The notes under the pieces are model-generated. The model saw nothing but the letters and a program-made list of their open reading frames with translations. It searched no databases and was not told the DNA's origin. Positions 1 through 64,000 of a stretch of DNA of 64,000 nucleotides are shown here, one piece after another (the stretch's first letter is position 1; each line of letters opens with the position of its first letter). The DNA is taken from positions 27,944 through 91,943 of the forward strand of contig JBEIPA010000021.1 of assembly GCA_040377305.1 (NCBI GenBank), given 5' to 3'. A program made the translations under genes and the position numbers. Source of the stretch: Flavobacteriales bacterium (lineage in GTDB: Bacteria > Bacteroidota > Bacteroidia > Palsa-965).

Positions 1-1722
1 CCATCGAATCTCACTCCAGCACAAAATCTTACGATCTGCAGTGGCAATACGACCACATTATTTACAAATGGAATTGGTACACGAAAATGGTACGATGCAA
101 GTTCAGGTGGTACTTTCCTTCATAGCGGAAACAACTATACGACACCAGTACTCACAGTTACTGATACTTTTTATGTGCAGCAAATAACATCGTGCGGAAC
201 AAGTCCTCGTCTGCCGATTGTTGTGACGGTAAATCCACTTCCGGTTGTTAGTCTTGGAAGTGACATAACACAATGCGGCGGGAACGTAACGCTTGATGCA
301 GGTACAACCGGTGACACGTACGCCTGGAGCACAGGTGCAACCAGTCAAACGATTACTGTTACCACATCCGGTGTTTATTCTGTTGCCTCCACGAGTGGAA
401 ATGGTTGCGTTGGTCGCGATACGGTTAACGTTACAATCAATCCGTTTCCCGTAGTCAATCTCGGAAACGATATTACACAATGCGGTGCGGTTACAATCGA
501 CGCAGGCAACGTAGGAAGCACTTATCTGTGGAGCGATAATTCAACAAGTCAGACGTTGACAACAACAACATCCGGTACTTATAGTGTCGTAGTAACCACA
601 GTTAATGGTTGCACTTCGGGCGATGTAATTAACGTCACGAGTCATTCTTTACCTATTGTTGGTCTTGGTAGTAATATTGCACAATGCGGTGGTACGGTAA
701 CGCTCGACGCACAGAATGCAGGTTCAACTTATTTATGGAATACGAGTGAAGCAACTCAGACCATTGTTGTTTCGGCAAATGGAAACTACAGCGTACAGGT
801 AACTGATGCGAACGGATGCACCGGTACCGATGCAATCAACGTCGACATTTATGCGGTACCAACAGTTGCTCTTGGAAATGACACCACCTTGTGCGGACCA
901 TTGACATTAAATGCCGGCAACAGCGGTAGTACGTATCTGTGGAGTGATAATTCTTCCGGACAAACACTCGCGGCTTCGATAAGCGGAACTTATAGCGTGG
1001 TTGTGACTACGGTCAACGGTTGCACAGGAACCGACGCAATTGATGTAACGAGTTTAGCGCTTCCGGTTGTGACATTGGGAGCCGACATCAATCAGTGCGG
1101 CGGTTCGGTGATGCTTGATGCACAGAACGCCGGATCAACATTTGTTTGGAGTACGAACGCAACATCCCAAACTATTACGGTTACAACATCAGGTTCATAC
1201 AATGTTCAGGTTGCAGCTGTTAATGGTTGCTCGGCAAGTGACACGATCAACGTCGTGATCAACAATGTAGACACTTCAATAACGCCCGGTTTCGGAAGCT
1301 TCACCGCAAATGCAAGCGGAGCAGGTTATCAATGGATTGATTGCGGAAACGGAAATACTCCGGTGAGTGGAGCAACAGCTCAAACGTTTATACCATCAGC
1401 AAACGGAACATACGCAGTTGTTGTCACGCAGAATAGCTGTACTGACACGAGCGGATGTTATTCGGTTCAGAATGTTGGAATAGGAGAGAACAACGATGTT
1501 CAGATTTCTATGTATCCGAATCCGGTCGATGAGCAGATGACGATTAACGTTCCTTCCGGAGGTGTAATTCAGATTTACTCGACAACTGGTGACGTAGTAC
1601 TTGCCCAAAATGTATTTGCAGGAAAGAATACAATCAATACGGAAGTACTTAGCGCCGGCATGTATGTTGTGCGATTCATCACCGACCAGGGAACCAGCTC
1701 ACGAAGACTTATTGTTCAGTAA
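1..1722 (+). CDS. T9SS type A sorting domain surface protein with Ig-like repeats (5' truncated by window edge)
   Basis: Frame is open from base 1 (PSNLTPAQNLTICSGNTTTL...WYDASSGG). Five ~68-aa Cys-containing beta repeats, then a C-terminal MYPNP...GMYVVRF...RRLIVQ sorting domain. Confidence 0.85.
   Translation, partial: PSNLTPAQNLTICSGNTTTLFTNGIGTRKWYDASSGGTFLHSGNNYTTPVLTVTDTFYVQQITSCGTSPRLPIVVTVNPLPVVSLGSDITQCGGNVTLDAGTTGDTYAWSTGATSQTITVTTSGVYSVASTSGNGCVGRDTVNVTINPFPVVNLGNDITQCGAVTIDAGNVGSTYLWSDNSTSQTLTTTTSGTYSVVVTTVNGCTSGDVINVTSHSLPIVGLGSNIAQCGGTVTLDAQNAGSTYLWNTSEATQTIVVSANGNYSVQVTDANGCTGTDAINVDIYAVPTVALGNDTTLCGPLTLNAGNSGSTYLWSDNSSGQTLAASISGTYSVVVTTVNGCTGTDAIDVTSLALPVVTLGADINQCGGSVMLDAQNAGSTFVWSTNATSQTITVTTSGSYNVQVAAVNGCSASDTINVVINNVDTSITPGFGSFTANASGAGYQWIDCGNGNTPVSGATAQTFIPSANGTYAVVVTQNSCTDTSGCYSVQNVGIGENNDVQISMYPNPVDEQMTINVPSGGVIQIYSTTGDVVLAQNVFAGKNTINTEVLSAGMYVVRFITDQGTSSRRLIVQ
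238..1260 (+). repeat. Five intragenic ~68-aa Ig-like repeats (PxVxLGxDxxxC...W...QT...G.YSV....NGC...D.I.V)
   Basis: Visible in the translation; units alternate between two subtypes. Confidence 0.85.
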
Positions 1723-1744
1723 TGCGAGTGTAACCCCCTTGCTA

Positions 1745-1775
1745 GCGGTCGGAAAGTGATTTCCGGCCGTTTTTT
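1745..1775 (+). terminator. Rho-independent terminator
   Basis: GCGGTCGGAAA-GTGA-TTTCCGGCCGT followed by a T run, about 22 nt after the stop codon. Confidence 0.75.
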
Positions 1776-1791
1776 GCATCTAATAGGTAGG

Positions 1792-1819
1792 TGTCACTAT
1801 TATACAAATTGGCGTTATA
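1792..1819 (+). promoter_or_regulatory. Putative ECF-sigma promoter TGTCAC-N15-CGTTATA
   Basis: Same bipartite motif and spacing recur at 29154-29181 and 35317-35344; lies 17 nt before ATG 1837. Confidence 0.45.
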
Positions 1820-1836
1820 GCTTTAAATTCGTCGTC

Positions 1837-2703
1837 ATGAAACACGCGTTACTCGTACTGACTCTCCTGCCGTTTACATTGTTTGGTCGTCACACAGATC
1901 CACGCATACGGCAAGAAGCTCCATATGCTGGAGTAAAGTTGGTGAAGACCACCACTTTCTTCACGTTACCGAAAGAAGGGAATAAGCTCGATACCTGTAT
2001 CAAAGAATCCCATCTGTATAATCAGGATGGATTGCTGGTGCACCACGATTTTTCTATGGTGATGCAAAAGAATCCGCGGTATGATTATCAGGAGAAAATC
2101 GCTTACACCGCTGAAGATGCCTGGACGAAAAGAGAATTCCGTCAAGGATTTCTTATTGACTCAATAGTTGTGAATGGATCACGGGCTAACTATTATTTCT
2201 TCAAGGAGAATAAAATTCATGCGCTTTATGAATATCGTGGCGATTCAATGCAAGAGAAGATGATCAACTCCGGAGACACGTTATTCAGAGCGAAGAAGCC
2301 TTTCACGTATTTTAACCGGGATGATTTTTGGGATTATGCAAACGCAGGTTCATTTGCACGAAAAGCCGTTATGCATGATAAGGACGGAGCCGCAACGGTG
2401 ACTTATTTCAACGAGAAGGACGAGGCTTTGGTTAGCTATACGGAGCATCGTGTTATGGGTGGCAAAGTTTCTCAGGTCGATTACTTCAATTATCGTGTGA
2501 AGCGATTTGATTTCAAGCGGCTGACGTACAGCGACAAAATGGAAATGAATTTTTTTCTGGAGAAAAGTAAGAAGGGAAAACCATCGTATCAGATTTACTA
2601 CACCTATAACGACAAGAATCAACTGGTCGAGGAAAAGTGGGTTGATGGAAATCCGAAGAAGAATCAGGTTGTAATCAAATACGAATACGAGTTCTACTTT
2701 TAA
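1837..2703 (+). CDS. Hypothetical exported protein
   Basis: Start moved to MKHALLVLTLLPFTLFG (signal-peptide-like). Tyr-rich beta-hairpin-like motifs (YTYNDKNQLVEE, KYEYEFYF). Confidence 0.7.
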   Translation: MKHALLVLTLLPFTLFGRHTDPRIRQEAPYAGVKLVKTTTFFTLPKEGNKLDTCIKESHLYNQDGLLVHHDFSMVMQKNPRYDYQEKIAYTAEDAWTKREFRQGFLIDSIVVNGSRANYYFFKENKIHALYEYRGDSMQEKMINSGDTLFRAKKPFTYFNRDDFWDYANAGSFARKAVMHDKDGAATVTYFNEKDEALVSYTEHRVMGGKVSQVDYFNYRVKRFDFKRLTYSDKMEMNFFLEKSKKGKPSYQIYYTYNDKNQLVEEKWVDGNPKKNQVVIKYEYEFYF

Positions 2704-2777
2704 AGCTCGAAATCTTCGAATTTGCGGCAAATTTTACGTTTCGAATATTTTTCAGCCCGAAAATTAGGTGACTAGAA

Positions 2778-2805
2778 ATATCTATCGTAATATTGCGATA
2801 GATAT
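2778..2805. promoter_or_regulatory. ArsR operator (near-perfect 28-bp palindrome)
   Basis: ATATCTATCGTAATATTGCGATAGATAT, 8 nt upstream of the arsR ATG. Confidence 0.8.
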
Positions 2806-2813
2806 CTATATCA

Positions 2814-3146
2814 ATGGGCATTTCCAAAACAGACGATTTTACGCTTAGAGAAAACAGGATTGCACGCTATGCAAAGGCGCTTGCTCACCCTGCACGCGTT
2901 GCGATCCTGAACATCCTTCTCAAAAAGCAAGCATGCATTTGTGGCGACATTGTCGACGTTCTGCCACTTTCACAGAGTACCGTCTCTCAACATCTCAAGG
3001 AATTAAAAGAAGCTGGTTTAATTCAGGGGGACACTGAAGGCGTGAAAGTGTGTTATTGCATCAACGAAGAAGGATGGACCGAAGCGAAAGAATCGTTTAA
3101 AGTGCTCTTTGATTCTTACAAAGCCGGCAGCAGTTGTTGCCGGTAG
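2814..3146 (+). CDS. arsR: ArsR/SmtB family metalloregulator
   Basis: KALAHPAR...ACICGDIV...[19 protein letters not shown] winged HTH with CxC, C-terminal SSCCR; heads an arsC-containing operon. Confidence 0.93.
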
Positions 3147-3158
3147 TTAAGTATAACA

Positions 3159-3174
3159 ATCGTAAAAAACCGAT
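3159..3174. promoter_or_regulatory. Second ArsR-box-like site ATCG-N8-CGAT
   Basis: ATCGTAAAAAACCGAT has the same half-sites and spacing as the operator core ATCGTAATATTGCGAT. Confidence 0.5.
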
Positions 3175-3177
3175 AAA

Positions 3178-3264
3178 ATGAACACTCAAAATCAAGATTG
3201 CTCCTGCGGCACTACAGTTTGCCTGCCAGGATGCTGCGGTGGTAACTCAACAGGTTGCTGCTAA
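3178..3264 (+). CDS. Small Cys-rich peptide, 28 aa (MNTQNQDCSCGTTVCLPGCCGGNSTGCC), metallothionein-like candidate
   Basis: ATG 3178 to TAA 3264 with an A-rich leader, 7 Cys; lies between arsR and the DUF6428-like gene; absent from the supplied ORF track. Confidence 0.7.
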   Translation: MNTQNQDCSCGTTVCLPGCCGGNSTGCC

Positions 3265-3271
3265 ATAGTTC

Positions 3272-3296
3272 GGAGTTGGGAGATGGGAGACGGGAG
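3272..3296. repeat. Heptamer tandem array (GGAGTTG GGAGATG GGAGACG GGAG)
   Basis: Read directly. Confidence 0.6.
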
Positions 3297-3343
3297 TACC
3301 GTTGACCATTTCCACTCCATTAAATCATTAATATTTAGTTACC

Positions 3344-3823
3344 ATGAAATTATCTGACGTAAAAACAGCATTGACAGGACTTTCCGAAGTGAATTTCCTT
3401 TTACCCGATGGAACAAAAGTTCCTGAACATTTTCACGTTACGGAAGTGGGTGCAATTTCAAAACACTTTATCGACTGTGGCGGCACGGTTCGCAAAGAGA
3501 ACGTTGTGAATTTCCAATTGTGGGAAGCGAATGATTTCGATCATCGTCTGAAGCCGCAAAAGCTTATTGACATTATTGCACTTTCTGAACGTGTACTCGG
3601 CCTCGAAGATCTCGAAGTGGAAGTAGAGTATCAGTCAAACACAATCGGAAAGTATGGTCTGAACTTCAGCAACGGAAACTTCATTCTTGAAGCGAAAACA
3701 ACCAACTGCCTGGCAACCGATAAGTGCGGAATTCCACCGGAAAAGTTGAAAGTAAGTTTGTCTTCGTTAACTCCAGCGGGTGAATCAGATGCGTGTTGCG
3801 GACCGAACTCAAAATGTTGTTAA
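3344..3823 (+). CDS. DUF6428-like protein, ars-operon associated
   Basis: VPEHFHVTEVG...FIDCGG...NFQLW...HRLKP...EVEYQ...TIGKY signature; Cys-rich tail CLATDKCG...CCGPNSKCC. Confidence 0.85.
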   Translation: MKLSDVKTALTGLSEVNFLLPDGTKVPEHFHVTEVGAISKHFIDCGGTVRKENVVNFQLWEANDFDHRLKPQKLIDIIALSERVLGLEDLEVEVEYQSNTIGKYGLNFSNGNFILEAKTTNCLATDKCGIPPEKLKVSLSSLTPAGESDACCGPNSKCC

Positions 3824-3860
3824 CTCTTAAACATCAGCTTTAGCCGGCGCTGCCGTCTTT

Positions 3861-3950
3861 GCCACAGATTCGCAGATTTCTCAGATGACGCAAATTATTT
3901 TTAGTTTAATTATTAATCTGTGAAATCAGCGTAATCAGCGAATCTGTGGT
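3861..3950. repeat. Intergenic inverted repeat built from ~9-nt CAGATT/AATCTG units
   Basis: CCACAGATTCGCAGATT ... AATCAGCGAATCTGTGG with an AT-rich spacer. Confidence 0.7.
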
Positions 3951-3992
3951 AAGGTGCCAAAGGCGCAACAGAAAACTACAAACACTGTAAGT

Positions 3993-4406
3993 ATGAAAAG
4001 CATATTAGTCCTATGCACGGGCAACAGTTGCCGATCGCAAATGGCGGAAGGTTACCTGCGTCATTTCGCCGGATCCAAAGCTGAAATCTATAGCGCCGGC
4101 GTGGAAAAACACGGCGTAAATCCGAAGGCAATTCACTTCATGAAGGAAGATGGAATTGATATTTCCTCGCACACGTCTAATCTCGTTGACGAATACATCG
4201 GAATTGATTTCGATTTCGTGATTACAGTCTGCGATAGTGCGAAGGAACGTTGTCCTGTTTTTCCTTCGAAGGCAAAGAAGTTCCATCAGGATTTTCCGGA
4301 CCCATCGAAAGTATCAGGAACAGCCGATGAAATTGCAGCTGCTTTCCGGCGTACACGTGAGATGATAAAAGTATATTGCGCTGAATTTGTAAATAGCAAT
4401 TTGTAG
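3993..4406 (+). CDS. arsC: Arsenate reductase, thioredoxin-coupled (LMW-PTP fold)
   Basis: CTGNSCRSQMAEG P-loop, VCDSAKERCP redox Cys pair and DP motif; start set at MKSILVLC. Confidence 0.92.
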   Translation: MKSILVLCTGNSCRSQMAEGYLRHFAGSKAEIYSAGVEKHGVNPKAIHFMKEDGIDISSHTSNLVDEYIGIDFDFVITVCDSAKERCPVFPSKAKKFHQDFPDPSKVSGTADEIAAAFRRTREMIKVYCAEFVNSNL

Positions 4407-4441
4407 AAACATTTTTCCGAATCCTTTTTCTGATTCCTAAC

Positions 4442-5107
4442 ATGAGCAAATACGTTTCGGAGTTCATTGCAACATTCACATTGCTCCTGGCAATTCTTGA
4501 AGCAATTATTTTAACAACAGGATCATCGTACGGACTGGTGATCGTTTCATTTGTAGCCGGTGCAGGTGTTACGATTCTCATTTACGGATTCCGGAAACAT
4601 TCAGGGGCACACATGAATCCTGCAGTGAGTACAGCAATGTGGCTCGACAATCAGCTCACTACAAAAGTTTATCTCGGTTATTTTGCGGTTCAGTTGTTCG
4701 CATCGGCTGCTGCGGCATGGGTTATTGATTTCACTCATCGCGATCAGGCTTATGTGATGGGAATGACTGTGCCTTCACTTACTGAAGGTCAAGCCTGGAT
4801 ACTTGAAGCGGCGTTGACTTTTATTCTCGTGTTAGCTATTTTCCGATGCATTGATCCGGCGCGACCTAAAATGGACAAATTTCTTGCTCCGTTAATTGGC
4901 TTGATCGTATTCTTCGAAATCTATTTTGCAGGAATGTATTCGGGTGCATCCATGAATCCGGCACGCTCATTTGGACCGGCATTGATTGAGGGTAGGACTG
5001 AGTATCATTGGTTATTTTTCTCGGCGCCGGTATTTGGGGCAGCGGTTGCACGGTATTTTGATTTGATTTTCAGGAAGAAGGTGGTGGCGAACGTTGCAGG
5101 GATTTAA
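4442..5107 (+). CDS. MIP/aquaporin family channel (probable arsenite conduit)
   Basis: SGAHMNPAVS and GASMNPARSFGPA NPA boxes, six hydrophobic segments; last gene of the ars operon. Confidence 0.9.
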   Translation: MSKYVSEFIATFTLLLAILEAIILTTGSSYGLVIVSFVAGAGVTILIYGFRKHSGAHMNPAVSTAMWLDNQLTTKVYLGYFAVQLFASAAAAWVIDFTHRDQAYVMGMTVPSLTEGQAWILEAALTFILVLAIFRCIDPARPKMDKFLAPLIGLIVFFEIYFAGMYSGASMNPARSFGPALIEGRTEYHWLFFSAPVFGAAVARYFDLIFRKKVVANVAGI

Positions 5108-5132
5108 ATCCTCCAGGGTGTAGTAGCAAATC

Positions 5133-5265
5133 AACCCTGCAAGCGTTTAACTCCTGCAGGGTGTCAATCTATCCCAGATTAAACGTTTGAAAACGCCTAT
5201 TCCCATTAGAATTTCTTAAACTACGCGCGCGCATAACCCTGCAGGAGTTAAACGCTTGCGGGGTT
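5133..5265. repeat. Inverted pair of 30-bp REP-like palindromes
   Basis: AACCCTGCAAGCGTTTAACTCCTGCAGGGT (5133-5162) and its reverse complement with one mismatch (5236-5265). Confidence 0.8.
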
Positions 5266-5409
5266 ATACAAACTCCTACGTGCATAAGTTTCCCGCCCCG
5301 AAAAATCCTCTGCCAACTTTCACTGTAATTTTTCACCATGGCAAAGTTCGCCCTTGTGCAAGCAGTTCTTCGACTGTATACCGCCCAACTGCTGACTGCC
5401 AACTGAAAA

Positions 5410-6009
5410 GTGAACGCTAAAGCAAAACTCAAACCCGGAATCACCCTCAACTTCTTCGGCGAAGGATACAACCTCCTGCGCTTCGATGAAAACCGATTGC
5501 CGTTTCGGGAGATCGAACAGCGAGCAATGGAAATGAAACTGGAAATCGATCGCGCAATTCTTGATCTGGAATTCTACGAACCGTTTGCAGAGCAGGGATT
5601 GAAATCCTGGAAGGACATCACCATACAAGTGACGCGTGGTAGCTCGGTCAACCGCTTATCGTGGATGGAAATCCGTTCAGAAGGGAAAAAGCGAAAGACA
5701 CATATTCTCGAAGAACTGTTTTTAGCAGAAACACTTTTCCCTTTGTGCGATTTTCAGCTGGACGAAATGCCCGTCGTTAAAAATGTGAGCGGATCGTTTT
5801 ATATCCTCGAAAAGGAAGTTGGAAAAATCGATACGTTCTTTATCGAAGGTGCGGTTCCCGATCTGGAACATCTTCACTTTTCGCTGGAGAAATACAGTCT
5901 TCCCGGAAAAGAATTGTTGCTTTTAACCGGTGTTTCCTGCAAAGGCGAAGCGCTCCTGAGGAAAGAAACCGATACGGTGATTTCTACTATGCGGTTGATT
6001 CTCACCTAA
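5410..6009 (+). CDS. Hypothetical protein
   Basis: 199-aa ORF whose stop overlaps the next start (TAATG); no family recognised. Confidence 0.65.
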   Translation: MNAKAKLKPGITLNFFGEGYNLLRFDENRLPFREIEQRAMEMKLEIDRAILDLEFYEPFAEQGLKSWKDITIQVTRGSSVNRLSWMEIRSEGKKRKTHILEELFLAETLFPLCDFQLDEMPVVKNVSGSFYILEKEVGKIDTFFIEGAVPDLEHLHFSLEKYSLPGKELLLLTGVSCKGEALLRKETDTVISTMRLILT

Positions 6010-8468
6010 TGCTTAATTTAGTCCTGGTGCGCTTTCTCCTCTTTTCAATATCATTTGCTGTTTGCATTTCTACCACTGCGCAGGTACAGCCGCGTCCCAT
6101 TGAAACGGACGGAATACGCAAGCATACGGCGTGGTCGGTTCCGAAGGATGTTGATGTTCCGATAATCGATGGGGAATTTAATGATCTCGCATGGCAGTAT
6201 GGAGATGTTGTAAACGACTTCGTTCAGCAAGCGCCCAATCCCGGTGAGCCTTCACGTCAGCAAACCGGGGTCAAAATTCTCTACACGAACGAAGCGATTT
6301 ATGTCGCAGCTTCCATGTTTGATTCAGCACCGGATTCAATATTGCAGCAACTAGGCCCGCGCGACGAATGGCAAAACAATACGGATGCTTTTGCATTGAT
6401 GATTGATCCGTACCACGATCGCCGTAACGCATTTCTTTTTGCAGTAACTGCAGCCGGAGTACAAACAGATTCAAGATTCATCTTTGATAAATCCGATGTG
6501 TCTTTAAATGCTGTCTGGTACAGCGCGGTAACAATCAACTCAAGAGGCTGGCACGTGGAGATGAAGATTCCATACCAGGCAATCCGTTTTCCAAAAGCAG
6601 AAGAGCAATTATGGGGAATTAACTACACCCGTATAATCCGCCGATACAGAGAACAATCGTGGTGGAACAATGTTGATCCGAACGTAAGCGGGGTGGTGAA
6701 TCAGTGCGGGGACCTAACCGGCATTAAGAACATTGATCCTCCGGTACGACTTGCATTGTTTCCATACGCATCCGGTTATTACGAACTTTATGATGGAGAA
6801 TCTACCACCTCATTCAATGGTGGAATGGATGTGAAGTATGGTCTGTCGGATGGCTTTACGCTCGACTTAACGCTGATTCCGGATTTCGGACAAACGTTAA
6901 GCGACAATCTGGTATTGAATTTATCTCCTTTCGAAGTGCGTTACGACGAACGGAGATATTTTTTTACTGAAGGAACAGAGCTCTTCAATCGGAACGACTT
7001 GCTTTACACCAGACGAATAGGAGGTAGGCCGGCAGGATATTCAGCTGTGCAGAGTCAACTTGATTCGAATGAATATGTAGTGAGCAATCCTGCGAGCACC
7101 AGATTGTATAATGCACTTAAAATATCAGGTCGCACGAGAAAGAAAACCGGAATAGGATTCTTCAACGCTGTTTCATCGGAGTCGAATGCAATTGTTGAGA
7201 ACAGTGTAACTCTTCAGCAGCGGGAAATTGAAACATCTCCCTTGACAAATTTCAATTGTTTCGTGGTGGAGCAGATTCTCGGCCGGTATTCTTACATCGG
7301 TTACATGAATACCACGGTTCTTCGCTCGAACCACGGAGAAGATGCGATGGTGAACAGTGTGCAGTTTCGGGCCGCGACCGGGAATAACAAATATGCAGTG
7401 GAAGGATATTTCGATAACAGCCTCACCAATGAAATTTCGTCCAATGGAATTTCCGGTTTTCGATATCACATCGAAGGTGGCAAAGTGAAAGGACCACTCA
7501 TTCTGAAATACCGCCATCATCTGGTCAGCAACACGTTCGACTCAAACGATATGGGTTATCTGGACCGTAACAACTATTACAATCACGGTACTACGATTGG
7601 TTACAACGTGTTCACTCCTTTCAGAAGAGTTCTCTGGACAATCAATGAAGTGAATACGGACGTTTCATACATGTACGATGTAAACTGGAGAACGTTTTTC
7701 ACGGTTGCGGGTCGGCACATTATTACGTACCGGAATTTTATGACCGTTGGAATCAATTGGCTCGCGAATCCGGCGAAGGCAAATGACTTTTTCGAGACAC
7801 GTACACAGAAGCGTTATTTGATTTATCCGGAGAACTATGAGCTCGGAGGCTGGATGTCTTCTGATTACAGAAAGATTATCGCTCTCGATGCTGGCGCTTC
7901 CTATCGCATCTTTCTTGAACGCAGCAGAACGATTTTCAAATATTACATAGCTCCGCGATACCGGGCAAGCGACAATCTCTTCATTGTATACCGATGGGAT
8001 CATGAACTGAAACATGATAACATAGGATATGTATACGGTGCTAGTTCACCGATCATCGTTTTTGGCTTGCGTGATATGAATACGGTTACAAGTACGCTTA
8101 CAACTACGTACATCTTCACTCCGAAAATGGGATTGTCGCTCCGTGTGCGTCACTACTGGTCAGAAGTTTCTTACAAGGAATATTTTGATCTGCAGCCAAA
8201 CGGAACACTGGAGCACTATGATTATCCCGGTAATGCGAACATCAGCTTCAATGCTTTCAATATTGACCTCATCTACACCTGGGTTTTTCAACCGGGGAGT
8301 GAACTGATCGTGACCTACAAGAATTCTATTCTGTCTTCTTCGAATGTTCTGTTGGGAAGTTATTCCGAAGATCTTGGACACATGTTCGACGGACCAGAGA
8401 GCAACAGCATTTCTGTGAAGTTGATTTGGTACCTTGATGCTGGAAAATACTTAAAGAAGAAACAGTAA
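6009..8468 (+). CDS. DUF5916-type protein: CBM9-like N-terminal domain plus probable outer-membrane barrel
   Basis: Signal peptide; PIIDGEFNDLAW, GWHVEMKIPY..RF, WGINY.R, LDLTLIPDFGQ, ERRYFFTEG, LYTRRIG motifs. Confidence 0.85.
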   Translation: MLNLVLVRFLLFSISFAVCISTTAQVQPRPIETDGIRKHTAWSVPKDVDVPIIDGEFNDLAWQYGDVVNDFVQQAPNPGEPSRQQTGVKILYTNEAIYVAASMFDSAPDSILQQLGPRDEWQNNTDAFALMIDPYHDRRNAFLFAVTAAGVQTDSRFIFDKSDVSLNAVWYSAVTINSRGWHVEMKIPYQAIRFPKAEEQLWGINYTRIIRRYREQSWWNNVDPNVSGVVNQCGDLTGIKNIDPPVRLALFPYASGYYELYDGESTTSFNGGMDVKYGLSDGFTLDLTLIPDFGQTLSDNLVLNLSPFEVRYDERRYFFTEGTELFNRNDLLYTRRIGGRPAGYSAVQSQLDSNEYVVSNPASTRLYNALKISGRTRKKTGIGFFNAVSSESNAIVENSVTLQQREIETSPLTNFNCFVVEQILGRYSYIGYMNTTVLRSNHGEDAMVNSVQFRAATGNNKYAVEGYFDNSLTNEISSNGISGFRYHIEGGKVKGPLILKYRHHLVSNTFDSNDMGYLDRNNYYNHGTTIGYNVFTPFRRVLWTINEVNTDVSYMYDVNWRTFFTVAGRHIITYRNFMTVGINWLANPAKANDFFETRTQKRYLIYPENYELGGWMSSDYRKIIALDAGASYRIFLERSRTIFKYYIAPRYRASDNLFIVYRWDHELKHDNIGYVYGASSPIIVFGLRDMNTVTSTLTTTYIFTPKMGLSLRVRHYWSEVSYKEYFDLQPNGTLEHYDYPGNANISFNAFNIDLIYTWVFQPGSELIVTYKNSILSSSNVLLGSYSEDLGHMFDGPESNSISVKLIWYLDAGKYLKKKQ

Positions 8469-8471
8469 CAC

Positions 8472-10001
8472 TTGAGCCCGAAGAAGCAGTACTACCCCAC
8501 GTTTCTAAAGAACTTTCGCGACAAACCATTTGACGCGAAAGCGCTTGAAGCAGCCTATTATCAGGCGAGAATCGGCGATGAAGTGCGTGGTGCAGACGAA
8601 GCCGTGTCCTATTTTTCAGAATACAAAATCGACGCGGTTCATTGGCACTTTCATCAGCGAATTCTGCGAGATGAAGTTTTGTACCGGCTGGTTTCCGAAG
8701 GTTACATTCACCCGAAAGTTCATCCTGTTGGCGCCATTTATCACGATGCAGAATTTTATGCATTCGTTTTTCCGTTCATTCACACGGCTATTCTCAGGAA
8801 GATGGCGCTTGCAATTGAATCGGAAAATCTGAATGCGGTGAAGCTGCTTGAACAATGGATTGAACCTTTCGGTACGTTGTTTCGTGATGCGTTCTATCAC
8901 ATGGTCGAGTTTACAGCAGATGAAATAGTGAAAGAACTTCATGCAGTTAAACTCAACCGAAAGTCATTGTCATTTGACTTATACGGCCGCGTGAGTCCAG
9001 CTCTAATGCAACTGTTAAATCGTTTGCCGGATCGCCGTCAGGACAAACGCGATCAGTTTGCCTTGGTTGTGATTGATTTCGCGGTTTGGCTTCGCGAAGA
9101 CATGAAAGTTTACACGCAGCCAAACGGACTAATGACGCGTTTGAAATTGCTCAATGTCAGTGCAGATATCCACGCGCAACGTAGCATTCAAATGGCAAAG
9201 TGGGAGCAGGAAAAGGATGCAATTACGAAAGAGAAATTTTCGCTCAATCATCTCATCTGGATTGTTCCTGCGGTGTTAATCGTTGCGTTTGTAATCTGGA
9301 GACAAACAGACATGGGCAAATCGGATGATGCCATCATTGAGGAACATCAGGAAGCACTCGCCATTGAACAAGCTGCTTTGGACGAAGAGAAGGAGAAGAT
9401 TCGCCTGCGCATGGAGAGTATTGATTTGAACGAGCAGATTGCGAATGAACTTTGGGACGCATACAATTCTAATCCGCAAGGTGGTGTTCCGCCTGCAGCT
9501 GCCGGCGCGGCTCACATAGATAACGGAGAGTTGATGTATTCTGAATGGCTCAAAATTGGTCGGGAGATTTATTTCGCCGATCAGACAAGCCTCACTCTGG
9601 TGAATAACAGCGAATGTGATGCAATTGTATTTGTACGTCAAACGAACGGGCCATACATGGAGCGAGCGTACTATTTGCGCACACAGCGCAGCGTAGAAGT
9701 GCAGGATGATAAAGTGCGGCCATATTCCATACGGGTTTATGCCGGAAGCGAATGGGCTGATTCACTCGTGACATCGAACTATGCCAGTAAGTTGCTGAAC
9801 GTTTTGCCAGGAGAAACAAAGGATGAATTTCCTTCTTCAACGGAGTTGCGCGGAAGATTTTTGTATCCTGTTAAATCGCTACAGGAGAATTTACTTCCGG
9901 CAGATGTGATTCAGGCTGCTTCGCACTTTGACTACAATGGTGTTCCGGTAGTTACGATCATTGGTAGTCACGAGAAGATTGAATACGCTACAGGGAAGTA
10001 A
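8472..10001 (+). CDS. Hypothetical single-pass membrane protein
   Basis: 509-aa ORF; central TM segment LIWIVPAVLIVAFVIW followed by a charged coiled coil. Confidence 0.75.
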   Translation: MSPKKQYYPTFLKNFRDKPFDAKALEAAYYQARIGDEVRGADEAVSYFSEYKIDAVHWHFHQRILRDEVLYRLVSEGYIHPKVHPVGAIYHDAEFYAFVFPFIHTAILRKMALAIESENLNAVKLLEQWIEPFGTLFRDAFYHMVEFTADEIVKELHAVKLNRKSLSFDLYGRVSPALMQLLNRLPDRRQDKRDQFALVVIDFAVWLREDMKVYTQPNGLMTRLKLLNVSADIHAQRSIQMAKWEQEKDAITKEKFSLNHLIWIVPAVLIVAFVIWRQTDMGKSDDAIIEEHQEALAIEQAALDEEKEKIRLRMESIDLNEQIANELWDAYNSNPQGGVPPAAAGAAHIDNGELMYSEWLKIGREIYFADQTSLTLVNNSECDAIVFVRQTNGPYMERAYYLRTQRSVEVQDDKVRPYSIRVYAGSEWADSLVTSNYASKLLNVLPGETKDEFPSSTELRGRFLYPVKSLQENLLPADVIQAASHFDYNGVPVVTIIGSHEKIEYATGK

Positions 10002-10030
10002 TCAGTGTGCGTGTTTAGAATACCCTGTTT

Positions 10031-10480
10031 CTAAATGTTATTCAGCATTTCCGCTGTAAGAGGTTTCCTTATAAATAAGATGGAACTATCAAATTCCCGA
10101 ACTTCTGATTGATCGGCATCGTGAATAGACGATGTTAGAACAATAATCTTGGATTTTTTTACGACACTATTTTCCCACTTTCGGAATTCCCGTATAAACT
10201 GCATTCCGTTCATGACGGGCATATTGAGATCAACAAAAATGATGTCAGGTGACAAGTGGTTGGCATCGGGTTCTCTTGAATGCAGCTCCAAAATAAGATC
10301 GAGTGCGAGTTGCCCGTTGATTGCAAAGTGCATAACTTCCGAAAAGTTGGAGGCAGCCAACATCTTTTCGCTTATGAAGTTGTCGATATAGTTGTCATCA
10401 ACGAGTAGGGTCACTTTATACTTGTGCTGTCCGCTGACCGGAATGGAAAGGAGAGGCTGTAGTTCGCTATCGTTTTTCAT
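10031..10480 (-). CDS. Single-domain response regulator
   Basis: LLVDDN...IFVDLNMPVMNG...VLTSS...KPL; start set at MKNDSEL. Confidence 0.9.
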   Translation of the reverse strand: MKNDSELQPLLSIPVSGQHKYKVTLLVDDNYIDNFISEKMLAASNFSEVMHFAINGQLALDLILELHSREPDANHLSPDIIFVDLNMPVMNGMQFIREFRKWENSVVKKSKIIVLTSSIHDADQSEVREFDSSILFIRKPLTAEMLNNI

Positions 10481-13400
10481 AGGGAAGTTCGATAATAAAT
10501 TCTGTTCCAACGTTTAATTCACTTGCAATGCGTATGGTCCCACCGAGTGTTTCAACTTGTGTTTTCACCATAAAAAGGCCAAGTCCTTTTCCTTCTGTGT
10601 GATCGTGAAAGCGCTTGTAAAGTCCAAAAACCTGGGAAGCGTGTTTTGAAAGGTCGATCCCGATTCCATTGTCTGCGAAGTATATTCTGACGTTAGAATC
10701 GTCCGACTCACTTCGGATAGTAATGTTCGGAGGAATTCCGCGCTGCTGGTATTTGATACTATTCGATATCAGGTTGTAAAATATACTGTACAGATAGCTG
10801 CGTATTGCGAATATGCCGTCTTGTTGACTGAAGTCAGTTGCAATTCGAACATCTTTGTTCTCCATTACAGTTTGAATGCTTGACTTGATAGTTTCTACAA
10901 GCTCGTTAAAATGAACCGTTTCCTTATATTCATTAATCTCGGCTTTAGCCTGGAGAATAACGTTGAGATCTTTAAGCATTATATCCAGCTGTGCTGCTGC
11001 GCTAAACAAGTATTCTTGAGTTTGTGTTCTTTCTTGTTCCGACAGTTTATTCTTCATCACATTTGATAGTCCGAGGATATGTGCTACGGGCGAACGCAGG
11101 TTGTGAGAGATGATTGCCGTGAACTGTTCCAGATTCTTGGTATGCTGAACCAGATTACTTATCATTTTCTCGCGTTCTGCTTCGACCAATTTTCTCTCAG
11201 TAACATCATGCATAACGCCGAGAAGTCGAACGGGTTTCTTATTACTATCAAACTCAAATTTTCGTTCGGTATAGCCATATCTTAATTCTCCGTCTTTTCG
11301 GATAAATCTGAAGTTGTATGAAATGGCATCGTACGACGTAAAAGCAATCCCAACATCTGAGGTCACCTTCTCAATGTCATCTGGATGAATGAAAGACAGG
11401 AAAAGCTCCTGTGACGGTATCGGATTCGGATCGTCTATTCCAAACAAAGAGAACATTTCCTCGGACCAGGTGTGAACATTCGTAGCGAAATCTATCTCCC
11501 AGTTTCCCACATGAGAAATAGCCTGCGCTTCTTTCAGAAGCGACTCACTTTTCCGGAGATTTTCTTCGGCAAGTTTACGTTCTGATATATCCTGGTGCGA
11601 CACGACAACCATAGGTACGTTGCTTTCCAATTTGAGAATAGTCAGCCCAAACCATCTTTTCACACGCGGTGAATTACATGGGTATTCCATGTAGTAGTCG
11701 CTCTTGTCACCATTCATAACTTCCTTAATTCCGAACAGTGCTTCGGCGGCACCCTTGGAATTCGCGAGGATGGATTTTTCGCAGACCTCGAAATAATTCG
11801 AGCCTACACCTGTGCTCAGCAATGTACTGTCTCCGTTCTCGTTGGAGAATCGGTCCCAGGAAGCATTAACCGCTACAATGGTTCCTGTTGAATCTATAAC
11901 AGCAATGTGAGAACTCAAGGAATTGAGTACACCATTGGTAAACGCTTCACTTTGTCTGAGTTTCTCTTCGGCGATTTTCGACTTTGTAATATCTCTGGAG
12001 TGACAGGCAGCTCCAACTATCTCTTCACCTTTGCGAATTGGCGAATAAGAGATTTCCGTCCAGAATTCAAAAGGTTGCTGAAAGTGACTTATTTCCCGGT
12101 ACGATTCACCGGCGAATGCCCGCTCATACAGATGCTGAAAATGGGTATACATTTCAGGGGTATACGAAACGTTAAGAATGCTTTCTCCTTTTTGAAGGAC
12201 GTAACCAAAGTTGACCTTACTCATCTCGTCGAATGACAAATTGGATGTAATCAGGTTAAACTCCCGATCTACACTCCACATCAGATCGTCCGTGTTATTG
12301 ATCAGCGCACTTAAATTGTTTTGGTCAAATTCTTTTTGTTGTTCAGCGTGCTTGCGGTCTGAAACATCCCTGAAGTTGGATACTAAGGAATTGATACCTG
12401 GTTCATCGAGCATATTGGTGATGGTACCTTCACACCATTTCCATGTACCGTTCTTATGCTTCAATCTCATCTTAAGTTCAAAAGGCATTCCTCTGGTATT
12501 AAGAAGATGAACTCTTTTCTTTGCATATTCCTCCTTCTCATCCGGATGAAGTATGTCGAAAACATTCATACGAAGTATCTCCAGTGGTTCATACCCCATG
12601 GTATGTGATGCAGAAGGACTGGCATAAGTGAAGTTTCCTTCCTGTGTACTAAACGTTTTTATGTCTGTTCCCTTTTCGACCAGGACCCGAAATCTCGTTT
12701 CATTGACTTGTAATTTGAAGTCCGTCTCCTTTTGTTGAGATTCTTTCTCGAAAAGTTCCAGCGCAAAGGAAATATCATTGGTTAGCTCAATGAGTAATTT
12801 TATTTCATCCGCACCCGCAAAGTTTATTTCACTTGAAAACAGATTGAAAGTACCAATGATTTTTCCCGACTTTCTGATCGGAAGAACCAGAAAGGAATTA
12901 ATGTTTCGTTGAAGCGCGTATTCTTGCAAACCACCTTTGATCTCCGAATGGAGTACATCGTTACAGATATAATATTTTCCGGTGTTCAGTACTGTAAATT
13001 GAGGTTCATCTGTTGTGTATGAAGCGTCAGTGAAAAGTTTAATGTCCTCAAAGGGTACTCCCGATTGTTCAGCAAGTGTTATGGTTTGATTTTCCGGGTT
13101 GAATATTCCAATCCAAGCCATCTTAAATTTGCCAAACTCAATTGCTAATCGGCACGAGTTACGGAAAAGAGATGTTTCATTCGGAACGCGTACAATGTTC
13201 TGATTGACCTGACTGATGAAGGCATATAGGTGATTGGCTTTGTTCAGTTTCTCAGCGGTGATCACTTTCTCCATCTGGTCATCAGCTTCCTGTAATGCCC
13301 TGTTGATTTTATCCGGAAGTGTATAAAGCGAGTCTTTCAATACGTAATCGTTCGCTCCATTCCTGATTAATTGAGCTGCCTTTTCTTCTCCAACTGTACC

Positions 13401-13658
13401 CGTCACAAAAATAAATGGAGTGTCGGGCGCCATGTCTTGCTTGAGCTTAAATGCCCGTTTACCGTCAAAGGATGGAAAGGTGTAGTCGGACAAGATAATG
13501 TCTGGAGAGAATTCTTTAAGCGCATTTACGTAAGTGCTTTCGGTGTATACAACAAGTGAGAGATAGTTGAGACCACTCCTGTGTAGCACGTGAATAATCA
13601 GGTCAACATCGCTTTGGCTGTGCTCAACAATCAGAATTTTGATGACGTTTCTAGTCAT
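10467..13658 (-). CDS. Hybrid sensor kinase REC-GAF-4xPAS-HisKA-HATPase
   Basis: N-terminal receiver (ILSDYTFP), GAF, four PAS/PAC units ending D[IV][ST]xxK, H box SHNLRSP, NLISNSIKY, DNGIG, GLGL. Confidence 0.93.
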   Translation of the reverse strand: MTRNVIKILIVEHSQSDVDLIIHVLHRSGLNYLSLVVYTESTYVNALKEFSPDIILSDYTFPSFDGKRAFKLKQDMAPDTPFIFVTGTVGEEKAAQLIRNGANDYVLKDSLYTLPDKINRALQEADDQMEKVITAEKLNKANHLYAFISQVNQNIVRVPNETSLFRNSCRLAIEFGKFKMAWIGIFNPENQTITLAEQSGVPFEDIKLFTDASYTTDEPQFTVLNTGKYYICNDVLHSEIKGGLQEYALQRNINSFLVLPIRKSGKIIGTFNLFSSEINFAGADEIKLLIELTNDISFALELFEKESQQKETDFKLQVNETRFRVLVEKGTDIKTFSTQEGNFTYASPSASHTMGYEPLEILRMNVFDILHPDEKEEYAKKRVHLLNTRGMPFELKMRLKHKNGTWKWCEGTITNMLDEPGINSLVSNFRDVSDRKHAEQQKEFDQNNLSALINNTDDLMWSVDREFNLITSNLSFDEMSKVNFGYVLQKGESILNVSYTPEMYTHFQHLYERAFAGESYREISHFQQPFEFWTEISYSPIRKGEEIVGAACHSRDITKSKIAEEKLRQSEAFTNGVLNSLSSHIAVIDSTGTIVAVNASWDRFSNENGDSTLLSTGVGSNYFEVCEKSILANSKGAAEALFGIKEVMNGDKSDYYMEYPCNSPRVKRWFGLTILKLESNVPMVVVSHQDISERKLAEENLRKSESLLKEAQAISHVGNWEIDFATNVHTWSEEMFSLFGIDDPNPIPSQELFLSFIHPDDIEKVTSDVGIAFTSYDAISYNFRFIRKDGELRYGYTERKFEFDSNKKPVRLLGVMHDVTERKLVEAEREKMISNLVQHTKNLEQFTAIISHNLRSPVAHILGLSNVMKNKLSEQERTQTQEYLFSAAAQLDIMLKDLNVILQAKAEINEYKETVHFNELVETIKSSIQTVMENKDVRIATDFSQQDGIFAIRSYLYSIFYNLISNSIKYQQRGIPPNITIRSESDDSNVRIYFADNGIGIDLSKHASQVFGLYKRFHDHTEGKGLGLFMVKTQVETLGGTIRIASELNVGTEFIIELPYEKR

Positions 13659-13660
13659 GA

Positions 13661-14098
13661 TTAGCTCGATTTCTGATTAGTGATCGTCCAGAACAAGCCC
13701 AGGCGTGAAATTGCCTTTTGAAATTCGTCGAATTCAACGGGTTTTACAACGTAGCTATTCGCACCGAGGGCATAGCATTTTTTAATATCGGGGTCTTCTT
13801 TTGATGAAGTAAGAATTACAATTGGAATTGTTTTGGTTCTTTCATCTGCGCGAACTGCTTCCAGCACTTCGATGCCATTCACTTTCGGCATTTTTAGATC
13901 CAACAAGATGACCCTTGGCTTATCTTCAACACTTCTGGCCGAGAATTCACCTTGGGCGAAAATGAAATCCAGCGCTTCTGCGCCATCTCGAACGTGCAGA
14001 AGTTTATTTGAAAGATTGTTTTCTTTCAAAGCGGAGATCGTCATTTCGGCGTCGCTGGCACTGTCTTCAACCAACAGGATATCTACAGAATGTATCAT
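13661..14098 (-). CDS. Rcp1-like single-domain response regulator
   Basis: ILLVEDS...[12 protein letters not shown]...LTSSKE...[14 protein letters not shown]; start set at MIHSVD. Confidence 0.92.
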
Positions 14099-14102
14099 AG
14101 GA

Positions 14103-15752
14103 TTATGAATTTGGCAATGTGAAATAAAACGTAGCACCTGCGTCGACTTTGGCTTCGGCCCATACGCGTCCATCGTGTTTGGCAATAATCCTTTGAACAA
14201 TTGCGAGACCAACACCAGTACCCTCAAATTCATCTTCTGAATGCAGACGCTGGAAAACTCCGAACAACTTTTTCACATAGCGCATATCGAAACCGGCGCC
14301 ATTATCTTTTATTGAATAGATGATTTCTTCACCTTTTGATTCTGAATCGATTTCAATAATTGCTTGTTCCCTTTGGCTCGTGTATTTGATAGCATTTGAA
14401 ACCAGATTTGTCCAGACTTGTTTCATGGCAACTGTATCTGCACTGGCTGCAAGAAGTGGTGATATTCTGATTTCAATGTTCCTGCTGTCAAATACGTTTT
14501 TAAGTTCATCGCAGAGATTGGTCACGAGATCGTTCATGGAAATCTGCACTTTCACAAGTTCTTTTCTTCCGAGTCGTGAAAATGTAAGCAGATCATCAAT
14601 CAATTGACCCATTTTCTTGGCGTTGTTAATGATGTTGCCTACGAGACGATGGATTTCCGGATCGACCTGTTGAACTTCTATTTCTTTGAGCATGCGGGCG
14701 TAACCATGAACGGCGCGAAGAGGTGCACGCAGATCATGAGATACCGAATAAGAAAAAGCTTCCAGTTCCTTATTAGCAGCTTCTAGCTTTGCCGTACGAT
14801 CTATTTTTTCCTGATTCTGAACTGCAAGTTCTTTGTTAGCAATTAATAGTTCTGCGGCTCTTTTCTCTTTCTCTTCATTCTGAAAAGCAAGCTCAATATT
14901 TGCAATGAGTAGTTCTGCTTCCCGCTTTTCTTTTTCCTTATTTTGGTAAGCAAGTTTCTTGTTTGCGGCGATCAGTTCAATCGCTTTTTTCGCGTTCTCT
15001 TCATTTTGAATGGCCAAGTCTGCATTGGCAGTACTTAGTTCTGCGGCTCTTTTTTCCTTCTCTTTATTTTGAAAAACGAGCTCTATGTTTGCAATGCTAA
15101 GTTCTGCCGCGCGCTTCTCTTTTTCTTTATTCTGAAAAGCAAGTTCTTTATTGGCAATTCCCAATTCACCGCTACGTTTTTCTTTCTCGGTATTTTGAAA
15201 CAGAAGTTCCGTATTGGCAATTGCCAGTTCTGCGGCCCGCTTTTCTTTCTCCTCATTTTGAAAAATGAGCTCAATGTTTGCAAGGTGCAATTCGGCTGCT
15301 CTCTTTTCTTTCTCCTTGTTCTGAAAACTGAGTTCTTTATTTGCAATGACTAATTCAGCCGCTCGCTTCTCTTTCCTTGCATTTTGAAAAGCAAGTTCCT
15401 TGTTGGCAATTAGCAACTCAGCAGCACGCTCCTCTTTCTCGTGATTCTGAAATGCAAGTTCCCGATTGGCAATGATCAGTTCCGCAGCGCGTTTTTCTTT
15501 TTCCTTATTCTGAAATGCAAGTTCTCGATTGGCAATTACCAGTTCATCTGCCCGCTTTTCCTTCTCTGTCTGCTGAAACGCTAATTCTTCGTGGGCAATC
15601 GTTAGTTCCGCCGCTCTCTTTGCCTTTTCTTCATTCTGAAAAGCATATTCATTTCGATCAATGATCAATTCACCATGAGGCTTCTGCCCTTTGGCTTCCT
15701 TGGAGTTTTTCTTCGGATCAGGTGGGTTACTTTTCGATACGTGTAGGGGCAT
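14103..15752 (-). CDS. Cytoplasmic histidine kinase with 14 tandem 21-aa coiled-coil repeats
   Basis: [19 protein letters not shown] box, [29 protein letters not shown] (bacteriophytochrome-type kinase core); no TM, PAS or GAF recognised. Confidence 0.92.
14772..15653 (-). repeat. 14 x 63-bp tandem repeat encoding [21 protein letters not shown]
   Basis: The 882-bp span equals 14 x 63 with no indel; units counted from the translation. Confidence 0.92.
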
Positions 15753-16068
15753 AAAATGACGAATAAAATAGTTTAACACGTTCAACCAAAGGGTCAGTCG
15801 TACGTATCTGTTAACCTGAGATTTTCTCAAGTTGAGAAGATCAATGTCTCTGCGATTAGCTGGAAAAAGTCACCTATCAAAAGCAGTAGATAGGGACTGG
15901 AAGAATAGGTTGTCAAACAGATCACATATTCATACGTGACACAGTTTTAGTAGATGTATGTGTTACAACCCTATGGTGAAGATACATGTACTTGCTGCGG
16001 GAACTTGTACATAATTCACTGATAGCTTACATGATACGGGAATCGTAGAGGGAATTCCCCAAAGACAG

Positions 16069-18648
16069 TTAATCTTCGAGCTCAGTTTGTTTTTCGAGCT
16101 TATCCTGATTCACCAGCGTATTCATGGAAATGAAACGAAGCGATTCTTTTAACTCAGATTCGGTTTTCGTCGTTGTAATTTCCACTTTGACCGACATGCC
16201 AGGAAGGAGATCAAACCCATTGGAAGAGAAAGTTGTGTTCGGGTCATCGCACACGATCATTACATTTCGGATATAGTCGTTCGAAGAAAGCGTAATCGCC
16301 ATCGGTCCTTCTTTGATGTATCGGACGAATGAATACTTTGGTTGAACATCAGGGTAGTTGTGGTCAATTTCTTTTCCAATACTTGTATGATCGTAAACCG
16401 GCGCAATTGGTGTTGCACTATTGGTGGCAACGAACGACGCTGTCAGAAACCCATCTTCAGCCCTGAGTGAAACCAACATGGCTGTTTTCTTCATAGCACC
16501 ATAGCGCACAGATGAATTTTCATTAACTGCAATATCCTGCTTGAACTCAAGTTGACTCATTCCTTTAAAGTTCCGCCAATTGACCAACAATGTTCCCGTG
16601 TACGAAGCCGATGAATTATTGACCACCCAAACGTACACCGAATCTTCCGTTTGTTCCAGGCTCACCAGTAACGGCTGGTAAAGTCTGGCCAATTCATACC
16701 ACGCCAGTTTCTTCCGTCCATAATAATCCTGCACCGACCACGAAGTCGCCGGCCAGCAATCATTATACTGCCAGAACAAAGAACCCATACACGTCGGGAA
16801 ATTTCTGCGTTGTGCCTCAATTGCAGTGGAGAGTGCATCTTTCTGCATGCTTTGAGTGAGATACACATACTGCTCAAACGAATTCGGTGTCAATCCATAA
16901 TCACGCTTCATGTATTCCGAAATTGTTTGAAAGCCGGTTGGATGTTTCTGATGAGCATTGATTGTACTATCCTGGAACCAGAACTTTATATTGGCACCCA
17001 TTTCTTTGAAGGTGTGAATGGATGGCGCACTCTGAAATCCAAATTCAGAAACAAATCTTCCGGTGTGATCTTCGTAAGACGAGAATGGCTCATTGCCCCA
17101 CCAAACGCCCCAGTAGTGAACATCACCTTGCGTGTACGCTACTTCTCGTCCCCAGCCATTCTGTGGTGAACTCATTACGTAAGGAAAGAACGGATCGTGT
17201 TGTGCGACGCAGCCCATGAACTTCAGACTGTAGTTGAAGTAATCGTTGTAGATTTTCGCAGAATCTTCCTTGCTATATCCGAACTCGCGCTGCCAACCCC
17301 AATTAAACCATCCTTCTTTGTTTTCATTGTCGCCACACCAAAGTGCAATGGAAGGATGTGATGCAATTCGTCTTACGTTCTGCGTGACTTCTTTCGTGAG
17401 CAGATTGTCCTTGTCGAGCGTTTGATACGGATACATGCTGCATGCAAAAGGAAGATCCTGCCAAACCATCAATCCAAGCGAATCACACTGGGAATAGAAA
17501 TGGTCCGACTCATAAATTCCGCCACCCCACACCCGAACCATGTTCATGTTCAGATCACGCATATCCGTTAATTGCGCTGATACTTTTGAATTCAGCACGC
17601 GCGGAAGAAAATTATCCGATGGAATCCAGTTCGAGCCCATGGCATACACCAGTTTGTCGTTGAGCACAAATGCAAAGCTGCCGTTGCTGTTGAGCATATC
17701 TGTGGTCAGCTCGATCTTGCGGATTCCGGTTACCGTTGCAACCGCCACAACTTTCCTCCTTCGGAATGTTGCCACAGTGAATTTGTACAGATTCTGTTCA
17801 CCCATTCCGTTACACCACCAAAGTTTTGGATGCGCAACGCGGAACGTAATCTTAAGATGCTGCGGTTTATTTTTCTTCACGGAATAGAAATCAGAATAGA
17901 TTCCGCTGTCGTTCTGAAAAACAAGGAACTGGTATTTACCTGCTTTGTCGGCTTCGAATGTAAAATCTACCGTTACGAAAGCTGTGTCTTTGTCAATGAA
18001 ATCGGTTTTGTAAACGACATCAGTGATTCGCATTTCACTCCATCCAACAATACGAACCGGTTTCCAGATTCCGCAGGTTACAAATCGCGGACCCCAATCC
18101 CAACCGAACTGATATTGTGCTTTGCGAATGAAAACACGATCACCACCGGGATATTTCTTGATTGACGAAAGTGCTTTGTTTCTCTCAATGAGTTTAGAAG
18201 CCGGTTCGAAGCGGACGACCAGTTTGTTGTTCGCCTTGATGAGACTTTTTACGTCAATCTTGTAAGACAGAAACATGTCTTCGCCGGTGAACAAATATTC
18301 TCCATTCAGGTAGACCGAACAATAGGTATCGAGTCCATCGAACTGCAATTCGATATGCTTCTCTCTGCGCATGGTTCGTGAGCATTCGAAGTTCACCTCG
18401 TAAATCCAGGTTACGCTGTCAATCCATTGCAACTTTGATTCATTGGTGCCAATGAATGGATCTTCAATAAGCTTGTTGGTGAAAAGGTCGGTGTGAATGG
18501 TGCCCGGAACAGTAGCAGGATAATTGGGTGCCAGAATTGTTCCGCGTTCAAATGTCCAGCCCGATTCCAGGGGCAAGGTAAAATCGGCGTAAGCAGAACA
18601 AGGAAGTAATGTTGTGAGAAAAAGAAATCGGAGGAACAGATTCCGCAT
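16069..18648 (-). CDS. Beta-mannosidase, glycoside hydrolase family 2
   Basis: ATVPGTIHTDL, FDGLDT, RKAQYQFGWDWGP, NMVRVWGGG.YE, WCGDNE, RFVSEFGFQS, WQYNDCWP motifs; signal peptide. Confidence 0.92.
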   Translation of the reverse strand: MRNLFLRFLFLTTLLPCSAYADFTLPLESGWTFERGTILAPNYPATVPGTIHTDLFTNKLIEDPFIGTNESKLQWIDSVTWIYEVNFECSRTMRREKHIELQFDGLDTYCSVYLNGEYLFTGEDMFLSYKIDVKSLIKANNKLVVRFEPASKLIERNKALSSIKKYPGGDRVFIRKAQYQFGWDWGPRFVTCGIWKPVRIVGWSEMRITDVVYKTDFIDKDTAFVTVDFTFEADKAGKYQFLVFQNDSGIYSDFYSVKKNKPQHLKITFRVAHPKLWWCNGMGEQNLYKFTVATFRRRKVVAVATVTGIRKIELTTDMLNSNGSFAFVLNDKLVYAMGSNWIPSDNFLPRVLNSKVSAQLTDMRDLNMNMVRVWGGGIYESDHFYSQCDSLGLMVWQDLPFACSMYPYQTLDKDNLLTKEVTQNVRRIASHPSIALWCGDNENKEGWFNWGWQREFGYSKEDSAKIYNDYFNYSLKFMGCVAQHDPFFPYVMSSPQNGWGREVAYTQGDVHYWGVWWGNEPFSSYEDHTGRFVSEFGFQSAPSIHTFKEMGANIKFWFQDSTINAHQKHPTGFQTISEYMKRDYGLTPNSFEQYVYLTQSMQKDALSTAIEAQRRNFPTCMGSLFWQYNDCWPATSWSVQDYYGRKKLAWYELARLYQPLLVSLEQTEDSVYVWVVNNSSASYTGTLLVNWRNFKGMSQLEFKQDIAVNENSSVRYGAMKKTAMLVSLRAEDGFLTASFVATNSATPIAPVYDHTSIGKEIDHNYPDVQPKYSFVRYIKEGPMAITLSSNDYIRNVMIVCDDPNTTFSSNGFDLLPGMSVKVEITTTKTESELKESLRFISMNTLVNQDKLEKQTELED

Positions 18649-18656
18649 CAACAAAT

Positions 18657-19382
18657 CTAAGGTTTCAGCTTGGATTTCATATCGCGGATGAAATCAGGAT
18701 CGGGTAGAACGTGTATGCCAAATCCTGAATCGGGCGCCATGAACTTCTTCCGCGCTGATGCATGGAATTCGTTGCAGGTTGTTTGAGACGCAATGGCCGT
18801 AATGTTCGCCGGATTGAGTCCCCCGGCAACCAGTATGGTAATCTCATTCCCGAAATTCTCATGAAGTTTACGAAGCAACGGAATGCCCATTGCTGCAGAT
18901 TTCTCCTGCGCCGAGGTCAGTACACGCTTTACGCCAAGATTAATCAGCTTCTTGATCTCTATCTGTGGGTGAATGCACACGTCAAATGCTCTGTGGAACG
19001 TTACGGGTCGACCTTCAGCAATGTGCATCACTTCTTCCATAAATTTCTCATCAATCATGCCGTTCGACATGAGCGCACCAGTTACAATACCATCGGCTCC
19101 GGCTGCAATACTCAAGGTCATGTCGTGGAACATGATCTCTTTCTCACCTTCAGAGAATGCAAAGTTGCCGCCTCGTGGGCGCACCATGACCTGCACAGGA
19201 ATCCCAACGTTGGACTTTACATACTGGATGGTGGCTGCGGTGGGAGTGAGGCCACCTTCTACATACCCGCTGCACAATTCAATACGGTCGGCACCACATT
19301 CGGCTGCTATCAAAGCACCTTCGGGACTGAAGACCGCTATTTCTAATACTTTACTCAAGGTTGTAGGTGGCTGCTCAGTCAT
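18657..19382 (-). CDS. cutC: CutC family protein
   Basis: GADRIELC...EGGLTP...MVRPRGGNF...TFHRAFD...RVLTS...GG...FHAS. Confidence 0.93.
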   Translation of the reverse strand: MTEQPPTTLSKVLEIAVFSPEGALIAAECGADRIELCSGYVEGGLTPTAATIQYVKSNVGIPVQVMVRPRGGNFAFSEGEKEIMFHDMTLSIAAGADGIVTGALMSNGMIDEKFMEEVMHIAEGRPVTFHRAFDVCIHPQIEIKKLINLGVKRVLTSAQEKSAAMGIPLLRKLHENFGNEITILVAGGLNPANITAIASQTTCNEFHASARKKFMAPDSGFGIHVLPDPDFIRDMKSKLKP

Positions 19383-19445
19383 TGACTAAGAACCACGATT
19401 GCTAAATTAGAGTATGCATGAGTTCGGAAATTCCTTAAATGATAC

Positions 19446-19453
19446 TACTTTTG
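19446..19453 (+). promoter_or_regulatory. Bacteroidota housekeeping -7 box (TAnnTTTG)
   Basis: TACTTTTG upstream of the SET-domain gene. Confidence 0.55.
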
Positions 19454-19520
19454 CGCACCCAATTGTTAATTGGTGGTGTCGGCTTTCCGACTTCTCACCG
19501 TAAAAAAAAGAACGCATCGT

Positions 19521-20003
19521 ATGTTGGTTGTAAAGAAGTCTAGAATCAAAGGAGCTGGTATGGGGCTCTTCACTACCAGTAAAATCCGGAAGGGTGATGT
19601 CATTGTCGAGTACAAAGGCGTAAAGTCAACCTGGGATAAGGCGATGAAAAAGTACAAGGGTGATGTCAAAGCCGCTCGCTATATCTTTCACATTACTGAC
19701 AAGAATACAATTGATGCCCAGTTCACGCCTGAGGAACTTGCCCGTTACGCTAACGATGCCGAAGCTCCTATCGGAAAGAAGAAGCCGCGTTTCAAGAACA
19801 ACTCACACTACGAGGTAATCAAGAGCCGGCCGTATATCGTGGCTGCAAAAACGATTGGAGCAGGCGCTGAGATCTTTGTAGATTACTCTGGCGATTATTG
19901 GGAAGTGATGTTGGAAGAGGAAGAGGACACAAAGGCCGAGAAGAAGAAAGCGGAGAAGAAGAAATCGAAGAAGAAATCGAAGAAAAAGTCGAAGAAGAAG
20001 TAA
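19521..20003 (+). CDS. SET-domain protein (putative lysine methyltransferase) with acidic plus Lys-rich tail
   Basis: KSRIKGAGMGLF, IVEYKG, ARYANDA, GAEIFVDY...YW; tail EEEEDTKAEKKKAEKKKSKKKSKKKSKKK. Confidence 0.88.
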   Translation: MLVVKKSRIKGAGMGLFTTSKIRKGDVIVEYKGVKSTWDKAMKKYKGDVKAARYIFHITDKNTIDAQFTPEELARYANDAEAPIGKKKPRFKNNSHYEVIKSRPYIVAAKTIGAGAEIFVDYSGDYWEVMLEEEEDTKAEKKKAEKKKSKKKSKKKSKKK

Positions 20004-20009
20004 ACGACT

Positions 20010-22301
20010 TTACTCCACAATTATTTCTGAAACGAATAGCCACGCGGGATAACCTGAACCGGGACTTCCCATAGGTATTATTCCCCTGCCTTGCACTATA
20101 ACTTTCACATAGCGTGCAGGGAATCGTTCCCTGGTGTCAACTTCGATATCGGGTTCTCCACTCGCCGAAAGAATAACAGGCAATCCGGTCATTCTCTCAT
20201 AGTGAATTCCATCTACAGAAGTGTAAACATTGGTAATTGAAGGTCTCCAAATCCAGCTGCCTTCGTCGTGCAGACTGTAAATTCCAACGCGCCGAATAGA
20301 ATCGACCTTTCCCAAATCAATCACAACATCCAGTGTATCGCCCCACCAGCCGAGCCATTCACTGCCTGTCCACGGTGTTCTGCCTGTGATTCCATCAACC
20401 AATGAAAACGCGCCGCCTGTGTTGTATGCAGGAGCCGGTTGCTTTCTCAGCGTAACCGTTTTGCCCATCGCTTTGTGGTAACGAAACGATTGCGTGAAAT
20501 CATTGCCCATGCGCTCTTCCCCAGTGAAAATGCATGCACGTAAACTACGCGAACTTGTAATCAGAATAGGTTCGTAGTACGCAGAATCGCCGAGGTTAAC
20601 CATTCCTCCGTAGTTGTATCGAATGTCGCCGTATGGAGCAATTGTACTTAGCGAAAGTAAAATACCGTTTCCATTGGGCGCCGGCGAATACGTTGCATCG
20701 ATGTCGTAAATCGCGCGTGAGTAATTTGCACGCATGTTGCTGTAAAAATCCATGTGCCGAATTGCACGGGATAAAAACTCGTCGTAATTCTTGATTTCTT
20801 TCCGACTCCACGCTACTTCCGAAAGTGCAGCCATGCGGGGAAAAATCATGTATTCTACCTGTGCAAATGTTGGAATGTATTCAGTCCACAAATTTGCCTG
20901 CACGCCTAAGATGTGCTTCTTTTCAGTTTCAGTGAGTGACGCAGGAACCGGATCGTAGCTATACACCTTGTTTAATGGAAGATAACCTCCAATGGCTAAC
21001 GGCTCACCCGGATTTTTCGACTGATAATAATCGAAGTAACAGTGACTCACCGGTGTCATCACTACATCGTGATGCGATTTCGCTGCAGCAATTCCACCAT
21101 CTTCACCACGCCACGACATTACAGCAGCACCATCAGCTAATCCGCCTTCGAGAATTTCATCCCAGCCAATTGCTTTCTTATTCTTTGTGCCGAGATAAGT
21201 AACAATACGCTGAATGAAATAGCTCTGCAGTTCATCTTCGTCTTTCAGATGGTTATCTTTCATGAAGTTCTGACAGAATTCGGATTTGCTCCATTCTTCT
21301 TTCGGACATTCATCGCCTCCGATATGAATGTACTTTCCGGGGAACAACAGGCAGACTTCATCAAGAATTCCTTTCAGCGTAGAGAAGGTTTCTTCCCTCG
21401 GCCACATCACTTCGGTGAATACACCCCATGTACCTGCCGCATTTTGTTTCGCACCCGATCCAAGTTCGGGATAAGCAGAAAGCAATGCTCTTGCGTGTCC
21501 CGGCATTTCAATTTCAGGAACAACGGTGATGTGCAATGAATCGGCAAAACGAACCACTTCTTTGATTTCTTCCTGCGTATAATATCCACCGTAGCGGGTG
21601 CGATCATACCTGTCTACGGGCTCGCTGAAATGTCCAAGCAAAGTCGAATCTCGCCAGCCTCCAATCGAAGTAAGCAAGGGGTACTTTTTAATTTCAATTC
21701 TCCAGCCCTGATCATCCGTCAAATGCCAATGAAAAGTATTCAGCTTGTACATGGCCATGTAACGGAGATATTGCTTGACATAGTCTTTCTGAAAGAAATG
21801 TCTGGCTACATCGAGATGCATTCCTCTCCACGAGAAGCGCGGATAATCAATGATATTACACGAAGGAATAATCCATTCGCCCTGATTCACTCCGGGTTGA
21901 ATGAGTTGAAATAGCGATTCAAGGGCATAGAAAACTCCAGCCTTTGATCCGTAAATGTTGATGTCATTCTTGTTGATGAACATCATGTATCCTTCCGGAG
22001 GTATGGAAGCCGAGTCGAGCCAGATGTAAATGCAGCTCCTGTAGCCCTCTGATTTCGTATGACGAATATCGAGTCCGTAGTACTTCTGGACTTTATCACG
22101 AAACTGTTGCGTTTCTTTCTTCACTGCAGAAACGCTTGAGCGGTCTTCCACGAAGAAAGCAACTTCATTGTTCAGGTTGAAGTCACCAGACAATGCAAGA
22201 AGTGTTTGTGGTTTCGGAATAACCGGATAACGCAGAAGAAATTGCGAAGAACCGGGAATCGCAATCAGCGTCAAAAGGAAAACGGTAAGCAGTTTCCTCA
22301 T
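20010..22301 (-). CDS. Beta-N-acetylhexosaminidase GH20 with C-terminal F5/8-type domain
   Basis: DYPRFSWRGMHLDVARHF, HWHLTDDQGWR, PEIEMPGH, HIGGDE, GVQANLWTEY. Confidence 0.94.
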   Translation of the reverse strand: MRKLLTVFLLTLIAIPGSSQFLLRYPVIPKPQTLLALSGDFNLNNEVAFFVEDRSSVSAVKKETQQFRDKVQKYYGLDIRHTKSEGYRSCIYIWLDSASIPPEGYMMFINKNDINIYGSKAGVFYALESLFQLIQPGVNQGEWIIPSCNIIDYPRFSWRGMHLDVARHFFQKDYVKQYLRYMAMYKLNTFHWHLTDDQGWRIEIKKYPLLTSIGGWRDSTLLGHFSEPVDRYDRTRYGGYYTQEEIKEVVRFADSLHITVVPEIEMPGHARALLSAYPELGSGAKQNAAGTWGVFTEVMWPREETFSTLKGILDEVCLLFPGKYIHIGGDECPKEEWSKSEFCQNFMKDNHLKDEDELQSYFIQRIVTYLGTKNKKAIGWDEILEGGLADGAAVMSWRGEDGGIAAAKSHHDVVMTPVSHCYFDYYQSKNPGEPLAIGGYLPLNKVYSYDPVPASLTETEKKHILGVQANLWTEYIPTFAQVEYMIFPRMAALSEVAWSRKEIKNYDEFLSRAIRHMDFYSNMRANYSRAIYDIDATYSPAPNGNGILLSLSTIAPYGDIRYNYGGMVNLGDSAYYEPILITSSRSLRACIFTGEERMGNDFTQSFRYHKAMGKTVTLRKQPAPAYNTGGAFSLVDGITGRTPWTGSEWLGWWGDTLDVVIDLGKVDSIRRVGIYSLHDEGSWIWRPSITNVYTSVDGIHYERMTGLPVILSASGEPDIEVDTRERFPARYVKVIVQGRGIIPMGSPGSGYPAWLFVSEIIVE

Positions 22302-22759
22302 TCCTCGTAATAATCAACCATTACTCCATCGATACCCGGAGTTATTTCCAACTGCGTATCACCAAAGTCGAGCATGATCGCTTTGTTGCTGTATATATTA
22401 TCACCTTCGTGAGCAACACCGAGCTTAATCAGTTTTTTGTTTACTGCATTTTCCCAAAGTGCATTGGTGTTCATGCTCTCCGATTGTATATCAATCTTAC
22501 CACCGAACTCATGAAGCAACATCAGCCGATACTTCTCTCCGTCGAAATCATCAGCAAGCGTTAAACCGGCTTCATCGGTTTCAGAAGCGGTGATTATAAG
22601 ATTGTGACCTTCGAACTGCAACTCGAGTTTATCGAGAAATTCAAATCGCTCGTTAGAATCGGTTTTGTTGATCCAAAGATGATACAACACGTTCTTCAGC
22701 ACACGCCCTTCCGCTGCTTTGAGTTGTTTGAGGTGATCGTATGAAAAATATTCTGACAT
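22298..22759 (-). CDS. Hypothetical protein
   Basis: 153-aa ORF overlapping the GH20 start (ATGA). Confidence 0.75.
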   Translation of the reverse strand: MSEYFSYDHLKQLKAAEGRVLKNVLYHLWINKTDSNERFEFLDKLELQFEGHNLIITASETDEAGLTLADDFDGEKYRLMLLHEFGGKIDIQSESMNTNALWENAVNKKLIKLGVAHEGDNIYSNKAIMLDFGDTQLEITPGIDGVMVDYYEE

Positions 22760-22765
22760 AGAATT

Positions 22766-22836
22766 GGCAGTAAGGCATTAAGGCATTTGGGCATTAAAGA
22801 ATTCAGAAAACCTGAGTGCCCTAATGCCCCATTGCC
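22766..22836. repeat. Octamer array plus inverted array (GGCATTAA-like x4 / x3)
   Basis: GGCAGTAA GGCATTAA GGCATTTG GGCATTAA ... TGAGTGCC CTAATGCC CCATTGCC. Confidence 0.7.
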
Positions 22837-22840
22837 GATA

Positions 22841-24001
22841 TTATTTCAACCCCATTTTAGTCGCGATGTCTTTCGGGACCGCACTCTTGTGCACCAGAAT
22901 ACTCGTTGTCTTATACTGGAAATACGGCATTGAAACGTAAATGTAACCACCTGTTTCATTTGCTTCCGTTCCCCAGGAATTCTTCACGATAAGATATTTC
23001 TTTCCGGTCTGATCAAGACACTGTCCGGTAATCTGCATTCCGTGATCGTCTTGTGTGCTGAGATTATCAAAAGCTTCCTGACGCGCGAGCTGTGTAATCA
23101 TACGTTCCTTGCAGGGAAACATCCACAACGAATCTTTTTCCCCGGCGCGCATTTTGTCCCAATCTTTTTCAGGCACAACCGCAATTCCGTTTTTGTGTGA
23201 GAAATATTTCTCAGATACATCAGTTCCCCATTCTACCGTATAACCGTTTGCAGTGGCATTGTCAGTAATTGAACTCATTTCTTCGATCGACACATTGTAA
23301 GAAGATTCCCACGCCCAGTTGTCCGGAATCTCCAGTGCGAAACGTGTGTAGAACGGATGATGCGTGAATGATGTCACAGAAATGTAATCTGCTGCATTAA
23401 ATCCTAAGGAAGCAGCGTACGTTTTCGGATCGTACGTTTTAGTGCCAATCTGGAAAGTTGCTGGCGGCACTCCGAGATAACCGTCGAGTGCTCCGATGTA
23501 AGCGTTCAACCAGTTCGGACTAAGCTTTCCTTCATCGAGTTTTAACTGCGCATCCAGAATTGCTTTCAGCACCGCGTCCATTTCAGCGTGACGCACTTTC
23601 TCTTCGCCCAATGGCAATCCGACGTAAGCATATTGTGGCATCAATCCGTAGGTCGCTGCCAGATTAATTACATCTATAGGTTCTCCACCCGGACCGAATT
23701 GCGATTTGCCCATCAGGCGCATGTAGTGCTTTGCTTTCTCAATATATCCCACGCGAACGATCCACATTTCCGACAGATCAACTTCTCCTTTTCCCTGTCG
23801 AATAAATTCAGATTCAAGGAACGAATGCGTTGAAAATACCCAACACGTTGAAGAGTGGTATTGATCTTTCACAGAAGTACCTTTCGCTTCTTTCACAGCA
23901 CTAAACTTAATCTGTGAATCTTTTTTGTTCGTGCGTTCCTGAGCATTGACAGAAACAACCAACGACATTGCGCAAAGCGCTGTAAATACTAGTTTATTCA
24001 T
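22841..24001 (-). CDS. C1-family cysteine aminopeptidase (PepC/bleomycin hydrolase-like), exported
   Basis: VKDQYHSSTCWVFS (Gln/Cys), TQDDHGMQITG (His), VKNSWG (Asn); signal peptide. Confidence 0.9.
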   Translation of the reverse strand: MNKLVFTALCAMSLVVSVNAQERTNKKDSQIKFSAVKEAKGTSVKDQYHSSTCWVFSTHSFLESEFIRQGKGEVDLSEMWIVRVGYIEKAKHYMRLMGKSQFGPGGEPIDVINLAATYGLMPQYAYVGLPLGEEKVRHAEMDAVLKAILDAQLKLDEGKLSPNWLNAYIGALDGYLGVPPATFQIGTKTYDPKTYAASLGFNAADYISVTSFTHHPFYTRFALEIPDNWAWESSYNVSIEEMSSITDNATANGYTVEWGTDVSEKYFSHKNGIAVVPEKDWDKMRAGEKDSLWMFPCKERMITQLARQEAFDNLSTQDDHGMQITGQCLDQTGKKYLIVKNSWGTEANETGGYIYVSMPYFQYKTTSILVHKSAVPKDIATKMGLK

Positions 24002-24165
24002 GCGTTAATATTTTTCAATCCTGAATTCGTGAACTGCACCGTTGACTCCTTTTATTCTTTGAAGGTTTCATTGGTAAAACGCCTCATTTTTGAGGTTCCC
24101 GAAGGTAATAAAACCAGGGGATTGAACCGCCGAATAGACTATATTTGACCAGCAAAATTCGACCA

Positions 24166-26064
24166 ATGATGAAACGTTTACTACTAGCAGGACTCTTGTT
24201 CTGCACAATGCCGGTTTATTCGCAGTTCTCAGGAAATGCACTCGACTTCGACGGTGCAAATGATATGGTTGTGGTGCCCTCTGTGCCTGCACTTTTTGGT
24301 ACACTAGGAAGCAGCGACTTCACTGTAGAAGCGTGGGTTTATCCAAGGACAGCTGTATTCAGTCGTATTTTCTACGCGCAGTTTGCGACGAATAATTTTG
24401 CCACGGTTTCTACGGGCGGAACAGCGAATATTTATTTCTACGTGATCGTGAATGGCACTACTTATAGTGTTGCCACTTCTGCAAACATGCCGCTCAACCA
24501 ATGGACACATGTTACCGCGAGATGGACTGCATCAACATTAACACCTCAAGTGTTTTATAACGGTGTTTTGCAGACTGGTATAAACGGCGGAACGTCTAGT
24601 ACGGGTACCAGCGGTCTCACCGTACTTGGGAGTCGTCCTGGCGGAGCGCAGTATTTTCCAGGTTCTATGGATGAAGTTCGTTTGTGGTCTGAAGCAAGAA
24701 CACAATGCGAGATCAGCAACAATTATATGCACAGCATAACAGGAGTTCAGCCAAACCTGGTGATGAATTACGATTTTAATCAAGGTGTACCTGCAGGAAA
24801 TAACACGGGTGTCATCACATTACCAGACAATTCAGGCAATGGTTACAACGGTACACTATCTAATTTTACACTTACTGCTGCTACATCCAATTGGATTGCA
24901 TCCACTGCAACAGTAACGACACAAGGAAATCCTCTCGGTGGTATAATGACTACTCAAACGGCAAGTGTATGCAGCGGCGGTTCATTTACTTTCCCTGACG
25001 GAACAACGCAAACGAACATCACTTCTACTGCAACACATACGAGCACGCTCACTACGGTAACCGGATGCGACAGTATCATCAATTCCACCGTGAACGTGCT
25101 TCAATCAACAACTTTTGCAGAAACGAATGCGGTTTGCAGTGGAAATAGCTACACATTCCCTGACGGAAATACAACGACGAACATTACATCGCAGGTTGTT
25201 TATGTGAGCACACTGATGAATGTTGCCGGTTGCGACAGTGTCATTACGACTACGGTGAATGTAAATCCCGTATATGCAGTGAATGACACGGCATGGATTT
25301 GTTACGGCATGGATTATACTTTTCCTGACGGAACCTCTTTCGTTGCAATCACAGCACCCATGTCACATACCAGCGCGTTAAGTTCAATCAACACGTGTGA
25401 CAGTGTTGTAACAACTTATCTTGATTTGCATCCTGTTTATGCCGTAATGGATACTGCGTGGATTTGCTTCGGTGGCACTTACACATTCCACGACGGTTCA
25501 ACACTAACCGGAATTACTTCACCGACGTCGCATTTAAGTCAGCTTGCAACGCTCAACGGTTGCGATAGCATATTCGATACGCATGTCGGTATCATCAGTG
25601 TAGACACTGCAGTAACCATGCTGAATGAAACGTTGACTGCGAGTGCCAGCGGAGCGATTTACCAATGGCTCGATTGCAACAACAGCATGGCACCGATCGC
25701 AGGAGAAACGAATTCTACATTCACGGCAACTGTTAACGGAAGCTACGCGCTTGCGGTTACTGAGAATGGGTGTACTGATACGAGCAGTTGCTTTGTGATC
25801 TTATCGACTGGTGTTGCACAAGTGTTTGATAACTCTGCGATTTCATTCTATCCGAATCCGGCTCAGGATTTCATTACGGTTTCCTGCAACAATGAAATTA
25901 CCGGAACCATTATTGTTACAACGCTTACTGGCCAGGTTGTGATCACGGAAGCGATCAATGGTTCAAGTGTACAGCTGAATCTTGCAGAACTTGCTCGCGG
26001 CACTTACTTGGTAACCGTGCAAACAGAACAGGGTAGAGTAGTGGAGAAGGTGATCCGAAACTAA
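24166..26064 (+). CDS. LamG/concanavalin-like domain protein with four ~55-aa repeats and a T9SS type A domain
   Basis: NALDFDG..D, FTVEAWV, NQWTHV, GSMDEVRLW; repeats C.G..YTFPDG...CDS; FYPNPA...GTYLVTV...KVIRN. Confidence 0.88.
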   Translation: MMKRLLLAGLLFCTMPVYSQFSGNALDFDGANDMVVVPSVPALFGTLGSSDFTVEAWVYPRTAVFSRIFYAQFATNNFATVSTGGTANIYFYVIVNGTTYSVATSANMPLNQWTHVTARWTASTLTPQVFYNGVLQTGINGGTSSTGTSGLTVLGSRPGGAQYFPGSMDEVRLWSEARTQCEISNNYMHSITGVQPNLVMNYDFNQGVPAGNNTGVITLPDNSGNGYNGTLSNFTLTAATSNWIASTATVTTQGNPLGGIMTTQTASVCSGGSFTFPDGTTQTNITSTATHTSTLTTVTGCDSIINSTVNVLQSTTFAETNAVCSGNSYTFPDGNTTTNITSQVVYVSTLMNVAGCDSVITTTVNVNPVYAVNDTAWICYGMDYTFPDGTSFVAITAPMSHTSALSSINTCDSVVTTYLDLHPVYAVMDTAWICFGGTYTFHDGSTLTGITSPTSHLSQLATLNGCDSIFDTHVGIISVDTAVTMLNETLTASASGAIYQWLDCNNSMAPIAGETNSTFTATVNGSYALAVTENGCTDTSSCFVILSTGVAQVFDNSAISFYPNPAQDFITVSCNNEITGTIIVTTLTGQVVITEAINGSSVQLNLAELARGTYLVTVQTEQGRVVEKVIRN

Positions 26065-29000
26065 TGAGGAAATATTTTGCGCTCCATCTCAGGTTTGAGG
26101 TGGGCGCGCAAACCCGTCCACGGTACGAACACTACAGGACGATCAGGAAGTACCTCATCGTTCGTATTTTTTCTCCACGCCGGGTAGAGCATAGTTCCTC
26201 TTGCGTCTACGGCGTAGCTGTCGCTTAATAGATTTGGAATCAAACCAGGTTTGCTGCAATCAGCATCGATTCCAGGATGAGCTTTCAGATAATTCATTAC
26301 CGAGTCTATGATGATTTGTTTCCAGGCAGTATCTGCAAACAGGGAGAACAAATCCTGAGTAACCGGACCTTTCGGAGTCTGCAAAACATTAGAAGTTGTT
26401 AGGCTGTATCCGGTCCAGGGCGAACGATAATTTCCCCAACCATAATTGCGTTTGGTCTGAACAGACATAAAGGAATCGGAAAGGAACACGATGATGTATT
26501 CCGATTGGTTTGCACGCGAATCGTAGTGAATGCGCGACGAACTATTGCAAGCACACGGGCTGGACTGTCCGGAACAATAATTTCTGTAGTCGTGGAAATT
26601 TGTTGACGTCAGTGTTGCGTTGAATATCCACAACGACTGCCATGCATTCAACGACCTCGAAACCGGCTTAGAAATGCTGACAAATTTCATGTTGCGCTGT
26701 CGTTGCGAAAGTCCGCTTTGATAAGACAGTTCTGCAGGTTGGCTGAGCATCATCTGGACAACATTTTTGTATGCACCTGTATCTGTAGACGCGAGCCCCG
26801 AATTCGCGGAGAAGACTGTATAGTCTTTTTCGGTGTTCGAAAAAATATAAGTTTCAATGGCCTGTCTTTTACCATTTACATTTCCAAAGCGGCATTCAGT
26901 CATGTGGATACGTTTGTACTTGCAGTCCACAATAACTTGTCCCTGGTGATCTGCAACACCTGCGTTCCCATTGCAATCGATCATCGCAAAATATTTTAGT
27001 GAATCGTCGAGCTCAATAATTTCACTGTATATGGCCGGTAAAAGCGTATACAATGTTGTCGCATCAATCATTCCCATTCCACTTTGCGTATGGATGATTC
27101 TCATTCCTCTGCCGAATGTAAACGGTTGTGTAAGGCGTAGCGAGCTGTCCACAATCATTTCGCCGGTGGTCAGTTTCATCGCGCTCCACAGTGGCCGGCA
27201 ATTAAAGTCGCTCCGTTGCAGGGATGTTCCGGTTTTTTCCAACCAAGCGGTGTCTGAATTCGATAATGAAATTTCTGTCCACACGGTGTCAAGAATGAAC
27301 TTGCCTGTTGAATCGATCAATCCGAATTTCCCCGTAAAGGTGTGGAGTAAGTACACTTTTTGTTTCTTATAATTCTGGTTATGGTGTACGTAACGATAAG
27401 AACCAGGTGGAACAATAACATGGCCTGAAGACGACAGAATACCGAAACCACTTTTAACGTCTCCGAAAACAATGTTGCCACTTGATTCTTCCTTCGTTGC
27501 ATATCTCCACATTCTGCCTGATAGTGAATCGTAAACCAGTTCGATTTTCTCGCCTGTCGTATAATCATCCTCCTCACGGTATTCATACGGATAATATTTA
27601 TGCAGACCATGATCTACATAAGAAGAGTATCCCGGCACATTTGCATATACCCTCGTGAGATGTTCAATCGTCAATGCAGGTTCTGCAGCGCACATATAGT
27701 AAAACGGATATTTGGATTTCTTCGCTTCAGCAGGAATCTTACCGTAGTCTTTATCCTCCACTTTTACCCAAACCTCTTCGTTGTATCGAATTGCGGTATC
27801 CGGATAAATCGGATAGTAGCCTTCATCGCCCCACCAACCACGCATGTGTCTGATTATGCTGGTATCGCTTCCAAACCATTTCAATGCGGTGCGGTAACTC
27901 AATGCTATGGCATTATCAGCAACACCTGTATTCTGAATCCGGATAGCATCATTTGGCGACCAGAAAATTGTAGTCGTTTTGTTTGTCCAGCTCGTGTCAT
28001 ATACAAACGGAACAATCGTGTCACCAAGCAGATTAATGGCCCCATGTTTACCACCAATTTGACAAACATAGTAGCTGGTTTTAGGTTCGACCAGAGAACG
28101 GAAACGATCGTATTTTGAGGAGATGCACAAGTCGCCAGTATCCAGAACAGGTTGTATGATCCAATTCCCAACGGAATCAGTCAATCCCCATTTCTGATTC
28201 AGCACAACTTCCCAAACCGGAAATTCAAGCGTTTGCAGAAAGTAATGTTCCGGATGACAAACACTATCGAAAATAATAGGAAGTAGTGTGTCGCCGGTGT
28301 ACGACATGACGCCCGACTTGCCCTCTTTAGTTATTGCAGTAACACCAAAGAGAAACATGTAGGAGTCAACTTTACCACCGTAAAACGCCGGTGTACGCCA
28401 GACGTCGTATTCGCACGCGAGAATTTGTTTGAAGTGAGCATCATAATATCCAAACTTCCCTTTACGTGTAACTTCGTATACCCTAAACTGACTTTCGGAA
28501 ATTTTCACATCATCATATACTGCAGGAATAAGCACCACCGCACTATCGTTAATCAAACCTTTTCCAACAGTATATATTTTTTTGCCGGGCTTTTTCGGAT
28601 CGGGAGTTGATTCTGTTTTTCTAAAAGTATACAAGTGAAAGCCGACCATTTCCGGTTCTGTACTAAGTCCTGTCGGATAGATTTTTCCATCCAAATGATA
28701 GAAGCACCAGTAAGATTCATTGTCAAAAACTTTGAAGACATCGTTGTACAGCTCACTAATTCCATTGTACTGCGATGATATTATAACCTGTCCACTGGTG
28801 TCAACCACTCCATATTTCCTGCCGTCGAAAATTTTAAGAAACCGGCGCGATGGAAAGTTGCCATTCACGCCGTTTTCGCGTACAAAATTCAGCGTCTGAT
28901 AGATGGCAGGAATAACTTCCTTGCCTTTTGAATTAATCAATCCGCGCTTTCCGCCACGAATAACAATCCCAACTCCACCAACCAGTGGTTGAATGTCATC

Positions 29001-29147
29001 GTAAATAGGTTGACCAATCCAATTGCCGTTACCGTCCTGTAACCCAACCGTACAATTGTTGTAGTCTTTTACAATGACAGGTTGTTGTGCCGAAAGAAAA
29101 TTCGAAACAATCACCAGCAGTAAAAACGTAATGGAAATTCGCCGCAT
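26061..29147 (-). CDS. WG-repeat-containing exported protein
   Basis: Many K[YFW]G[LV][IV][DN]..G..[IV]IP..Y repeats; signal peptide. Confidence 0.85.
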   Translation of the reverse strand: MRRISITFLLLVIVSNFLSAQQPVIVKDYNNCTVGLQDGNGNWIGQPIYDDIQPLVGGVGIVIRGGKRGLINSKGKEVIPAIYQTLNFVRENGVNGNFPSRRFLKIFDGRKYGVVDTSGQVIISSQYNGISELYNDVFKVFDNESYWCFYHLDGKIYPTGLSTEPEMVGFHLYTFRKTESTPDPKKPGKKIYTVGKGLINDSAVVLIPAVYDDVKISESQFRVYEVTRKGKFGYYDAHFKQILACEYDVWRTPAFYGGKVDSYMFLFGVTAITKEGKSGVMSYTGDTLLPIIFDSVCHPEHYFLQTLEFPVWEVVLNQKWGLTDSVGNWIIQPVLDTGDLCISSKYDRFRSLVEPKTSYYVCQIGGKHGAINLLGDTIVPFVYDTSWTNKTTTIFWSPNDAIRIQNTGVADNAIALSYRTALKWFGSDTSIIRHMRGWWGDEGYYPIYPDTAIRYNEEVWVKVEDKDYGKIPAEAKKSKYPFYYMCAAEPALTIEHLTRVYANVPGYSSYVDHGLHKYYPYEYREEDDYTTGEKIELVYDSLSGRMWRYATKEESSGNIVFGDVKSGFGILSSSGHVIVPPGSYRYVHHNQNYKKQKVYLLHTFTGKFGLIDSTGKFILDTVWTEISLSNSDTAWLEKTGTSLQRSDFNCRPLWSAMKLTTGEMIVDSSLRLTQPFTFGRGMRIIHTQSGMGMIDATTLYTLLPAIYSEIIELDDSLKYFAMIDCNGNAGVADHQGQVIVDCKYKRIHMTECRFGNVNGKRQAIETYIFSNTEKDYTVFSANSGLASTDTGAYKNVVQMMLSQPAELSYQSGLSQRQRNMKFVSISKPVSRSLNAWQSLWIFNATLTSTNFHDYRNYCSGQSSPCACNSSSRIHYDSRANQSEYIIVFLSDSFMSVQTKRNYGWGNYRSPWTGYSLTTSNVLQTPKGPVTQDLFSLFADTAWKQIIIDSVMNYLKAHPGIDADCSKPGLIPNLLSDSYAVDARGTMLYPAWRKNTNDEVLPDRPVVFVPWTGLRAHLKPEMERKIFPH

Positions 29148-29153
29148 TACAGG

Positions 29154-29181
29154 TATAACAGCATATCGTTAAAAAGTTACT
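29154..29181 (-). promoter_or_regulatory. Putative ECF-sigma promoter AGTAAC-N15-TGTTATA
   Basis: Matches the motif at 1792 and 35317; 6 nt before the WG gene ATG. Confidence 0.45.
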
Positions 29182-29297
29182 TGAACTGTAGTTTTGACTT
29201 TATATCAGCTCTCAGGTACGGTTCAATTGCATCATTCGGAATAACTCTAAAAAGGATATGCAGGAAACTGCTGGTATAATGCACCGGGCAGCAAAAG
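29177..29297 (-). pseudogene. Frameshifted 3' remnant of a WG-repeat gene paralog
   Basis: Removing one T from a T5 run gives LLLPGALYQQFPAYPFRVIPNDAIEPYLRADIKSKLQFK*, resembling the adjacent protein end LPDRPVVFVPWTGLRAHLKPEMERKIFPH*. Confidence 0.4.
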
Positions 29298-30365
29298 TTA
29301 CCGTGAATTCACAACCTTAAGCGCAGCTTCGCTTTGGGTACGCCAGTATTCAAGGCTGTCCTTGTGAGTATCTCCTCCTGACTGAATTGATTTCGACTGG
29401 AATTCATAATAGTGCATCCTTGCAACCATGTAAGCTTGCAAATTCTCAAAGTACTGCTTGCCTTGTTCGTTCAGATCAAATCCGTCTATCGTATCCATCT
29501 GACTCAAACCGTAACGATATACTTCAAGTACGTTTTTGTCGATAGCCTCGGGTGTCTTGTACATGCCTTGCTCAAAATTATTTTCGGCACTTGATTCTCG
29601 CTGGCTGAAATCATTCATCATGACTTCAATTGTGCGCACGTACGCAAGTGGCGACTCTGCATTCATCACAAACCAACCGGTTGCACCAAGAATAACGAGG
29701 CAAGCAGCTACACAACCGATGAATTGTTTTTTCTTCTGATAAAAGTGTGCTTTGAGTTCCGGAAAAATGAAGTAACCACCAAGCATTCCCGCTCCGAGTC
29801 CACCAAGGTGAGCTGCATTGTCGATGTTCGCCTGCATGCCGATAAGTATCATCAGTCCGGCTGAAATGGCCATAGACCGAAGCATTTTCATTCTCACACT
29901 TTTCTCAATGAGATTGGTTGTGAGCAGAGCCAGAAGAATTCCAACTACACCGAGAATTGCTCCGGAAGCACCGGCACCTAATCCGAATGGATTCCACCAG
30001 ATACTCACTGCGCTTCCTGCTATTCCTGCGAATGTGTACAGCAATGCAAATCTCCACCAGCCAATAAACTGTTCAACCATCCGTCCAAGATTATTGAACG
30101 AAAACATATTCGCCGCTAAGTGAATGATTCCATAGTGCAGATAATTGCTCGTAAACAAACGCCAGTAATCGCCATTGAGCACGTCTGTAGAACTCGTTCC
30201 GCCCCAGGCACGCATGTCATCTGCTGTTGGCAATAGAGGGCTCACTCCGCTACCAATCATGATTAGCCACATGATTACATTCGCCGACAATATGATCGGT
30301 GTTACTTTCACGTCCTTCGTAGGAATGAAAATCTGAAGCCAGCCTGGAATTGGTGATGTTGACAT
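29298..30365 (-). CDS. Rhomboid family intramembrane serine protease
   Basis: YWRLFTS.YLHYGIIHLAAN, GASGAI catalytic Ser, NAAHLGG catalytic His; TACCTTTG box at 30371-30378. Confidence 0.93.
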   Translation of the reverse strand: MSTSPIPGWLQIFIPTKDVKVTPIILSANVIMWLIMIGSGVSPLLPTADDMRAWGGTSSTDVLNGDYWRLFTSNYLHYGIIHLAANMFSFNNLGRMVEQFIGWWRFALLYTFAGIAGSAVSIWWNPFGLGAGASGAILGVVGILLALLTTNLIEKSVRMKMLRSMAISAGLMILIGMQANIDNAAHLGGLGAGMLGGYFIFPELKAHFYQKKKQFIGCVAACLVILGATGWFVMNAESPLAYVRTIEVMMNDFSQRESSAENNFEQGMYKTPEAIDKNVLEVYRYGLSQMDTIDGFDLNEQGKQYFENLQAYMVARMHYYEFQSKSIQSGGDTHKDSLEYWRTQSEAALKVVNSR

Positions 30366-30376
30366 TGGCACAAAGG

Positions 30377-30494
30377 TAATGTGCTAATGGGTTAATTTGC
30401 TAATGGGTTAATTTGGTAATGTGCTAAAGGTGTATGGGTCGGCATCTAGTCCTAAAATCCCGTTGCAAATCACCACTAGCGAATTAACCCATTG
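30377..30494. repeat. Octamer array TAAT[GT][TG]GN x6 plus degenerate inverted copies
   Basis: TAATGTGC TAATGGGT TAATTTGC TAATGGGT TAATTTGG TAATGTGC ... GCAAATCA, GCGAATTA, ACCCATTG. Confidence 0.75.
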
Positions 30495-30518
30495 GTAAAT
30501 GCTGATGTCATGGCAAGG

Positions 30519-32390
30519 TTACTTTGGTTTCCGTACAACAAGCAACGGCACCTTAATGCTATGTCGCACACTGTTGATCGTAGCGCCAAAGAAAAGATCC
30601 TTCAGCATTTGATGACCGTGAGCTCCCATCACCACGAAGTCGCATTTTTTGTCTTCTACGAATTTCGGGATAGCAAGCTTAGGATTTCCGAAACCAAGTA
30701 CGATTTCATTGGTGTATCCTTCCTTCCCGAGTCGTTCAGAATATAGTTTCAATGCGGCATGATCGTATTCCGTTTCCTGATCTCCTGTTTCCTCCTCGAG
30801 CACACGTGCAATTGCAGTTTCAGTAATGTGAATCAATACGTACGAAGCATTCTTGCCTCCCTGTTGAAGTGCTGCTGAAATTGCATCAGAGTCGGTAGGA
30901 GAGAAGTCCACACAAACTGCAATACGCTTGTACGATTTACTTGCAGTGAGTTCGAGTTCGGCAGGTGCTCCGTGCAGTTGTGAGCGCTTGTTGCGTATCC
31001 TCCGGAAGAAGGGCGCGAAGGTTACGAATAACAGCAATCCACCAGTGATTACGCAAATCGGAATCACAATCAACATAAGAGCTAACGGAGATGAAGATTC
31101 ATTCACCCATTCTGTGAGCGTGGCAATCACCAGTTTCACATTCAGTGCAACGATGATGATGGCACTGATCCAGGCAGGATAAATGAGCCACGGCCCCGCA
31201 CGGAATTTACCCATGAGCGCTTTGTCGCCAACGAAGTGAATGAGCGGTATGACTGCAAATCCCAACTGCAGGCTCAATATGACCTGACTAAGTATGAGCA
31301 GGGCTTCGGATTTGCTTTCTCCTGCAATGAGAATTACAATCACCGCCGGAACAATTGCGATAAGTCGCGTTATGAGTCTTCTTATCCACGGTTGTAATCG
31401 GATATTGAGATATCCTTCCATTACAATCTGTCCGCTGAGCGTTCCGGTGAGCGTAGAACTTTGTCCTGCTGCAATCAATGCTATCGCAAATAGAACCGGT
31501 GCGATCGAATATCCGAGTGTCTCTCCTAACAAGGCATGGGCTTCCTGTATGGAATCAACTTCCTGATGATTCGTACTGAATGATGCAGCAGCGAGAATCA
31601 AAATTGCGGCATTCACGAACAACGCAAGGTTCAACGCAATTGCAGAATCAATTGTATTGTATTTAATTGCTTGCCGTATTCCGATTTCTGTTCGTTCTAT
31701 CTGCCGTGATTGTACCAATGAAGAATGTAAATAGAGATTGTGCGGCATTACGGTTGCTCCGATGATACCGATAGCGATATACAAAGCATCTGTGTTAGGA
31801 ATGCTTGGAATAATTCCTTCAGCAATTGCACGGAAATCCGGATTCGCAAAAATCAATTCGGCAAGAAACGATAAACCGATTATGCTGATGAGTAGAATAA
31901 TGAACGCCTCAATTTTCCGGATCCCGAATTTCTGAAGCCAGAGGAGGAGGAAAGTATCAAGAACAGTGATCGTAACACCAGCCAGCAGCGGCAATCCGGT
32001 GAGCAACTGAAATCCAATGGCCATACCGATTACCTCTGCAAGATCTGTAGCTGCAATTGCAATCTCAGCCAGAATCCACAGGAAGAAATTCACTCCTTTC
32101 GGATAATGCATTCGCGATGCCTGGGCGAGATCAAGTCCGGCAACAATTCCTAAACGAGCACTCAGGCTTTGAAGCAACAACGCAATCAGGTTCGACATAA
32201 CAAGAACCCAGATCAGCGCATAACCAAAGTGGCTACCACCTGCAATATCGGTCGCCCAGTTTCCCGGATCCATATAACCGATACTCACCAGATATGCGGG
32301 CCCAATGAATGCAAGCATCCGCCTCCATCCGGTTTTGTGTTTACCGGTTGGAACTGACTGGTTGATTTCCTGCATCGATGTATTACGCAT
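30519..32390 (-). CDS. mntH: Nramp family Mn2+/Fe2+ transporter with C-terminal universal stress protein domain
   Basis: GYMDPGNW, GATVMPHNLYLHS, GQSSTLTGT; C-terminal RIAVCVDFS...VVMGAHGH...FGAT...VPLLVV. Confidence 0.93.
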   Translation of the reverse strand: MRNTSMQEINQSVPTGKHKTGWRRMLAFIGPAYLVSIGYMDPGNWATDIAGGSHFGYALIWVLVMSNLIALLLQSLSARLGIVAGLDLAQASRMHYPKGVNFFLWILAEIAIAATDLAEVIGMAIGFQLLTGLPLLAGVTITVLDTFLLLWLQKFGIRKIEAFIILLISIIGLSFLAELIFANPDFRAIAEGIIPSIPNTDALYIAIGIIGATVMPHNLYLHSSLVQSRQIERTEIGIRQAIKYNTIDSAIALNLALFVNAAILILAAASFSTNHQEVDSIQEAHALLGETLGYSIAPVLFAIALIAAGQSSTLTGTLSGQIVMEGYLNIRLQPWIRRLITRLIAIVPAVIVILIAGESKSEALLILSQVILSLQLGFAVIPLIHFVGDKALMGKFRAGPWLIYPAWISAIIIVALNVKLVIATLTEWVNESSSPLALMLIVIPICVITGGLLLFVTFAPFFRRIRNKRSQLHGAPAELELTASKSYKRIAVCVDFSPTDSDAISAALQQGGKNASYVLIHITETAIARVLEEETGDQETEYDHAALKLYSERLGKEGYTNEIVLGFGNPKLAIPKFVEDKKCDFVVMGAHGHQMLKDLFFGATINSVRHSIKVPLLVVRKPK

Positions 32391-32396
32391 ACGTCT

Positions 32397-33083
32397 CTAT
32401 TTCTTTTTCTCCGATTGGAGTACTTTGGACAGCTTCACTAAGATGTTCTTCGCTGCGTTTTGCGAAATCGTGATTGCAGCTTTGTTGTTCACTTTGATCT
32501 TCAGCGACTGATCGAACTCGATGACCTGTTCGATTGTGATTGCCGAGCCCAAACCAATTCCATGCTCATCGAGATATCGAAGAAATATTGCGGAGTGTTC
32601 AGATACACCGGTCATGACTACAGCCTGACCTGCTTTCACTAGTGAAAGTGAAACACTCGCGGCATCAGTAAGCTTTCCTGTTTTGTCGGGAATAGGATCA
32701 CCATGCGGATCGAACTTCGGGAAATCCAAAAACTTGTCGAGCCTGTCTGTCAGATTCTCCGAGAAGATATGTTCCAGCTGTTCTGCAATTTCGTGTACTT
32801 CATCCCAACGGTAATCGAGTTTTTCCACAAGGAACACTTCCCATAATCTATGTTTGCGAACGATACTTAAAGCCACTCTGCGCCCCTCAGCAGTCAGTTT
32901 AACGCCCTGGTATTTCTGGTACTGAATCAACTTCTTATCAGCAAGTTTCTTCAGCATATCAGTAACAGATGCAGCGCGCGTCTTTACTTCGGCCGCAATG
33001 CTGTTGGTGCTCACGTTGGCGATTCCCGCTTCATGAAGCTTCCAGATGGCTTTGAGATAGTTCTCTTCGGAATGTGTTGGCAT
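32397..33083 (-). CDS. mntR: DtxR/MntR family metal-dependent repressor with FeoA-like domain
   Basis: SEENYLKAI, SVTDMLKKL, RKHRLWEVFL, VHEIAEQLEH, DPHGDPIP. Confidence 0.92.
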   Translation of the reverse strand: MPTHSEENYLKAIWKLHEAGIANVSTNSIAAEVKTRAASVTDMLKKLADKKLIQYQKYQGVKLTAEGRRVALSIVRKHRLWEVFLVEKLDYRWDEVHEIAEQLEHIFSENLTDRLDKFLDFPKFDPHGDPIPDKTGKLTDAASVSLSLVKAGQAVVMTGVSEHSAIFLRYLDEHGIGLGSAITIEQVIEFDQSLKIKVNNKAAITISQNAAKNILVKLSKVLQSEKKK

Positions 33084-33111
33084 AACCGGAATTTGAACAA
33101 AGGTAAATAGA

Positions 33112-33129
33112 TTTTAGATATGCCTAAAA
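33112..33129. promoter_or_regulatory. DtxR/MntR-type operator next to the mntR promoter
   Basis: TTTTAGATATGCCTAAAA near-palindrome beside a minus-strand TACCTTTG box at 33098-33105. Confidence 0.75.
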
Positions 33130-33236
33130 AATATTTTAGATGAAATTTGTTCTTCGGATTGCATCATTCCGGAGAGCATGAGTCGCATGGCGGTGGAACT
33201 TGTCTGGAATCCGGGCGTGTACTCAGGGAAGGGCAC

Positions 33237-33268
33237 AAAAAAAGGGATCAACTCGTGATCCCTTTTTT
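33237..33268 (-). terminator. Rho-independent terminator
   Basis: A-run-GGGATCA-ACTCG-TGATCCC-T-run, just after the stop at 33286. Confidence 0.8.
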
Positions 33269-33285
33269 AATATCGTGTGATTCCC

Positions 33286-35238
33286 TTATCGCTGCAAGTG
33301 AACGAAACCTGTTTTTGTAATCGGCTCCATGTCGAGGTGGCAACGTGATGTATACTTCACTATGTAGTAGTAGACACCTACGTTTCCTTCTTTCTTGTCA
33401 ATTTTTCCGTCCCAACCATACTTGTGGTCATTCGTATAGAAAATTTCTACGCCCCAACGGTCGTACACCCACATCTCGAAGTAACCGATGTACATCAACT
33501 CAAAATCGTAAGCTGGCTGTGAAGTACCGCCCGTTTGGAACGCTACTGTTTCATCGTAGAACGGATAGAAGAAATCGTTTTTGCCATCACCGTTTGGAGT
33601 GAAGATGTTCACGAGCGTATCTGCCAGGAACGAATTCACAGGAGGAATATAGGAGATGATAATAGAATCTGTTATCGGACATGGTGATGTTCCATATTCG
33701 CAGTAGTAAACGTCACCGAGCTGCGGGTTGGATACCAGATACGATTGTGAAGTTGCACCCGGGATTGGATTTCCTTGAGCATCCATCCACTGGTAACTTG
33801 GTTGTCCCGGGATTCCGAAGAGCGTAATCTCATCATCACCGAAGCAGAACTGCGTGGTAATCGCAGCAGTATCTAATAGTGGCGGATTAATAAGTGTGAC
33901 CTGCGCTGTATCCCTACAACCAATGGAATCGATGGTAATAACTTCATAAGTTCCGGCAGTTAGTCCGGTTGCATTTGGTCCGATCTGCGGAGGGAAAGTG
34001 TTCCAGATATAGGTTTCAGGTGGAATACAGTTTGCGCAAGATTGTGCGGCGCTACCATTATTCTGACCATAACAAATCGGATCAACACCACTGATTGAAG
34101 TCTGAAGAAGTGTAAGGTTGATTACAACGTTCAATACTGTTACGCATGAAGTATCTGCAATCGCGTGCATTACTACTGAGAACGTATCACCCTGAACAGC
34201 GTTAGGAACGAAAAGTGAATCGTTGGTTGCGCCAATAATAGGTGAACCGTTTGGATAGTACCACTGGTAGTCACCGAATCCTGGAGGACCTACGAGGAAT
34301 GCTCCTGGCGAACCTGGGCAGAATGTAGCTGATACTGCATCGGCAATACTAGAGCAAGATGCGTCAACGTATGCCATTGCGTAGTGTCCGCTAAAAATAC
34401 AACCTGCAGCAAGGAACCGAACTGTAATGCTCTGGTTCACGAACGCAGATAAGTCGAAAGATACCGTAGTCCAAGGACGGTAATAGATACTACCGCCGCA
34501 ATTCGTGAAGCCTACGTTATTTACTCCTGCAGAAACATAATACTGCGCACATCCATTCACCGCATTGCCTAGTGAATCAAATACAGAAATCTGGAAATAG
34601 GGTTGTTCAGATGCGGAGTGACCTCCATCGTCAAGTACTACAGCATAACGGTAGGTGAATTGCGTGTTAGCAGGATCCACAACAAATGTTTGTTCGATAG
34701 CTTCTCCCTGATAACCTGCAGTCGTATTTCCAAGACGCGCCGTAAAGGTTCCAAAACCAGCAGGGCACACAGAAAATCCTCCGCAAGCATCATTACCACC
34801 AGGTGCTGACATAATAGAATGACGCGCCGAAGCATCGTTTTCAGCCGGATTAAGTGCACCTGTAGCTATTCCTGGGACGATGTTCTGCAGAGGACCTAGT
34901 GAACTAACCGTATTATCACCCACGTAACCGCTCCAACCAGTGAAATCTCCGGTTTCGAAGCCCATGTTAGTACAAGGAGTCATCGGTACAACCGGGGAAG
35001 GATTCCCTAGACGCTCAGTACCATACTTAGATCGTAGGAACCGATCTTCGTTCGCCTTCATAAACTTCGCAGCTTCCCATTGTGGCAGATTTGCCTGAAA
35101 TGCGATTGCTGAAATACTGTCTGCATTAAATCCTACAAGAGAATCTGTACGAGACGGTTGAGTTTGAGTTGTCGTTTGTGCCGATAAAACGGTCACAATG
35201 AAACAAGAAGACAGGATTGTCAGTAAAGATTTTTTCAT
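33286..35238 (-). CDS. T9SS type B (gliding-motility CTD) surface protein with SprB-like repeat
   Basis: NIFTPNGDGKNDFF...VYDRWG...WDG...GVYYY...KTGFVHLQR; CTNMGFETGDFTGW N-terminal domain. Confidence 0.9.
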   Translation of the reverse strand: MKKSLLTILSSCFIVTVLSAQTTTQTQPSRTDSLVGFNADSISAIAFQANLPQWEAAKFMKANEDRFLRSKYGTERLGNPSPVVPMTPCTNMGFETGDFTGWSGYVGDNTVSSLGPLQNIVPGIATGALNPAENDASARHSIMSAPGGNDACGGFSVCPAGFGTFTARLGNTTAGYQGEAIEQTFVVDPANTQFTYRYAVVLDDGGHSASEQPYFQISVFDSLGNAVNGCAQYYVSAGVNNVGFTNCGGSIYYRPWTTVSFDLSAFVNQSITVRFLAAGCIFSGHYAMAYVDASCSSIADAVSATFCPGSPGAFLVGPPGFGDYQWYYPNGSPIIGATNDSLFVPNAVQGDTFSVVMHAIADTSCVTVLNVVINLTLLQTSISGVDPICYGQNNGSAAQSCANCIPPETYIWNTFPPQIGPNATGLTAGTYEVITIDSIGCRDTAQVTLINPPLLDTAAITTQFCFGDDEITLFGIPGQPSYQWMDAQGNPIPGATSQSYLVSNPQLGDVYYCEYGTSPCPITDSIIISYIPPVNSFLADTLVNIFTPNGDGKNDFFYPFYDETVAFQTGGTSQPAYDFELMYIGYFEMWVYDRWGVEIFYTNDHKYGWDGKIDKKEGNVGVYYYIVKYTSRCHLDMEPITKTGFVHLQR

Positions 35239-35316
35239 ACGAATGTTTAATATGCCTGAAATGCTAAAGTACTACTATTCCGTCAATTAGCAATTAGAGG
35301 CTGTGTTTGCCGTTTG

Positions 35317-35344
35317 TATAACGATTTGCCGTAATAAAGATACA
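35317..35344 (-). promoter_or_regulatory. Putative ECF-sigma promoter TGTATC-N15-CGTTATA
   Basis: Third copy of the motif, oriented toward the type B T9SS gene. Confidence 0.45.
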
Positions 35345-35425
35345 GATGTAATATTAAGAGGGCGGATTTTTGCTTACCTTTTTCCTGTCAAATTTACTCA
35401 GGTCTTACGCGTTCAAAACCACCGA

Positions 35426-37150
35426 ATGAGACATTTTTTACTCTTTTTCTGTACCTTATTTACCATTCAGGGGCTGGCTCAACAGCCTGTATTACCGGCA
35501 ACAATGGCACCCGGAGAACCTGCGATGATGCAAGGTTATCTGAATAATATTGAACCTAACGGAATCACAACTCCTCCTGCTTCTCCGGTTCGCACCGCAG
35601 CTGAATGGGAAGAAATTCAGGCAATCACCATTACGTGGACTTCCTATACTTCGGTTCTGCGTCAGATTATTCTTGCGGCGCAGCAAGAGTGTAAAGTATA
35701 TATCATCTGCAGCGACTCGAACACCGTTAAGAATAACCTGAATGCGAATAGTATTCCACTCACAAACGTTTGTTACATCATCGCACCATATAATAGTGTC
35801 TGGATTCGTGATTACGGCCAGAACACGGTTTATACAAACGATGTCGACTCTCTCATACTGGTAGACTGGATTTACAATCGTCCTCGTCCGCGCGACGACA
35901 CCGTTCCGCGTAGTGTTGCACGTGCATTCAACATTCCGATTTACGAAACAACACAATCACCGAATGACATTGTGCACACGGGAGGCAACTGGATGTCTGA
36001 CGGATTGGGAACGGCATTTTCATCAGAACTCGTACTCGATGAAAATCAGAATCACACGCAGGCAGAAATCGATTCTATTCATGCGCATTTCATGGGAATC
36101 AATCGCTATGTGAAAATGGAAACGCTTCCGTACGATGGCATTCACCACATTGATATGCACATCAAATTGCTGGACGAACAAACACTTCTTGTTGGACAAT
36201 ATCCGGTTGGTGTTGCTGATGGTCCGCAGATCGAAGCGAATCTGCAATACGTGTTGTCGAATTTCCTGACACCGAATGGAACACCATATCGTATTGTACG
36301 CATTCCAATGCCACCAGAACAAGCGAGCGGAGATTATCCGGATCAGGGTGGAGATTATCTGACGTATGCGAATGCAACTTTCATCAACAAAACAATCATT
36401 GTTCCTCAATACTATATGCAGTACGACACAACTGCATTGAGAATCTGGCGCGAAGCATGTCCTGGATACAATGTGGTTGGAATCAATTCGAACACGACAA
36501 TCAGTGCGAGTGGTTCACTGCATTGCATCACACATTGCGTGGGAACCGACGATCCGCTTTTGATATCGCACTTCGGATTACCGAATACAACCAATACGAT
36601 TACACCTTATCAGGTTGATGCGCGCATTCAGCACCGATCAGGAATTCAGGCTGCAACATTGTATTACACGTTCGATACGCTGCAGCCTTATACTGCGGTT
36701 TCAATGGCATTAACCAATGCTGCATTAAACACCTGGACGGGTTACATTCCTGCGCAGCCTGTGGGCACGCATGTTTACTACTACATTGCAGCAACTGCAA
36801 ATTCCGGTAAGTCACAGGTTCGTCCAATGCCTGCGCCAGATGCATACTTTCCTTTCGAAGTAACTGGTCCGTTGGCTGTGGAAGAAATCATGGAGCCTGT
36901 GTTCAGTCACGCGTTTCCAAATCCATCACATGGTTTGACTTGTGTTCCATTGAACATGCCAGGCCAGGATGAAGGTCGTATGGTGTTGATTGATATGACT
37001 GGTCGCGAAGTAATGGTCGTTCATCAGGGAACGTTTGTTCAAGGCGAGAAGAATTATTTCCTCAATACAGAAACATTGGAAGCCGGTGCTTATCAGCTCG
37101 TGCTTATGACCAACAATTATCGCGTATCGCAACCATTGATGGTTCGTTAA
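35426..37150 (+). CDS. Secreted agmatine/peptidylarginine deiminase family protein with T9SS type A domain
   Basis: AEWEE, WIRDYG, GGN, HIDMH, GSLHCIT catalytic motifs; FPNPS...GAYQLVL C-terminus. Confidence 0.9.
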   Translation: MRHFLLFFCTLFTIQGLAQQPVLPATMAPGEPAMMQGYLNNIEPNGITTPPASPVRTAAEWEEIQAITITWTSYTSVLRQIILAAQQECKVYIICSDSNTVKNNLNANSIPLTNVCYIIAPYNSVWIRDYGQNTVYTNDVDSLILVDWIYNRPRPRDDTVPRSVARAFNIPIYETTQSPNDIVHTGGNWMSDGLGTAFSSELVLDENQNHTQAEIDSIHAHFMGINRYVKMETLPYDGIHHIDMHIKLLDEQTLLVGQYPVGVADGPQIEANLQYVLSNFLTPNGTPYRIVRIPMPPEQASGDYPDQGGDYLTYANATFINKTIIVPQYYMQYDTTALRIWREACPGYNVVGINSNTTISASGSLHCITHCVGTDDPLLISHFGLPNTTNTITPYQVDARIQHRSGIQAATLYYTFDTLQPYTAVSMALTNAALNTWTGYIPAQPVGTHVYYYIAATANSGKSQVRPMPAPDAYFPFEVTGPLAVEEIMEPVFSHAFPNPSHGLTCVPLNMPGQDEGRMVLIDMTGREVMVVHQGTFVQGEKNYFLNTETLEAGAYQLVLMTNNYRVSQPLMVR

Positions 37151-37159
37151 TATTTACAA

Positions 37160-37462
37160 GTGATGAGAGCAAAGAAGGGTAACGAATACACCATGAAGGA
37201 AGCGCTGAATGAAATGTTGAAGACATATCGTCTCGACACGAAACTTGGCGAAACCAAAGTTATAAACGCCTGGGAAAAGGTGATGGGTGCCGTGATTGCC
37301 AAATACACGAAAGAGGTTCGCGTGCGCGACGGCGTATTATACATTACACTCACATCAGCAGCAGTGAAACAGGAATTGTCTTATCGTCGCACTGAAATTG
37401 CTCAGCAACTTAATGCGGAGTGTGGTGCCGACATTATCAGGGAGGTCGTGATTAACGGGTGA
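37160..37462 (+). CDS. DUF721/DciA family protein
   Basis: AWEKVMG..IAKYT....VRDGVLYITLTSAAVKQELSY. Confidence 0.85.
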   Translation: MMRAKKGNEYTMKEALNEMLKTYRLDTKLGETKVINAWEKVMGAVIAKYTKEVRVRDGVLYITLTSAAVKQELSYRRTEIAQQLNAECGADIIREVVING

Positions 37463-37463
37463 T

Positions 37464-37991
37464 ATGAAACAGATTTCCAAGGCGATTGTTTTCGCGGCGC
37501 AGTGTCATTCGGGTCAGTACCGCAAAGACGGTAAGACTCCGTATATCAATCATCCGCTCGAGGTAATGAACCTGGTTGTGACGCATGTTGAAAGTCCTCA
37601 CCACGATGTTTTGATTGCAGCCGTGTTGCATGATGTTGTGGAAGACACCAGTGTTACTTCCTCGGAAATCAAACACATGTTCGGAGCGCAAGTCGCGAAA
37701 CTTGTTGCAGAACTCACCGACGATAAAACACTCTCGAAAGAGGAACGCAAACGAATTCAGCTTTCAGAAGTCCATGCACTTTCTGAAGAAGGAAAATTGC
37801 TTCGTCTCTGCGATAAGATTTGTAATGTGTACGACATTCTCTACGCTCCTCCCGGAGATTGGGACATGATCCGCAGAATGGATTATCTCCATTGGGCAAA
37901 AGCCGTGGTTGATAAAATTCGCGGCACGCATCGTATTCTCGAAACGAGATTTGATGAGCTGTATGCAGCGGGGTTGAAACTGCTGAAATAA
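37464..37991 (+). CDS. HD-domain (p)ppGpp hydrolase, Mesh1/small alarmone hydrolase type
   Basis: AA..H.GQ.RKD..TPYINHP, AAVLHDVVEDT, ELTDDK, DKICN. Confidence 0.88.
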   Translation: MKQISKAIVFAAQCHSGQYRKDGKTPYINHPLEVMNLVVTHVESPHHDVLIAAVLHDVVEDTSVTSSEIKHMFGAQVAKLVAELTDDKTLSKEERKRIQLSEVHALSEEGKLLRLCDKICNVYDILYAPPGDWDMIRRMDYLHWAKAVVDKIRGTHRILETRFDELYAAGLKLLK

Positions 37992-38242
37992 TGTGCTAAT
38001 GTGCTAATGGGTTAATGTGTTAACCGGGTGTTGAAAAAAACATTACTGCAGGTAAGACTCATTTGGGTCAGAAAAATATTTGGAATTGAGTTTTTGGCGT
38101 TTATACATTTGAAGCCAAATTTTTCAAAACCAAATTATAGAGATTAAGAAAATACAGTCCGCAATCATTTCTAGATGAATGCAAAATGGCTGAAACGATT
38201 GTTGCGTTTAGCACATTATCACATTATCACATTAGCACATTG
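37989..38242. repeat. Octamer array TAATGTGC-like x4 and inverted array x4 flanking a ~190-bp AT-rich spacer
   Basis: 37989-38020 and 38211-38242; same unit as the array at 30377. Confidence 0.75.
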
Positions 38243-38243
38243 A

Positions 38244-38960
38244 CTATCGTCCAATTAAAAACACCGCCGGAATCTTATGCAATTCCGGAGCCTCCGATTT
38301 TTTCCACGCAGCGACTGTTTTCGTTACTGCATTTTCTCCGGGCATGGTAAGATCACTCGCAATGCATAGCGCAGTTTCCGGACGAAGTGTATTCATCAAA
38401 GCTTCGAACAGTTGGTTGTTTCTGAATGGAGTCTCAATGAAAATCTGAGTGATCCGATGTTTGTTTGCATCGTATTCCATGTCGCTGATCCATTGCGCGC
38501 GTTCTGCTTTGTCAATGGGAAGATAGCCGTGAAAACGAAATTGTTGTCCGTTAAATCCACTTGCCATTAAGGAGAGTAGGAGAGAAGAGGGACCAACAAG
38601 CGGAACAACTTTAATTCCTTTTGCATGTGCAGCGCGAACAACTTCAGATCCCGGATCTGCAACAGCAGGACAACCGGCTTCGGACACGAGACCAACGTTG
38701 TGTCCATCGAGTAGCGGTTTCAGAAAATGCGATGCAGTAGCTTCTTTACGATCGTGTTTGTCGTATGATTCAACTGCAATTTCCATCATGGGAACAGGCA
38801 TTTCAACCTGCTTCAGAAATGCACGGCATGTTTTCGGATTTTCCGCAATGAAAAATCGCAACGTGCGTGTGATTTCCATCACCTGAACAGGAAGCACGTC
38901 GTGTGGTTTTCCTTCTTCTCCCATCGGTACGGGAATAAGATATAATGTGCCTCTGCTCAT
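38244..38960 (-). CDS. SAM-dependent methyltransferase, RsmI-like tetrapyrrole methylase family
   Basis: GTLYLIP, FIAEN, VSEAGCPAVADPG, PLVGPSS, FHGYLP, FIETPFRN. Confidence 0.9.
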   Translation of the reverse strand: MSRGTLYLIPVPMGEEGKPHDVLPVQVMEITRTLRFFIAENPKTCRAFLKQVEMPVPMMEIAVESYDKHDRKEATASHFLKPLLDGHNVGLVSEAGCPAVADPGSEVVRAAHAKGIKVVPLVGPSSLLLSLMASGFNGQQFRFHGYLPIDKAERAQWISDMEYDANKHRITQIFIETPFRNNQLFEALMNTLRPETALCIASDLTMPGENAVTKTVAAWKKSEAPELHKIPAVFLIGR

Positions 38961-39424
38961 TTTTTTGATTTCATTTCATTTACAAGTATATCACAGGTTT
39001 CCTGCACAAGATCGAACACGTGCTGAAATCCTTCTTCACCTCCGTACCATGGATCAGGAACTGCTTTGTTCTTTCCTGGAGCTGAAATATTCAGAAACAA
39101 TTCCACTTTGGTGCGGTCTTCATCTGTATGAGCGAGATTCATAACGTCGCGGTAATTCGATTGGTCCATCACATAGATGCGATCGAATTTTCCAAAATCG
39201 GCTGCCGTGAATTTTCTGGATACAAGTGTCGAAATATCCACACCATTTTTCTTCGCATTCCGAACCGATCGTGCATCAGGATTCTCTCCCGAATGCTGTC
39301 CGGATGTACCAGCAGAGTCCACCGATACATGTGTTATTCCTGCTTCATTTAATTTGTGCCGTAATACTCCTTCTGCCAGTGGTGAACGGCAGATGTTTCC
39401 GAGGCAAACCATTAATATCTTCAT
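38957..39424 (-). CDS. Low molecular weight protein-tyrosine phosphatase
   Basis: VCLGNICRSPLAEG, DSAGT, VPDPWYG. Confidence 0.93.
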   Translation of the reverse strand: MKILMVCLGNICRSPLAEGVLRHKLNEAGITHVSVDSAGTSGQHSGENPDARSVRNAKKNGVDISTLVSRKFTAADFGKFDRIYVMDQSNYRDVMNLAHTDEDRTKVELFLNISAPGKNKAVPDPWYGGEEGFQHVFDLVQETCDILVNEMKSKK

Positions 39425-39530
39425 ATCGTAAGTCAAAAGTAGCAAATCGGTTAGTTGATTTGGTCCTGATTTTGTCCATCAGCCACCTCAGAAAAATAGA
39501 GTATTTTAGCAATGAAACCCTAGCCCCACA

Positions 39531-42500
39531 GTGTTGAGCAAGATTACCCCCTATTCCTGCTTTCTCTTCATTGCGCTGTTTTGTTCGTGCATTTTTCTGA
39601 ATGCGCAGAAGCTGGACTTTGTTTCGTACACTGTTGAAGAAGGTTTGTCTCAATCGGAAGCGCGTTCTGTTTATCAGGATAGCCGCGGTTATCTCTGGGT
39701 TGGAACCGCAGGTGGTGGAGTATGTAAGTTTGATGGAAATGAATTCACTGAGTACAGTCACAAACAAGGACTCGAGGGAACCTTTATCAATCAGATTGCT
39801 GAAGATTCGCTGGGTAACATGTGGTTTGGTACGAGCAATGCCGGGGCTTCACGTTATGATGGAAAGTCATTTGTGCGGTATGATTACAAAAAAGGACTCG
39901 GCTCAAATAACGTAACTGCTATTTCCTGTTCGAAGGATCGCGTATACATCGGCACAAGTGAAGGACTTTACGAATTTGATGTTGAACTTGAACAGCTTCG
40001 TCGAATCACAAGTGTAAGAAACATTACCGCGCTGCACAGTACCAGAGCTGGTGATCTTTTTGTAGGAGCCGACACCATTTTGTATCGCTATGAGAGTGGG
40101 CAGTTGCAAATCATTTCATTTCCAAACTCGTCGGGACAAAAGCACATCACCACATTGGGTAGCGACGATGCAGGTTTGCTGTATGTGGGATGCGACAACG
40201 GGTTGATGTTGTATAAACACGCAACGAAGTTGTGGTCCGACAATGCTGTTACAACTGCACTCAGTCTGAAGAAGATCTCGCATATCACACGCGATCATCT
40301 CGGCTCTATCTGGATTGCAACGCTTAACAATCTTGTTATTCGTGCAGAGACTGATGGACACATGACGATGTACAATAGCTCGAACGGATTAGTTGCAGAC
40401 AATATCTACATGATCGTGGAAGACGATACGCGACACATCTGGATGGCGACGAAGGAACAAAGTCTGTTGAAACTGAGAAGTGAGGCGTTCAACTATTACG
40501 ACGACATTGACGGATTAGGTTCGACGACTGTGTTTCGGATACTTGAAGATCACAGCGGGAAAATGTGGGTAGGTTCGAATGATGATGGATTATACACGTA
40601 TGTTCCCGGCGAAGAAAATTCCAGTGGCGCATCACATGCAGTTCTGAATGGTGGAGTGCCGTTCAAACAACCAGTGGCACTTTGCGAAGATTCTTCAAAG
40701 AGAATTTGGGTTGGACACTTTAACGGTGCAACATGTCTGGTGAATGAACGTCCGGTTAAGACAATTCTCAACGGAATTCGGGTACGCGCATTTTGTGCAG
40801 ACAGCAAAGGCAATCTTTGGATTGGAACCTGGGGAAGCGGATTGTACAAAGACGACGGAAAGACACTGACGAATTACACCGTGAAATCCGGGGATCTTCC
40901 GCAGGATTACATTCATGATATTTTTGAGGACAGCAAGGGAAATATCTGGCTTGGCACCGGTGCAGGATTGGTGAAGTATGACAGCTATAGGTTTCAGACT
41001 TTCATGAACAAGGACTTCTGTAACTCGTACATCGGTGCCATACGGGAAGACCGTAACGGAAGAATCTGGTTCTATACGGATTTGTGTGTGATGCGTTATG
41101 ATGGTGCAACCTATACTTCATTTGATCAGGATGATGGACTCGCGTCGAACACCGTATTTCTCATTGAGTTCGATGCCGAAGGACGATTGTGGATTGGAAC
41201 GAACAAAGGACTTGACTGCGTTACGCTCAATGATCAATCGAATATCACTTCGGTGCGGAACTACGGAAAGAACGAAGGCTTCCGGGGAATAGAATGTAAT
41301 TCACGTGCGGTTTGCCTGAGGCGCAATGAGGAGTTGTGGTTCGGAACTGTGAAAGGTGTTATCAGTTACAATCCGGCTAATGATCAGGCTGATATTATTG
41401 AACCGAATGTTCATCTCACTGGTATCCGGTTGTTTCTCGAGAAAACAGATTGGACCTGGTCGGGTGGTGCACAAGGCGGATGGTTTCAGTTGCCTTCTGA
41501 GCTCACACTCGAACACGATCACAATCAGCTCACATTCCTGTATGAAGGAATACACTTGCAGAGTCCGTCGAGCATACACTACAAATTCATGCTCGCGGGA
41601 TTCGATTCCATCTGGCAGCCGATTACTTCTCAGACAGAATTCACGTATACGAATCTCCCTCCGGGTCAATACAAGTTTCGCGTTGTAGCCAGTAATGGAC
41701 AGAATGTTTGGAACGTGACTCCTGCAGAAAGTGGTCTTATTACAATCCTTCCTCCACCGGTTCCGTTCTGGGCTACCTGGTGGTTTGTATTGCTGGTTAT
41801 TGCTGCAGTTGGAGGAATACTATATTACATCACTGTACTCCGCAACCGTATTGTGAAGAAGCAACGAGAGGCGCTGGAAGAAGAAATTCGTTTACGTACA
41901 CAGGAGATTTCGCGTCAGAACGAGGAGAAATCTCTGATGCTGAAAGAAATCCACCACCGGGTGAAGAACAACCTGCAGATCATTTCATCGTTACTGAATC
42001 TTCATGCCGATACGATTCAGGACCAGCGCGTGTTGTCGTTGTTTGAAGATCTCCGTCACCGTGTGAATTCAATGGCACTGATTCACGAGAAGATGTACCA
42101 GAGTAAGAATCTGGTGAACATTGATATCGCCGGTTACATTGATGAGTTGATTCGTACACTCATTGATGCGTACGATTCGAATAAGAGCATTCGACTCAAA
42201 ACAGACATCGGGCAAATTGAATTCAAGATTGATACCATCGTTCCGCTCGGATTAATTCTCAGCGAAATCGTTTCCAATTCATTGAAGTACGCATTCGGTG
42301 GACGTGATGATGGAGAGATCAGTATTTCCATGAAGAAGATCGGAACCAATATGTTCTCGCTGGAAGTAGGGGACAATGGCTCAGGTGTACCGGAAGGAAT
42401 TCAGTTCACCACAACAGAATCTTTAGGGATGATGTTGATTCGCATGCTTACAGAACAACTCAACGGCAACGTGACTATGAACTCGGAAAAAGGAACACAC

Positions 42501-42542
42501 TACAAGATTGTGTTTAAGGAAGAGGTGAAGGAGCGGTTCTAG
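39531..42542 (+). CDS. Membrane sensor kinase: beta-propeller repeats, Y_Y_Y domain, TM, HisKA_2-type kinase
   Basis: Repeated [QE]DS.G.[LM]W.GT; YTNLPPGQYKFRV; PFWATWWF; LKEIHHRVKNNLQII; DNGSG. Confidence 0.92.
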   Translation: MLSKITPYSCFLFIALFCSCIFLNAQKLDFVSYTVEEGLSQSEARSVYQDSRGYLWVGTAGGGVCKFDGNEFTEYSHKQGLEGTFINQIAEDSLGNMWFGTSNAGASRYDGKSFVRYDYKKGLGSNNVTAISCSKDRVYIGTSEGLYEFDVELEQLRRITSVRNITALHSTRAGDLFVGADTILYRYESGQLQIISFPNSSGQKHITTLGSDDAGLLYVGCDNGLMLYKHATKLWSDNAVTTALSLKKISHITRDHLGSIWIATLNNLVIRAETDGHMTMYNSSNGLVADNIYMIVEDDTRHIWMATKEQSLLKLRSEAFNYYDDIDGLGSTTVFRILEDHSGKMWVGSNDDGLYTYVPGEENSSGASHAVLNGGVPFKQPVALCEDSSKRIWVGHFNGATCLVNERPVKTILNGIRVRAFCADSKGNLWIGTWGSGLYKDDGKTLTNYTVKSGDLPQDYIHDIFEDSKGNIWLGTGAGLVKYDSYRFQTFMNKDFCNSYIGAIREDRNGRIWFYTDLCVMRYDGATYTSFDQDDGLASNTVFLIEFDAEGRLWIGTNKGLDCVTLNDQSNITSVRNYGKNEGFRGIECNSRAVCLRRNEELWFGTVKGVISYNPANDQADIIEPNVHLTGIRLFLEKTDWTWSGGAQGGWFQLPSELTLEHDHNQLTFLYEGIHLQSPSSIHYKFMLAGFDSIWQPITSQTEFTYTNLPPGQYKFRVVASNGQNVWNVTPAESGLITILPPPVPFWATWWFVLLVIAAVGGILYYITVLRNRIVKKQREALEEEIRLRTQEISRQNEEKSLMLKEIHHRVKNNLQIISSLLNLHADTIQDQRVLSLFEDLRHRVNSMALIHEKMYQSKNLVNIDIAGYIDELIRTLIDAYDSNKSIRLKTDIGQIEFKIDTIVPLGLILSEIVSNSLKYAFGGRDDGEISISMKKIGTNMFSLEVGDNGSGVPEGIQFTTTESLGMMLIRMLTEQLNGNVTMNSEKGTHYKIVFKEEVKERF

Positions 42543-42563
42543 GGAGCGAACCGACTGCCGGCA

Positions 42564-42706
42564 AATGATCCGATGATTAGATGATGCAATGATCCAATCT
42601 GAATTAGATTGGTACCCACAACAACTTTACAAAAGCAGAAACCCGGACTTTTCGTTCCGGGTTTCTGCTTAATCGTATCATCGAATCATTGTATCATCGA
42701 ATCATT
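42564..42706. repeat. Octamer array (RATGATNN x4) and inverted array (x4) enclosing a terminator
   Basis: 42564-42595 and 42675-42706. Confidence 0.7.
42631..42670. terminator. Terminator between convergent kinase and dnaA genes
   Basis: AAGCAGAAACCCGGA-loop-TCCGGGTTTCTGCTT, 15-bp stem. Confidence 0.8.
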
Positions 42707-44136
42707 TACTGTATGCTCAATTTCTTTTCAAGCTCATCGATGTACGCTCTGAAACGTTTGTCTGTATCCATCAGGTTGTTCACCGTACGGCAAGCGTGTA
42801 GAACTGTTGCGTGATCTTTTCCGCCGCAGTGCATTCCGATTGTAGCGAGAGAAGACTTCGTCATGCTCTTTGCGAAATACATAGCGATCTGACGGGCCTG
42901 AACAACTTCGCGTTTGCGTGTCTTGCTCTTGAGGAGTTCGATTGGCAAGTCGAAGTAATCGCAGACCACTTTCTGGATGTAGTCGATAGAAACTTCACGT
43001 GCAGTGTTCTTCACGAACTTGTCGATCATCTGCTTCGCAAGGTCAAGCGTAATTGCTTTCTTGTTCAGTGATGCCTGGGCAAGCAATGAAATGTATGCGC
43101 CTTCGAGTTCACGGATGTTTGTTGTGATGCTGTAGGCGAGGTACTCAATTACTTCGCGAGGCAATTCAATTCCGTCGATGTAAAGCTTCTTCTCAAGAAT
43201 TGCGATACGTGTTTCGAGGCTTGGGATCTGTAGATCAGCAGACAATCCCCACTTGAAGCGGGAGAGTAGTCGCTGTTCCATTCCCTGCATTTCAACCGGC
43301 GGCTTATCGGCAGTCAACACGAGCTGCTTGCCTGTTTGGTGAAGGTGGTTGAAGATGTGGAAGAATACGTCCTGAGTTTTGTCTTTACCAGCGAAGAACT
43401 GTACGTCATCAATGATGAGTACGTCGATCATCTGGTAGAAGTGAATGAAGTCGTTCTGGTTGTTGTTCTTCACTGCATCAATGAACTGGTGTGTGAACTT
43501 CTCCGAAGAGACATACAACACCGTTTTAGCAGGGTGAAGATTTTTGATCTGCAGACCGATCGCGTGAGCAAGGTGAGTTTTACCAAGACCAACACCACCG
43601 TAAATCAACAATGGGTTGAAAGCAGTTCCTCCTGGTTTCTGAGAGACAGCAAAACCGGCTGAACGAGCAAGGCGGTTACAATCGCCTTCTACAAAATTCT
43701 CGAATGAGTAGTTTGCGTTAAGCTGTGATTCAACATTCACCTTCTTAAGACCGGGAATGATGAATGGGTTGCGGATGGTGTTCTTATTAAGATCAATCGG
43801 CATTGACACTGCGGGATTCTTCACATCTTTTCTGTTCGATGTGGGAATCTTTACTGTGTAAGGTTTCGTGCTGCTGAACGAATTCTCCATGATGATAGAA
43901 TATTCGAGCTTTCCTTCAGCACCAAGTTCCTTACGGATTGTTTTCTTAAGAAGCGTGATGTAGTGTTCTTCAAGCCATTCGTAAAAGAACTGGCTAGGGA
44001 CCTGAATCGTTAGAATGTTCGCGTTGACTTTAAGCGGCTTAATTGGTTCGAACCAAGTTTTGAAACTTTGCGCGCTTACGTTGTCACGGATAATATTCAA
44101 ACAACTTTCCCAGATCCTATCGTGTGTTTTCTCCAT
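42706..44136 (-). CDS. dnaA: Chromosomal replication initiator DnaA
   Basis: FNPLLIYGGVGLGKTHL, LIIDDVQF, RLLSRF, NIRELEGA, RQIAMY, GGKDHATVLHA. Confidence 0.99.
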   Translation of the reverse strand: MEKTHDRIWESCLNIIRDNVSAQSFKTWFEPIKPLKVNANILTIQVPSQFFYEWLEEHYITLLKKTIRKELGAEGKLEYSIIMENSFSSTKPYTVKIPTSNRKDVKNPAVSMPIDLNKNTIRNPFIIPGLKKVNVESQLNANYSFENFVEGDCNRLARSAGFAVSQKPGGTAFNPLLIYGGVGLGKTHLAHAIGLQIKNLHPAKTVLYVSSEKFTHQFIDAVKNNNQNDFIHFYQMIDVLIIDDVQFFAGKDKTQDVFFHIFNHLHQTGKQLVLTADKPPVEMQGMEQRLLSRFKWGLSADLQIPSLETRIAILEKKLYIDGIELPREVIEYLAYSITTNIRELEGAYISLLAQASLNKKAITLDLAKQMIDKFVKNTAREVSIDYIQKVVCDYFDLPIELLKSKTRKREVVQARQIAMYFAKSMTKSSLATIGMHCGGKDHATVLHACRTVNNLMDTDKRFRAYIDELEKKLSIQ

Positions 44137-44374
44137 TATTTACTCTCCAGCGTAAAGGGTTACTGTGTATTTCCGTTAGTGTGTGTCGCTAACGGTTCCC
44201 AAAATTATTATTAATGCCCATCCCACCAATCTTTTCAACAAAATAAATCTAAGAAAAAATTCTGAGAGGGTTTGCAAAATTGATTGCTGCTACAGTTGTG
44301 CGTTTCAGAGGTTTTCTGTTGGAGGGGAAACCTGAATATCCACTTATGCAAATTTATTTTCAGAAATATTTACA

Positions 44375-45313
44375 TCACAGCCGTGCATCGTGTTCAATAT
44401 TTACAGATGCAGATTCAATTGATTTTTCCTTCGAATTCTTGTCGGTGAAAATTTCAATTTTCCCAAGACGGATTCCAGCCCAACCAACTTGCGCGATCAC
44501 AACATCCTTCTCTTCGCGATTTTTTACGGTGGTGGCTTTGTCCAAAAAAGTATGTGTGTGTCCACCGATGATAACATCAATGCCTCTGGATTTTTTGGCG
44601 AGAACCATATCGCTCACTTTATCGTTTTCGTATTTAAATCCGAGATGCGACAAACATACGACCACGTCGCATTTTTTCTGATCGCGCAAAAGGCTCACCA
44701 TTTCAGCAGCCTTTACAATCGGGTCGAGATAAACTGTTTTGCCATACATGCGGCTATCCACAAGTCCGGCCATTTCAATTCCAAGTCCGAAAACGCCGGT
44801 CTTGATTCCTTCGTGTTCGAAGATTTTATAAGGAACAGTTTTGCCTTCCATCGGCGTTCCCGTGAAATCGTAATTGGCTACGAGCATTGGGAACGTGGCA
44901 TGTTGCAACTGTTTCGCCAGGTTATCGAGGCCTCCGTCAAAGTCGTGGTTTCCGATTGCAGTGGCATCGTAGCCCATTGCCGACATGGCTTTGATTTCTA
45001 CTTCGCCACCGAACATATTGAAATAAGGCGTCCCTTGAAAAATGTCGCCGGCGTCAAGTAAAATTACATTCGGCTCTTTCGCTCTAATGCCGCGTATGAG
45101 CGCCGCACGACGTTCTATGCCTCCAAGTCCTGCATATTTCGGATCATTCGCAGGGAAGGGCTCTAAATGGCTGTGAACGTCATTTGTGTGCAGGAGCACA
45201 ATCTTCACCTTCGATTTTTTCGCAACAGTGAATCCGCTCGTGAGAAAGCCGAGTCCAAGTAAAGCTCCTCCGCCAGTAACGGTTTGCAGGAATTCGCGGC
45301 GGTTAATTTTCAT
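44375..45313 (-). CDS. 5'-nucleotidase metallophosphoesterase subunit with Tat signal
   Basis: NRREFL twin-Arg; LHTNDVHS, DAGDIFQG, GNHDFD, LSHLG, GGHTH. Confidence 0.9.
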   Translation of the reverse strand: MKINRREFLQTVTGGGALLGLGFLTSGFTVAKKSKVKIVLLHTNDVHSHLEPFPANDPKYAGLGGIERRAALIRGIRAKEPNVILLDAGDIFQGTPYFNMFGGEVEIKAMSAMGYDATAIGNHDFDGGLDNLAKQLQHATFPMLVANYDFTGTPMEGKTVPYKIFEHEGIKTGVFGLGIEMAGLVDSRMYGKTVYLDPIVKAAEMVSLLRDQKKCDVVVCLSHLGFKYENDKVSDMVLAKKSRGIDVIIGGHTHTFLDKATTVKNREEKDVVIAQVGWAGIRLGKIEIFTDKNSKEKSIESASVNIEHDARL

Positions 45314-46073
45314 AGTGCATCCTCCTGTCTGTTACGGGTGCAATCACCTTTCCGGCTTTTTGCGCTTCAGTGAATGTGTCCAGAATTGCATTGCGGATCA
45401 GATAACCGGTTTTTTCGCTGCTGATCGGATTTTTCAGAAATGCCATTTTGTCGCCCCCGTTCGCAAGGTAATCGGAGGTTAGTACCTTATACGTTTGTGT
45501 GGAATCAAAAGGTACTCCACCAATGAAAACTTTGCCCGGGGTTTTGTCAGGTTTCATTCCAATGCTCATGCCTGCAATCGGCACGCCACCTGATGCAGCA
45601 GCGAATTTTACGAGATCCCACATCTTCGGACCGCTAATCGTAACCACAACTATTTCATTGTCAAAAGGCATGAGCTCGAATACATTTCCTTTCGTAATAT
45701 TTCCTGCAGGAAGGGAAGCGCGCAATCCGCCGTTATTCAGTATACACACCTGTGCTGGTTTTCCATCTGCTGGTTTGTACACTGAATTTCCCTTGGCCAA
45801 ACACGCATCAGCAACGAAATTTCCCAGGAGCGTTTCCGTTTTTCCGGGTTCCTTCGGCATCGCAAATGCAGTTTGTCCCACAACAGCATTCATCACACTG
45901 TCGAGCTGAAGTTTGTATGGGAACAGGATTGCGTGTACTGCAGAATCACTTTGTTCTACCGTGGAATTCATTTCAGAATAACCCGGAGTAATTCCTGTGA
46001 CGTGCGATTTGTGATTACACGCTGCAATTAAAAAAACGAGAATTCCTATTGGGAGAAGGAGACGTTTACTCAT
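45303..46073 (-). CDS. 5'-nucleotidase C-terminal domain lipoprotein
   Basis: LIAAC lipobox; LGNFVADA, NNGGLR, ELMPFDN, TSDYLANGGD. Confidence 0.9.
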   Translation of the reverse strand: MSKRLLLPIGILVFLIAACNHKSHVTGITPGYSEMNSTVEQSDSAVHAILFPYKLQLDSVMNAVVGQTAFAMPKEPGKTETLLGNFVADACLAKGNSVYKPADGKPAQVCILNNGGLRASLPAGNITKGNVFELMPFDNEIVVVTISGPKMWDLVKFAAASGGVPIAGMSIGMKPDKTPGKVFIGGVPFDSTQTYKVLTSDYLANGGDKMAFLKNPISSEKTGYLIRNAILDTFTEAQKAGKVIAPVTDRRMHYEN

Positions 46074-46227
46074 GCGAACTATATTTCTCTGTCTGAATCC
46101 GTGAATCCCGACTGTAAACGTCAGGATTTCATGCTTAGAATACTTGCTGCAAGATTGGAATTTTCATTGGAGAACCAACGTTAAATTTTCGAAATGATTT
46201 TACCTACCTTCGGATTAAATTCATGTT

Positions 46228-46632
46228 ATGTTTATTGCAGAAACAACAATACGCGTGCGCTACGGCGAGACTGACCGCATGGGATATGCATACTATGGTA
46301 ACTATGCAGAGTACTATGAAGTTGGACGTGTAGAAGCACTGCGTAAGCTGGGATGGAATTACAAGGAAATGGAAGACGGCGGCATTCTTCTACCGGTATA
46401 TACGTTCTCGATAAAGTATTTCAAGCCTTCGTTTTACGATGATCTGCTCGTGATAAAAACGATGATCAAAGAAATGCCTTCCACACGAATTAAGTTTGAA
46501 TACGAGATGTACAACGAGAAAGGGGAGAAGTTGAATGAAGGGGAAACTACGCTGGTGTTTGTTTCAGCCTCTACGAAGAAACCTTGTGGAGCACCAAAAG
46601 GTTTTCTGGACGCACTGAAGCCATACTTCTAA
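46228..46632 (+). CDS. Acyl-CoA thioesterase (YbgC/4HBT hot-dog family)
   Basis: IRVRYGETDRMGYAYYGNY..YYEVGR. Confidence 0.92.
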   Translation: MFIAETTIRVRYGETDRMGYAYYGNYAEYYEVGRVEALRKLGWNYKEMEDGGILLPVYTFSIKYFKPSFYDDLLVIKTMIKEMPSTRIKFEYEMYNEKGEKLNEGETTLVFVSASTKKPCGAPKGFLDALKPYF

Positions 46633-46634
46633 GA

Positions 46635-46712
46635 ATTCCGTGATTCCGGATTTCGTGATTCCGATTGTACAAGTCCAGATTACCGGAATAGCGGAATACG
46701 AAATTTCGGAAT
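46635..46712. repeat. 7-8-mer array (ATTCCG-like x4) plus inverted array (CGGAAT-like x4)
   Basis: Fills the gap between the convergent thioesterase and yigZ-family genes. Confidence 0.7.
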
Positions 46713-47326
46713 TACACTGTTCTGATCCAGGACGTTTTTACTGAAGAAATTGAGTTGAGAGCAGAAACTACAGAATCCGCTTCCGACTTTCTAACTGCAA
46801 ATTCCAACTCGCACTCCAGTTCAAACTTTTGGTTCGATTGTTTCAGATCGGAGTCTTTGAGAATCTTCATAACAGCGGGCATCGCATCATACTGAAATTC
46901 AAGTTTGTAAATTTCGGTGATGTGTTTCTCCACGATCTTCGCTTGAGAAATGCAATCTGCTGCTGACGCCTTGTAAGCGTTGATCAATCCGGGGACGCCG
47001 AGTAATGTGCCTCCGAAATAGCGAACCACCACAATGAGTGCATTGGTAATTCCTGCAGAAAGCATCTGATTATAAATGGGTTTTCCTGCTGTGCCCGCAG
47101 GTTCTCCGTCGTCATTTGCGCGATAGGAATCACCGGAAACACCAAGCCTCCATGCGTAGCAATGATGATTCGCACCGGGATGTTCTTTCTTCAGTCGCTG
47201 GAGTATTTCTGAAATTTCCTCAAGCGTGTAAACGGAAAATCCGAAGGCCATGAACTTGCTGCCGCGATCGCGGAATAAGCCTTCGCAGGAAGATTCGAAT
47301 GTCTTATATGTATCGTCGAAAAGCAT
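46712..47326 (-). CDS. YigZ/IMPACT family protein
   Basis: GSKF, ANHHCYAW, DDGEPAGTAG, VVRYFGGTLLG..GL..AY; start set at MLFDDTY. Confidence 0.92.
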   Translation of the reverse strand: MLFDDTYKTFESSCEGLFRDRGSKFMAFGFSVYTLEEISEILQRLKKEHPGANHHCYAWRLGVSGDSYRANDDGEPAGTAGKPIYNQMLSAGITNALIVVVRYFGGTLLGVPGLINAYKASAADCISQAKIVEKHITEIYKLEFQYDAMPAVMKILKDSDLKQSNQKFELECELEFAVRKSEADSVVSALNSISSVKTSWIRTV

Positions 47327-48192
47327 TATGCGAAAGCAACAAGGGAAATGGCACCAATAGAAATCAGGATACCAATCCAGTTCATGGCAGATAGTTTCTC
47401 TTTGTAAACAATCAACGCACCAATTGCGGAACAAATTACAATTCCCATGTTGTTCACCGGGTACAGTTGTGATGACTCCATAATATCTGCGTTCAACGCT
47501 TTTGTGATTGCGTAGATGGAGAAATAGTTTGGAATTCCCAGAATGATACCACCGAGAATACTTCTTCCGGTAATTCGTTCCTTATATATGTATACACGGT
47601 AGCTCACAGTCACTACACCAATGCAGAATGCGCTCATGAACGCAAGGCTCAGCAGGAACGGCATCAGTGACTCGACTGTAATTTGTTTTTCCAGATGATT
47701 GATCATGGCATCAATGATTCCGCTTCCAATGAAAATCACAATCGGCAACAAAATCATTTTGAAGTTGAAAGTACCTCCATCTGATTTTTTCGAAGTGAGA
47801 TATACTGCCAGAAGAGCCGCAACAATTCCAATGATTTTTATCGTTGATAGAGATTCATTATATAGCCAGACCGCTGCGACTACCGGAATAACTACCGACA
47901 TTTTGTTGGCAACAGTTGCAACAGAAATGCCGGCAACCTGAGCTGTTTTCGCCAGAGTGAAGAAAATACTGATGAAGAGAAAACCGAGTGAGATGGGAAT
48001 CCAAAGCAGATCTCCGGCACCTTGCATTATTGTTTCGGCTTCCGGAATTCCATGTATGCACAAGCCGGTTGCTGCCGCCACAAAGTAATTAGCAACAATT
48101 CCATGCAACGTATTCACACCGTACTTTTCGAATCCTTTCAGAATAAGAAGCAGCAGTGTGTTCGTGATGATACTTAGGAAGAGCCAGATCAT
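47326..48192 (-). CDS. EamA/DMT family transporter
   Basis: About 10 hydrophobic segments with internal duplication (LYNESLS..KIIG / VYKEKLS..NWIG). Confidence 0.85.
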   Translation of the reverse strand: MIWLFLSIITNTLLLLILKGFEKYGVNTLHGIVANYFVAAATGLCIHGIPEAETIMQGAGDLLWIPISLGFLFISIFFTLAKTAQVAGISVATVANKMSVVIPVVAAVWLYNESLSTIKIIGIVAALLAVYLTSKKSDGGTFNFKMILLPIVIFIGSGIIDAMINHLEKQITVESLMPFLLSLAFMSAFCIGVVTVSYRVYIYKERITGRSILGGIILGIPNYFSIYAITKALNADIMESSQLYPVNNMGIVICSAIGALIVYKEKLSAMNWIGILISIGAISLVAFA

Positions 48193-49235
48193 ACAGTGAA
48201 ATTGTAATATACTTTCACGGTGTCGTTGCCTGAGGAGATTTCGTGGTCAACAGGATATTTGAATTTAGGTGCAGCAACTCCTTGGTCCAGATATTTCGGG
48301 GAACAGAACACGCGTGCTTCGTCCCACAACCCGGCGCTTATGAATTGATTCAGGATAGCAGCACCGCCCTCAACCAAAACCGATTGCAGGTTTCTGTGAT
48401 GTAGTTCCGCCATCGCATGGTGCAAAGCGTCTGATTCAAAATCGATCTTCACATACTCTGCCCATTCGGTGGTGTAATTTTTTTCGGCATTGAATACTAT
48501 CGTCGGAGCTAAGCCATCCAGAATTTTAGCAGTTGATGGAATTCGGTCACGGCGATCGAAAGTTACACGAACAGGATTCTTGCCTTCTGCCAAACGCGCC
48601 GTGAGTTGAGGATTATCAGCAAGCACTGTATTTGTTCCAACCAGAATTGCAGCTTCCTGAGTGCGCCACGTATGGGAAAGTATCAGCGATTCTTCTGAAC
48701 TGATTCCAGCGGGACCTTCGTGTCCGGCCGAACGAACGTGATCAATGAATCCGTCTTCACTTTGCGCCCACTTCAGTATAATGTAAGGTCGCTTCTTCTT
48801 CATCGATGTAATAAATCTTCGATTGAGAAACAGTGCCGCTTCTTCTTCTACGCCAATCTTCACATCAATGCCGGCGTGAAGCAATTTCGCAATTCCTTTA
48901 CCTGCAACCAGAGGGTTCGGATCCTGGCAGGCGAGAACTACGTAAGGAATCTTTTTTTCGATAATTAAGTCGGCGCAAGGTGGAGTCTTCCCATGATGCG
49001 AACAGGGTTCGAGATTCACATAAAGGGTAGCTTCCTCAAGCAAGGAGAGATTCAGCACTTTGTTGATCGCATCAACTTCCGCGTGAGGACCGCCGTACTG
49101 TTGGTGATAGCCCTCAGCTATTATCTGACCGTCGTGGACAATTACACAGCCTACCATGGGGTTGGGTGCGACGCTCCCGAAGCCTTTTTGAGCCAATTCC
49201 AGGCAACGCTTCATGTGCTTATTGTGGTCAGTCAT
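48189..49235 (-). CDS. ribD: Riboflavin biosynthesis deaminase/reductase RibD
   Basis: PNPMVGCVIV, HAEV, NLEPCSHHGKTPPC, LKWAQS.DG, VEGG. Confidence 0.97.
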   Translation of the reverse strand: MTDHNKHMKRCLELAQKGFGSVAPNPMVGCVIVHDGQIIAEGYHQQYGGPHAEVDAINKVLNLSLLEEATLYVNLEPCSHHGKTPPCADLIIEKKIPYVVLACQDPNPLVAGKGIAKLLHAGIDVKIGVEEEAALFLNRRFITSMKKKRPYIILKWAQSEDGFIDHVRSAGHEGPAGISSEESLILSHTWRTQEAAILVGTNTVLADNPQLTARLAEGKNPVRVTFDRRDRIPSTAKILDGLAPTIVFNAEKNYTTEWAEYVKIDFESDALHHAMAELHHRNLQSVLVEGGAAILNQFISAGLWDEARVFCSPKYLDQGVAAPKFKYPVDHEISSGNDTVKVYYNFTV

Positions 49236-49314
49236 CGAACAAATTTAACTCTATTACGTCTTGATGCTTTTCTATAGCGAACAGATTGTTATTTTTGGAC
49301 CACATCACCGGATT

Positions 49315-50007
49315 ATGGCAGTTTACAAGTTCAGGATTATTTTCGAAGACCACGAGGACGTTGTTCGTGAGATTGAGGTTCAGGGTAAACAAACTTTCGA
49401 AGACTTTCATCGCAGCATACAGGAGGCAATTGGGTTCGACAACTCGAAGGATGCTTCTTTCTTCATGAGTGACGATTATTGGAGAAAAGGGCAGGAAATT
49501 TCGAATGCAAAAGTAGCGCCAAATGACGACGACGACGATGATTATCGTAAGCCGAAAGTAACGCCGCCCAAAGCGATGTCGAAATCGAAGATCGCAGATT
49601 TCATTGATGACCCGCACCAGAAGATCGTATACATATTCGATCCGGTTGCGAAGTGGACTTTGTTTATTGAGCTGGTGAAGATCCTGAGCGACGATCCGAA
49701 AACGAATTATCCGCGAACCGTTAAGAGTTCTGGTACGGCCCCGAAGCAGTATAAGCAGGTAATCGCTCCACCTATCGATGAGGACGACGATGAGGAGGAC
49801 GAAGAAGATAAGAAGGCACGGGAGCGGGAGAAGCTCTTCAAGATGGAAGAAGATTATGATGCAGACGCAGCTGTAGGCGCAGAAGAAGATAAGAGTGATG
49901 ATGCACCGGTTGCTGAGGAAGAGGAAATCGATGGTGGTGACGATAGTGAAGGAGAGGATGTTGAAGACGGTGGCGACTTTGCAGAACCCGACGCGGAAGA
50001 ATTTTAA
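49315..50007 (+). CDS. pRiA4b ORF3 / IS1096-passenger TnpR-like protein with acidic tail
   Basis: VYKFRI..ED..DV.REIE....TFEDFH..I..A.GFD...ASFF.SDD.W..G.EI, IVYIFD....WT; D/E-rich C-terminus; stop overlaps the miaA start. Confidence 0.75.
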   Translation: MAVYKFRIIFEDHEDVVREIEVQGKQTFEDFHRSIQEAIGFDNSKDASFFMSDDYWRKGQEISNAKVAPNDDDDDDYRKPKVTPPKAMSKSKIADFIDDPHQKIVYIFDPVAKWTLFIELVKILSDDPKTNYPRTVKSSGTAPKQYKQVIAPPIDEDDDEEDEEDKKAREREKLFKMEEDYDADAAVGAEEDKSDDAPVAEEEEIDGGDDSEGEDVEDGGDFAEPDAEEF

Positions 50008-50903
50008 TGTCATCACCACTACTCGTAGTTGTATTAGGACCTACTGCAGTCGGCAAAACATCTGTTGCCATTCAGCTAGCCAAACATTTTCAGACTGAAA
50101 TTATCTCGGCAGATTCACGTCAGTTGTTTCGTGAATTACCGATAGGAACAGCAGCACCCTCCAAGGATGAAATGCAGGGTGTTCCGCATCATTTCATTGG
50201 TAATTTGTCTGTTTCAGAACGATGTGATGCGGGACAATGGGCTCAACAGGCGCGTGTAGTTCTCGATGAACTCTTCAGGAAACATAGCGTTGTGATTTGC
50301 GTTGGTGGCAGCGGCTTATACATCGATGCACTTCTGAACGGAATGGATGAATTGCCGGAACGTGATGATATTCTTCGCAATGAGCTTCAAACTCTTTTCC
50401 AGGAAAAGGGAATAATGGCGTTGCAGGAAAAACTTCAGTCTTTAGATCCGGAATACTACCAGGAAGTTGACATTAACAACCACAAACGACTGATTCGCGC
50501 GATTGAAGTTTGCATCTTGTCCGGCGGGAAATACTCTGAGCAACGTCTGGGTCAACAAGCGGAACTTCCGTTCCGTGTGGTGAAGATTGGTTTGGAAATG
50601 GATCGCGGGCTGTTGTACGAACGAATCAACGTACGTGTTGATCAGATGATAGCAGCAGGATTGGAGAATGAAGGTCGTTCCGTCCTTGAATATCGAAACA
50701 ACAATGCGCTTGCCACTGTGGGCTATCGCGAGATGTTTGATTACTTCGATGGCAACAGCTCATTGGAAAAAGCAATAGAACTTATCAAACAACACTCCAG
50801 AAATTATGCGAAACGGCAAGTGACGTGGTGGAGGAGAGATCTCTCTATAAAATGGTTCGCGCCAGAACAGTTTGCAGATATGATAGATTATATTTCCAAA
50901 TGA
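50007..50903 (+). CDS. miaA: tRNA dimethylallyltransferase
   Basis: GPTAVGKT, IISADSRQ, VGGSGLY, RLIRAIE, TVGYRE, RNYAKRQ.TW. Confidence 0.97.
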   Translation: MSSPLLVVVLGPTAVGKTSVAIQLAKHFQTEIISADSRQLFRELPIGTAAPSKDEMQGVPHHFIGNLSVSERCDAGQWAQQARVVLDELFRKHSVVICVGGSGLYIDALLNGMDELPERDDILRNELQTLFQEKGIMALQEKLQSLDPEYYQEVDINNHKRLIRAIEVCILSGGKYSEQRLGQQAELPFRVVKIGLEMDRGLLYERINVRVDQMIAAGLENEGRSVLEYRNNNALATVGYREMFDYFDGNSSLEKAIELIKQHSRNYAKRQVTWWRRDLSIKWFAPEQFADMIDYISK

Positions 50904-51268
50904 TGCATAAAACGTCGCTATTCGCGCGTCAGTGCCCCAATTGATATAACCCGCCATCCATTTAAATGCGGTATATTTGTCATCAGCTTGTTAATTGAAT
51001 ATCAACACTTAAGAATACCCCTTCCCCTCGTATTTAATCCCTCCTCTACACTCCGTCTATCTTTAGCTGTTGCTAGATGGTTTAATTTTCACACAGCAGG
51101 AAAAGGCTATTAATATTCCTTTAGCGTATTGATTATGTTCATTAGTGATCATTCAGCATGAAACTGAGTCGTTCATTTGAATTATGACATTATTGCTCAA
51201 CCAACTACTAACGAGGTTGAAAAGGTTTTGGAATCTATTGTATTATCTGGTAATGGAACAACCCCAAT

Positions 51269-54200
51269 ATGAAATTAGGATACTGGCTTCGCTATAAACA
51301 ATACGTCTCAGATGTTGTGTTGAGCAATGTCGACCACGATGAGCGCTCCGTTTCATATTGGCGAAGCGTCGTTTTTTGCAACATACTGACTTATCTGACC
51401 CCACTCAGTGTAATTGCATTGATTCCAAGCGTATTCATGTCCTTTCGGCACGATTTACCAGTGGTTGGGATTGCAGATCTGAGCACCTTTTTTCTTTTCG
51501 CAACCATAACATTAGTTCCAGGGATTAAGCTGGCGGTGCGAAAATCGATTTTTATTATTCTGCTTTACGGCTTATCGGTCACACTGCTTTACTTTTTGCC
51601 AATCCCCGCCCCAGGACTACTGTTTTTACTGACAGCGACCATTTTTTCATCCCTCATTTATTCTTCTTCCGCTGCCTATTATTCTGCTCTTGCGAATACC
51701 ATTTTATGTTTGTGTTTTGGGCTGTTGATTTATTTCAATGTTGAAACGCCTATTGTAGGAAGCCCTAATTTGGGTGCATGGATTGCCGTTTCTTCGAACC
51801 TTATTTTTTTGAGTTTCGCCTGCGCAAAATGTTTAGAGCTTTTACTCTCAGGTTTGATAGCTTCTATTAACAGTAACACCATTGCAGAAGGGAAAATCAA
51901 AAAGGCAAACCGGCTTTACAAATTCATCAGCCACATTAATCAAAGCATTGTTCACATAAAAGATGAACATGAGTTATTGGATAGGGCGTGTAAAATTGCA
52001 ATCGATGTGGGCCAGTTCAAGCTGGCATATATTGCGATGCTTGACGAACAAGATCAATTGAATGTAGAAAGTATCCACGATGACGCAACGGGTCCCGGAA
52101 TAATCATCAGGAAATCCAGCACGGTGCTTAGCGATTCTGTGACCACGAACGCAACTACTTTAGAGGTAATTCGAACGGGTAAGTATGTTTGCAATAATGA
52201 TTTGCAAAACGACAATGCCTTATCGAAGTTTAAGGATGAGTTTGTGCGTCTGGGAATTCACGCCAGCATTGCTTTGCCAATTTATAAGTCGGGACAGGTT
52301 GTTGGCGTTTTTAGCTTACATGCTGTGTCCAAAGGCTTTTTTGATATTGAAGAGATTAACCTGCTGCAGGAAGCCGCCAGCGATATATCATTTGCACTTG
52401 ATATTTTCGAAAAAGACAGACGCCACAAACTGTACACGCTGGACGAATTTCTGAATACACCAGCAACGGAGATGATTCATCCCGACGACTTTGCGAGTGT
52501 TATTGAAAAAGTGCAAATGATCATGCAAACTGACGGCAGCTCTTTCGATACTCAGCACCGGCTGAAACATAGAAACGGATATTATATCTGGTGCGAAGGA
52601 ACAATGACCAATTTGTTGAACGTACCACATGTGAATGCGATTGTGTCTAACTTCCGGGATATTACGGCACGAAAACAGGCCGAGGAGTTAATTATAAAAA
52701 ATGAAAACCGTTTCCGTGCCCTCATTGAGAAAAGTACAGATATAAAAATGCTTTCAACTGTTGGTGGAGAGTTTATTTATGGAAGTCCTTCTGTAACCAA
52801 TGTGTTTGGATATACCAATGAGGAGTTTTTGAATAAATCAGCATTCACTTTTTTTCATCCCAATGATCTACCCCACTTGTTTAAGAACAGAAGCGAGATC
52901 CTTGAAGTTGCTGGCGCATCATTTTCATTTCAATACCGCTTATTGCATAAAAATGGTAGCTGGATATGGTGCGAGGGAACGCTAACTAACTTGCTTCATG
53001 AACCAGGAATAAATGCACTTGTTTCTAATTTTAAGGATATTACAAAAAGTAGGCAAGCGGAGCAAGAAGCAAAGGAACTTACAAATCGTTTGCATCTGGC
53101 AACGAGCAGTGCGGGTATGGGTATTTGGGCTTGGAATATCCCGGACAATACACTTCACTGGGATGAAAGGATGTACGGTCTTTACCGTATTGCAGAGAAG
53201 GAGGTTAGTTCAATTTATGAAGGCTGGGTGTCGAGATTGCATGAAGATGATAGTGTCAAGGTAGCCCGGGATATCCAAAATGCGATTAATGGAACAACGG
53301 ATTATAATACAGAGTTTAGAATTGTTTTGGATGATTCAACGGTGCGTCATATCAAAGCCACGGGGATTCTTGAGCGAGATGCCGAGGGGAATGCCGTTCG
53401 TTTGATCGGAGCAAATTGGGATATTACCGAGATGCGTGAGAAGGAAGAACAAATCCGGCGCAGTGAAATATTTAACCGCGGACTTATCAATTCTATTACA
53501 GCGCACATAGCAGTTCTGAACGATCAAGGAACTATTGTAGCTGTGAATAGTGCATGGGAACAATTCGGTTTTGCGAATGGGGCAGCAACACTTGAACGCA
53601 TTGGAGTTGGAGCAAATTATTTTAAGACCTGCGAAAAGGCAATCGAGGTCGGGGATGTTCTGGCAGCTGACGTGTTGCAAGGAATGCGTGATGTATTAAA
53701 TGAAAGGCAACAGGTATTTTATCTGGAATATCCGTGTCATTCACCGACGGAGAATAGATGGTTCGGAATTAGAGTCATGAAGTTTGAAGGGAAGGAACGT
53801 TTGATTATTGCGTTGCATACAGACGTTACGGATAGGAAAATGGAAGAACAGGAAAAGGAGAGAATATCTTCTGATCTAATTCAGCGTAATAAGAACTTAG
53901 AACAGTTCTCGTATATCGTTTCGCACAACTTAAGGGCTCCGGTGGCTAATATTCTTGGCCTTACTGAATTGCTTCAGCTCACTGATTCAAAGCCCGGCCT
54001 TGATCTTGATGCTACGAAGGCTTTATCTGCGGCTGCACATAACCTGGATAAAGTAATGAAGGATCTGAATGAGATACTACAAGTAAGGATGCTCGTTTCA
54101 GAGGCTAAAGAGGAGCTGTATTTTCAGGGGTTGGTCGATGATATTTTACTCAGCGTAGATCATATAGTTCAGAAGGAGGGTGCGATTATTCATACCAACT

Positions 54201-54565
54201 TTAAGAACATTGACAGCATGTTATCCGTAAAAAGTTATCTGTACAGTATTTTTTACAACCTGATCATTAACAGTATCAAGTTCCATAAGCCGGGTGTCCC
54301 ACCAATTATTGATATCGAAAGTATGCTTACACCAAATGGAATACAGTTGACTTTTAAAGACAACGGCATGGGGATTGACTTAGAACGCAACCAAAAGAAT
54401 GTCTTCGGACTTTACAAGCGTTTTCACCACCATGTGGAAGGCAAAGGGATGGGAATGTTTATGGTGAAAACGCAGGTGGAAGCTCTGGGTGGTCAGATAT
54501 CAGTTTCGAGTGAAGTGAATAGAGGTACGGAATTTACAATTGAATTCAGCAAGGAGTTACGATGA
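51269..54565 (+). CDS. Membrane sensor kinase: multi-TM, GAF, 4 PAS (first truncated), HisKA-HATPase
   Basis: Hydrophobic N-terminal ~190 aa; SHNLRAP H box; NLIINSIKF; DNGMG; GMGMF. Confidence 0.92.
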   Translation: MKLGYWLRYKQYVSDVVLSNVDHDERSVSYWRSVVFCNILTYLTPLSVIALIPSVFMSFRHDLPVVGIADLSTFFLFATITLVPGIKLAVRKSIFIILLYGLSVTLLYFLPIPAPGLLFLLTATIFSSLIYSSSAAYYSALANTILCLCFGLLIYFNVETPIVGSPNLGAWIAVSSNLIFLSFACAKCLELLLSGLIASINSNTIAEGKIKKANRLYKFISHINQSIVHIKDEHELLDRACKIAIDVGQFKLAYIAMLDEQDQLNVESIHDDATGPGIIIRKSSTVLSDSVTTNATTLEVIRTGKYVCNNDLQNDNALSKFKDEFVRLGIHASIALPIYKSGQVVGVFSLHAVSKGFFDIEEINLLQEAASDISFALDIFEKDRRHKLYTLDEFLNTPATEMIHPDDFASVIEKVQMIMQTDGSSFDTQHRLKHRNGYYIWCEGTMTNLLNVPHVNAIVSNFRDITARKQAEELIIKNENRFRALIEKSTDIKMLSTVGGEFIYGSPSVTNVFGYTNEEFLNKSAFTFFHPNDLPHLFKNRSEILEVAGASFSFQYRLLHKNGSWIWCEGTLTNLLHEPGINALVSNFKDITKSRQAEQEAKELTNRLHLATSSAGMGIWAWNIPDNTLHWDERMYGLYRIAEKEVSSIYEGWVSRLHEDDSVKVARDIQNAINGTTDYNTEFRIVLDDSTVRHIKATGILERDAEGNAVRLIGANWDITEMREKEEQIRRSEIFNRGLINSITAHIAVLNDQGTIVAVNSAWEQFGFANGAATLERIGVGANYFKTCEKAIEVGDVLAADVLQGMRDVLNERQQVFYLEYPCHSPTENRWFGIRVMKFEGKERLIIALHTDVTDRKMEEQEKERISSDLIQRNKNLEQFSYIVSHNLRAPVANILGLTELLQLTDSKPGLDLDATKALSAAAHNLDKVMKDLNEILQVRMLVSEAKEELYFQGLVDDILLSVDHIVQKEGAIIHTNFKNIDSMLSVKSYLYSIFYNLIINSIKFHKPGVPPIIDIESMLTPNGIQLTFKDNGMGIDLERNQKNVFGLYKRFHHHVEGKGMGMFMVKTQVEALGGQISVSSEVNRGTEFTIEFSKELR

Positions 54566-54966
54566 GGGAAGACGATTATCATATAATACTAGATGACGAT
54601 AGCACATCAATTATGCTTGAGTCCGCAATCTTGAGACTAACACTTGGTAACACCATCAGGCTGCACAGTTTTGGGCTTCCCCGGAAATGCATAGACTTTC
54701 TGGCGAATGATATAGAACGTGGTAAACAAACACGAAAATTTCTTTTCCTGGATATTAATATGCCCGACATGTCAGGCTGGGAGGTACTGGCTTCAATACA
54801 GGAAATGAGCGACAGTGTAAAAAGTAATTTAACAGTTTATATGTTGTCGTCTTCTATTGACGCTCGTGATAAGGAGCGTGCCGCCCGACACCCTTTAGTG
54901 ACCGGTTTTATTGAAAAGCCGTTAACTATTGAGAAGGTTCAGGCTATTTTTGAGGAGAAGAATTGA
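54562..54966 (+). CDS. Single-domain response regulator
   Basis: ILDDD...FLDINMPDMSG...MLSSS...EKPL; ATGA overlap with the kinase stop. Confidence 0.9.
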   Translation: MREDDYHIILDDDSTSIMLESAILRLTLGNTIRLHSFGLPRKCIDFLANDIERGKQTRKFLFLDINMPDMSGWEVLASIQEMSDSVKSNLTVYMLSSSIDARDKERAARHPLVTGFIEKPLTIEKVQAIFEEKN

Positions 54967-54986
54967 AATACTTTCCTTCGCGAATT

Positions 54987-55382
54987 TCATTCAAACGACT
55001 TCCGTCGTAACGACTTCTTTTCCGAAAGCTTCTTCTTGTTATCAACCCGTTTCTTCTTTGCGGCCTTTGACACTTTCACCGCGATTCGCTTCTTTGGTTT
55101 CTTGAGAGCTTGCTCAATCAACGCGTAAAGTTTCTTGATAATAGCTTCGCGGTTGGCGTGTTGGCTTCTGGACGTATCTTCTGTAATCCGAAGAATTCCT
55201 TCTTCCGTGATTTTCGTTCTTAGTTTTTGCAGAACCAGCGTCTTTTGTTCATCGGAAAGTGCTGAACTCTTCACCACATCGAAATACAATTCCACGCGGG
55301 TCGACACCTTATTTACGTGCTGACCGCCTGCACCGCCCGAGCGAACGGCTACAATTTTATATTCACTTGCTGGAATTTTCAT
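54987..55382 (-). CDS. arfB: Alternative ribosome rescue peptidyl-tRNA hydrolase ArfB
   Basis: RSGGAGGQHVNKV, RSQHANR, basic C-terminal tail. Confidence 0.94.
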   Translation of the reverse strand: MKIPASEYKIVAVRSGGAGGQHVNKVSTRVELYFDVVKSSALSDEQKTLVLQKLRTKITEEGILRITEDTSRSQHANREAIIKKLYALIEQALKKPKKRIAVKVSKAAKKKRVDNKKKLSEKKSLRRKSFE

Positions 55383-55431
55383 CCGGATAATTATCGGCAC
55401 AAATTTAGCCCAAGTTTCGCTATATTTATTC

Positions 55432-55866
55432 ATGCGTTCGCTGATCGTCGTACTTCTGTGTTTTGGCCTGAACATTGCTTTGTTTGGTCAGGGGCAGACG
55501 CGGACGACGAAAAAGATCACCAGGAACTTTTATGGAAACGGAAATGTAAAGTCGATTGCCGAAACGTCAACAACTTTACCGCTTTATATCGACCCACTGA
55601 ACTTCTACAAGAAGACCAAAGTATGCGTCATTGAATTTGATTCTGTCAGCACGAATAGAACCAAAGAGTGGACCCGTATTTTTAAGATTGGTAAAGACGG
55701 GAAACCGTGTCATGAAATATTCTATGAGGAAATTACCTATGATAAGTTTGGTAATCGGATTTCATACATGAAGTCGCGATGTGACAAACGCAAATCGAAG
55801 TACAAGCAGTATAAGAACGGGCAAGTAGATTTCATCCAGGTGGTGAAGCGCAGAAAGAGACAATGA
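55432..55866 (+). CDS. Hypothetical exported basic protein
   Basis: Signal-peptide-like N-terminus; overlaps the amidase start. Confidence 0.7.
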   Translation: MRSLIVVLLCFGLNIALFGQGQTRTTKKITRNFYGNGNVKSIAETSTTLPLYIDPLNFYKKTKVCVIEFDSVSTNRTKEWTRIFKIGKDGKPCHEIFYEEITYDKFGNRISYMKSRCDKRKSKYKQYKNGQVDFIQVVKRRKRQ

Positions 55867-57209
55867 AGATCAAATTACTAATAGCAGGAATATTCCTCAC
55901 ACAATTTGGGTTTGCGCAAATGCCGATTTACGGTGCCGACTCACTCCGAAGACATTATCAGGCGAAAGCCGAAGAGCTAATGGTTGGTGATTCTTCCTTG
56001 TACAAACTTTTTGACATTGATATTTACGGAATCAAAGTGCATAGCCGGAATGACGGTAAAGTTCCGGAGTCAAAAACCACGGAGTTTGTTGTACACTGGT
56101 CGGAACTGAATACATACAAGAATGTGATGGCGTTTGAAACAAGGGAGAGTGCGGTCGTTATCATGCTTGAAAAAGGAAGCAGAGGATTTTCTCCTGCGAT
56201 TCAAAAGCAATACGGGAATGGATTGATCGCAAAGGCCGGATTTGTATTCCGAACACCTTTGAAACCCTTGGCCGGAATGAAAATTGCTATTGATCCGGGT
56301 CATATTGCGAACGACACTGCAACCGGACGGCTTGAGCAAAAATTCATTAAGATGAATGTTCCGGCGCTCCATGAAACGGTGGATTCAGTTCCGATCAATT
56401 TTGCTGAAGGGCAACTCACCTGGCAAACGGCAAACCTTCTTGCTTACAAACTTCGTAATGCGGGAGCGGAAGTAATCTTCACGCATACTGCAGGCATGAC
56501 TGCTTTTGGAAAAACCTTTGAGCAATGGAAGAAGGACGATTACAAACGAACCTTGGATTCTATGCTGCTTGCCGATCCATCGAATCAGAATCTGAAAGAC
56601 CTCAAGAGCGGGAAGATGAAGGAGGACCGATCGATTTTCCGTTTCGTGTTTAAGGATGCTGAGTTGAGAAAACGTTCAGGAATCATCAATGCGTTCGGAC
56701 CGCATCTTACTGTTGTCATTCACTACAACGTGGATGAAACGAATGCACCCTGGAGCAAACCAACCACAAAGAACTACTGTATGTTATTTGTTCCCGGAAG
56801 CTTTGAAGCGAATGAACTGGCAACAACAGAAGATCGTTTTGATTTTCTCCGCCTACTATTGCTCAATGACGTTGAACAGAGTATTGAAGTGAGCAGCTTT
56901 GTTGGCATGCAGTTCAAAGAGAAACTGGATGTTCCGCTCGCGGGTCCTTCTGATGCAACTTACCTGAGCACGAGTTGTAAGAAGGCATATAAGCAAGGTG
57001 TTTTCGCCCGCAATTTGTCAATGACGCGATTAGTACACGGTCCGATAGTTTACGGTGAAACACTTTATCAGGATAATATCAACGAAGGACGAATGCTTGC
57101 GGACATGAACGTGACCGAAATGCAGACGAAGATGACTACTTCCAAGCGGGTAATGCAGGTGGCGGAAGCGTATTACGAAGGGATTTTGCAGTGGTCATAT
57201 ACTAAATAG
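55863..57209 (+). CDS. N-acetylmuramoyl-L-alanine amidase (Amidase_3-like)
   Basis: KIAIDPGH, downstream EG Zn ligand, VIHYN, and GET catalytic Glu region. Confidence 0.8.
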   Translation: MKIKLLIAGIFLTQFGFAQMPIYGADSLRRHYQAKAEELMVGDSSLYKLFDIDIYGIKVHSRNDGKVPESKTTEFVVHWSELNTYKNVMAFETRESAVVIMLEKGSRGFSPAIQKQYGNGLIAKAGFVFRTPLKPLAGMKIAIDPGHIANDTATGRLEQKFIKMNVPALHETVDSVPINFAEGQLTWQTANLLAYKLRNAGAEVIFTHTAGMTAFGKTFEQWKKDDYKRTLDSMLLADPSNQNLKDLKSGKMKEDRSIFRFVFKDAELRKRSGIINAFGPHLTVVIHYNVDETNAPWSKPTTKNYCMLFVPGSFEANELATTEDRFDFLRLLLLNDVEQSIEVSSFVGMQFKEKLDVPLAGPSDATYLSTSCKKAYKQGVFARNLSMTRLVHGPIVYGETLYQDNINEGRMLADMNVTEMQTKMTTSKRVMQVAEAYYEGILQWSYTK

Positions 57210-57212
57210 TAC

Positions 57213-57247
57213 GCGGATTGGGCGGATTAAGCGGATGTTCGCGGATT
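57213..57247. repeat. Nonamer array GCGGATxxx x4
   Basis: Immediately after the amidase stop codon. Confidence 0.6.
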
Positions 57248-57286
57248 TCCCAAGTCAATTCTTATATTGCATAGTTGAATTTCCCA

Positions 57287-60259
57287 ATGAAAACTTTTCT
57301 TCTTTCCGTCTTGGTATGCTCTGGTGTTTTTTCGCTCGCGCAGAATTCATCCGGCATTCAGGAACAATCGTTGCATTACCGTGGAATGGGTGCGCACGCT
57401 GAAGCATATTGGGATAGCATTCGTATTTCGGAGGGTGCTCCGGCGAATGTGCAAGCAGTGAATACCGTACAGGGTTCTTGTACGCTGAACAAACGTGTTT
57501 TTGGTTGGCATCCGTATTGGGTAGGAACGGTGTACAACAATTACCAATGGAATCTGCTCAGCGATTTGTGCTACTTCGATTATGATGTAAGTCCGAATAC
57601 TGGCAACAACGTCAATTCAAGTTATGCGTGGCTTACGAGTGGTGCAGTGACCGCTGCAATCAACAATGGAGTAGATGTTCACATTTGCGCAACTTTATTT
57701 TCGAGTCATTCTACTTTTCTGGCGAGTTCAACCGCTCAGCAAACGTTCATTAATAATATCATTTCCGATTTGCAGACACGCGGCGGCAAAGGCGTGAACA
57801 TTGATTTCGAAGGAATGGGTGCTGCAAACAGTGCACCCTTCACCGCGTTCATTCAGAACCTGAGTACTCAGCTGCATGCCGCAATTCCGGGATCTGAATT
57901 AAGTATGGCGCTGTACGCTGTTGATTGGAGCAATGTGTTTGACATTCCTAATCTCACGCCGTATGTAGATATCTTCATCATCATGGGCTACGATTATTAC
58001 TGGTCGGGAAGCACAACTGCAGGTCCGGATGATCCATTGTACAATTTCCAAACGAGCTACAATTATACGTTAACCCGCTCCATCACATTTTATCTTGCTC
58101 AGGGAATGCCGAGTAATAAATTACTACTTGGTCTGCCTTATTACGGGAGAGAATGGGAGACCGTTGGTAGTACAATTCCTTCTGCAACAACCGGTAATTT
58201 TTCTTCGTCGCGTACATTCAACGTGATCATGAATAATGCGAATGGATATTATAGCACTCCGCAATATGATCCTGTAAGTTTCACGCCGTATTATTCATTC
58301 CAGGTAGGTCCTGCATGGCGCCAATGTTTCTGGGAGAATACGTACAGTATGAAACGGAGATTTGATATTGTGAATCAACGTAACCTCGGTGGAATAGGAA
58401 TCTGGGCATTAGGTTACGATGATGGTTACACCGAATACTGGGATGCCATCAGCGAACGCTTTTCGAATTGTGCAACCGTTCCCTGCTCCGATACAATCTG
58501 GGATATGGGCGGACCTTCGCGTAACTATTACAACGATGAAGATTACGTGACTACCATTGCTCCGGACAATGCGACACAAGTAACCTTGTCGTTCTCCCAA
58601 TTCAATATGGAACTGAATTACGATTCGTTGTATATCTACGACGGACCCGATGATACTTATCCTTTGATCGGATCATACACCGGAACAAATTCTCCGGGCA
58701 CAATTACTTCGACTGGTCCATCACTTGCCATAAAGGTTCACACCGATGGTAATACAGTGGCATCCGGTTTCACAGCGATATGGTCTTGTGCAATTGACAA
58801 TATCGCTCCAACTACGTCTGTGAATGTGCTGCCTGCATGGGTTACTCAGAATTTTCAGGCATCGTTCACGGATTCGGATATCGGATCGGGCGTCGAAAAA
58901 AGTTATTACCAGGTAGATGATTTCGACGGAACAGAATGGAGAGCAAATCCGGCACGAGGATTTTTCAATGACGATTTTGTTGGAACTACCATTCACCCGG
59001 ATTGGACACCGTATCAGGGAACGTGGACTGTGAATGCAGGTGTGCTCGATCAGACTGATGAATTGAATGCGAATACAAGTTTGTCTGCACCACTCGTACA
59101 GAATCTTTCAAATCGTTACTTGTATAATTGGCAAGGTGCAATTGACGGAACAGGGAATAATCGCAGAGCCGGATTGCATTTCTTCTCAGATAGCGCTTCA
59201 CTACCGAATCGTGGCAATGGATATTTCGTGTGGTTCCGTGTCGATCAGAGTCAGCTGCAGTTTTACGAAGTAACAAATGATGTGTTCACGCTTCAGGCAA
59301 CTTTTCCAATGACGATTAATGCAGGGCAGTGGTACGATTGGAAGGTTATTTATGATCGCATCACGGGAACAATGGAGGTATATCAGGACGGTGTTTTCAT
59401 TGGCTCATGGACCGACCAGACTCCGTATTCCAATGGAAATTGTATTTCATTGCGAAGTGGTGATGCAGCATGGCATGTCGCATCATTTAATGTATTCCGT
59501 TCACGATTTACAAACGGAACTGTGAATGTTACAGTAGGCAACTGTCCGGGTTGCGATGTGCGTCACGAGAATACAAATCCTACGCTACCTGCAGGGATGA
59601 TACGTTCTATCAATCGTGACAGTGCCCGGCTATTCTCGTCGCTGGATGAAGAATATTTCAACGTCGATTGGACATATGCAATTGCATCGATGCCATGGGA
59701 TGGAAATGCAGCAGACATTGATACAACCACAAATCTTTCGCTGATCGAAGGAAACTGGAGTGCAGCCGTTGATACCAATTCTGATGTTGCAAGTTACTGG
59801 TACTGTATCGGCACAACGCCCGGTGATTCCGATTTTGTCGCATGGCAGAATAACGGACTGAACACGTTGTTCGCAGTTCCAATACTTCTCACACCGGGAC
59901 AATGGTATTACATTAGTTTGCGCGTGGAGAACGGCGCTGGTTTGATCACTCCAATTGATACCAGCGACGGACAAGTTGCCGATTTAGGTATGGGAATAGC
60001 TGAGCAAATGAACAGCTGGAGTATTTATCCGAATCCCGCACAAAATGAAATTGTGTTGAACGGAAGTGGTACATCATTGATTGAGCAGGTCGATATTTAT
60101 GACTCAAACGGAAAACTGGCATTATCTCTGCAACCATCACAAAACGGCACCGTGAATGCACCAGTCCGTATTAACATCGCAACATTGGCAGCAGGACGGT
60201 ACACACTCGTGATCAATAGCGGAGGTGTACCGGCAGTCACAACTTTCATCAAACAGTAA
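57287..60259 (+). CDS. GH18-family hydrolase with CUB domain and T9SS type A domain
   Basis: GVNIDFE, IMGYDY, LLGLPYYG, GGIGIWALGYD; CUB FNMELNYDSLYIYDG; IYPNPA...GRYTLVI...TFIKQ. Confidence 0.88.
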   Translation: MKTFLLSVLVCSGVFSLAQNSSGIQEQSLHYRGMGAHAEAYWDSIRISEGAPANVQAVNTVQGSCTLNKRVFGWHPYWVGTVYNNYQWNLLSDLCYFDYDVSPNTGNNVNSSYAWLTSGAVTAAINNGVDVHICATLFSSHSTFLASSTAQQTFINNIISDLQTRGGKGVNIDFEGMGAANSAPFTAFIQNLSTQLHAAIPGSELSMALYAVDWSNVFDIPNLTPYVDIFIIMGYDYYWSGSTTAGPDDPLYNFQTSYNYTLTRSITFYLAQGMPSNKLLLGLPYYGREWETVGSTIPSATTGNFSSSRTFNVIMNNANGYYSTPQYDPVSFTPYYSFQVGPAWRQCFWENTYSMKRRFDIVNQRNLGGIGIWALGYDDGYTEYWDAISERFSNCATVPCSDTIWDMGGPSRNYYNDEDYVTTIAPDNATQVTLSFSQFNMELNYDSLYIYDGPDDTYPLIGSYTGTNSPGTITSTGPSLAIKVHTDGNTVASGFTAIWSCAIDNIAPTTSVNVLPAWVTQNFQASFTDSDIGSGVEKSYYQVDDFDGTEWRANPARGFFNDDFVGTTIHPDWTPYQGTWTVNAGVLDQTDELNANTSLSAPLVQNLSNRYLYNWQGAIDGTGNNRRAGLHFFSDSASLPNRGNGYFVWFRVDQSQLQFYEVTNDVFTLQATFPMTINAGQWYDWKVIYDRITGTMEVYQDGVFIGSWTDQTPYSNGNCISLRSGDAAWHVASFNVFRSRFTNGTVNVTVGNCPGCDVRHENTNPTLPAGMIRSINRDSARLFSSLDEEYFNVDWTYAIASMPWDGNAADIDTTTNLSLIEGNWSAAVDTNSDVASYWYCIGTTPGDSDFVAWQNNGLNTLFAVPILLTPGQWYYISLRVENGAGLITPIDTSDGQVADLGMGIAEQMNSWSIYPNPAQNEIVLNGSGTSLIEQVDIYDSNGKLALSLQPSQNGTVNAPVRINIATLAAGRYTLVINSGGVPAVTTFIKQ

Positions 60260-61137
60260 TGCGCAGAATTCTCACCGGAATTTTCATCACACTTGGAATT
60301 GCTGTTTTTGCACAGCCATCTCTTCCTGTTAATCCGTGGGAGTCTGTAGCGCCAGATGGTTCTCAAATTTTCACTGATGTACGTGAAGCTTCTAAAAACG
60401 CATCGGCGGCATACCGAATGGAAATTTCAGGTCCGGAACAGTTTCTCGACAAGAAGTTTGCATCGAAAGTTGTTGCACTTCAATCGCTCATGGCTTTACG
60501 CATGAAGGACAACGGATTGACGAGTTTTCCCTCGGCAATGTTGTCTCTGCATGCACTGGTGTATTTATCCAGTAGCGGAAATGCATTCACGTCATTACCC
60601 GATTCGTTGGGAATGTTGGGCAACCTCAAATTTCTCGAGATGCATCAGGCGAACTTCGATACCATTCCGGAAGGCATTTACGGTCTACCACGTTTGCAGT
60701 CGCTGACTATCGGAAATAACAAAGACACGATTTGTTTTACGAGTTCAGTGAAATTTTTCAAGCGTTCACTCGTTGAGCTTCGGTTGTACAATACGTTGTT
60801 AGATACGTTGCCAGCAGAGTTCAGCGAGATGCATTCATTATCGAAATTAGTGATGTACAAGTGTAAGCTCACGGAAATTCCTGAACCGGTAATCAATCTC
60901 GCAAAGTTGAGCGAACTATGGCTCGACAGCAATTCGATTACAAGCATTCCGCATTCAATCGGAAAGATGGAGGCGCTTACGTATTTGTCGCTACGCGGAA
61001 ACCGTATTACGAAGGTTACGAGCAGCATTTGTTTCCTGAAAAATCTTGTGGTGCTCGACCTGCGCGGAAATCCCATGGATCCGTATGAGGTGAATGTGGT
61101 TCAGGCTTTACTACCCAATACGAGAGTTCTGTTCTAA
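60259..61137 (+). CDS. Leucine-rich repeat exported protein
   Basis: LxxLxLxxNxI/LxxxP repeats; signal peptide. Confidence 0.9.
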   Translation: MRRILTGIFITLGIAVFAQPSLPVNPWESVAPDGSQIFTDVREASKNASAAYRMEISGPEQFLDKKFASKVVALQSLMALRMKDNGLTSFPSAMLSLHALVYLSSSGNAFTSLPDSLGMLGNLKFLEMHQANFDTIPEGIYGLPRLQSLTIGNNKDTICFTSSVKFFKRSLVELRLYNTLLDTLPAEFSEMHSLSKLVMYKCKLTEIPEPVINLAKLSELWLDSNSITSIPHSIGKMEALTYLSLRGNRITKVTSSICFLKNLVVLDLRGNPMDPYEVNVVQALLPNTRVLF

Positions 61138-61138
61138 C

Positions 61139-61336
61139 ATGCCTGCGGCGCTTTACACGGCGACGCGACGAAACGGAGCCCGTTGTTTCCTGAAATGCAC
61201 CCACGGGGCTCGGAGAATCGCTTCGCGATCATGAACTGTAGCCACCATGATCGCGAAGCGATTCTCCGTTTCTCGTGTGAAGCAATTACGCCGTTTCTCC
61301 GAATCTCTGCGTCTCCGTGTAAAGCGCCGCAGGCAT
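61139..61336. repeat. 198-bp nested inverted-repeat element (MITE/REPIN-like or structured RNA)
   Basis: Perfect 22-bp terminal IR (61139-61160 / 61315-61336) and perfect 23-bp internal stem (61211-61233 / 61246-61268). Confidence 0.85.
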
Positions 61337-61343
61337 AAACAAC

Positions 61344-61351
61344 TACCTTTG
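61344..61351 (+). promoter_or_regulatory. Bacteroidota -7 box TACCTTTG
   Basis: 4 nt before the GTG of the pseudouridine synthase gene. Confidence 0.6.
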
Positions 61352-61355
61352 CACC

Positions 61356-62405
61356 GTGAATACCGAAGAACTTACCGATTCCTCCGAGCAGGAATTATTT
61401 GAACACCACCGCATCGTAGTTGATGCCGGTCAGCAAATGTTGCGTATCGATAAATTCCTCCAGCTAAAACTGGGTGGACATATTTCGCGTACCAAGATTC
61501 AGGCTGGAGCAGAAGCAGGCAATCTGATTGTCAATGACAAAGCGGTTAAGTCGAGCTACAAAGTAAAAGGTGGCGATGTAATTTCAATTCTATTGCCTGA
61601 ACCGAAGCGTGAGTTTGAACTCATCGCGGAAGACATCAAGTTCAGGATAGACTACGAGGATGATGATCTGCTGATCGTAAACAAGCATCCCGGATTGGTT
61701 GTGCATCCGGGATTCGGAAACTTCACAGGTACATTGGTGAACGGATTGCTTTGGCACTTCAAAAATCTGCCTAAGAATTCGGATCAACGGCCGGGGTTAG
61801 TACATCGCTTAGATAAAGACACTTCGGGATTGATGGTGATTGCGAAGACAGAATATTCACTCGCATTTTTGGCAAAACAATTTTTCGAGCGCACAAACGA
61901 TCGTCGTTATCTCGCATTGGTTTGGGGCGACTTCACAGAAGATTCAGGAACGATCACTGGGAATATCGGACGTAGCTTAAAAGATCGTCGCATGCAGGAA
62001 GTATTTCCCGATGGAGATCAAGGCAAGCACGCTGTAACGCACTGGAAAGTTGTAGAGCGGTTTGGTTACGTGACTTTGGTGGAGTGTAAACTTGAAACCG
62101 GTCGCACGCATCAGATTCGCGTTCACATGAAACTGATCGGACATCCGCTGTTCAATGATTCTACATACGGTGGAGATTCAATTCGCAAAGGACCCGTGTT
62201 TACGAAGTACAAGCAATTCGTAGAAAACTGTTTCGCATTGTGTCCGCGTCAGGCTTTGCACGCACGATCACTTTCACTGACTCATCCGACAACGAAAAAA
62301 TGGGTAGAGTATACTTCGGAATTGCCGGATGATATGCGCCTGGTGATTGAGAAGTGGAGACACTACGTGGGTCAACGACCACTTGGCGGAGAAGTACAAG
62401 AGTAA
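61356..62405 (+). CDS. rluD: RluA-family pseudouridine synthase with S4 domain (RluD type)
   Basis: RIDKFL, NKHPGLVVHPG, HRLDKDTSG, LETGRTHQIRVH, RQALHA. Confidence 0.92.
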   Translation: MNTEELTDSSEQELFEHHRIVVDAGQQMLRIDKFLQLKLGGHISRTKIQAGAEAGNLIVNDKAVKSSYKVKGGDVISILLPEPKREFELIAEDIKFRIDYEDDDLLIVNKHPGLVVHPGFGNFTGTLVNGLLWHFKNLPKNSDQRPGLVHRLDKDTSGLMVIAKTEYSLAFLAKQFFERTNDRRYLALVWGDFTEDSGTITGNIGRSLKDRRMQEVFPDGDQGKHAVTHWKVVERFGYVTLVECKLETGRTHQIRVHMKLIGHPLFNDSTYGGDSIRKGPVFTKYKQFVENCFALCPRQALHARSLSLTHPTTKKWVEYTSELPDDMRLVIEKWRHYVGQRPLGGEVQE

Positions 62406-62416
62406 GTCATTACTAC

Positions 62417-62461
62417 AAAACAAAAACAGGACAAGTCTTTCGATTGTCCTGTTTTTGTTTT
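62417..62461. terminator. Bidirectional terminator
   Basis: AAAACAAAAACAGGACAA-loop-TTGTCCTGTTTTTGTTTT between convergent genes. Confidence 0.85.
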
Positions 62462-62475
62462 AGAAGAGTAAGTGT

Positions 62476-63834
62476 CTACTGTGCGTTACTGATAATGAAA
62501 CTGAAATCAGATTTGATTCCTGCCGACTTAGCAATGAAGTGACAACCCATGCAACTTGAGCTTACTCCAGGAGCAAAAGGATGGTATAGTGAATCCTGAT
62601 AATACTGCTGGTCTTCCTGCAAAGGGAATCCACCGTAGTATGGAGGATTTTGTCCCTGGAGATAAGTTTCCTGTACAGAGTTAGCCAGGAATTGCGGTGC
62701 CATGTCTTCAAAGAATAACCATTGCGTGCTGATGAGCTGATAGTTTGTCCAAACAGAGCCCGTGAGCAATCCCTGAAAGTATGTATTGATCCCGGTGACA
62801 TCTGCATCAGCAACTGCATTCACGCGTGTAACCTGAGTTGGTGCGTGTGCGGGCGAGCCATTTGGATTCAGTTCAATTTCGCTGCCGGTGATTTGAGCGT
62901 TCGGCGTGCAAGTATCACAGGCAGGATTGAAAAATGATTTGGTCAGATTGTCAACTTGCTCGAATGTTGACCATACCCAATTTTTCTGCGATGCAGTTTT
63001 GTGTGCGATATGCAGACCAACTAATCCAAGCGTAACAGGATTGGGTCCCGGGCTAGGATCAAGAGCGTCATCATTGTACACAATGGCCTGAATCGTGTAG
63101 AAGCGCGACGGATCATCGTTGTCACCGATCACTTTCCACGCAGCTTTGATTTCAATTGCTCCCATAGGACCATATTGAGTTGGACCGGCAGGGAAATCAA
63201 ATGCGCCGCCACCCGATGCGAATGTTTGCTGTCCACTTTTATTCCACAGCGTATTTGTCGTGATGTAATTGTATTCATCATAGTTCATTCGTACTTCATA
63301 GCGAACAAAGCGACCGTTTTGATCAACGAGTGGGCCACCTGAAGCCTGATCCAAACCTTCGGGCGATTTCGAAGACTGATGAATGAAGCGATTTATGCCA
63401 TGCTGCTTTCCGAGTGCCAGAACATTTGCAGGAACATGTTTGAATGCCGCTTCTGTATTGCCTGTGCACCATGCTGTGGGTTGACTTCCCGGTGCAACAA
63501 AAACCTGATCGTCGGTTAGGTAAGTTTCCCAAACTACCGGACCGTCTCCGGAGAGAATAGAGGCAGTGGTGTCTGGTCCGCAGGTGTTCTGGTCCGCTGG
63601 CCAGTTCAAGGCAATGAATGAAAGCCAGGAGAATGTGTCTGCAGAAGCTTGCGTGAGCACCGTAAAGTCTGTTGGTGCCAATGCATAGCTGCTATTGATT
63701 GCGGTCGTGTGCAATGAATCGCCTGCGAGTGAGTCGCCCTTGGGATTACCTGAACTACATCCGGATGTTGATAGGAATAGTGTGGATAGAACAACGGCAG
63801 CAGCGCCCGTGAGCACGAGGATGGTTTTTTTCAT
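62476..63834 (-). CDS. Uncharacterised lipoprotein with C-terminal CxxCH (putative c-type cytochrome)
   Basis: Lipobox-like STSGC; SCMGCH near the C-terminus. Confidence 0.75.
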   Translation of the reverse strand: MKKTILVLTGAAAVVLSTLFLSTSGCSSGNPKGDSLAGDSLHTTAINSSYALAPTDFTVLTQASADTFSWLSFIALNWPADQNTCGPDTTASILSGDGPVVWETYLTDDQVFVAPGSQPTAWCTGNTEAAFKHVPANVLALGKQHGINRFIHQSSKSPEGLDQASGGPLVDQNGRFVRYEVRMNYDEYNYITTNTLWNKSGQQTFASGGGAFDFPAGPTQYGPMGAIEIKAAWKVIGDNDDPSRFYTIQAIVYNDDALDPSPGPNPVTLGLVGLHIAHKTASQKNWVWSTFEQVDNLTKSFFNPACDTCTPNAQITGSEIELNPNGSPAHAPTQVTRVNAVADADVTGINTYFQGLLTGSVWTNYQLISTQWLFFEDMAPQFLANSVQETYLQGQNPPYYGGFPLQEDQQYYQDSLYHPFAPGVSSSCMGCHFIAKSAGIKSDFSFIISNAQ

Positions 63835-64000
63835 GGGTGAGTTTGATTGGTTAGCTCAGCCAAGATAGCATTATTTTCAAAAAACTCAAGAATAGTTGAT
63901 GGTAATGTAATTCCGTTAGATCATATACCGATTGATATGACTAAAACCGTCGTTTTCCTGTGGAATTCTTAGGGCGTCGTTGTTTTCTTCACTTCTTCTC

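Follow-up and report, generated by a model that had tools for sequence, protein, structure and literature searches.

The window, as we call the whole 64,000-nt stretch analyzed here, contains a compact ars operon in which all genes lie on the forward strand. After arsR come a 28-codon ORF, a gene coding for a DUF6428 protein, an arsC-like gene, and the gene of a MIP-family channel (Table 1). The channel is the only exit for arsenite found in the operon, and searches of this genome found no ArsD, ArsA, ArsB, Acr3, or arsM. Two different dispersed palindromic repeats occupy spacers of the operon. Its T9SS-tail gene and its named relatives mark the host organism as a member of the Bacteroidota. 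Three other ars operons (loci L231, L237, and L241 of genomes G033, G030, and G034) contain, beside arsM and the aquaporin, an ORF of 253–269 aa with an SDIHANL motif at its start, which we take to be metallophosphoesterase-like.

Table 1. Features of the ars operon, numbered from the first letter of the window, and the arsR locus of genome G183
Feature	Position	Strand	Basis
ArsR operator 1, palindrome ATCG-N8-CGAT	2784..2799	.	perfect 10-bp arms over 2778-2805; best-scoring of 83 genome sites
arsR, ArArsR-type As(III)/MAs(III)-responsive repressor, 110 aa, Cys41/43/80/82/108/109	2814..3146	+	PF01022 E 6.8e-14; NF033788 over cut-off
Operator-like palindrome 2; its end lies 3 nt from the peptide ATG	3159..3174	.	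motif match; putative ArsR site
28-aa, 7-Cys peptide gene (MNTQNQDCSCGTTVCLPGCCGGNSTGCC), likely As(III)-binding, metallothionein-like	3178..3264	+	G024 ortholog, RNA-library contig variant, slot-equivalent ORFs, start context
Stem-loop 7 nt after the peptide stop; member of a dispersed REP-like repeat	3272..3318	+	-29.8 kcal/mol, z -5.2; 44 genome BLAST hits
DUF6428 protein, 159 aa, core 1-120 and low-confidence Cys-rich tail	3344..3823	+	PF20001 E 4.8e-62; model pLDDT 83
Second long hairpin, also a dispersed repeat	3846..3958	+	z -4.6; 53 genome BLAST hits
arsC-like LMWP-family arsenate reductase, 137 aa	3993..4406	+	PF01451 E 2.3e-21; TIGR02691 156.9 bits, below cut-off 174.3
MIP-family channel (aquaporin/aquaglyceroporin)	4442..5107	+	PF00230 E 1.7e-38
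G183: stand-alone arsR and 43-aa, 14-Cys ORF, directly upstream of the his operon	L338:4503-4966	-	

Repressor and Operator Sites

The repressor is of the type of ArArsR from Arsenicibacter rosenii. Cys41, Cys43, Cys80, and Cys82 are present in the repressors of all eight carriers, i.e., the genomes of the family with a Cys-rich ORF directly behind arsR, and the core of the upstream operator is identical in 16/16 bases to the ArArsR site defined with DNase I and EMSA (PMC11868830). In ArArsR, the As(III) site is formed by Cys41, Cys80, and Cys82, arsenite induces the operon over 150-fold, and the protein functions alone in Escherichia coli (PMC11868830). The sequence-only reading had taken an ArsR ending in CC as a hint of arsenic ligation. 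The protein actually ends in CCR, and the argument does not hold: ArArsR with C107S or C108S still responds to As(III), the terminal Cys pair being dispensable for sensing (PMC11868830), so that a CC end is no proof of arsenic binding.

The motif ATCG-N8-CGAT is found upstream of 117/126 arsR loci. It is also found just downstream of arsR in 103/130 of the close Bacteroidia loci, against 0/121 control windows, and it is rarer behind distant arsR genes (10/60). All eight carriers have the downstream copy. Since no separate promoter was found before the ORF, with no exact match to the Bacteroidota promoter motif TAnnTTTG in the gap between arsR and the ORF, the palindrome at 3159–3174 is read as a putative second repressor site on a single transcription unit. 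In engineered biosensors, a second ArsR site after arsR lowers the background, according to the available part of PMC3918153. The second-best operator-like palindrome of the genome (G000:C9:114017) lies away from any ars gene and is likely due to chance.

A Small Cysteine-Rich Gene behind arsR

The sequence-only reading placed a 28-aa, 7-Cys peptide gene on the operon strand between arsR and the DUF6428-like gene. The ORF is there, running from ATG to TAA with two CC pairs, as the second cistron of the operon, 31 nt behind arsR. There is very little doubt that it is a real gene. Genome G024 has an ortholog of 26 aa, shorter by two 3-nt deletions, that keeps each of the seven Cys; apart from the deletions, it differs by four synonymous substitutions and two replaced amino acids. 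Between the two genomes, 77 bases match within the ORF, compared with only 43 in the 79-nt spacer that follows it. A contig from a soil RNA library spans positions 2837–3282 of the window. Its differences in the ORF are four synonymous changes at third codon positions, the replacement of one codon, and three net losses of 3 nt (two of them drawn as 2+1 by the aligner), none of which hits a Cys codon. It is the single contig covering the ORF, has a low depth (4.6), and comes from a relative, and its library origin alone does not establish transcription. A second contig of the same run departs from the window at the operator and then has an ATG-led stretch with a similar start. There were nine RNA runs, all with a small share (at best 5%–7% of words) and none from the host organism; among the seven that were compared, one contig covers the ORF, two reach the region of its start, and the others do neither, uncovered parts and contig ends not being counted as evidence. 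All observed indels in the ORF are net in-frame, and the changes are mostly synonymous.

Start contexts were scored with a matrix trained on 1,307 gene starts of this genome, chosen heuristically. The ORF ranks at the 91st percentile of those starts and at the very top of internal ATGs (100.0th percentile), with the A-rich operator adding to the score. The starts of all eight ORFs of the family outscore 99% of internal ATGs, and those of seven other intergenic Cys-rich small ORFs of this genome reach only the 1st to 35th percentile. The slot itself is not prone to such ORFs: of the 3,473 genes in this genome that code for 150 aa or more, none is followed by an ORF of 20–75 aa with at least seven and at least 19% Cys that starts within 100 nt of the gene stop. 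Nine distinct peptides are absent from a collection of 15 billion proteins by exact look-up, and the DUF6428 protein and the ArsR of the window are present there; the peptide of G183, a genome of another family, is one of the nine, and its absence says little because the G183 ArsR used as a control is also absent. Together with the G024 ortholog, this upholds the proposal of a conserved Cys-rich gene that gene callers miss.

A Cys-rich ORF lies directly behind arsR in 8/30 arsR loci of the family, which come from 29 of 35 genomes and leave 21 genomes as non-carriers. The unpublished G008, a non-carrier on which no positive claim depends, is counted among the 30 loci, the 35 genomes, and the 21 non-carriers. 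The ORFs have 26–60 aa and 7–18 Cys (aa/Cys: G000, the genome of the window, 28/7; G024, 26/7; G011, 36/7; G025, 31/10; G006, 44/14; G033, 27/8; G012, 49/17; G010, 60/18), and the other 22 loci lack them. Outside the family, they are almost absent. They were found in 0/78 arsR-DUF6428 loci of named genomes (79 loci after removal of L011, a duplicate of G024, one of them without arsR), in 0/98 metagenome and class-level loci with 150 nt or more of downstream sequence (98 of 102), and in 1/60 further class-level loci, giving 1/236 in a total that was not de-duplicated.

In a quick tree of ArsR, built on few columns and without a test for a single clade, five carriers form a supported clade together with two ORF-less metagenome loci (L123 and L124), and G033, G012, and G010 lie elsewhere, in unresolved parts. 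Five of the eight cases are therefore not independent, and such a tree makes repeated origin a suggestion only. The patchy spread possibly reflects repeated gain or repeated loss. The ORF is dispensable, since 22/30 loci in the family and 235/236 outside lack it, including L123 and L124 of the same clade.

Homology searches recover little. With the window peptide, phmmer matched only G024 among the 35 genomes, and a profile of the eight peptides matched 1/35 genomes and missed its own members. A search of 5.8 billion proteins scored 0/16 candidates, and the ESM Atlas gave no usable match for the 31-aa relative. These blanks reflect the low sensitivity of such searches for short low-complexity peptides rather than absence, and the family was found by its position behind arsR. 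The pattern of an operator followed by ATG has no match in viral contigs; over 401 genomes it is noisy, and none of the 30 loci read has a Cys-rich ORF. A search of plasmids gave just one partial arsR match, and Rfam nothing meaningful.

The nine peptides contain 29.7% Cys overall (19%–35% in each of the nine), arranged in part as CC and CxC motifs. Asn, Gly, Thr, and Ser are abundant in them, and hydrophobic residues are almost absent. Phe, Trp, and Tyr make up 0.3% each and Pro 2%, and no peptide has a hydrophobic stretch or a signal peptide. Seven of the eight family peptides end in CC. His ligands and a zinc-finger core are features of the BmtA/SmtA family and are not seen here, where there is one His in 344 residues; none of the eight family peptides matches a Pfam family at E up to 10, and none of the nine matches the NCBIfam metallothionein models or has a sequence match in the PDB. 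All nine do show the hallmarks of functional metallothioneins (small, gene-encoded, Cys-rich, with CC, CxC, or CxxC motifs and few aromatics), a class definition taken partly from the accessible text of PMC12193353. Hence, by the tests run, the peptides belong neither to the BmtA/SmtA family nor to ArsD; they are likely cytoplasmic and metallothionein-like by composition, and selection seems to act on the number and spacing of Cys rather than on sequence, the relatives varying so widely in length and Cys content. A class IIb bacteriocin or RiPP precursor was considered and rejected: 1/9 peptides matches TIGR03949, at 14.3 bits under a cut-off of 21.5, and no genes for bacteriocin or RiPP transport or modification are found among the ORF neighbors. 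A read-through fusion with ArsR was also rejected, as the gap between arsR and the ORF varies modulo 3.

Neighboring Genes, Hairpins, and Arsenite Exit

The gene after the ORF is DUF6428 in two loci, arsC in one, arsM in three, and an aquaporin in two, so there is no fixed partner. In G010 (L233), a GTG located 5 nt behind the stop of the 60-aa ORF is the apparent start of the aquaporin gene; the longest ATG-led ORF of the aquaporin covers only the second half of the protein, and the gene may be interrupted. The sequence-only reading stressed the resemblance between the end of the peptide and that of the next protein. The DUF6428 protein does end in CCGPNSKCC, but a special link between the two does not survive the comparison across loci, where the next gene varies and CC-x2-6-CC tails occur in 60/102 DUF6428 and 49/67 ArsM proteins. 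The likeness is shared chemistry in a generic motif. The DNA of the ORF is no more similar to that of its neighbor than synonymous shuffles are (score 20 versus a mean of 20.3), and a derivation from the tail of DUF6428 or ArsM, which was also considered, is undetected at the DNA level. The DUF6428 protein has a confidently modeled 120-residue core with invariant His29, His31, Glu34, Cys45, and His67, and searches with its predicted fold gave no clear match (no Foldseek hit at E < 0.001; best Z 3.2). It is possibly a metal-dependent ars protein of a fold yet to be described. DUF6428 is mentioned in one paper, in whose available part it figures as a protein of unknown function beside ars genes (PMC13707694).

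In 7/8 family loci, a strong stem-loop (z −4.5 to −7.3) starts 2–9 nt after the ORF stop, and these stem-loops are unrelated in sequence; G010 has none after its peptide ORF. In the window, the hairpin is a dispersed repeat and not an evident attenuator. A comparable hairpin is found in 96/406 co-directional spacers of this genome, and in none of the seven loci does the ORF pair with either arm beyond what synonymous shuffles do (p 0.10–0.92). In the window, 25 nt separate the end of the stem from the following ATG, compared with 6–8 nt in two relatives. Folding alone is blind to opening driven by ribosomes. The hairpin is likely a 3′ stabilizer or a leaky terminator that would raise the output of peptide, which is simpler than an attenuator.

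Genome G183 has a repressor 52% identical to ArsR, with an operator, followed by an ORF of 43 aa and 14 Cys. Downstream come a hairpin, a His-rich leader, a terminator, and hisG, and there may be read-through from the arsR-ORF pair into the his operon. Besides this pair, no ars gene is found in 9.5 kb, Acr3 and ArsM were not found in the genome, which is 99% complete, and an arsC-like gene lies on another contig. An arsenite sensor thus has the peptide as its only evident cargo, which suggests that the peptide is the working part, as in SmtB-SmtA, and the locus favors an effector over a leader peptide.

An Acr3 match is found in 5/35 family genomes and ArsB in 0/35. All six carrier operons that are readable far enough contain an aquaporin. 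Acr3 is absent from the eight carriers (0/8) and present in 4/21 non-carriers, a difference that is not significant (one-sided p about 0.25, calculated by hand) because most non-carriers of the family are pump-less too. With 30/35 family genomes lacking an Acr3 match and all lacking ArsB, most ars operons use the aquaporin, in what looks like a lineage-wide AqpS-like strategy. Channel systems of the AqpS kind protect from arsenite made inside the cell and leave cells sensitive to arsenite from outside, as far as the available part of PMC6205960 goes. Such sensitivity gives a reason for an inducible sink.

Interpretation and Comparison with Known Systems

The peptide is probably a metallothionein-like buffer of As(III) in the cytoplasm, induced through ArsR. 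The locus has an ArArsR-type repressor, an upstream operator with the published core sequence, and another operator-like site just before the peptide start; if the protein behaves as its published homolog does, As(III) or MAs(III) would free both sites and the operon would be transcribed. The strong start context and the stem-loop after the stop may then yield more peptide than downstream enzymes. By three-thiolate chemistry, the unstructured peptide would wrap As(III) made by ArsC or leaking in and would hold it until it leaves through the aquaporin or, where ArsM is present, is methylated. As As(III) takes three thiolates (PMC11868830), the seven thiols are predicted to bind about two As(III). 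Such a stoichiometric sink would blunt transients rather than give high-level resistance. The earlier proposal was of a peptide that sequesters or shuttles arsenic: sequestration appears the best reading of the sequences, aided by the arsR-plus-peptide locus of G183, and the part concerning an ArsD-type chaperone is unsupported. ArsD (PF06953) is found in 0/5 genomes and ArsA (TIGR04291) exceeds the cut-off in 0/5, which removes the ArsD-ArsA analogy.

This absence also bears on the idea that the peptide is a carrier, taking up the As(III) that ArsC makes and delivering it to the aquaporin, ArsM, or DUF6428 much as a free Cys-pair tail would. The many Cys-pair tails on DUF6428 and ArsM, and a peptide co-encoded with ArsC and an aquaporin in most readable loci, agree with a relay; we consider it unlikely, given the lack of a constant partner, a G183 locus without any ars partner, and no conserved surface beyond Cys. 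It is improbable that the ORF acts instead in cis as a leader, with ribosomes stalling at Cys codons, or an As-bound nascent chain at its CC end and stop, opening a hairpin that limits the downstream ars genes. The hairpin does lie within the ribosome footprint, nearly all family peptides end in CC, and two consecutive Cys codons suffice in mycobacteria, according to the accessible part of 10.1101/834739. Against this, the hairpin is a repeat with many copies and many like it, G010 does without one, the ORF pairs with neither arm beyond shuffles and is a second cistron rather than a leaderless first ORF, the his operon of G183 has its own His leader and terminator, and length and Cys number scale as one would expect of a ligand, not of a switch.

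The constant position directly behind arsR, kept even where the peptide stands alone, might point to a modulator of ArsR that adjusts at what level the repressor responds, or how it resets, by contact or by competition for As(III), and any inducible sink is inherently a negative feedback. Yet the ArsR proteins of G000, G011, G024, and G025 are 95%–98% identical and their peptides differ widely, which fits no specific contact; with no constant reading frame relative to arsR, and with ArArsR working alone in E. coli (PMC11868830), this role is quite improbable. We give very little weight to a general buffer of thiols or soft metals (Zn, Cd, Cu, or oxidative stress) that sits on the arsenic regulon without selectivity for arsenic. 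Arsenite stress oxidizes thiols, which speaks for such a buffer, and thiol-rich peptides of this sort would also bind Zn, Cd, Cu, or Sb; bacterial Zn metallothioneins use His, however, of which there is almost none here, and every instance of the ORF found lies behind an As-type repressor that has its operator. The metallothionein-like composition (PMC12193353, in the part available) agrees with a general buffer. The least credible account is that the ORF is a chance ORF or a non-functional remnant of a duplicated or deleted ars gene with a Cys tail. Its patchy presence, and starts and CC ends resembling those of ArsM, are what one would expect of a remnant, but in-frame indels, mostly synonymous changes, intact arsM genes after the ORF in three loci, DNA similarity to neighbors no higher than in shuffles, and empty control slots are not.

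In the literature searched, mainly open-access and in main texts, no description of a Cys-rich peptide gene in a bacterial ars operon was found, the words "metallothionein" and "peptide" are absent from a review of prokaryotic ars genes, and intracellular chelation is listed as a eukaryotic route in PMC11868830. The case seems evenly balanced for a broader claim: that bacteria have a gene-encoded, arsenite-inducible chelation arm, made of hypervariable Cys micro-peptides invisible to gene callers that arose more than once behind As(III)-sensing ArsR proteins, serve as dedicated arsenic metallothioneins above all in lineages with passive channels only, and make up, in one genome or more, a two-gene module of sensor plus sponge. 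Known bacterial defenses against arsenic are reduction, efflux, methylation, and oxidation; a chelating peptide under ArsR control, if true, would add a missing class of ars gene and explain how pump-less ars operons cope with arsenite. It would also provide natural As binders of 26–60 aa for biosorption work, which now uses heterologous metallothioneins or disarmed ArsR, as stated in the available part of PMC12871311.

Among known systems, the ArarsRMC operon of A. rosenii SM-1 (PMC11868830) has the same repressor Cys (41/43/80/82) and terminal CC, an identical 16-bp operator core, and arsC and often arsM downstream. Neither a small ORF nor a further operator behind arsR is described in the main text of that paper. 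The operon of the window differs by having the peptide, DUF6428, and the aquaporin as well, and by having no arsM. An operator copy after arsR is shared with the engineered biosensors of PMC3918153 (as described in its accessible part), with the difference that the putative operator here is natural and found in most close Bacteroidia loci, so that nature mirrors an engineering trick for sensing arsenic. The aqpS-arsC operon of Sinorhizobium meliloti likewise combines ArsR and ArsC with a channel that replaces the pump, and, unlike here, the available part of PMC6205960 describes no Cys-rich peptide. With ArsD the peptide shares vicinal Cys pairs and a place in ars operons; it is a quarter of the size of that chaperone (about 120 aa), has no PF06953 match, and lacks an ArsA over the cut-off in the genomes tested.

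The mycobacterial attenuators with polycysteine sORFs (10.1101/834739) and CutF (PMC9973294), in so far as the accessible parts of these sources describe them, also combine a short Cys ORF, a close stem-loop, and further genes, and the two CC pairs here match the attenuator trait of at least two consecutive Cys codons. Unlike those attenuators, the ORF is not leaderless, the genes downstream are ars genes rather than genes of Cys metabolism, and the hairpin is a repeat without alternative pairing in the predicted folds; unlike CutF, the peptide has neither a signal peptide nor a Pro-rich C-terminal stall motif. A further parallel is with SmtB-SmtA and other bacterial metallothioneins (BmtA, PmtA, and MymT), which, in the available part of PMC12193353, are small gene-encoded Cys-rich peptides with CC and CxC motifs that a metalloregulator of the ArsR/SmtB family controls. 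There the inducer is Zn, Cd, or Cu, and here, by analogy with ArArsR, it would be As(III); the peptides described here match no Pfam or NCBIfam model, have 26–60 aa with nearly no His or aromatics, and are predicted to be co-transcribed inside an ars operon.
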